DNA of 26,690 nucleotides from Psammoneis japonica (lineage: Eukaryota), in contig QPGO01000252.1 in NCBI GenBank assembly GCA_008632985.1, positions 62,001 to 88,690 of the forward strand, read 5' to 3'. Below the pieces are notes generated by a model. It was given only the letters and a program-made list of their open reading frames with translations, did no database searches and was not told where the DNA came from. Both the position numbers and the translations under genes were made by a program. Below, piece after piece: positions 1 through 26,690 of this stretch. How positions within the stretch are numbered: position 1 is the first letter of the stretch; every line of letters starts with the position of its first letter.

Positions 1-628
1 CAAGAGGACGCTGCTGCAGCCTTGGAATTGGCTGTACGCCGCGCGCAACAAGGAGATAGCTTTTGTATACATGAACGCAACGCGAATCACTTGTTTGGCG
101 CCTTGCCGCCAATACATAAAACTGTTTGCGTGGGTCCCGCCGAGTGGCTACAACAACACGTGACTACTTGTAGTAACAGTGCACACGCACTGTCGTGTTC
201 CAATGTATCAGATACTAACAGCAAGGCAATTGAATCTTATCTAACCAGCACAACAACGCGCAAAGCGGATTTGGTGTGGGCCAATCTAGTGGTGGAAAAC
301 GAACAGCATGTCTTGAAACTTAGGGAATTGCTGGTGAGTCGTTCGGAGAATGGTTGATCTTCTACCTCTACGCGTCTCAAACTAAAATGTTTCTTTCGTT
401 ATGTAGTCTCGATTGGTTACAAAGTTACCGTCTGGCACAATCGTTTTGGTGGCTTTGCAACAGGGGCACAACCGTGCCATGGCGAGTGCCAAGCAACGCA
501 AAGCGTGCCGAGACCATCGAAGCACGACGGGTTGGTCCGTAGTACAGGAACAAGCCCACCAAGACTTGCTGGAAAAGAGCCGCTACGGCGCAGCCTTTTG
601 GATTGGAACGAGGAGTAGTACTAGTTGA
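1..628 (+). CDS. 3' part of a probable DEDDh RNA exonuclease (REX1/REXO-like); exons <1-333 and 407-628
   Basis: Frame is open from base 1 (QEDAAAALELAVRRA), which resembles the ExoIII 'S-x-EDA-x-A' motif. A phase-0 intron at 334-406 (GTGAGT...ACTAA...TGTAG) joins it in frame to SRLVTKLP...FWIGTRSSTS*. The family call is inferred from this single motif. Confidence 0.55.
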
Positions 629-701
629 ATGGCAATTTGGCGCTATACCAGTTAAATCGACGATGTTATCAAGCAGAAACACCATTTATGACTTCCCATC
701 A

Positions 702-3191
702 CTAGGGTGCCGTCTCGGTCGGCGTCGCTTCACGAGACACGCAAGTATCCGTCTGACATGGCATCTCTGGGGCCTTGTGCCAAAGTGCTCTAAAGTCCTT
801 AATGGCACGGACAAGGTTTGCGCTGCTCTGATACGAAAAGCCGGTGGTCTTTGTGTATCCATCAATCCCGTAAAAAGCTTCTCCGTCGACCGCAGAAAAC
901 TCAAACCGATGCGCCAAGGCGGGGTTGCTCTCAGGAAAGTCTGAGGTAGCGGCATAATCAAAGGTCCTTCCCTTATTGGTGTCCAAGGTTAGCTGGTACA
1001 GCTTGTTGTTGTACACGTAGCCAGCCACATTTACGATCCACTCGTCGTCATCGAGGTCGACACGGGGGTGAATGACTTTGCTGGGATTGGCTAAACCAAT
1101 CTTCCTTGAAAATGATGGCGCTCCCTCGCGCTCGACAAAGGTGTGAAAACCGACAATGGATGTCAAATCGCCTCTTCGAGTGGTACGTTGCACGATCTGG
1201 AATCCACTTACAGCCGCCTCAGGGCCCTTACCAGACTGATCCTCAGCACTTTCAAGCCTCCAGTAGTCGGGAGAAGCCTCGCGGTCCTTTGTGGTGCTGG
1301 GACTGATGAACTGCGTTTGGCGAAAGCGCTTCACCTGTTTCAAGGGAACACGTGGTGGGGGAAGAACAGAAGTCTTTCGCAGCTGCAAAGGTCCCAACTC
1401 AGCTACACGCAAGGTGTAGGAGAAAGACCCTCGAAAAAATGGGCCAAGACTGAAGCGAACTGCTGGTCGAACCCGCACAGTGGTGGTCCAACGATCGGCC
1501 CGGCGACTGTCCTCTGGCATGATATCCACCAACGCATCCGCCGAAAGTGACAATACTCCGGCCGCACTGACTTCTACACCCAACGAACCGCCAATGCCAG
1601 CAAAACGGGGTTTACCATCACCGACGTTGCTCACAGATACGGATGCAGATCCTAGCAACTCGACTGAGACCTCCTTTTTGCGTATTTCTGCTTTTACCTT
1701 GGCTGACATTTTTAGGCCACCCTGGATCGTTCCATTATCTCGCCAGATGAGATCTCCGCCTTTGCACACCACCACACTGACTTGTGCGAGACCCTTCACT
1801 TTGACTTTTTTGGGTGTGGCACATCCCCGAGCACTGCCCTGCACAAAAGTAAGCTCACCCGAGGGACCCGCAAAGTACTGACCATAGAGTTCCGCCGTAC
1901 GGTTCTTCGAATCACGAAAGAGCGAGTCAAAGCGATAACCGCTTTCCAAATCACCGGCCACGCTACGAGTGATCCTGGATATCCGGGCACACACTTTGGC
2001 CTTGGCGTCGTCGATGCACCCACCTGGAAACTCCACAAGCTCCTTTCCGACTGCCGGCTGGAGCTGACGGTTATTGTCAGGAAATTTAGATTCATCAGGT
2101 TGCGGTTCATCGTTCACTGGGTGCTCTTCGAGTGCCATGGCCATAGCCATTTCTTTGGGAACCTCCGTCATTTCATCACCTGTCAATGGCTCAGCCATGA
2201 GAAACATAGTTTCTTCATACATGGCGCCCTTGTTACGACTCGAGTACTGACGGATGGCATATGGCTTTCCGTCTACACGAGTTTCCAGATATTCCCACCG
2301 ATCCGGAAGAAGGCCTGCCTCCACCAGTACGCGCTGGTCTTCCGCGGCATCGTACAAACGAGCCGCCTGGTCAAACGTCAAAACGTAACGCACAAGCTCC
2401 ACTCCACCCTCCGTCACGAACCCATCCTCTTCCCACATGTCCATCATGTCTTCGTCATCCTCGTCCAACACATCCGCGCCACGAGGTGCTTCTGCGGAAA
2501 GGACGTTTGGCTGACTCTGGCTCCACGCCACGGTAGCTGCGTTTTGCTTGTTATACACAACAGAATACTCATCCCAAACAAACATTCGTTCCCCTGTGGC
2601 GAGGCGACGAACATGGGGTCCATCGGATCCATCCGGCAGAGGGTCACATTCGACAATGTCCAGGCCTTCAATGCACATTTGCATGTGCTGTGTGTGCGTT
2701 TTATGTGCGCGTCGCAATAGACCAAAAGGACCAGCGGGCGACGGAGCGGGAGTGTCTGGCTCGGTTGGCGTGGAGCTGGGATTGGCAGAGGGTCCAATGG
2801 TTGGCTCGAATGTCATGGGAGCCACACTTGGTGCCGAGCTAGGTTTGAGACTTGGAGCCACGGTGGGGTGGAAGGTTGGGGAGTTCGAGGGAGACATGCT
2901 TGGTGACACGGATGGAGCACTCGTGTGAGACATGCTGGGGTGAGCGCTGGGCGAAGCACTCGGCAGTGATGATGGGGAATCTGCCCCCTTCGCAATTTTG
3001 TTCTTGTCTTTCTTGTCCTTTTTCAAATCACGAACCGCCATCTTGCTCGTTTGTCCGCGAAGGCGACGCGGGAGAACAACCTTGTCGTCAATGACTCCCG
3101 CAGATGCCGCGGAAGCAAAACTTGAATTAGCTCCATATGATGCCGAAAGAAGTAGAAGGGCAAGCCAAGTGGTGGCAAAGGAACACTTCAT
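702..3191 (-). CDS. Secreted 829-aa protein: signal peptide, Lys cluster, PS/PT repeat stalk, C-terminal jacalin-like lectin domain
   Basis: Uninterrupted ORF with N-terminal MKCSFATTWLALLLLSASYG, KKDKKDK and PSASPSAHPSMS repeats. The C-terminal LDDDEWIVNVAGY...LYQLTLDTNKGRTF...FEF...FYGIDG matches the jacalin-like beta-prism pattern. Confidence 0.8.
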   Translation of the reverse strand: MKCSFATTWLALLLLSASYGANSSFASAASAGVIDDKVVLPRRLRGQTSKMAVRDLKKDKKDKNKIAKGADSPSSLPSASPSAHPSMSHTSAPSVSPSMSPSNSPTFHPTVAPSLKPSSAPSVAPMTFEPTIGPSANPSSTPTEPDTPAPSPAGPFGLLRRAHKTHTQHMQMCIEGLDIVECDPLPDGSDGPHVRRLATGERMFVWDEYSVVYNKQNAATVAWSQSQPNVLSAEAPRGADVLDEDDEDMMDMWEEDGFVTEGGVELVRYVLTFDQAARLYDAAEDQRVLVEAGLLPDRWEYLETRVDGKPYAIRQYSSRNKGAMYEETMFLMAEPLTGDEMTEVPKEMAMAMALEEHPVNDEPQPDESKFPDNNRQLQPAVGKELVEFPGGCIDDAKAKVCARISRITRSVAGDLESGYRFDSLFRDSKNRTAELYGQYFAGPSGELTFVQGSARGCATPKKVKVKGLAQVSVVVCKGGDLIWRDNGTIQGGLKMSAKVKAEIRKKEVSVELLGSASVSVSNVGDGKPRFAGIGGSLGVEVSAAGVLSLSADALVDIMPEDSRRADRWTTTVRVRPAVRFSLGPFFRGSFSYTLRVAELGPLQLRKTSVLPPPRVPLKQVKRFRQTQFISPSTTKDREASPDYWRLESAEDQSGKGPEAAVSGFQIVQRTTRRGDLTSIVGFHTFVEREGAPSFSRKIGLANPSKVIHPRVDLDDDEWIVNVAGYVYNNKLYQLTLDTNKGRTFDYAATSDFPESNPALAHRFEFSAVDGEAFYGIDGYTKTTGFSYQSSANLVRAIKDFRALWHKAPEMPCQTDTCVSREATPTETAP

Positions 3192-3298
3192 GTTTTCTGG
3201 TCAAAATGCACATGTTTCAATGCTGCCCAGAGTTTGTTCAACAACACACTGATAGCGATTTGCGGCGCATTTACTGCAACCTAGCTTCAGACCGCTGC

Positions 3299-3985
3299 AT
3301 GGTAAAAGGCCATGAAGAGTGGAAGGCTGAGAAACGGGCAGCGATCAAAAAACGCAAAGAAGAAAAGAGGTCAATACCCAAGTGGAATAGGTATGATAAT
3401 AGACTGCAAGGGGGTGTCTATGATCGAACAGTGCCTGATGGTTTGGATCAAGGGGCACGCATGGCTTTGAGTGTGGCACTGGAAAAAAAATTCGATGAGT
3501 ATCCCGACGCTCCTTATGGTGTTCAAGCAGCCATGGGAAGCAAAAGGGATTGGATACATTGGGGCTTGCGGCTCGCGTCCATGCCTTCGCGTACTCGTGT
3601 CGTCCTCGAGGAATATCAGAAAGACATCCAGCTTCACATCGATTTGCTGGACGCACTTGGAGCCCAAACTGAGGAAGGGTATCAAGGAACTTTTGATTAC
3701 GTTCGTGCTTTACACTGCATCTTTCAGGACGCCTTTAGGCGTTGTCACCTACCAGCACCTCCACGTTTGAACTTATACGCAATGGAGATTCGTGACGACG
3801 GGGCTGACACCAAGAGTCGTATGAGGTCCTTTCGAGGATACAAGTTTCGAGCCTTTGGCATTATCCAAGTAGTAAATGATCATCCCATGGAACTGATCGA
3901 GGAGGAAGAGACGCATCCAGTCATTCCAGCTACCAAACGACGAGAGTACCCAAACGTTTCCAGGACAAGGTACAATTACTACTAG
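3299..3985 (+). CDS. Hypothetical protein (~228 aa, basic N-terminus)
   Basis: Long ORF with protein-like composition. ATG 3299 was chosen because upstream starts overlap or abut the divergent gene at 3191. No recognised domain. Confidence 0.6.
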   Translation: MVKGHEEWKAEKRAAIKKRKEEKRSIPKWNRYDNRLQGGVYDRTVPDGLDQGARMALSVALEKKFDEYPDAPYGVQAAMGSKRDWIHWGLRLASMPSRTRVVLEEYQKDIQLHIDLLDALGAQTEEGYQGTFDYVRALHCIFQDAFRRCHLPAPPRLNLYAMEIRDDGADTKSRMRSFRGYKFRAFGIIQVVNDHPMELIEEEETHPVIPATKRREYPNVSRTRYNYY

Positions 3986-4266
3986 CTCAGATCAAATCGC
4001 TTATTGGGCGCAAGTCAATAGTGTGTGGCATTTGCAAAAGTCTGTGTGGGCAGAGACAATGAACAAACTGCTTTAAAGAACAATGGACTATACCTCTTCT
4101 TTTCTAGCATCTAATAGCACCATTTTTTCCACCCTGGATTCCTAGAGAGATACTTGTAATGGGACACAGGAGCTTTTCACCGAACCAGCAATCCGGCAAA
4201 ATCCATCTTGTGCCTCCCTACTCTCTACTCTAGAGCTAGTTCGGTTTTTTGTCGATCATTTCGTTC

Positions 4267-4750
4267 TCCGTCCTTCACTTCACTACGGGCGGGTGGGCTG
4301 CGCTAGTCCCGCCCTCTCACGCACGCGACGGCCTTTTTCAGTCGTGCACGCCACTTCTTCTTTGTTGTTCCATCTCGTCCTATCTCCGTAATGTCTCTTT
4401 ATGTATTTCAAAGCATGGCTGCCAATCAGGCAGCACACAGCAAACAAAACAAAACTTCCTGTTCAAAGTTCAAAACGCTGCCTGTTCTCTTTTTGTAAAA
4501 CCTTTTGCCTGTCTTGCTTGTTTGTCGCAAGTGCGCTAACCTCTCTGCTCACAAGGCTCATTTGTTTCGACTGTGTGCTGCATTCTAGAGAGTCTAGAAC
4601 AGAAGAAGGAAACTGGAGCACGAATGCTGTGTTTGCATCAGAAAAGAAGCTTGCACTTGACCTGCAAACTGTTGAATGTGCAGCATGGAGTCTGCCAGAA
4701 AGTGGCATCTCGAACGACGACACGTCGATGTTGGTTCGAGGCCCTTGGAC
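4267..4750. repeat. Degenerate direct repeat, copy 1
   Basis: Shares ordered blocks with 5804-6342: TCCGTCCTTCACTTC (4267/5804), TTTTCAGTCGTGCA, ATGTATTTCAAA, GCACACAGCAAA, AGAAGGAAACT, GCTTGCACT, TGCCAGAAAG and GACGACACGTCGATGTT (4716/6306). Confidence 0.9.
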
Positions 4751-4809
4751 CTGCCTCGCATGTCTCTTGTTGATCATTTTGTGTTCCATTGCATGAGATC
4801 CAAGAGTCA

Positions 4810-5759
4810 TCACTGTGCTTTGTGCAACATCACCTGCAATGAATGACGCTGGACTGCGGCATGTTTCCTTGCCGCTGTGCTCGAGGATGGTGCAAAGTGA
4901 ACAGCGCCATCATCATCATGCATTTCTTGTTTTGCATTTGCAAGTTGGTTTTGCAGCTGCTGCATTGTGTCCTTTTTGGGGACTCCAATCAAAGCAAACT
5001 CCTTTGATGCAGCTTGCACTTCTTTTTCAACCTTCGCCGATGATTGACCCACTTTCGCCATGTTCCAATTGAAAAATGCCACAAATTTGTCATTCCATGC
5101 TTTGTTGTCAATGGTTGTGCCATGCTTCTTCTTTCTCCATTCAAAGCCTGTTGATTCAAATGCTTCTTTTTGATCATCGTGCATCGTTGCACATCAACCC
5201 AATGAGAAAGGTGCCGAGCACATTTTCGCGGGCACCTGACATCGAATGTTCTCCAACTGGAAAACCTTCAAACTCTCTCTTGCTTCTTTTTCCAACTGGC
5301 AACATCATTTGACAGCACATGTTGCAACTGCTGGGAGACATTTGGCACGAGTGCTGCTCAATGTTTGCGTCGCTTGCTCCCCTGCTTGCCCCCGTCAGTT
5401 TCAACAACATCTTTTCTTCAGAAGAGAAGCCTCGCCGTTGTCTTTTTCTGTTGCTGGTCCAAGCCAAACCCCTTCGTTTGCTCATCTTCTCATTTTTCCT
5501 CTTGGGTGTGGATGTCGTCCATCGGGCTTTAAAGACAGAGGTTGAAGGTGTCTGAGAAGCTGTTTGCTCGTTGTTGCTGCTCTTCTCTGAGAGGTTCACC
5601 CTCTCTCTGACATGTGAACTTCTGGCCCATTGTCCTCAGTGACATCAATTGCAACTGAACGGTGCATGCAAGTTGGTTGCAGACCGATCTAAGGACGGCG
5701 TAAGAGTCGTCATTGCTGCCATCGTCGTCAAATGTCAATTTTTCTCGCGTCGTGCCCAT
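4810..5759 (-). pseudogene. Decayed helicase-associated (HA) domain gene
   Basis: HA motifs are split over three frames between about 5297 and 5075: SWKKKQE / SLKVFQLENIRCQVP / LSHWVDVQR / QKEAFESTGFEW...KAWNDKF. Possible ATG at 5759 (MGTTREKLTF). Boundaries are approximate. Confidence 0.65.
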
Positions 5760-5803
5760 TTTTCACGCCGTCTGCACTACGTACGACGATCAGCAGCCCA
5801 CCG

Positions 5804-6342
5804 TCCGTCCTTCACTTCGTGAACCTCTGACGGCTTTTCAGTCGTGCATGCCATTTCTTTGTTGTTCGTCCATTACACTGTATCTCTTTACGCTATCTCC
5901 GCTCTTTATATGTATTTCAAATGTTTGTTACGAATCAGGTGGCACACAGCAAAACAATAACGAAATTCAGTGTTTGAAACTTCCAAACGCCGCCTGTTTC
6001 CTTTTTTGCAAACTCTTTTTTCTGTTTTGCTTGTTTCTCGTTCAAACGAAGCGCTCGACTACCACTTTGTGTGCTCAGTCTCTCTTGCTCCCATGCCTCA
6101 CTGCTTTCGAAAGTACATAATATTCTAGAGAGAGAGATTCTAGAATATAGTAGAAGGAAACTAGAACACGGACTCCATGTTCACATCAAAAAGGATGCTT
6201 GCACTCTAGAGTGTTTGAGCGTACAATACTTGACCAGCAATATTTTGAATGCGCCATACGGACAGTACTACCACATGCAATTTGCCAGAAAGCGGCGTCT
6301 CGAAAGACGACACGTCGATGTTTGATTTTAGGCCACGGAACT
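5804..6342. repeat. Degenerate direct repeat, copy 2
   Basis: Colinear with copy 1 (4267-4750), with extra short segments. It retains TpA and CpG sites that copy 1 has lost. Confidence 0.9.
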
Positions 6343-6689
6343 ACCATGTCCATTATTTTTTTCTATTCTGACTGCTACCGCAGTTTCTACAGACAAACTA
6401 TGGCTGTCGGTAGAGAGCCGTCGTCTTTGTCAGAAAAGCTACAAACGAATCGGAACGTAAGGTACTGTACGTACTGCGCGCTTTACAATCAATAGTTTTG
6501 CGGTGTACCGCATAACCCATACAAAACAGAGAGATTCTCTCAAGAAGTATTTTCTATTGGTTACATGTACTGTAAATATAGGGTTCCCCGAGCCGAGTTG
6601 TACCAGCAAAGCTTGAATCAATCGCAAACAATGTTACTCCCAACTATTTGCCCAAAATTCATACAAAACGTTTCCTTGTGTACGAGGGT

Positions 6690-6705
6690 GGATTTGATAA
6701 AATCC
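6690..6705 (-). promoter_or_regulatory. Histone 3' UTR stem-loop of H2A
   Basis: Minus strand reads AACT-GGATTT-TATC-AAATCC-ACCC: a 6-bp stem and 4-nt loop, 29 nt after the stop codon. Confidence 0.85.
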
Positions 6706-6734
6706 AGTTTTGTTGTTGTTATCGTTCAAGAGAC

Positions 6735-7103
6735 TTACTTTCCCGACTTTTTCGGCAAGAGCACGGCATGAATGTTGGGCAAGACACCACCCGACGCAAT
6801 CGTGACTCCACCCAACAGTTTGTTGAGCTCCTCGTCATTCTTGACCGCCAACGTAATGTGCCTCGGCACGATACGGCTCTTCTTGTTGTCTCGTGCGGCA
6901 TTGCCGGCCAATTCCAAAATTTCGGCACAGAGATACTCCAACACGGCAGCAAGGTACACGGGCGCACCCGCTCCCATTCTCGTGGCGTACTTGCCCTGAC
7001 GGAGATAACGTCCGATACGACCCACGGGAAACTGCAAACCAGCCTTGGCCGATGCGGTGGTGCTCTTTTTCTCGCCACGACCTCCTTTTCCTTTTCCAGA
7101 CAT
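6735..7103 (-). CDS. H2A: Histone H2A
   Basis: [10 protein letters not shown]...[10 protein letters not shown]...[12 protein letters not shown]...IVPRHI...LLPKKSGK, 122 aa. Confidence 0.99.
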
Positions 7104-7450
7104 GATGACTTGTTGTTGTACGTGAATCAAAAAATATTGTGAGGCTTTGCTCGGTCTTTTGCAAAAAGGCAAAATACCGAACAATTTTCTACGACAAACG
7201 TGGTATGCATTTCACGTAGATTCTGTGGAACGCGCCAGGATGGACGACGGACCACGTAAGGACACTATAGCAAAAAGTATGAAAAAATATTCTGGCGCGA
7301 GCCAAAAAAGTCGCAAGTAGAACCTACACAAATTTTGTACGAGACATTTTTCGGAATCTTGGGCCCCACAGCTCAGCTCCCTCCGGCGGCTTGCGCGGCT
7401 TCAACGTTCTTCTCACAAATCGTGCCGAGTCAACAAAGCAACAGCAACAG
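7104..7450. promoter_or_regulatory. Bidirectional H2A/H2B promoter region
   Basis: Lies between divergent histone genes. Contains inverted CGCGCCAG/CTGGCGCG (7231/7292) and three CACGTA motifs. Confidence 0.6.
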
Positions 7451-7662
7451 GTAAGCACGACACTCGCTGCCGTTCCCGTCCTGCCTCTTTCCTCTACCAT
7501 GATACTGTTGCTGTGATTCTGTATATTGTTGTAATGACGAGAGACGCAATGGCGGCGGCGGACCGTATGACGCTGTATGCATCGGTTCTCGTTTTGTATG
7601 GCTGTGCGTGTCTTTTTCACCTCTACTATGCGTGACTCACTTTTTCTCTCGCTCTCTTACAG
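7451..7662 (+). other. Predicted 5' UTR intron of H2B
   Basis: CAG|GTAAGC donor at 7451, TGACTCAC branch-like site near 7633-7640, a pyrimidine tract, and TACAG acceptor 8 nt before the ATG. Confidence 0.75.
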
Positions 7663-7670
7663 TTTCCACC

Positions 7671-8021
7671 ATGGCAAAGACCCCATCCAAGCAATCGGCC
7701 AAGGCCCCGAAAAAGGCTGCCACCACCAAGCGCTCCAAGAAGCGTACCGAGTCGTACTCGTCCTACATTTACAAGGTGCTCAAGCAGGTCCACCCCGATA
7801 CCGGTATCTCCAAAAAGGGCATGAGCATCATGAACTCGTTTATCAATGACATTTTTGAGCGCATCGCCACCGAAGCGGGCAAGTTGGCCACCTACAACAA
7901 AAAGGCGACCCTGTCTTCCCGAGAAATTCAAACGGCGGTCCGTCTCATGCTTCCCGGAGAACTCGCCAAGCACGCGGTTTCCGAGGGAACCAAGGCGGTG
8001 ACCAAGTTTTCGTCTGCTTGA
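7671..8021 (+). CDS. H2B: Histone H2B
   Basis: MAKTPSK...[21 protein letters not shown]...[20 protein letters not shown], 116 aa. Confidence 0.99.
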
Positions 8022-8051
8022 GCTCATTAGTACAGCATTCAACACTGAACC

Positions 8052-8067
8052 GGATTTTATAAAATCC
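8052..8067 (+). promoter_or_regulatory. Histone 3' UTR stem-loop of H2B
   Basis: AACC-GGATTT-TATA-AAATCC-ACCCA, 30 nt after the stop codon. The stem is identical to that of the H2A element. Confidence 0.87.
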
Positions 8068-9260
8068 ACCCAATTCACAAAGATGTAATTCTGTTGCCAA
8101 GTGGTGAATTTGTCGATGTGGGAATGGGTGGAGGAGAATAGCTAGGAGTCTAATTCTTTAGCATTATTACATTGGGGAAAACATCACCGGCTATTGTAGG
8201 CTAGACTGTTTTTTGCATAAGCAGAGGATTGCGATGCTCCTTCTCGCACAATTTTTGGACACGAGTTGAGTGAAGGGTTTGCTCGAGTACGAACTCGTGC
8301 AAACTATTGTGGTGCAATACCGGCGGAGTTCAATCAACGAACATTCAATTCGGAGACTCTACCGCAGAGGTAGTCTACAATAGAGGGCACAGTACATGCA
8401 GTCTACCGGTATTGTGCACAATACCATTCGATTCGGAGAAGATAACTCTCTAGAAGATATGGTACAGAATGTGTAATTGCTGAATGTAGGGAGCCGAACC
8501 AAGCAACCGGCACAAAAAGCTCTCATCTCTGCTTTACTTACACGACGTTGCTACAGTCGCGAGTGTACCGGTACAGTAGATCGGTAGTAGTAGTAGGCTT
8601 CCCCAGCGTTTCAGAGGCAAAAGTCGCAGCACATCAAGAGATGCGACAAACTCGGTCTCAAGTGTACGTACAGCAAACACTGCGGACTTGCGACACTGGT
8701 GGTTCTTACAGGTCCCACGGCGAAATGAATGTCAAAGTCCATAGTGAATTGTGACATTGCAACCACAGGCCGCATACAGTAACCGTGAGCTCCATCGTCA
8801 TGGATACTCCAAGTGGTTCCATGATGCAGAAATGACAAAAGCGGAAAGATCGACTTTTTGATGCAGCAACAAATGAAGAAAGACGGCCTCTCAAACAGGC
8901 CCCGGTTACTCCCATCACTCTGTGTCAATCGATAGACTACTTTTCTTGATGGTTAGGGCATAAATTAGAAGTACTGTAGGTTACCAGCTCGAGCCGGCGG
9001 CGGGGGCAATCCACGATGTTCAAAAAGTGAAGCGCGTTGGGCTCACTTTTTTGATTTCACACACGACTGAATCTGTCCGTGTAGAATCAGTACTGGGGGC
9101 TACGTAATCTCTCAACCGAACCGCCAAAATCAAACCATCAACACGGCCATCAGCGATTTGCGTTTCAAACGTTTCTCTGTTGTTTTCAAAAATGTCGTTA
9201 CGCTCAGCCTGAATCGCTACACAATCTCTCACTTTCTCGTTCTTTGCCTTGTCGGAAACA

Positions 9261-9932
9261 ATGGACGTCTATGCAATGGATACGCTCAATACCTCCCTCG
9301 TCGGAGGTATTATGGATATGATCGTTGATAACGGTCTAACCGGGCATGGGTTGAGCGGCAAGTTGGCGGACTTTGATTTTGGTCACAGTGATCTACCGCA
9401 GAAGAAACGATCGCTCCCGGAGGAGAAGCAGAAAGCCAAGAGTCCTCACAAGAAAACGAAGAAGGCCGTCAAGATTCTTCTATCAATGAAAAGTGAGAAG
9501 GGCAGTGCGAGTGATGTTGTGGTTGCGAAGAAGGCCGCCACGACGGAAGGCAAAGTGAAGAAGAGCCCTGATTCCCGCCCTGACAACAAGAAGAAAGTTA
9601 CACTCAAGATCAAACTGAGTCGTGGACAGAGAAAGAAGCAGCGCAAGAAGAACAAAAAATCGACCACCAACCGAAAGCGCTACCCATTTCCTGAGGAAGA
9701 GGCGTACCAAATGCTCATCAGGCACTCGGAGGGTCTCTGTGATTTTGACGAGGAAGTGGTTCACAAAGAGTTGAATACTTCGGTAAACGATGTAAAGGAT
9801 GAATACGACACCAACCCTGGACTTATTCAACGCAAAATTAAGATTTTGGCTGAAGAACGCGACTACCAAGTGGCGGTCCATGGGATGAGTTACATCCCCA
9901 ACAAGCAGAAAGTTTTTACGGCACTTGTCTGA
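9261..9932 (+). CDS. Lysine-rich hypothetical protein, probably nuclear
   Basis: 223-aa ORF from ATG 9261 with NLS-like basic tracts (RKKQRKKNKK) and an acidic C-terminal part. No domain recognised. Confidence 0.7.
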   Translation: MDVYAMDTLNTSLVGGIMDMIVDNGLTGHGLSGKLADFDFGHSDLPQKKRSLPEEKQKAKSPHKKTKKAVKILLSMKSEKGSASDVVVAKKAATTEGKVKKSPDSRPDNKKKVTLKIKLSRGQRKKQRKKNKKSTTNRKRYPFPEEEAYQMLIRHSEGLCDFDEEVVHKELNTSVNDVKDEYDTNPGLIQRKIKILAEERDYQVAVHGMSYIPNKQKVFTALV

Positions 9933-10666
9933 TACAACGCCACGCCGATAATGCACCGTCTTCGTTTCGCTCCCCTTCAGAAACTTAAGTTTGACCATAA
10001 TCGTACTGTACTTAAAACTGAGAATTAATTGAACGGATTGTCTACACTGTCTTACAGAGCTAGTTTCAAATATCCAACCTATTCCGAGTGCCACATGTCA
10101 AGAGTGACATACTCTCCTTCTTCTCAACTTTCGCTTATTCTCTGAGCCGTCTCTAGTCTACGTTTTCTTTTGCTTTTATGCAACCATCCGCCCAGCCACG
10201 CGGGCTCTGGTACAACGAATAAACTAAGACTCGGGTCCACCGTTGCGCTTTCTTTGCTCCAACTTTTCGTCTGACCGTTTTCTTCTCTCTTTCCACTGCT
10301 CGCCCGCCTTTTCCACTTCCTGATCAACCAATGAGTAATAGGTTCCTGCCCTCGGGATATAGCAGCATGGTATTCTGCCTTCGATTCGCTCAGAAGCGCC
10401 GTGTCGGTCGGTGTGTCCTCAGCCGGACGGCAGCAGATTTCTTCAATCGCAACGCTACCTCGTGTCCTGTCTACCGTTTCAAGGCCGGCGGCTGCTCTAT
10501 TGCTTTTACTACCAGCACTACTGTTCCATTCTCCGCCCGCTTCTGCTACCACTTTACTCATGGATCAGACACACGGGCACCGATGACAACAGCAGCACGG
10601 AAAAGATATGTCGGCAGCAGACTAAGACAACTTTGCATTGGATGCGTCGCAATATATTCCTAGGCG

Positions 10667-12277
10667 TTACACGCCTCGGGATGTCAGTATTTCATCGCAC
10701 CGCGACATCAGCCATACAACATTGGGCACCGACTTGTTGTACGAGTTCTTGTTCATCGTACGAGCACGTCCTGCTTCATCATCTTGGTTCACGGGATCAA
10801 ACCTCGAAGAGGCATATGCAATCACGAAACGACAAACATCAAGCACTCCAGTCTCATACTGCTCCATAAATGTATCGTAATCAAAGTTCTGGAGGGCATC
10901 GTTTGCATTCCGGAACGCTCCATATTCAACAAGATACTTTTGGAGTTCGTCAAAGTAATACCGCAAAAGAACGTCTTCGCCGCCATGTACCAACCTGTCG
11001 GCATGCACGGCGGATGTCATAAAATGCGCAATATCCGAAGCCGCCAAGCCAAATCCCGTCCATTGAAAGTCGATTAGTCCAACTTGTAGTTTCGATGATT
11101 TGGAACTACGGCGAAACAAGAAATTTGCCTGCTTTGGATCTCCGTGGATAAATGTGCGATACTGGAGGTATGGTTCCGACCAAGCGTCATCGGCAAAAGG
11201 ATGAGACAGGCGGCCCATTTCTTCTGCCACTGTCTCTAAGCGTGCTCCCAAACTATCCCAATACTCAAAACATGAAAGTTCTTTTTCACATTTCAGTCGT
11301 TCTGTTGCCCATCGTTCTGCGACAATCTCACAGTGGTTTGGGTTGCGTTTTAGCTGCATATAACATGCTGATTTCCATACTCCCTCTTGTAGCTCCCTGG
11401 CCGCATCTGCGTCGTTCCAAAAGGACGATCCATCCCAAAAGAATGCATGGATCTTTGCAAGTGTCGTTAGGGCCGCCTCACATTCCTCTACATCTTGTAA
11501 CAGCCATTGTTGGTACCAACCATCAGACGGCGCAAGGTCCTCGAGCAAAAAACTGAACTTGGATTCAATGGGATTGGATTCGTTCGGCTCGAGATGTGCA
11601 TCCAAACATGTAGGGATGCGCACCCCCGCCTTCTCGGTCACATCCCGACAAGCTTTGGAGGACAAAAAGGCTGCCACTACTTGGTACGACTTGCAATCCG
11701 TGACAAGTTTGTGCGGTGCAGTCTTGAGTTTCTCCCTGGCGTGATGGAGATTTTCAAATATGATTCGTTTGTAGAAGGCTGTTTCTCCACCGGGAATGAG
11801 ACGGACACGGCATGCATTGGACATTAAGCCACGAAACGCTTCTGATTCTGGGCAGGAATAGTCCTCCACGTTTTTAATGCCTAGTTTTTCCGCAAAATAT
11901 TGCGCAGGTAGAAGGCGGCCACTCAAATCACGCACAATGTCAAAACACGGAGCTACTTCCTCATCTGTTTCGAGCCCGGATCTAGTATTTTCGGAGGATC
12001 TGGTAGAAAGACTCCTATCTACATCATCATCAAGGATTTTCTCCTCCTGACTTGGATCGTCCTTCTTGCTACTAGATGTGCCGATATCTAGAATAGAATC
12101 TTGCTTGACACCAGAACGTGGCATTGGATGACGGACAAATCCTTGGTGGGCAGCATGACGACGACGATTCAATGTCGAGGCGGTGTGTGTGACTTGTGGC
12201 TGGACGATGAAGGCAGACGTAGCAGCAGCATGGCCGGCGAAAAATATCGCAAAGTAGATTGAAGCGAGGGACGTCAT
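10667..12277 (-). CDS. Ecdysteroid-kinase-like (EcKL; APH/choline kinase superfamily) protein with bipartite plastid-type leader
   Basis: Motifs FLLEDL, HGDPKQANFLF and LIDFQW. The leader MTSLASIYFAIFFAGHAAATSA|FIV starts at ATG 12277. Confidence 0.85.
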   Translation of the reverse strand: MTSLASIYFAIFFAGHAAATSAFIVQPQVTHTASTLNRRRHAAHQGFVRHPMPRSGVKQDSILDIGTSSSKKDDPSQEEKILDDDVDRSLSTRSSENTRSGLETDEEVAPCFDIVRDLSGRLLPAQYFAEKLGIKNVEDYSCPESEAFRGLMSNACRVRLIPGGETAFYKRIIFENLHHAREKLKTAPHKLVTDCKSYQVVAAFLSSKACRDVTEKAGVRIPTCLDAHLEPNESNPIESKFSFLLEDLAPSDGWYQQWLLQDVEECEAALTTLAKIHAFFWDGSSFWNDADAARELQEGVWKSACYMQLKRNPNHCEIVAERWATERLKCEKELSCFEYWDSLGARLETVAEEMGRLSHPFADDAWSEPYLQYRTFIHGDPKQANFLFRRSSKSSKLQVGLIDFQWTGFGLAASDIAHFMTSAVHADRLVHGGEDVLLRYYFDELQKYLVEYGAFRNANDALQNFDYDTFMEQYETGVLDVCRFVIAYASSRFDPVNQDDEAGRARTMNKNSYNKSVPNVVWLMSRCDEILTSRGV

Positions 12278-12826
12278 GGTCAGGAGGTACTTTATTTGAG
12301 TTGATGAATGAGGTACTGTAAAGATTGTTGGAGCGTCGAAGAGGCGAAAGAGGAAGCTGAGAGACATATAAATATCGCAGATCGCACAAAGAACTGAAAC
12401 TTGGGACAGCGAGAACATGAATCATCGCAGATGTTGCCTTCAACTGGCGCGCCCCGAGCTTCGGGTTTCGTTGACCGACAGACGATCGCCGGGACTCTCA
12501 ACGTTACAACTAATTTCGAAATTGCCAATCAAATCAATTCAAGCAAGATCGCGCAGATAAGTCTAAGGCCCCTCTCTATAGCTCTAGGCTCTCCACATTT
12601 CCCTCGCTCTCTGTACTAGTAGCCTATAGAGTAGCTAGTAGCGTATAAGTAGCTTTTGAAAAAACAGGAGGAGGTTGATAAGAGTGTAGGCTGGTTTCCG
12701 TGGGCGACGAATTGCGACTCGCTGGGGCATCTTGCTGCTTACTATCTTAAAATAATGCACTCCACCATGGGTGCAGTGAAAAAGGACACCACAATCCCCA
12801 GAGAAAAATCTGAAACTATTCAATCC

Positions 12827-13554
12827 TCACGTCTTTGACTTTTTCTCAGCCGTCATTAGAACATATTCTCTTGTCGACCCTCCAAACTTTAGCACATCCC
12901 CACGTTTCAATTGATAATATCGCGCAGAATCAATTCTAACATCATTTATAAATGTCCCATTGGTGCTCTCCAAATCCATAAGGTAGGGTTGACAATTCAG
13001 TCTCCCGGATTCCTTGTCGGGCAGTGCTCGATACTGCAGCACAGCATGCTGCGAACTAATGGACGGATGCAACATGGGAATGTCTGCAATCTTTTCCATT
13101 TTTCCAATCAAATACGCCGATTGTCGTGAAATATGAAGCGTCTCTAACAAATCTTTTCCCTTGAACACATAGAATCGCCACGGTGTGTTGGGCGCTCGTG
13201 CTTCGGGTGGCTCGGAAAATTTCAACACAACACCTTGTACAAGTTTCCACCCACAGTGTCCTTGGTGAGAGCACCCGACAAGCCAAAATCAGGCTTTGAC
13301 TTTTCCTGTGGTGGTATTTCTGTCTCTTGTTCTTTGCGTTCCTCTTGACGTGGTTTCTTGCGTTGTTGAGGCTGTTGTTGTTGTTGTTCTTTTCTGGCTT
13401 GTGCGGAAGACAGCAAGGCATTGATAGCGTCCTTGTCTGTTACTTCATCTCGCTGTCTAGAAGATGGTGGTGGGTCCTTTGGTGCTGCTGGCGGATTACC
13501 CCAACGACTCCTCTTGCGACCGCCGCCGTCGCCGCCAGTAGATCGAGAGCTCAT
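12827..13554 (-). CDS. SNIP1: FHA-domain protein SNIP1/Pml1/DDL (one 1-bp frameshift near 13234)
   Basis: KPDFGLSGAL...NLYK[G]VVLKFSEPPEAR, HPSISSQHAVLQYR, PYLMDLESTNGTF and LKFGGSTREYV. Adding one base at TACAAG^GT restores the frame. Confidence 0.9.
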
Positions 13555-13913
13555 GGTTGGTCGATCGACACGCGTGTTGTGTGTGCGTGTCGTGCGTCGG
13601 GCTCGTCGCTGCACCCAGCTATGCGCGACAATCGCGCGCTCCACATGCAGCCGGTATCTGCGCCCCTCACCAACAGTTCGATTCCTGATTCAAAGTTTCA
13701 TTAGAAATGTAACTAGTCCTACTGGAGTGAGGCTAGCAATCGTATCCTTCATGGTGCGGTAGCAAAGGGTTGGTGGGATACGTAACTCTTCTGTCAAGAA
13801 ACTCAATTAGATATTTTACCCATTAAAATACTACCCTAACCCAAACACGAACTATCCAACAAAAATATATACATACAGGCACGTAACTGGCATATGACAG
13901 ATCGTGCCAAAGG

Positions 13914-14624
13914 TCAAGACATGGATTGGCATGAGGAAAAATCGTCGTCAGAATCAAAAGCCTCTTCCTTTTCTTCCTCTTGACTGTTTGACGTGTCCAC
14001 GTGAATCCAAGACGAAGACAAGGTTTCAGTGCAACTGCAATCGACCCCCGAGTCCACAACTTCATATTGACTATCAAACTTGGAGGTTGTTTCTGTCGGA
14101 ATTTGCACTCGCACCGGTATGGATTCGTCCCTCCAATTCGAAAAGATCTTCTTGTCCATAACGCAATAGGTGTTGGAGGAATTTGGGTTGGTCCCCGTCC
14201 ACACAGACGAGCTACACCGACGAATGATAATGGCATCGGGTGTCTTTTGAATTCGAACCACCCAAGCACGCAAGTTGAGTGCCAATGACTTTTTGGATGT
14301 CGTGTACGTTTGTCCCGGCAAGATTTTGTGGTAACCTCCTTTCGACAAGTCGGCCACAATTTTGTTTTGAACATTGTCCAACACCCAATTGGTAGCCGAC
14401 ACGATGCCTCCAGCGGCCGTCGTAATGGCACTCATGCTCACCACGAGCGTGTCGGTCAGGCTAACGACCGTGGGAAGCGCACCCCACGCGACACCTCCCG
14501 ATAAAAAGGCAGCCATGGCTGTCACGCTGAACAGAATTGGTTTGAGAACTTTTGTGTTGACACCGATATACACCATGACGGTCTCGTCGGAGGTATCGTT
14601 ATGAATCGAACAATACGAACCCAT
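13914..14624 (-). CDS. Hypothetical 236-aa protein with central hydrophobic G/A-rich segment
   Basis: Complete ORF beginning MGSYCSIHNDT, with a hydrophobic core and an acidic tail. Confidence 0.75.
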   Translation of the reverse strand: MGSYCSIHNDTSDETVMVYIGVNTKVLKPILFSVTAMAAFLSGGVAWGALPTVVSLTDTLVVSMSAITTAAGGIVSATNWVLDNVQNKIVADLSKGGYHKILPGQTYTTSKKSLALNLRAWVVRIQKTPDAIIIRRCSSSVWTGTNPNSSNTYCVMDKKIFSNWRDESIPVRVQIPTETTSKFDSQYEVVDSGVDCSCTETLSSSWIHVDTSNSQEEEKEEAFDSDDDFSSCQSMS

Positions 14625-15561
14625 TGCTATGGCAAATATGAATAGTATTGCGTGATCAACGACCTGTGGACGCCATTGTCGACACTGTTCTCAAGCGGGT
14701 CTCAGTTTCCCTTCGTCAACAAAAATGTCGCCAACAAAAATTGCGCCGATGACACGACTGATGAAGATGGACGGATGGACGGACAGAAGGCATTCTCAAT
14801 GTCTGTCCATCATACGTCCTCTATTCTGGGCCGTACAAGTATACACAAAGATTCTACGAAGCGTGATTTGTACAGGAATCATGGTACAACCACATTTTAA
14901 AGAAGTTATTTGTTATTCGTGTATAGAGTATTTTATACATCGAGTACGTATGCACCTTCGTGAAAGACGTACCAAAGAAAAACGTATGTAGGATATGTAC
15001 TATGCCCCACATTGGCGCGCTTCTGCCACACAACGCCACTGATCGATCCTCACCACACTGCGTGCAAGTCTCCCTCTGGCAGTCATTCGTGCCGCTTGTT
15101 GCGTTCAATCAGAAGGACTGTGCAGTTATCATGAGGTCGTTCACGTCATCTGCTATTCTTGCTGTTACCATTTGTGGTGAGTCAACGAAAAACAAAGCCT
15201 TTTTCTCCGTCATGTTTGCACCACCACGTGAATCGGCGAAGACCGACAGCGAACGCTTTTTTCGTGATCGTTGGTGATGGCTTCAGTACTAATTCCGTAG
15301 AATCAACGTGCTGTAGATTTTACGGTGACGCGCCGTATATCGGTTTCAACACGTGTATGAAGTGACATCATCAGTATTTATCAATGGCTTCTTACTTCAA
15401 GCTTTTCGTTAAATGATCACGACGTTTCGATGTCTTCAGCGACAGGCGTCAGTCGTCAACTCGAGCGTGTTGACGTGTGGTGTTGTTGCGTGTGCGTGTT
15501 CTGTTTTGACGACCAGAAGGGATTCCCACTTTTTTCTACGAAGAAGTTGTGATTGCTGACC

Positions 15562-17106
15562 ATGGCTAATCGTCGTCCTAACACTCTGCCTCTTTCACCC
15601 GTGCTGGTTTTGATCGTTTCAGCATGTCAGACGATTGACAACAGAGCAGTTGCTTTTACGTCTCCCTGCGGTGTCTCAAGAAGTCGCCCAAGTTCTTGCG
15701 AAGCCCTTCACGTCAGCATGTCTTCTGTTTCTGCATCTTTGGAACCGTCTTCCATGTTTGGCTCTGATTTGGAACGTGAACTGAAAGAGCATCTCGCCCA
15801 TACACAGAAGAAAAGCGGACCTAGATCGTCTATGAAGCGTCGCAAAAAGCCCCGCACCATGATTAGACCAAAGAGTTTGAACAGTAGCAGCGCGAAAATC
15901 GAATCTTCATCGACACCTTCCAAGAAGAAAATGAAGAAGTATCCTGATCTTTTGAGTTTTGAAGAAGAGAAACAGCTTACGAATGATCTCCGTACACTGC
16001 GTACTGTAGTAAGGATTCGCGACGAGTTGACAGCATCCTTTGCGGACGTTCCTGGACTGGAAGTGCACGATGATCTCCACAGTTACCCTACCGAATCGCA
16101 GTGGGCCAAGGCATGTGGTCTCAGTGTTATGCAACTTCGCCGAATCATGCATGATGGACAAGAAGCTCGGTCGAAACTCGTTTCTGCGAACGGGGGTCTC
16201 GTAACTTCGATTGCCAAGAAACACTACTATTCGCTCAAGCACGCAACGGAGGCTGGGGGCGGTGTTGGTACATTCTTTCACTGCAAGACATGATTCAAGA
16301 AGGAAATTTGGGTGTGATGGAAGCTGCCGAGCGATTTGATCCGGGGCGAGGATTTCGTTTCAGCACATATGCAACGTGGTGGGTAAGGCAGCGGATATTG
16401 AAATCCATATCAGAATATTCCAGAGTAATTCGGTTGCCTGCTCACGGTAAGTCACTTGGACATTACTGCTCGGTTTTTCGGCTTGTTGCCGTGTTTCCAG
16501 TCCGGTCTCTAATTCGTTTTGTTATGTCGTTTTGATCCCTCAGTGCACACAATGCTGAACAAAATCAGCAGAGCGCGACAGGAGATGAACCAGGAGATTG
16601 GACGCATGCCGTCAGATCCAGAACTTGCTCATTTTTTGGAGATCCCGATTGAAAAGCTTCAAATGTACACCGATTCCTCTAGAAATGTCGTCTCTCTTGA
16701 GTTACCGGTCAACCCGGGCGGGAAAATGAAGGAGGACAGAAGAACTCTAGGGGACAAGATCGCTTCTGACTCTCCGACGCCGGAAGAGGATGCCGAAATG
16801 GATTCACTACGACGAGATATTCGTGCAGTCATTAACGAGCTTGCCATAGATGAGCAAGACGTGTTGATGGCCCGATTTGGTTTGGAGGATGGAACTCCGA
16901 GAAACGTGGAAGAGACGAGTAAGAAGCTTGGAATTTCTAGGGACCGCGTTCGAGTTGTGGAAGCTCGAGCGTTGAATAAGTTGCGACACCCCCAAAGAAA
17001 TTACAAACTGAAAGAGTATGTGGGAGGTAACGAAGAAGAAGAACGACTACAGGATCACTTGGATACACTGCCGAACCAGTCGCCTGAAAGAATATGGTCA
17101 TTTTAG
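15562..17106 (+). CDS. Nuclear-encoded, plastid-targeted sigma-70 family RNA polymerase sigma factor (frameshift near 16272; intron 16447-16543)
   Basis: Region 2 ([15 protein letters not shown]...[37 protein letters not shown]), region 3, and region 4 ([22 protein letters not shown]). The GTAAGT...CAG intron gives RLPAH-VHTML. The leader contains AVA|FTSP. Confidence 0.93.
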
Positions 17107-18037
17107 ACAATACTTTGTAAATAGAAAAGTAGAACACAATTTGAAACCGAGATCTTTCCTTTATAGGCAATTTCACCTGTCGATTGGAAACAAACACCGG
17201 CTCTTTCTTCGAGCTCAATACCTGTTACTAGTAGAGCATTGCGCTTTTGTGTTCTAAAGCGCTTTCCTCGATTGCAGTTGAACGTTATCCAAAGCAAATC
17301 GCCATCTCCTTATCGGACTCGAGATCCATTTTTCCTGTTACTTATTTTTGAGTGTCAAGCTCTAATACCCAGAAGATCCCAGAGACAGCCAGAAAGCAGT
17401 TTTGACCTACCGTATCCCAAGTTACTGTACGCCTTATGGTAACATGTAGGCCTAACATGGTATAGTTTCAGTAGTCGTTGTTAGTTTTGAGTTGCCATTC
17501 GAAAACGGAGAGGACTTTCGAAGCATCAAGGCTGTCTGTATTATAGTTTGCAGTTGAACAACACTCAGACGCGTAGAAGCACATGTTGCATGTTCAGAGT
17601 ATGGCAGCATCACATGCATTGCTCGTTGCGCTCTAATACCAATATGGCGTTACAATACTTCTTCTAAATGCTTGCAATTAATAATACATTCTCGGCTACT
17701 CTCTAGTGTGAGAGAAATGGTCTTTCGAAACATAAGAGACCAATGGAGAGATACGTGTGTTTGTTGTTGGTAGGAGTACTTCATAACACCACCCAAAACG
17801 CTCCGCGCCACGGAATCCTTGTTTGAATTGTCATAAGCACCCCAGATGCTGACTCTTTGGTGACATATTATTTTGAGACATTATAGAAATCATTGTTGGC
17901 AAAAGACTGCAATGCCATGCAACTTCCGAAATAAAAAAACTCATGGATAATCTGTAGCAAAGCAACGAAACTAATCGAGCATGATGATACCACCCAGTAG
18001 CTGCATATAGCTTGACTCGTAAAACCAAAAATAGCTC

Positions 18038-19294
18038 TCAAAGCTCTTGTGCAGAGTCAAGAGAAAGGTGTCGCTGAATCCAAAAGGACATTAATGCAAG
18101 AAAGCACAAGATTCCCAAGAAAACAACAAACGGACCATTGTGAGTATCAGAAGTTGTTGTCGCCGCTGTTGTTGTTTTGCTCAGGTCATTGTGTTTTGAG
18201 TTGCGCTTGCTCTTTGGCACAGGACGATTCCTTTGAAGCTGAGGCGACGACTCACCACGCATTTCATCACTGTGCTTGTTGGTATCGCTTGCCTTGTCGA
18301 CCCATTGACAAACTTCCTTTGCGAGCTTCTTGTTGGATTTAAATTGCAGTGCTTGTTCCTTGTTTATTCTTTGCTCAAGTACAAGTCCCTCTCTATGGTT
18401 GGGATGCAATACAAGTAGTCGTCGAATCGAATCACGTGCCAATTTCCATTTTTGCAATTCAAAATATGCCTTGGCTCGCAACAGGAGTGCGGTTTCTTGC
18501 AGTGATAATGGCTGTGACGATGACGCTTCGTGCTCTTGTTTCTTGTACGTCAACATTTCCAATACTAACGTACAAGCCCAGGCTGCCGCCTTGCGGTATT
18601 CATAGGGACGGTTCTGTGCAGACTTGTCGGGCAGTCCAGCGAGTTGCATCATGCATCGTGAGAGATTGAGCAAGATTCGTTCTTGGATATGATTGTCCTT
18701 GTCATCAGTTAGCAAACTCAGGAGTACTTGTGATTTTGGTAAAGTGACTTCTTCATTGGTTTGATACGAAACCGCATCCACAGAATCCTCCTCTACACAA
18801 TCCACTTCGTAAATCTGAATGCTCTTGTGTTGCGCCAATTTTGCTGCAATGACACAACCGACCGTCAAGTCACTGGATGTTGCCAGGGCAGCTTCGTACC
18901 AAGACGCAGCCATAGTGGCATCGCCCAACTGGAACAAGGAGTCGGCTCTTTCTTTGAACGTGCAGTATGAGTGTGATGATGATAATACATTCACAGGGTC
19001 TTCAAACTCCAGCAAGGGAAGTAGCTCCTGACTCGACAATGCCCTTTCTTCTTCTTCATCTTGCCGCAACTCGAACTTTGGACAAATTATAAAGGACGAT
19101 TGTTGGCTCTCCAAGAGTATCCGAGGTGCCGAATCATGCATCAAGACGCAGCAGGTTGTTTCATCGCCCGCCTCTGCTGCGTATTCAACGGTTGCAACGG
19201 TAGCTTGACCCGTCAGTCGTCGGCGTCCTCCCTCACTTTTTTCCAATCGACACACACGAACCACAGAACCAACTTTAAGCTCGTGATCCTTCAT
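18038..19294 (-). CDS. TPR-containing protein with C-terminal transmembrane anchor
   Basis: TPR-like helices KERADSLFQLGD...AASWYEAAL, ILLNLSRC and ALLLRAKAYFELQKWKLA. C-terminal hydrophobic stretch FVVFLGILCFLALMSFWI. Confidence 0.8.
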   Translation of the reverse strand: MKDHELKVGSVVRVCRLEKSEGGRRRLTGQATVATVEYAAEAGDETTCCVLMHDSAPRILLESQQSSFIICPKFELRQDEEEERALSSQELLPLLEFEDPVNVLSSSHSYCTFKERADSLFQLGDATMAASWYEAALATSSDLTVGCVIAAKLAQHKSIQIYEVDCVEEDSVDAVSYQTNEEVTLPKSQVLLSLLTDDKDNHIQERILLNLSRCMMQLAGLPDKSAQNRPYEYRKAAAWACTLVLEMLTYKKQEHEASSSQPLSLQETALLLRAKAYFELQKWKLARDSIRRLLVLHPNHREGLVLEQRINKEQALQFKSNKKLAKEVCQWVDKASDTNKHSDEMRGESSPQLQRNRPVPKSKRNSKHNDLSKTTTAATTTSDTHNGPFVVFLGILCFLALMSFWIQRHLSLDSAQEL

Positions 19295-19704
19295 TTGTTG
19301 TTGTTTCCTTTTCTTTTTATAGGCCTATAAACATGCGATAACCTCTGTGGTGTTGTGTTGTTGATTCGACGACAACAGCGCAACAACACTTATCTTCCCA
19401 ACAGTTTTTTAATTTTTTTTTGAGTTGGGCGGGATGCGGGATTTTCTCCCTCCGACGTCCGACCGTCGACAGAAAGTTCAATTTTACGTAGAAAATGTAC
19501 TAAACCCCACTTGCGCACCGAAGACAATGAGCAATGAGCGATGAGCGATCCGACGCCTTTGTTCCGTTCGTTCGACACATTGAACATCAATCAGTGTTAC
19601 CATCACCCTACCTTCCTTGCTCAGTACAAGCACTTGATCATATAGCAAGTATGCTTCTTTTCCCATAAGAGTTAGAGGCTGATAGCAAAAAAGCAGTTCA
19701 CCCC

Positions 19705-20900
19705 ATGAGCAGGACGATTGATCTGCCGCCTCCCGGCAGTTCCGTTCCGTTTCGATTATTTTCGCTATTTGCAAACGGCATTACCCACCGTATTGCCACG
19801 GTGCAGGGTCGTCCTCCTTTTTCTTCCAGAGAAAATGTAGAGACGTCGCCGCTCGTTATGCTGCTGCACGGATGGCCCGAAGGTTGGTACTGTTGGCGTC
19901 ATCAGCTCGTAGCTCTTGCAGAGGCGGGGTATCATGTCTGTGCTCCCGATATGCGAGGATACGGAGGAACAGACTCTCCTGCGCTTGTGACAGATTATGC
20001 AATCGAAACACTTTGTGAGGACGTTTTGCAGATTGCGCAGAAATTGGGGTACAACAGAATCGTCCTAGTGGGGCATGATGTGGGCGCCTACTTGAGCTGG
20101 AACATGGCTTTGCTTTATCCCAAACATGTAATTGCCGTTTGTGGCATGTCTGTACCATACTTGGGACACACTCCCCACAAGGAACCTCATCTGAGACGTC
20201 TTCAAAAGCGATTTGGAAACTGTCTCCGGCGCAGTCCTTATGTAGCGACACGGCAAGAACAACAAGTTGCTCAATTCCACTACATGATCCAGCACAATCT
20301 ACCTCACATTGACAGACAGTATGATCAAAATGCTCGAGAAGCCTTGTATCGAATCTATTCGTTTGCGCCCGGAGTTGAATGCTATTCCAAACACACCAGA
20401 AGTGACCGACAAACGCATGTTCCCACCTACGCATCGATGCCCTCAAGACAATAACGACAATGGTTTCCTGGATGCAAGATCCGCACCCGGCTTCTGGGCA
20501 CGCCTCCCCCGTCCGAAGCAGCTACCACCTTGGATGTCAAATGACGATTTCGAATACATCTTGAAACAGTACAAAAGAGCGGCTTTGGTGGAGGACTCAA
20601 GTGGTACCAAGCATTGGATCTCAACTGGTTTCGCACCAGCCATTTAAAGGGAAAAAAGATTGAGCAGCCCGCGCTGTTTCTCTGCGGATCCGAGGATCAC
20701 TAGTCTTGAAGAATCATGGTGGCGCTGAACGGGTGAAACTCGACATTGCAGGACATTTTGTGGAGTTGACAGATGCGGTCTTTCTGCCAGGCGCTGGCCA
20801 CTGGATTCAGCAAGAGTGCGCCGATGAAGTGAACCATTGTCTGCTTAACTTTTTATCGTCTGTTGTGCATGGAGTGGCTTCATCACGGAGTAAGCTGTAA
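19705..20900 (+). CDS. Soluble epoxide hydrolase (alpha/beta hydrolase) with PTS1; three apparent 1-bp indels (~20388, ~20580, ~20700)
   Basis: HGWPE oxyanion motif, APDMRGYG, GHDVG nucleophile, FHY and LKWY tyrosines, GSED, GAGHWIQQE, and C-terminal SKL. Confidence 0.9.
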
Positions 20901-21294
20901 CTTTTGTGTGGCACCTTTAGCTGGCGTTTGTGGGACTCAATACTCCACAAAGTGAGCCTCTCCATTGTTACCGACTGTTGGGAGATGCCGAATATCGTAC
21001 ATTCCGACCGTTGAAGATAAACTGAAGTCGCTCAGTATACGTTTTTAGAGTGTTCGAGAGAGGATAATGGATGCGACTCTCGAAATAGGACAGACGGTCT
21101 CTCTACGTTTTGTATTCCATCCAACTGATGCAGAAAAATCCAGTCGTGCGAGATTGAAGTTTTGAATGGGGGGAATGCGCGGAGCATCATTCTCGCGGAG
21201 AATCGTTTTTGGAGAAATGATGCTCTTGAAAGAAAGCGTGCAATGTGTCACTTGGTCACTGAATCTTCACTCGAGTAATATTGCAAGAGTGAAA

Positions 21295-22738
21295 ATGCCA
21301 TCGTCAATGATTGAATCGGTTCCGTCGTTAGGTGAGGTATCGCAATCCTCGTCCGAAGGTTCTCACGATGAAGCAGCGATGCCCAAGCTGGTAAAAGCTC
21401 CAACGTTGATTCACACAAAGCAATGGGAAGCACTGATTACTGACAATGCGTCACCGTTCAAGCCTTCAGGTCCAGAACCGCCGAGATCATACGCCGGTTT
21501 CCACCGAAACCCAAACGTTACGACCGCGTAGTACTTTGTCTTGGAAGTCAGCAGTTAGCCATGATAGCGAAGCCACCAAGATATCTGAAAGTTCCTCATT
21601 TGCATCACCGATGTCTCCACCGCAGCGTACTTCTGTGAAGAATCTGGTAAACAAGTTCTCTCTATTTGGCGGCTTTCAACAAGCACCACAGAAAAAGAAA
21701 TCGTCCCCTCCCTCTGTGGTTGCGCCCTCCGAAGTCTCAGAAACTTCCACGTTGGATTCTCGGGCAGAGTCAAACTGGCAAAGGAAGGCTGCAAGTCTAG
21801 AGAGAGAGTGCAGTGCTTTGCAAGGAATTATTTGTGCCGATTCTGTGAACATGACCAAGATGAAGAGAGAAGCGAGCGAGCTGCAGAAATCCAATGACCG
21901 ATACATTTCCGAGATTGTGCAACTCAGCTCTATGCTGAAGTCGACTGCGGAGAAGTTGGTTTCGCTCGAGGTTACCCAGCAAGATCAAGATGAAATTGAG
22001 AACGCCCGATCTGAGACCATCAGGTTGTTAAAGGAAGAAATCGAACGTATCAACGGCGACCGTGAAAGGAAAGAAATCGGTTATCTGAACCAGATACGGA
22101 TGCTAAACGAAGAAATCGAACGGACGAAGGAAGAAGGCGAGGATCGCGATTTTGCTCGTGTCGAGACGATAAGGGCTTTGAGGGAAGAAATCGAAAGGCT
22201 TACTGAAACCCAGACCGAAAATTGTGAGACAGAGATTGAGTTCGAACACGAGCTATTTGCTCGCCAAATTCTTCGAGACGAACAGGCTCTGAAGGACGCA
22301 AACGAGAATTTGGAGAAGAAGGACAATGTGATTGCAAAGTTGGCTCAGCAAGTTGAGGACGATCATGCCGGGAGGATGGCTATGGGTCTACTGCAGGACA
22401 AATATGACGCTCTGGAACAGGAGATGGAGCAGATGAAGTCTGAATTCGAGCGTAAGTTGAAGATGAAAGACAGCGAGCTAAAGGAATTGAATCAAGCTCT
22501 TGACGACATCCGTCGTACCAATGAGGAGGAGAAGTCGCTCAGTTCGGCGCAAGTCACAGAGGTACATTTAGCAGAAACCGAGCAAGACCTGGAAACAGCG
22601 CTGCAGTTATTGAAACAGCAAGAGGAACAAATGTGGCATTTGGAAGAGCGGATATTTCAACTGACGCCTCAGGACCTTCAGACGAAGAAAGATTCGTCAG
22701 GAGAGAAGTCGTGTCACTTTCCGTCGACGTGGTATTGA
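21295..22738 (+). CDS. Coiled-coil protein with Ser-rich N-terminus (start uncertain; probable frameshift between ~21450 and 21525)
   Basis: ORF 21446-22738 encodes a long E/K/L/Q heptad-rich region. The upstream frame MPSSMIESVP...(ATG 21295) has similar Ser-rich composition. Confidence 0.7.
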
Positions 22739-22793
22739 GGTGCGCTTCAGCTGTGGTAGTTAATCTCTCAAGCTAGAGTGGAAATAATTACAA

Positions 22794-25700
22794 TCATCGC
22801 TTCTTGCCTTTCTTTCCTCCAGACTTTTGTTTCTTCGCAGCCTTACTTGCTCCAGGCGCCGATATTTTTACGTTCGGGCATATCGCTTGAACCCAGTCGT
22901 TGTCTGCTACTCGTTTGATGAGTTCCTTATCCCTTTCGGCAGTTGATGATTGCTCCTTCTCCATTTTCAGAAACATCTCCGCACACTGCTTTGCTGCCTT
23001 TCCGCGCTTCTGTGCTCCAGGTGTCAGCTTGACCTTGTATTTATACTTCGAAAGCGTTTGATAAGGGGCACAGACCGGCATTACGTACAGAAGGGAATCA
23101 TCAGGATGCGGCTTTCCAGTAAGCTTACTGATTTCCGTTGTGTCATCTACCATTTCTTCCCCCTCTTCGGTATCTTCCGCTACAATACCCTCCTCCGCAA
23201 GCATTTCCCTCCAGGCTTCTTTTTCCTTTTCCTTCTCAGACTTTGTCTTTCTTCGAGCACCATCTGTTCCATCCGCCGACGTGCTATTGTCCACGCTCTC
23301 GAGACTCTCGTGACCGTACTTCTTTATCGTTCGTATGATTCCAGCCAGACTCGCCGAAAAGTTGTCCACCCGAGTCGACTCTTTCAGGGAAAGCAACCTC
23401 TTTGCTGCAGCAAGTTGCTGCTCTTCGGACTCCAAGGTTACCAATGATTCCAATACATCCGCATCGAACTTGTCCCATCGGACCAAAGTCTCATCGGTGT
23501 CTGGCGATCTGACCGAAACACATGTGGCCAGGACGTCTTGAACAGAGTTAGGCAGGGTTTCCACTACTTTCGACGCATCCTTCACCAGAAGCTCGGCTGC
23601 GTCGGCAGCAGCTTTCTCCTGTGACAAGGATACGGTAACGCGCTTGCTGTTGTTTTTATTTGGTGATTTCTTTTCTCCGCCGTGCAAAGCTAGCATTGCC
23701 AATTCTCTGTCTTCGTCATCTTGATTATTATACCTCTTGGCGGCTCGCTTTAGTTTTGATTTCTTACCTCGCTTGGGTGTAGAATTAGCCTTGGGCTCAG
23801 GTGTCACTGGCTTTTCTTTGCGCTGTTTTTCTTTCTCCTTTTGTTCCCTTTCTGCGGCGGCTTTCTCCGCTTCTTCCAAGGATCCATATTTCTTGATCAG
23901 TTTCCGATCTCGCACGGACAATCCTTTCTTCTTCACAGGCTTCTCTTCATTATCCGGCACAGAGGAATTCGTGGGTTGATCAGAGGCTTGAACGTCGCCC
24001 TGTTCATCCGGTTTCTCATCCTGAGATTTTACTACGTCGCTGTCGTTTGTAAAGGGCTCCGCTTCAGCGGGCGACGCCAAGTCAGCATTTCGGGCTTCTG
24101 GCACTTCACCAACAGCTGCATCTGTATTGACGTCTTCTTCCAGCGTCACGGGCGGGGTTATGCTTTCCTGAAGTTGGGGCTCGGATGTAGGCTCAAACAC
24201 GCTCTCTTCAATGATATCTAGCTCCTCCTCTTCGAGATCCGCATCCATCAAGGCGAAATCACGCCTTTCATTCTTGTGCCGTGCAATACTGTCGTCGTCA
24301 CCTAGCCGGAACAGCACAGCCAAACCCATTTCCAGTTGCGATGGAGGGAGAAAATTCTTCTTTCCTCTCACCATGAACGAACCAACCGTAAGATACTCGC
24401 CGCTGGGTGCCGTTTTCGATACTTGGCTTGGTTCCACCCACCACGCCGACGTGACCATGCGAGATGACCACGCCGACGACAAACAAATCGTAAAGTTTCC
24501 AGCCTCTCGTAGAGCCTGGTCTGAAAGTGGTAAAACTCGTGTTTTGCCATTAGCCCCTTTGGTTCGTTGCCGCTTGGCACGAAGGACACACGACGCTGCA
24601 CCATGAACGTCGGCGTGCAGATACGCATCCCCGGGTCGCAAGTATCTCTTGACAAGCATTTCATTTTGTTGTGCATCGCGGCCACCGAGAACCAAATAAT
24701 TGTCACTTGTAATGAACCAATGAAACTTTTCAAACCAATGAGACTTGCGCATGGGAGCTTGGATGGACGCTGTCTTTGATTTTTTCTGAGCCTCTTCCAA
24801 TTGACGTTGTGCGGTTGCCTCGGCCGCCTTGAGCGCTTTTGTAGAAGCTTCAATCGTCTTTTCCGACTTTTCCTTGGCGGCACGGTATCGGTCAAACATT
24901 TCTCGAACATTGCCATAGGCGCTCTTGTTGAGTGACACCGACACATCAATTGGTTTGCTGCTGCTGCTCTCGCCGGAAAGAGTGTCGGGCAACGAGAGCA
25001 CCATGGAATCCTTTTCCAAATCCAAACGTTTTATCAAGAGCGCAATCGGGTTTTGGTTTTGTTGTTCCACCTCCACGAGCTGTTCTAGCGCCTCCCAGTC
25101 CATACCGGTATCCAAGGCAGAATTGATGACGGCAAGAGCCTTGTCTACATCATCCGCGTGGTACTTTACCAAATGTGCATTTCGTTCGAGCGCATCCTGT
25201 TCCTTCTTGAGAGACTCGACACGCCGTTCCAAATCCTTTTGAACCTTGTTTAATTTTTCGCGAGCGGCGGCTTCTGCCGATTCCGCCCTCAGGGCACGCT
25301 TTTGTCCGCCAATGTGAAAGAAAAAGTCATCCACCGCCTCGGCAAAATTGTCGTATTGGATGGAAAGTCTCCCCTCGTGCTGTTTCAATAAGTGAGGCTG
25401 GAATTCTTCCAAGATCTTGTCCGAGTGTTTCAGCACGGAACTATCGGCTGAAGGATTTGCGTCAGCAGCCGGCCGCTCGCGTACAAAATGTACCCTCCCG
25501 AATCCTCCTTCGACAAAACTTGCAAAACCTCTCCACCGTTTCTCTCAAGGATGATACCAACAAATCCCAGGCTGAAACTGGAACTGTGTCTGACAAATTT
25601 GTGGCTGACACTTGTTGATTTGGCGATAGACCGGCGCACAAGATGCAGTGTTCCAAAAGAGACGGTCCGTAGTGATAACACCCGAGGATGGCTTCAACAA

Positions 25701-26496
25701 GAGTGCCTGCAAAGCAAATGTCACATGACGTAAGATCAAGCTATTTTTTCTCAGACGCGTACGCAGTTTTTTCATATCACTGAAGCTGTCTTACCTTCAA
25801 TGGTATGCTGTCTTTTCCCTTTTTGGAGCTCTTCTTGGGATCAGCAGCATCTTGGTCCTTCGGCGCCAGTTGCGAGACAGCCCACTGCAGAGCATCTGAT
25901 CCGTTCATGGCCAATATTCCATCCGCGTTATTATCCTTATCACCACTCTCATCCTTGTCTGGTTGTACATACTTGCCCATACTGGTGGCATACGTCACGG
26001 GATAAACATGACCGACTCGAACTTGCACATCTTGATCCGCGTATTCGTGAGAACGAAGCAGAGCGAGAATTTCGTATTCTTTGTTCGTCAACAAGACGTT
26101 TCCCCTTGCATACAATTCTAAAATGAGTGAATGCCGATTGCTACCCGTTCCAAAGGTAAATTCCACGACCCGATCCAGCTTGCCCAGTTGAACGGCTCGT
26201 TCCAATCGCAATCCCCTCAAGTGCTTTCGCAGTTTGCTACAAAACGGCGACGGCATGCCTTCTTGTTGGAGCGATGCTTGGTGGGATGTGGTATGAAACC
26301 GAATGCCCGATTCTAAATACAAAATTTCTTTTACAGAGCCATCGAATTTAAACAAATAGCCGTCGGCACCCTCCGAGTAACCGTCGTAAATGTTAATAAC
26401 GCGACGTCCCAACAAGGTGCGTTGCACGTGCGATACCATGGCGGCCACGTCGACTCCGTCAAAACGGACTTTTGAGTGTGTTTTGCCTTTTCCCAT
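22794..26496 (-). CDS. NEMF: Ribosome quality control factor NEMF/Rqc2/SDCCAG1 (intron 25707-25794; three 1-bp deletions at ~25677, ~25540, ~25481)
   Basis: NFACT-N (PSPFCSKLRKHLR, LDRVV, ILELYARGN), NFACT-R (WFEKFHWFITSDNYLVLGGRDAQQNE, VSKTAPSGEYLTVGSFMVRGKKNFLP) and NFACT-C (PVCAPY...YKYKVKLTPG). Confidence 0.95.
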
Positions 26497-26690
26497 TTTG
26501 CTATAATGCTAATAATATCTATCGGTTGCAGAGTTCAAAGTTGTTGTGCACTCTTGACAAGAACGACGACGGTGTGGTTTGTGAGCAGTCGTTTACGGTT
26601 GACGCATGTGTGGTGCTTGGCGCTCTGCTGTGGTGTGGTCCTGGTCGCTGGTCGCGTGTTGGCGCGAGGTGCGGCATTTTTCTTTACGCT

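Follow-up and report, generated by a model that had tools for sequence, protein, structure and literature searches.

A stretch of 1,093 nucleotides in a diatom genome contains a single TA dinucleotide and is, on balance, probably the footprint of a DNA-level, locus-restricted process that converts TpA to TpG or CpA, as in the chlorarachniophyte Bigelowiella natans. This stretch, which we call the TA desert, spans orphan minus-strand open reading frames (ORFs) lying between two direct repeats (Table 1). The evidence consists of the end state at one locus, with no new mutation observed, in one 26.7-kb window, i.e. the whole stretch of 26,690 nt that was analyzed.

Table 1. Coordinates of the TA desert and of the features in and around it (positions are those of the window).
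Feature	Position	Strand	Description
TA desert	4597..5689	.	one TA in 1,093 nt; TG and CA enriched, CpG halved
Lone TA inside the desert	5530..5531	.	sits in TTTAAA
Left shoulder	4350..4596	.	partial loss of TA and CpG; two TA survive in TCTAGA, at 4586 and 4595
R_A	4250..4770	+	direct repeat copy, 79% identity to R_B; the desert starts within it, at 4597
R_B	5787..6365	+	direct repeat copy, TA content normal; adjoins the right side of the internal region
ORF1	4810..5193	-	127 codons, stop to stop; the most coding-like part of the desert
ORF2	5174..5635	-	153 codons; frame differs from that of ORF1, with a 20-nt overlap
ORF3	5529..5762	-	77 codons, ATG at 5762; TAA stop made by the lone TA at 5530

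A listing of TA starts gave 4595, 5530 and 5690 with none between them, i.e. gaps of 935 nt and 160 nt, and so bore out the positions given in an earlier sequence-only reading of this DNA; the hand count of about 29 TA that it reported for the neighboring 5701-6300 came to exactly 29 on recounting. Its description of the desert as T/A-rich did not hold, as the A+T content is 52.7% compared with 51.8% for the window. For 4597-5689, base composition predicts 73 TA where one is found (observed/expected ratio, o/e, 0.01), and about 42 would be expected at the TA o/e of 0.57 that holds elsewhere in the window. We regard the idea that such a region arose by chance, from low complexity, from CpG decay alone or as an assembly or sequencing artefact as close to refuted. 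At the window's TA rate, 933 positions would be free of TA with a probability of 8e-16, which becomes about 8e-13 on multiplication by 975 possible starts. First-order Markov simulations (300 of them, each 26,690 nt long) had a longest TA gap of 183 nt on average and 296 nt at most, and none of the 300 reached one third of the real gap. The second-longest TA gap in the window itself measures 288 nt (2840-3128) and lies in a GC-rich, Pro/Ser-rich coding stretch, while the longest gap for every other dinucleotide in the window is at most 242 nt. As for low complexity, tandem or internal repeats were looked for in the desert and none were found. The argument for an artefact would be that public run X1, from which the confirming sequence comes, is possibly the assembly's own source; because the run may be the source of the same DNA, the confirmation is not fully independent. 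However, positions 4000-6600 lie in one unbranched, separately built Logan contig from this run (8,048 nt, word depth 60.7) that agrees with the window save for three letters, and we know of no platform error that deletes one dinucleotide over 1.1 kb yet spares the flanks. A second run, X2, matches only 4000-4234 of the compared stretch.

The three letters at which the window and the run X1 contig differ (4735 T>C and 5138-5139 CA>TT) create no TA, do not fall at a TA and are not of the predicted mutation type. All three are in the desert (3 in 1,093, compared with 0 in 1,508 in the flanks), a difference that is not significant whether they are counted as letters (Fisher p=0.07) or as two events (p=0.18).

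The loss of TA is accompanied by a gain of TG and CA. The desert contains 125 TG where 75.9 are expected (o/e 1.65), 96 CA where 58.6 are expected (o/e 1.64) and 34 CG where 60.9 are expected (o/e 0.56), the CG o/e in the rest of the window being 1.01. TG and CA together number 221, compared with 156.3 expected from the rest of the window; conversion of every expected TA (41.7) and of 45% of the expected CG (64.3) would predict 226.9. The TA and CG that are missing add up to roughly the surplus. Of the 65 surplus TG and CA, about 29 are probably due to CpG decay. The CpG deficit and the TG/CA excess that decay of 5-methylcytosine leaves behind are both present in the desert, which is what can be said for CpG decay alone and explains part of the surplus, but such decay cannot remove TA. 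TG and CA are both high along the entire desert, and the effect is local and concerns both strands; this, together with a TG/CA gain of matching size, supports the proposal of the sequence-only reading that TpA had been turned into TpG/CpA on both strands by a locus-restricted process. A model of TA origin based on tetranucleotide context was no better than simple scaling (deviance 64.0 vs 65.4). TGCA occurs 22 times where 5.5 are expected, which is also above the figure of about 12 for an origin from TA and CG, itself an uncomputed rough estimate.

AA and TT are not depleted in the desert (o/e 1.47 and 1.17, compared with 1.17 and 1.20 elsewhere in the window), and the loss is therefore restricted to TA. 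This result bears on the possibility of some other TA-preferring cause at the DNA level, unrelated to that of B. natans, such as Pol-eta WA repair, a lesion arising from transcription or R-loops, or a miscoding modified base, which seems to us distinctly unlikely. The compositional facts are equally compatible with such a cause, and the boundaries of the desert are soft. Shoulders extend over 4350-4596 and 5530-5800, and for the 300-nt windows at 4350 and 4500 the TA o/e is 0.34 and 0.15 and the TG+CA o/e is 1.40 and 1.54, respectively. Somatic hypermutation by Pol-eta and editing by ADAR resemble the present case in changing A to G with a preference for a 5' T, over domains of 1-2 kb tied to transcription. 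However, Pol-eta WA mutagenesis and ADAR hyper-editing act after a 5' A too, ADAR-type enzymes preferring U about as much as A at position -1. A WA process should deplete AA and TT, so the values above tell against the Pol-eta WA-motif mechanism suggested in the sequence-only reading, and an ADAR-type preference fails in the same way; ADAR moreover acts on RNA and to our knowledge is known only from animals. There is also no strand switch or strand-coordinated pattern, TG and CA being high throughout, and a strand-switch pattern of the type left by break repair was rejected on this ground.

The closest known parallel is in B. natans, where TpA-specific hypermutation of integrated viral DNA has been described and where the locus-restricted conversion of TpA to TpG/CpA, acting 'only on TpA', was measured directly in mutation-accumulation lines (Mettrop et al., 2026 preprint, 10.64898/2026.01.13.699255). 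According to that preprint, new mutations are almost exclusively A->G or T->C and all lie at TpA, 78 of the 96 genes in TpA-depleted clusters are unannotated, one subgroup of genes is TpA-free and TG/CA-rich (mean TpA frequency 0.0018), the regions with new mutations measure 25 kb and 186 kb, and the NCLDV region keeps 3.3% TpA. Its text makes no mention of diatoms or stramenopiles. Among the papers found on TpA-depleted or TA-free sequence it was the sole relevant precedent, and it renders outdated the earlier statement that no characterized system had such a signature, although it identifies no enzyme itself, the authors proposing ADAT2/TadA-type deamination, for which a candidate would be an ADAT2-type deaminase of the host with the HxE-PCxxC motif.

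The diatom desert shares with the B. natans case, as described there, the local loss of TpA, the gain of TpG and CpA on both strands and the strict TpA context, ApA and TpT being spared in both (AA and TT values above). It also resembles the near-TpA-free and mostly unannotated genes of that alga, with TA making up 1 of its 1,092 dinucleotides. When the preprint's cut-offs were applied to 52 windows, 4501-5500 was the only one to pass (rho_TpA 0.04, rho_CpA+TpG 1.65); the neighboring windows at 4001 (0.36, 1.44) and 5001 (0.21, 1.46) missed the TG/CA cut-off, and the domain, at about 1.1-1.3 kb, is shorter than the at least 3 consecutive 1-kb windows that the preprint requires of a cluster. 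There are further differences from the case reported in the preprint: (i) the hosts are a diatom (Stramenopila) here and a chlorarachniophyte (Rhizaria) there; (ii) the affected region is a single gene-sized one of about 1.1 kb rather than 25-186 kb or a run of several windows; (iii) erasure is essentially complete in the desert but partial in the B. natans NCLDV region, where 3.3% TpA is left; (iv) CpG is halved too in the diatom desert; and (v) the target in B. natans is foreign (viral, virophage or transposon) DNA, whereas such an origin is only putative in the diatom, where no Pfam, PHROG or sequence relatives were found.

The flanking repeats allow the desert to be compared with an unaffected copy of part of itself. 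Direct repeats of about 520-580 nt, with blurred edges, flank a 1.0-kb core, the internal region (4771-5786), and the element occupies a 2.7-kb intergenic gap between the gene at 3131-3985 and H2A; this setting suits an insertion but is no proof of one. R_A aligns with R_B across the left edge of the desert, an alignment that suggests an origin of the desert in situ. Outside the desert R_A has 8 TA and R_B has 15, whereas inside it R_A has none and R_B has 14, and the TA o/e of R_B is 0.65-0.77 (300-nt windows, 5850 to 6150). The part of R_A within the desert is nevertheless no more diverged from R_B than the part outside it (79.3% and 79.5% identity, respectively). In the left shoulder, R_A has TG at 4574 and CA at 4581 where R_B has TA (6114 and 6121, respectively). 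Within the desert, all seven R_B TA that are aligned free of gaps are altered in R_A, four to TG or CA and three to AA, AC and GA, and a further seven lie in or beside indels of the alignment; as far as the sequences of the two copies indicate, the comparison does not show a spectrum of transitions only.

The sequence-only reading had described the process as repeat-targeted. This is not supported: the desert is mostly unique within the window and begins in the middle of R_A, R_B keeps its 14 TA where R_A has none, and the stretch as a whole assembles into a single unbranched contig. Repeat-induced targeting of the kind seen in fungal RIP, an analogy drawn in the sequence-only reading, was also considered, as RIP too produces local, saturating, dinucleotide-specific transitions that wreck reading frames in unwanted DNA. 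However, RIP changes C to T mainly at CpA and thereby creates TpA, whereas TpA is destroyed in the diatom desert, and in place of the RIP signature of TpA excess with loss of CpA/TpG we found o/e values of 0.01 for TA, 1.64 for CA and 1.65 for TG. In addition, the effect of RIP extends to both copies of a duplicated segment and ends near its limits, whereas here R_B is unaffected. RIP-like repeat targeting was rejected, since R_B is intact and the internal region has no second copy in the window.

The repeats also bear on whether the change could have been made in RNA, i.e. by A-to-I editing at UA in sense and antisense transcripts, after which the edited RNA would be reverse-transcribed and its cDNA would convert the locus. 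The desert is of the size of a transcript and is flanked, like a retroelement, by direct repeats of about 520 nt, which would suit this explanation, but we consider it very unlikely. The excess of both TG and CA on each strand requires both strands to have been edited and copied back, saturation would take repeated rounds, and the left edge lies in R_A, which matches R_B in place. Of the features of LTR/TRIM elements, TG...CA ends and a primer-binding site were looked for by eye in the repeats and none were seen, and no reverse-transcriptase remnant was seen at the repeats. A search of metagenome contigs with the 25-nt conserved core of the repeat gave 0 matches.

The three minus-strand ORFs are in three different frames and are broken between one another. 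Under a codon model for which 11 ORFs of the window (scoring 0.07-0.32 themselves) served as training set, ORF1 scored 0.208 bits/codon while its other five frames scored -0.17 to -0.42; ORF2 (-0.037) and ORF3 (-0.053), the first part of which is outside the desert, each scored best among their six frames. Taken together (357 residues), the three ORFs contain 68 Cys, His, Met, Gln and Trp residues compared with 42.1 expected (p=7e-5), and individually 1 Tyr (9.8 expected), 10 Cys (4.9 expected) and 16 Met (8.3 expected). These shifts fit changes of TAY to TGY/CAY, ATA to ATG and TAR to CAR/TGG.

Searches with the ORFs found no relatives. Four desert ORFs gave nothing above the curated cut-offs of Pfam, and the desert ORFs had no match in PHROGs. 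A word-index search with ORF1 returned 3 candidates of near length and 115 of longer length, none significant. Against viral contigs ORF1 gave 0 loci, although 1 candidate was counted as related, ORF2 gave none, and an exact 42-nt word gave 0; against metagenome contigs ORF1 gave 23 pattern matches, 0 of them related. An exhaustive HMMER search with ORF2 (1.84 billion representatives) produced one match (E 1.4e-6), which covers query residues 38-71 in an internally repetitive protein of 432 aa and was judged spurious. The AlphaFold2 single-sequence model of ORF1 had a mean pLDDT of 48.7, a quality too low for comparing folds. Descent from a decayed H2A copy was rejected, as the best local alignment scores (28-31) equaled the means for shuffled sequences (27-29).

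These results are relevant to the possibility that the desert is a product of selection, i.e. that a minus-strand transcription unit needs RNA or DNA free of UA/TA, e.g. as protection against an endoribonuclease that cuts at UA. Bacterial transcripts that lack the motif of an endoribonuclease escape cleavage, as ACA-poor messages do in the case of MazF, and some bacterial toxin-antitoxin transcripts avoid the cleavage motif of their own toxin. The likeness is that a short word is wholly missing over a transcript-sized stretch. However, those cases involve motifs of 3-7 letters, bacteria and a known nuclease, whereas here we have a dinucleotide, a eukaryote, broken frames and no relatives found. 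We know of no eukaryotic precedent for selection of UA-free transcripts, and none was found in the literature on TA-devoid or TA-free sequences. Several observations are nonetheless as selection would have them: the TA-free zone is of transcript size, its start being about 70 nt downstream from the ORF3 ATG (5762) and its end in the 3' flank; ORF1 has retained host-like codon usage; TA has been lost by routes other than transition as well (between R_A and R_B, changes to AA, AC and GA, and indels); and the TA-free state has been maintained despite the many TG and CA that could revert. More weakly, the lone TA at 5530 can be accommodated in a 73-nt interval (5599-5527) with GT...AG ends and compatible phase, which would join ORF3 to ORF2. 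This interval was read by eye, and GT/AG pairs are abundant.

We judge selection to be unlikely all the same. With no relatives in any search there is no hint of a conserved function, and the ORFs occupy three frames, the second junction, between ORF2 and ORF1, requiring a poor intron of about 70 nt near 5165-5231 with a GTGCCC donor and a purine-rich acceptor. Two introns of neighboring genes, also read by eye, have GTAAG donors and 4-5 TA each; if selection operated at the level of the mature mRNA only, introns should have retained TA, yet at most one TA is present. The residue shifts are radical (Cys and Met up) rather than conservative as under purifying selection, and the depletion of CpG, which accompanies that of TA, points to silenced, methylated DNA.

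Returning to a B. natans-like process as our preferred explanation, the target would be an orphan insert of about 1.1 kb between a host gene and an H2A/H2B pair, and this insert was probably silenced and CpG-methylated. The natural tRNA substrate of ADAT2/TadA enzymes is A34, which is preceded by U33. An enzyme of this type, as proposed by the authors of the preprint, may have deaminated adenine in the T-A context, which would result in A:T to G:C transitions at TpA on either strand. What sets the target would be a transcription unit or a chromatin state rather than repeat homology. Relative to the internal region the desert is displaced leftward: its right edge (5690) falls about 100 nt inside that region, and at its left edge (4597) it reaches about 170 nt into R_A. 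This displacement fits a minus-strand transcript. The process may still be active or have stopped only recently, because the 221 TG and CA would otherwise have regenerated TA: had it stopped 5% or 10% of neutral divergence ago, about 5.5 or 11 new TA, respectively, would be expected to arise from TG and CA alone, and the probability of at most one TA would be 0.026 or 0.0002. The flanking repeats are 21% diverged.

If this explanation is correct, a TpA-specific local mutator would have a second lineage, so that B. natans would be no single-species curiosity, and eukaryotes would have a wider means of disabling unwanted DNA that works in the direction opposite to fungal RIP. More tentatively, since we consider it rather doubtful at present, diatoms and B. 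natans could share one old, SAR-wide defence that edits DNA adenine at TpA, aimed here at a single transcription unit rather than at repeats or large viral islands and active for long enough that about 1.1 kb stays permanently TA-free; such a defence would involve guidance by a transcript or chromatin mark and an ADAT2/TadA-type deaminase acting on DNA. Given its small size, its saturation and its sharp position with respect to a duplicated segment, the locus is a convenient test bed for defining the target and for following ongoing activity, the tracking of transcripts and dependence on an ADAT-type deaminase.

There is also a consequence for annotation. As conversion of TA to TG/CA cannot create in-frame stops, long open frames persist and can be mistaken for orphan genes. 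Among the stop codons of the desert, TAG is absent, the sole TAA is the one at the 5530 site and TGA occurs 23 times on the plus strand and 27 times on the minus strand, in agreement with the earlier observation that ORFs inside the desert lack Tyr and end only at TGA.

Within the desert (positions 4597-5689 of the window, 1,093 nt) TA occurs once, against 73 predicted from base composition and ∼42 expected at the observed/expected ratio (o/e) that the remainder of the window shows (0.57). TA dinucleotides start at 4595, 5530 (within TTTAAA) and 5690 with none in the intervals between them, as the sequence-only reading had placed them, and our recount of the adjoining 5701-6300 reproduced its figure of 29 TA; its description of the desert as T/A-rich did not hold, the A+T content being ordinary (52.7% vs. 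51.8%). At the TA rate of the window, corrected for 975 starts, the chance of a TA gap this long is ∼8e-13; the longest TA gap in 300 first-order Markov simulations averaged 183 nt and reached 296 nt at most, and the gaps of all other dinucleotides in the window are no longer than 242 nt. No tandem or internal repeats were found in the desert. From the public sequencing run X1, others had assembled an 8,048-nt contig (word depth 60.7) that spans 4000-6600 unbroken and differs from the window at three letters (4735 T>C; 5138-5139 CA>TT), with no new TA. This contig rules out an assembly slip; it does not represent an independent isolate, and X1 may itself be the run behind the window. The gap statistics, the absence of repeats and the X1 contig effectively exclude chance, low complexity and artefact; the desert is thus confirmed, and a chance origin is very unlikely. 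The second-longest TA gap (288 nt, 2840-3128) lies within GC-rich coding sequence, where a minus-strand ORF of 832 codons that matches DUF6740 encodes its Pro/Ser/Ala-rich N-terminal part; TG+CA is raised only mildly there (1.37), and this run is probably explained by composition and codon content.

TG (125; o/e 1.65 vs. 1.13 elsewhere in the window) and CA (96; 1.64 vs. 1.17) are both elevated throughout the desert with no strand switch, and CG is depleted (34; 0.56 vs. 1.01). Counted as tetranucleotide centres, TG+CA number 221, and the rest of the window predicts 156.3. That prediction becomes 226.9 with all of the 41.7 expected TA and 45% of the CG (64.3 expected) added to it, so the balance holds if TA and about half of CG were turned into TG/CA via transitions. 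The flanking-base contexts of the surplus TG/CA, set against former TA contexts, gave deviances of 64.0 vs. 65.4 in a test without power. Neither AA (o/e 1.47) nor TT (1.17) is depleted, whereas both Pol-eta WA-type repair, a candidate of the sequence-only reading, and ADAR-like editing predict their loss; these mechanisms are therefore not supported. The edges of the desert are soft, with TA o/e in 300-nt windows of 0.34 (from 4350), 0.15 (4500) and 0.24 (5550). Among tetranucleotides, TGCA (22) and TTGC (20) exceed the 5.5 and 6.8 that the rest of the window predicts, the former also lying above a rough mental, uncomputed estimate of ∼12 for a TA/CG origin. The surviving TA at the left edge and inside the desert all lie in palindromic hexamers (TCTAGA twice, TTTAAA once; 4585-4599, 5528-5533), a placement that, with three sites only, may be chance or may mark a context shielded from the process.

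The desert starts in the middle of R_A, the left of two direct-repeat copies, crosses the ∼1.0-kb core between R_A and R_B, a segment present once in the window, and ends at 5690, ∼100 nt before R_B. The alignment of the two copies is continuous across the left edge, which indicates that the TA-free state arose, or is maintained, in place and was not brought in by a foreign fragment that stops at this edge. The part of the repeat outside the desert holds 8 TA in R_A and 15 in R_B; in the part inside it, R_A has none and R_B has 14, every one of which is altered in R_A despite 79% overall identity. Half of these sites (7/14) are free of gaps and read CA, AA, TG, AC, GA, TG and TG in R_A, the remaining seven being in or next to indels; 4/7 gap-free sites match a pure TA->TG/CA change, which at such divergence is indistinguishable from background. 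Identity between the copies is 79.3% in the desert part and 79.5% in the remainder. The comparison shows a TA-specific loss confined to R_A, whichever route that loss took. Since R_B was spared and most of the desert is unique within the window, the target would not be set by repeat homology, and the "repeat-targeted" element of the earlier proposal is not supported. A transcript or a mark on the chromatin may define the target instead, as the desert is offset to the left with respect to the core in the manner of a minus-strand transcript. Beside the left ends of both copies (4281-4300, 5790-5803) there is a 9-nt word whose orientation in R_A is the opposite of that in R_B: GGTGGGCTG stands after the common TCCGTCCTTCACTTC in R_A, and CAGCCCACC stands before TCCGTCCTTCACTTC in R_B. 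Such an arrangement hints that a small inversion, or a hairpin, is present where the duplication joins.

Features in and around the TA desert
Feature	Position	Strand	Remarks
Direct repeat R_A	~4250-4770		79% identical to R_B
Direct repeat R_B	~5787-6365		79% identical to R_A
ORF1	5193-4810	-	frame differs from ORF2, ORF3
ORF2	5635-5174	-	frame differs from ORF1, ORF3
ORF3	5762-5529	-	own frame
Histone 3' stem-loop (Rfam RF00032)	6665-6710	-	29.4 bits (gathering score 34); just downstream of H2A
Histone 3' stem-loop (Rfam RF00032)	8047-8092	+	26.9 bits (gathering score 34); just downstream of H2B
Ecdysteroid-kinase-like (EcKL/APH) ORF	10667-12421	-	diatom relatives
Sigma-70-type factor gene	15553-17106	+	interrupted by GTAAGT...CAG intron, ~100 nt

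A direct precedent comes from a preprint on Bigelowiella natans: of the 302 nuclear point mutations in its mutation-accumulation lines, 231 are reported from two integrated viral regions (NCLDV, 186 kb; virophage, 25 kb), at ∼6e-7 per site per generation, i.e. ∼1000x background; nearly all were A->G or T->C, every one was at TpA, and the effect was present in only some lines (10.64898/2026.01.13.699255). The same source gives a mean TpA frequency of 0.0018 in 324 predicted genes and 124 clusters of 1-kb windows that are TpA-depleted (<=0.43) and CpA+TpG-enriched (>=1.52), the cluster genes being mostly unannotated (78/96), and proposes ADAT2-type adenine deamination of DNA as the cause (10.64898/2026.01.13.699255). 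Positions 4501-5500, with values of 0.04 and 1.65, lie within these cut-offs, alone among 52 1-kb windows; a B. natans cluster comprises at least three consecutive windows of this kind, and the diatom desert has one. Diatoms are not mentioned in the preprint text (10.64898/2026.01.13.699255), and our literature search found no reports of such a TpA process in them.

Given the observed composition, TpA specificity, mass balance and in-place origin with one copy hit and the other spared, we lean towards the desert being the end state of a B. natans-type TpA->TpG/CpA process, at one locus in a diatom; the local TA->TG/CA mutator at the heart of the sequence-only reading is thus the best reading. 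Adenines after T would be converted on either strand, presumably via A->I->G, the affected domain would be a silenced minus-strand transcription unit, and CpG methylation decay would proceed alongside. If the sequence had diverged neutrally by 5% after the process ended, ∼5.5 new TA would be expected from the 221 TG/CA (P(<=1) 0.026), and ∼11 at 10% (P(<=1) 0.0002); the flanking repeats have diverged by 21%. The near-absence of regenerated TA suggests that the process is recent or ongoing. This would be a second major lineage for a very recently described, mechanistically unsolved kind of process, on the evidence of one locus in its end state.

Under a codon model for which 11 of the window's ORFs served as training set (own scores 0.07-0.32 bits/codon), ORF1, one of three minus-strand ORFs at the desert, scored 0.208 in its own frame and less than zero in each of the five alternatives; ORF2 and ORF3 scored ∼zero, yet highest in their own frames. 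A minus-strand gene, or the remnant of one, is likely on these codon statistics. The 357 residues of ORF1-ORF3 together are rich in Cys+His+Met+Gln+Trp (68 vs. 42.1 expected, p=7e-5), e.g. Cys (10 vs. 4.9), Met (16 vs. 8.3) and Gln (26 vs. 16.3), and poor in Tyr (1 vs. 9.8) and Ile (4 vs. 12.5), which is the non-conservative outcome expected if TA->TG/CA struck TAY, ATA and TAR codons. Because TGA derives only from TAA, such changes create no new in-frame stop, so long open frames survive on both strands. These radical amino-acid changes, together with the broken reading frames and the loss of CpG as well, make it doubtful that selection keeps a transcript UA/TA-free, although the transcript-like size of the desert, the loss of TA by non-transition routes too and the persistence of the TA-free state would suit such selection. 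Splicing bears on it in both directions: read by eye, the lone TA at 5530 fits a phase-compatible 73-nt GT...AG interval, but a poor intron is required at the second junction, and nearby real introns begin GTAAG with 4-5 TA each (by eye), when the whole desert has at most one. A further point against selection is that the searches made found no relatives. RNA editing followed by cDNA conversion of the locus is less probable still, as both strands and repeated rounds would be required.

No Pfam family above cut-off and no PHROG family was found for the desert ORFs, and no search, including exhaustive HMMER applied to ORF2, found sequence relatives. A viral-contig search with ORF1 (4810-5193, minus strand) counted one candidate stretch as a relative and returned zero loci; an exact 42-nt ORF1 word had no match in viral contigs.

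The desert sits in 2.7 kb of intergenic DNA, bounded on the left by a plus-strand gene whose end is at 3985 and on the right by a histone H2A gene on the minus strand (6735-7103). Next to H2A lies a divergent H2B gene with its own stem-loop. The H2A mRNA probably terminates at the stem-loop at 6665-6710. Both stem-loop matches are sub-threshold and are credible because of their positions, and they suggest replication-type histone mRNAs with stem-loop ends in this diatom. The named relatives of the neighbouring kinase-like gene are all from diatoms (Thalassiosira, Detonula, Skeletonema, Seminavis and others; 60-72% identity), which places the host among the diatoms. Many diatom EcKL/APH relatives have 700-850 residues and an additional inositol-monophosphatase domain (PF00459), which was not found in the stop-to-stop ORF 10667-12421 and may be in an upstream exon, or missing. 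The sigma-70-type factor presumably acts in the plastid while its gene is nuclear.

What the first reader, a model, noticed from the sequence alone, without database searches (positions are those of the whole stretch)
4590..4750. Repeat-copy comparison shows direction: TA->TG/CA together with CG->TG/CA
Seen in sequence: the part of repeat copy 1 inside the desert differs from copy 2 as follows. AACTAGA (TA at 6162) vs AACTGGA (4614); GAATA (6146) vs GAACA (4600); ATACGGA vs GCATGGA; AGCGGCGTCT (6291) vs AGTGGCATCT (4701); AATGCGC vs AATGTGC. The left part of copy 1 (4267-4596) still has about 10 TA, so the mutated domain has an edge inside the repeat. Inference: CpG methylation and TpA loss acted on the same chromatin domain, which links the TpA process to methylation-based silencing. 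The sites are few and polarity is assumed from only two copies.
Basis: partly seen in the sequence, partly recalled or inferred. Interest (0 to 1): 0.7.

Follow-up and report, generated by a model that had tools for sequence, protein, structure and literature searches.

The report
TA-free, CpG-poor DNA domain
About 1.2 kb of an alga-like nuclear genome has lost practically every TA step and half its CG steps, apparently turned into TG/CA, and one copy of a local repeat runs into this zone; the zone is real and unexplained, but the repeat comparison alone is weak evidence.

Summary
A formal alignment shows the repeat evidence is thin. In the 160 bp of copy 1 inside the desert, steps that are TG/CA in copy 1 but TA/CG in copy 2 outnumber the reverse 9:1 (MAFFT) or 6:0 (second aligner). 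That is not significantly different from the part outside (5:3 or 4:3). Half of the aligned TA differences are transversions.

The stronger evidence is the whole domain. Positions 4597-5529 hold no TA, and 4597-5778 hold three. Against every other 1-kb window, this one has the lowest TA o/e (0.015), the lowest CpG o/e (0.58) and the highest TG+CA o/e (1.62). Its total of pyrimidine-purine steps is normal. The lost TA and CG roughly equal the gained TG/CA.

Copy 2 looks like ordinary non-coding DNA of this window, so copy 1 is the derived copy. Fragments of a third copy support this at two sites.

The signature is the reverse of fungal RIP. The domain holds a coding-like orphan ORF with amino-acid shifts in the predicted direction.

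Best reading: local transition-type decay at both palindromic YpR steps. Methylation was not tested, and I found no known mechanism for the TpA loss.

The parts
4267..4596 (+). Repeat copy 1, left part, outside the desert. TA content is normal (10 TA in 330 bp).
4583..4599 (.). Inverted pair of TTCTAGA (TTCTAGA-GAG-TCTAGAA). It contains the last TA before the desert and marks the left edge. It resembles a heat-shock-element core; that resemblance is recalled, not tested.
   Evidence: TTCTAGA occurs 9 times in the window against 2.5 expected, and 5 of the 9 lie in the two repeat copies. Also.
4597..4755 (+). Repeat copy 1, right part, inside the desert. It has 0 TA, 7 CG and 30 TG+CA in 159 bp. 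This is the stretch the finding is about.
4693..4732 (.). The best conserved block of the repeat, which includes CGACGACACGTCG. It differs from copy 2 at 3 positions of 40 and keeps its five CpG inside the desert.
4597..5529 (.). Strict TA-free run of 933 bp.
4597..5778 (.). Whole TA-poor, CpG-poor, TG/CA-rich domain. It has three TA, at 5530, 5690 and 5702. The left edge is sharp and the right edge is graded.
4810..5184 (-). Coding-like orphan ORF of 124 aa. It has no Tyr, few Arg, and an excess of His, Gln and Ala. There are weak leads to the helicase-associated (HA) domain. The reading frames upstream of it are broken.
5804..6345 (+). Repeat copy 2, with ordinary non-coding composition (28 TA in 542 bp).
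6123..6145 (.). The TTCTAGA pair of copy 2, the counterpart of 4583-4599.

Best explanation
The tail of repeat copy 1 lies inside a domain of about 1.2 kb (4597-5778). In this domain, DNA that once looked ordinary for this genome has had practically every TpA and about half of its CpG replaced, mostly by TpG/CpA. That original DNA was a now decayed, possibly HA-like, coding sequence on the minus strand plus 160 bp of a dispersed 0.5-kb repeat.

Shown: the composition, the balance between lost and gained steps, the sharp left edge, and copy 1 being the aberrant copy.

Inferred: the cause is a locally acting mutational process working through transitions on both DNA strands. Its CpG part is most simply the deamination of methylated cytosine in silenced DNA. 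Its TpA part (A to G, or T to C on the other strand) has no known enzyme.

The graded right edge, and the left edge right after a promoter-like TTCTAGA pair, would fit a process that starts at the left edge and fades over about 1 kb. That step is speculation.
For: (1) Domain 4597-5689 has TA 1 (41.6 expected from the rest of the window), CG 34 (64.6 expected), TG 125 (76.7) and CA 96 (80.0). The deficit is about 71 and the gain about 64. YpR steps make up 23.4% against 24.1% elsewhere.

(2) Among 1-kb sliding windows, the desert window is outside the range of all others on three measures. TA o/e is 0.015 (others 0.30-0.80). CG o/e is 0.58 (others 0.75-1.38). TG+CA o/e is 1.62 (others 0.94-1.41). 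Its YpR total of 232 is inside the range 207-278.

(3) I converted all TA and 45% of CG of ordinary window segments into TG/CA in silico. This gives TG 120+-11 and CA 125+-12, against 130 and 103 observed.

(4) Repeat steps go 9:1 or 6:0 in the predicted direction.

(5) Copy 2 has 52 TA/kb, TpA/ApT 0.90 and (CA+TG)/(AC+GT) 1.06. These lie inside the spread of 11 putative non-coding stretches (TA 30-70/kb, TpA/ApT 0.45-1.0). Copy 1 is therefore the odd one.

(6) The third-copy fragments carry TA, and they keep a CG where copy 1 has TG (read by eye).

(7) The 124-aa ORF is coding-like, with 3-periodicity 4.3 and codon log-odds +5 to +15, similar to H2A. Yet it has Tyr 0 (background 2.7%), Arg 3 (8.3 expected), His 7 (3.0 expected) and Gln 11 (5.7 expected). 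CA at codon positions 1-2 is 18 against 8.7 expected. That matches what TAY to CAY and CGN to CAN would give.

(8) A contig of a public run, at normal depth 60.7, carries the same sequence with 3 differences in 3.8 kb. This may be the sample the window was assembled from.
Against: This is a single locus. No whole genome was available, so no second desert could be sought.

No enzyme is known that would remove TpA specifically.

Loss of 41 of about 42 expected TA is more complete than known hypermutation systems usually achieve. That fits selection at least as well.

Half (4 of 8) of the aligned TA differences in the repeat are transversions.

The in-silico conversion does not fully reproduce the word content. 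TGC is 53 against 33+-5.7 and TGCA is 23 against 13.3+-3.8.

The desert part of the repeat is not more diverged than the outside part (73% against 70% identity).

The domain roughly coincides with a possible minus-strand transcription unit. That would also fit a constraint at the RNA level.

Methylation was not measured.
Confidence: 0.45

Rival explanations
1. Selection keeps the stretch free of TA (UA in RNA). The domain would be a transcription unit on the minus strand, running from about 5780 to the TTCTAGA hairpin at 4597. Its RNA or DNA would have to lack UA/TA, for example to escape a UA-cutting nuclease, to lack poly(A) or stop signals, or to avoid TA-targeting insertions. Under this reading CpG loss is a separate matter.
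For: The removal is nearly total. The domain spans a coding-like ORF plus its flanks. Half of the TA differences in the repeat are transversions, as expected if any change that removes a TA is accepted. Unchecked notes of this scan describe phage regions where a dinucleotide bias is read as maintained rather than mutational (e1-5320246).
Against: The frames upstream of the ORF are broken. No relative of the ORFs exists in three protein searches, so a function to protect is not evident. The YpR total is unchanged and the TG/CA gain matches the loss, which points to transitions almost only. In contrast, the repeats differ by transitions and transversions in near equal numbers, 67 to 55. Selection against TA does not explain the CpG loss. 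The RNA folds are not unusual, with z from -0.1 to -1.6.
Confidence: 0.25
2. The TA-free stretch came in from elsewhere. It could be an inserted foreign or mobile segment, or a gene-conversion tract from an unseen TA-free paralogue, that happened to carry a copy of the repeat tail.
For: The left edge is sharp. The content is orphan sequence.
Against: The first 160 bp of the domain are homologous to native repeat copies. There are no terminal inverted repeats and no target duplication at the flanking TA (read). Nothing matches in phages, plasmids or metagenome contigs. Codon use of the ORF fits this genome. GC content equals the surroundings.
Confidence: 0.1
3. An RNA copy of the region was edited (A to I at UA) and then copied back into DNA.
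For: A-to-G change after U is the preferred context of ADAR-type enzymes (recalled). The domain is about the length of a transcript.
Against: Both TG and CA arise. In the repeat the split is 2 TA to TG and 2 TA to CA. In the whole domain the o/e values are 1.65 and 1.64. Editing of one RNA strand would give only one of the two. There is no poly(A) trace at either end. It does not explain the CpG loss. Other A contexts are untouched: AA is not depleted.
Confidence: 0.05
4. The polarity is reversed: copy 2 gained TA by a RIP-like C-to-T process, and copy 1 keeps the old state.
For: Copy 2 is more AT-rich (GC 0.43 against 0.49-0.51). Outside the desert, sites with T in copy 2 and C in copy 1 outnumber the reverse 21 to 9.
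Against: Copy 2 has the composition of ordinary non-coding DNA here. The reversal cannot explain 1 kb of unique TA-free sequence. The third-copy fragments share TA and CG with copy 2.
Confidence: 0.03
5. The pattern is chance, amino-acid bias or an assembly artefact.
For: The second longest TA gap (2840-3128) is explained by Ser/Pro-rich coding sequence.
Against: The probability of no TA in 933 bp is 1.6e-15 at the window rate and 1.9e-9 at the rate of the TA-poorest gene. The run crosses coding-like and non-coding parts. Contigs of a public run at normal depth agree with it.
Confidence: 0.02

Closest known systems
Repeat-induced point mutation (RIP) of Neurospora and other fungi, including its spread into the unique linker between close direct repeats (recalled). 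Diatoms carry DNMT4 enzymes related to fungal RID, of unknown function (PMC9998398, passages read).
   Same: It is a local burst of transitions in a set dinucleotide context, next to direct repeats, with a sharp border. It has a possible tie to DNA methylation and silencing.
   Different: RIP turns CpA into TpA, so TA rises and CA/TG falls. Here TA disappears and CA/TG rises. TpA/ApT is 0.016 and (CpA+TpG)/(ApC+GpT) is 1.94, both opposite to RIP. Only one repeat tail and the unique stretch are affected, not both repeats.
CpG decay by deamination of 5-methylcytosine in methylated DNA
   Same: CG is replaced by TG/CA. CpG o/e is 0.58 in the domain against about 1.0 elsewhere.
   Different: CpG decay does not touch TpA. 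Methylation of this locus is not known.
Very-short-patch (Vsr) repair bias in E. coli, held to deplete CTAG in favour of CCAG/CTGG (recalled)
   Same: A repair bias on T:G mismatches turns TA-containing words into CA/TG words.
   Different: It is bacterial, genome-wide and tied to one 5-bp context. It is not a bounded domain.
Immunoglobulin somatic hypermutation (AID plus polymerase eta) (recalled)
   Same: The mutated domain is 1-2 kb, starts just after a promoter and fades with distance. C to T changes occur together with A to G changes at WA.
   Different: AA is not depleted here. TA loss is total. There is no evidence that such enzymes act in this lineage.
Dinucleotide-biased islands noted earlier in this scan in phages (e1-5320246; AI note, unchecked)
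   Same: There is local TpA depletion with CA/TG gain.
   Different: That case is a phage genome, 8 kb long, and was read as a maintained bias. It has no CpG component.

Membership tests
RIP (repeat-induced point mutation) | TpA/ApT raised (about 0.89 or more) and (CpA+TpG)/(ApC+GpT) lowered (about 1.03 or less). These thresholds are recalled. | tested here: not met
   The desert gives 0.016 and 1.94, against 0.62 and 1.21 for the window.
RIP (repeat-induced point mutation) | Both copies of a duplicated segment are mutated. | tested here: not met
   Only the right 160 bp of copy 1 are affected. Copy 2 and the left part of copy 1 have normal TA.
Methylation-driven CpG decay | CpG deficit with a matching TpG/CpA excess. 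| tested here: met
   CpG o/e is 0.56-0.58, the lowest of all 1-kb windows. TG and CA o/e are 1.65 and 1.64.
Methylation-driven CpG decay | The DNA is methylated at cytosine. | not testable with these tools
   No methylation data could be reached.
LTR retroelement (the two repeats as LTRs) | Internal gag/pol or reverse transcriptase, a primer-binding site and a polypurine tract. | tested here: not met
   The internal ORFs give no Pfam family. No primer-binding site or polypurine tract is seen by eye at the repeat borders. A third, dispersed copy exists.
Helicase-associated (HA) domain, PF03457 | Score at or above the Pfam gathering cut-off (28.4 bits). | tested here: not met
   The best hit is 9 bits, E 2.3, in frame 4992-5267(-). 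The atlas feature score is 0.79 for ORF 4813-5184(-), which is a lead only.
Structured RNA | A fold more stable than shuffles, or an Rfam match. | tested here: not met
   z is -1.08, -0.20, -0.12 and -1.62. Rfam gives only the histone stem-loop at 6665-6710.

The most novel reading that the evidence does not exclude
A so far undescribed local hypermutation, a kind of reverse RIP, removes TpA by A-to-G/T-to-C transitions on both DNA strands. It acts on the same bounded, silenced domain in which CpG decays. That would imply a DNA-level adenine- or thymine-directed editing activity used in genome defence by a diatom-like alga.
Probability: 0.2. Interest if true: 0.85.

Novelty: new variant of a known kind. 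Interest (0 to 1): 0.6.

Why it matters
Context-specific local hypermutation is known in eukaryotes as RIP, as CpG decay and as AID/APOBEC action. All of these are cytosine-based. A domain in which TpA is erased with transition-type products would point to something new. It could be an adenine- or thymine-directed mutator, or an unknown reader of the TA step strong enough to purge it by selection. Diatoms carry RID-like DNMT4 enzymes of unknown function (PMC9998398, passages read). A repeat-linked mutational signature in such a genome would therefore give a concrete locus to test. I found no description of TA-free domains in the four literature searches I ran. That is weak evidence of absence.

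Tried and rejected
Whole-genome search: no genome is held for this window. A scan for further deserts, and collecting all repeat copies as outgroups, were therefore not possible.

No further copy of the repeat lies in the window (nhmmer and blastn).

Metagenome contigs: the conserved 25-nt core gave 0 matches. The neighbouring 282-aa protein gave 90 pattern matches, none confirmed.

Phage and plasmid collections: no match to the region.

Protein searches of the desert ORFs gave nothing. The 124-aa ORF found no hit at near lengths (5 candidates) or at longer lengths (115 candidates). The 141-aa ORF, run against 1.84 billion representatives, gave one hit (P0001). That hit is a repeat protein matching a basic stretch and I judged it spurious.

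The idea that the desert is a hypermutated copy of the neighbouring H2A gene was rejected. Only chance-level matches were found.

Double TG/CA differences as a sign of hypermutable CpG in both copies: 6 at YpR steps against 5 at RpY steps, so no signal.

Strand asymmetry of products: CA 130 against TG 103 on the minus strand. By my own estimate p is about 0.08, and after correcting for base composition the o/e values are equal. It was not used.

Sequencing runs: no RNA holder was listed. Run X2 has no cover over 4503-5838 while it covers neighbouring genes very unevenly. Neither point is used as evidence on expression.

Its letters at most informative sites are unknown.

No tandem or internal repeats, no Rfam family and no unusual RNA fold were found in the desert.

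The bacterial-type promoter/terminator scan was at chance level.

The scan's notebook holds no notes for this genome.

Full report
Setting. The window is nuclear DNA of a plastid-bearing eukaryote, probably a diatom-like alga. That placement is inferred, not established.
- It carries a histone H2A gene at 6735-7184(-), with a histone 3' stem-loop match at 6665-6710 that falls below Rfam's cut-off (29.4 against 34 bits).
- It carries a sigma-70-type factor, NFACT/NEMF, an EcKL kinase and an alpha/beta hydrolase.
- It has long, intron-poor ORFs.
- Window-wide TpA o/e is 0.55 and CpG o/e is 1.00.
- No whole genome is held for it.

The repeat. Two direct copies lie at about 4267-4755 and 5804-6345. 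They are about 75% identical and differ by several indels. No further copy is in the window. Contigs of a public run show at least one more, diverged copy elsewhere in the genome, at half the depth (28.9 against 60.7). The repeat is therefore a small dispersed family and not only a local duplication.

Both local copies carry an inverted pair of TTCTAGA. Five of the window's 9 matches lie in the two copies, against 2.5 matches expected in the whole window. Both also carry a well conserved block around CGACGACACGTCG.

Check of the observation. The left part of copy 1 has exactly 10 TA and the right part has none.

MAFFT alignment, part inside the desert:
- Of 8 aligned TA of copy 2, none is kept in copy 1. 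Four are TG/CA and four are transversions.
- Of 10 aligned CG of copy 2, five are kept and five are TG/CA.
- Outside the desert, 5 of 13 aligned copy-2 TA are kept.

Over all YpR steps, copy 1 TG/CA against copy 2 TA/CG stands at 9 and the reverse at 1. Outside the desert the counts are 5 and 3. A second aligner gives 6:0 (p 0.03) against 4:3, with Fisher p 0.19 for inside against outside.

The domain as a whole is what carries the weight.
- There is no TA from 4597 to 5529. Only three TA lie in 4597-5778, at 5530, 5690 and 5702.
- The chance of such a run is 1.6e-15 at the window's TA rate and 1.9e-9 at the rate of the TA-poorest gene. In 300 Markov simulations the longest gap never passed 389 bp.
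- In 4597-5689, TA is 1 against 41.6 expected, CG 34 against 64.6, TG 125 against 76.7, and CA 96 against 80.0. About 71 steps are missing and about 64 gained. The share of pyrimidine-purine steps is unchanged (23.4% against 24.1%).
- Among all 1-kb windows this one is the extreme on TA o/e, CpG o/e and TG+CA o/e, and it is normal on the YpR total.
- Turning all TA and 45% of CG of ordinary window DNA into TG/CA in silico gives TG and CA totals close to those observed. It gives too few TGC and TGCA.

This pattern is what transitions at the two self-complementary YpR steps would leave. It is the opposite of RIP, with TpA/ApT 0.016 and (CpA+TpG)/(ApC+GpT) 1.94.

Polarity. Three points bear on it.
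- Copy 2 has 52 TA/kb, TpA/ApT 0.90 and a CA+TG ratio of 1.06. Those values fall within 11 putative non-coding stretches of the window. The tail of copy 1 has 0 TA and 189 TG+CA per kb, above the maximum of any outside window. Copy 1 is therefore the aberrant copy.
- The few letters of the third copy that the tool printed contain TA at ordinary density. Just after 6322 they keep a TA near the TA of copy 2 and a CG where copy 1 has TG (read by eye). These are only two informative sites.

What lies in the domain.
- The six frames are long only because TAA and TAG are absent.
- One frame stands out. ORF 4810-5184(-) has 3-base periodicity (4.3, against 3.2 for H2A) and codon log-odds of +5 to +15 under a model trained on the window's genes. 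All other frames stay near or below zero.
- The frames upstream of it are broken.
- It has no relative in three large searches and no Pfam family.
- There are two weak and separate leads to the helicase-associated (HA) domain. One is atlas features at 0.79, with the nearest clusters mostly from Bacillariophyta. The other is PF03457 at E 2.3 in a neighbouring frame. I treat HA as a lead, not a membership.
- The ORF's make-up is shifted as the transitions predict. Tyr is 0, Arg 3 against 8.3 expected, His 7 against 3.0, and Gln 11 against 5.7. CA at codon positions 1-2 is 18 against 8.7, and CG at those positions is 1 against 6.3. Each shift is only nominally significant.
- There is no structured RNA, no internal repeat and no likeness to H2A.

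Edges.
- The left edge is sharp. It sits directly after the TTCTAGA pair inside copy 1.
- The right edge is graded, with three TA in the last 250 bp. It ends about 25 bp before copy 2 begins.
- CpG is low from about 4400 to 5700. However, 4400-4596 is CG-poor in both copies, so the CpG edge cannot be set.

Reality of the sequence. An 8-kb contig of a public run, at depth 60.7 like its neighbours, covers 3000-6792 with three differences and no gaps. All three differences (4735, 5138, 5139) lie in the desert. The run may be the sample the window was assembled from, so it is not independent proof.

Explanation. I favour a local mutational process at the DNA level (0.45).
- For it: the mass balance, the normal YpR total, the broken frames, the orphan status and the shifted amino-acid content fit decay better than design.
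- The CpG half has an obvious candidate in the deamination of methylated cytosine. For the TpA half I found no known mechanism.
- Against it: the removal of TA is almost total, there is only a single locus, and the TGC/TGCA excess is unexplained.
- The main rival (0.25) is selection for a TA-free, or in RNA UA-free, stretch. Notes of this scan on phage islands with similar bias show that such readings are made elsewhere, though those notes are unchecked.
- Import of a TA-free segment, an edited RNA copy, reversed polarity and chance are less likely. The reasons are given under the rivals.

Literature. Four full-text searches returned nothing on TA-free domains or RIP-like signatures in diatoms. 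One paper was read in passages (PMC9998398). It states that DNMT4 enzymes related to fungal RID occur in many diatoms and that their function is unknown. A fifth search, on the HA domain in diatoms, gave nothing useful. Statements on RIP thresholds, linker mutation in Neurospora, Vsr repair, ADAR context, somatic hypermutation and heat-shock elements are recalled, not taken from a call.

Verdict. The pairing of TpA and CpG loss holds for the whole domain. The tie to methylation and chromatin is untested, and the repeat comparison cannot carry it. The domain itself is a strong, unexplained anomaly worth a genome-wide follow-up.

Noticed in passing
window 4735, 5138, 5139: The window differs from the 8-kb contig of run X1 at only three places across 3000-6792, and all three lie inside the desert. 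None of the three creates a TA.
   Followed up: no
window 3000-8000 (run X2): Run X2 is labelled as probable DNA, but it covers genes very unevenly. Depth is about 7 over the 282-aa gene and 270-405 over the histone genes, in contigs of a few hundred bases. It looks more like a transcriptome.
   Followed up: no
window 4392-4444, 5777-5871, 5979-6028, 6276-6322: A third, diverged copy of the 0.5-kb repeat exists elsewhere in the genome at about half the depth of this locus. Its likeness to copy 2 starts at 5777 or earlier, left of where copies 1 and 2 begin to align.
   Followed up: partly
window 4597-5779: TGCA occurs 23 times against 6 expected, and TTGCA/TGCAA 19 times against 3.9 expected. 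Converting TA and CG alone does not produce this much.
   Followed up: partly
window 6665-6710 (-): A histone 3' stem-loop match lies behind the H2A gene, at 29.4 bits, just under Rfam's cut-off of 34.
   Followed up: no
window 2840-3128: The second longest TA-free gap (288 bp) lies in the Ser/Pro/Ala-rich start of the 829-aa ORF. Amino-acid content explains it.
   Followed up: partly
window 22794-26496 (-) and 15553-17106 (+): The NFACT/NEMF gene and the sigma-factor gene are each split into two ORFs, which suggests introns.
   Followed up: no
window 17000-19000: This is the second most CpG-poor and TG/CA-rich stretch of the window, with CpG o/e 0.75-0.83 and TG+CA o/e up to 1.41. Its TA content is normal to high.
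   Followed up: no
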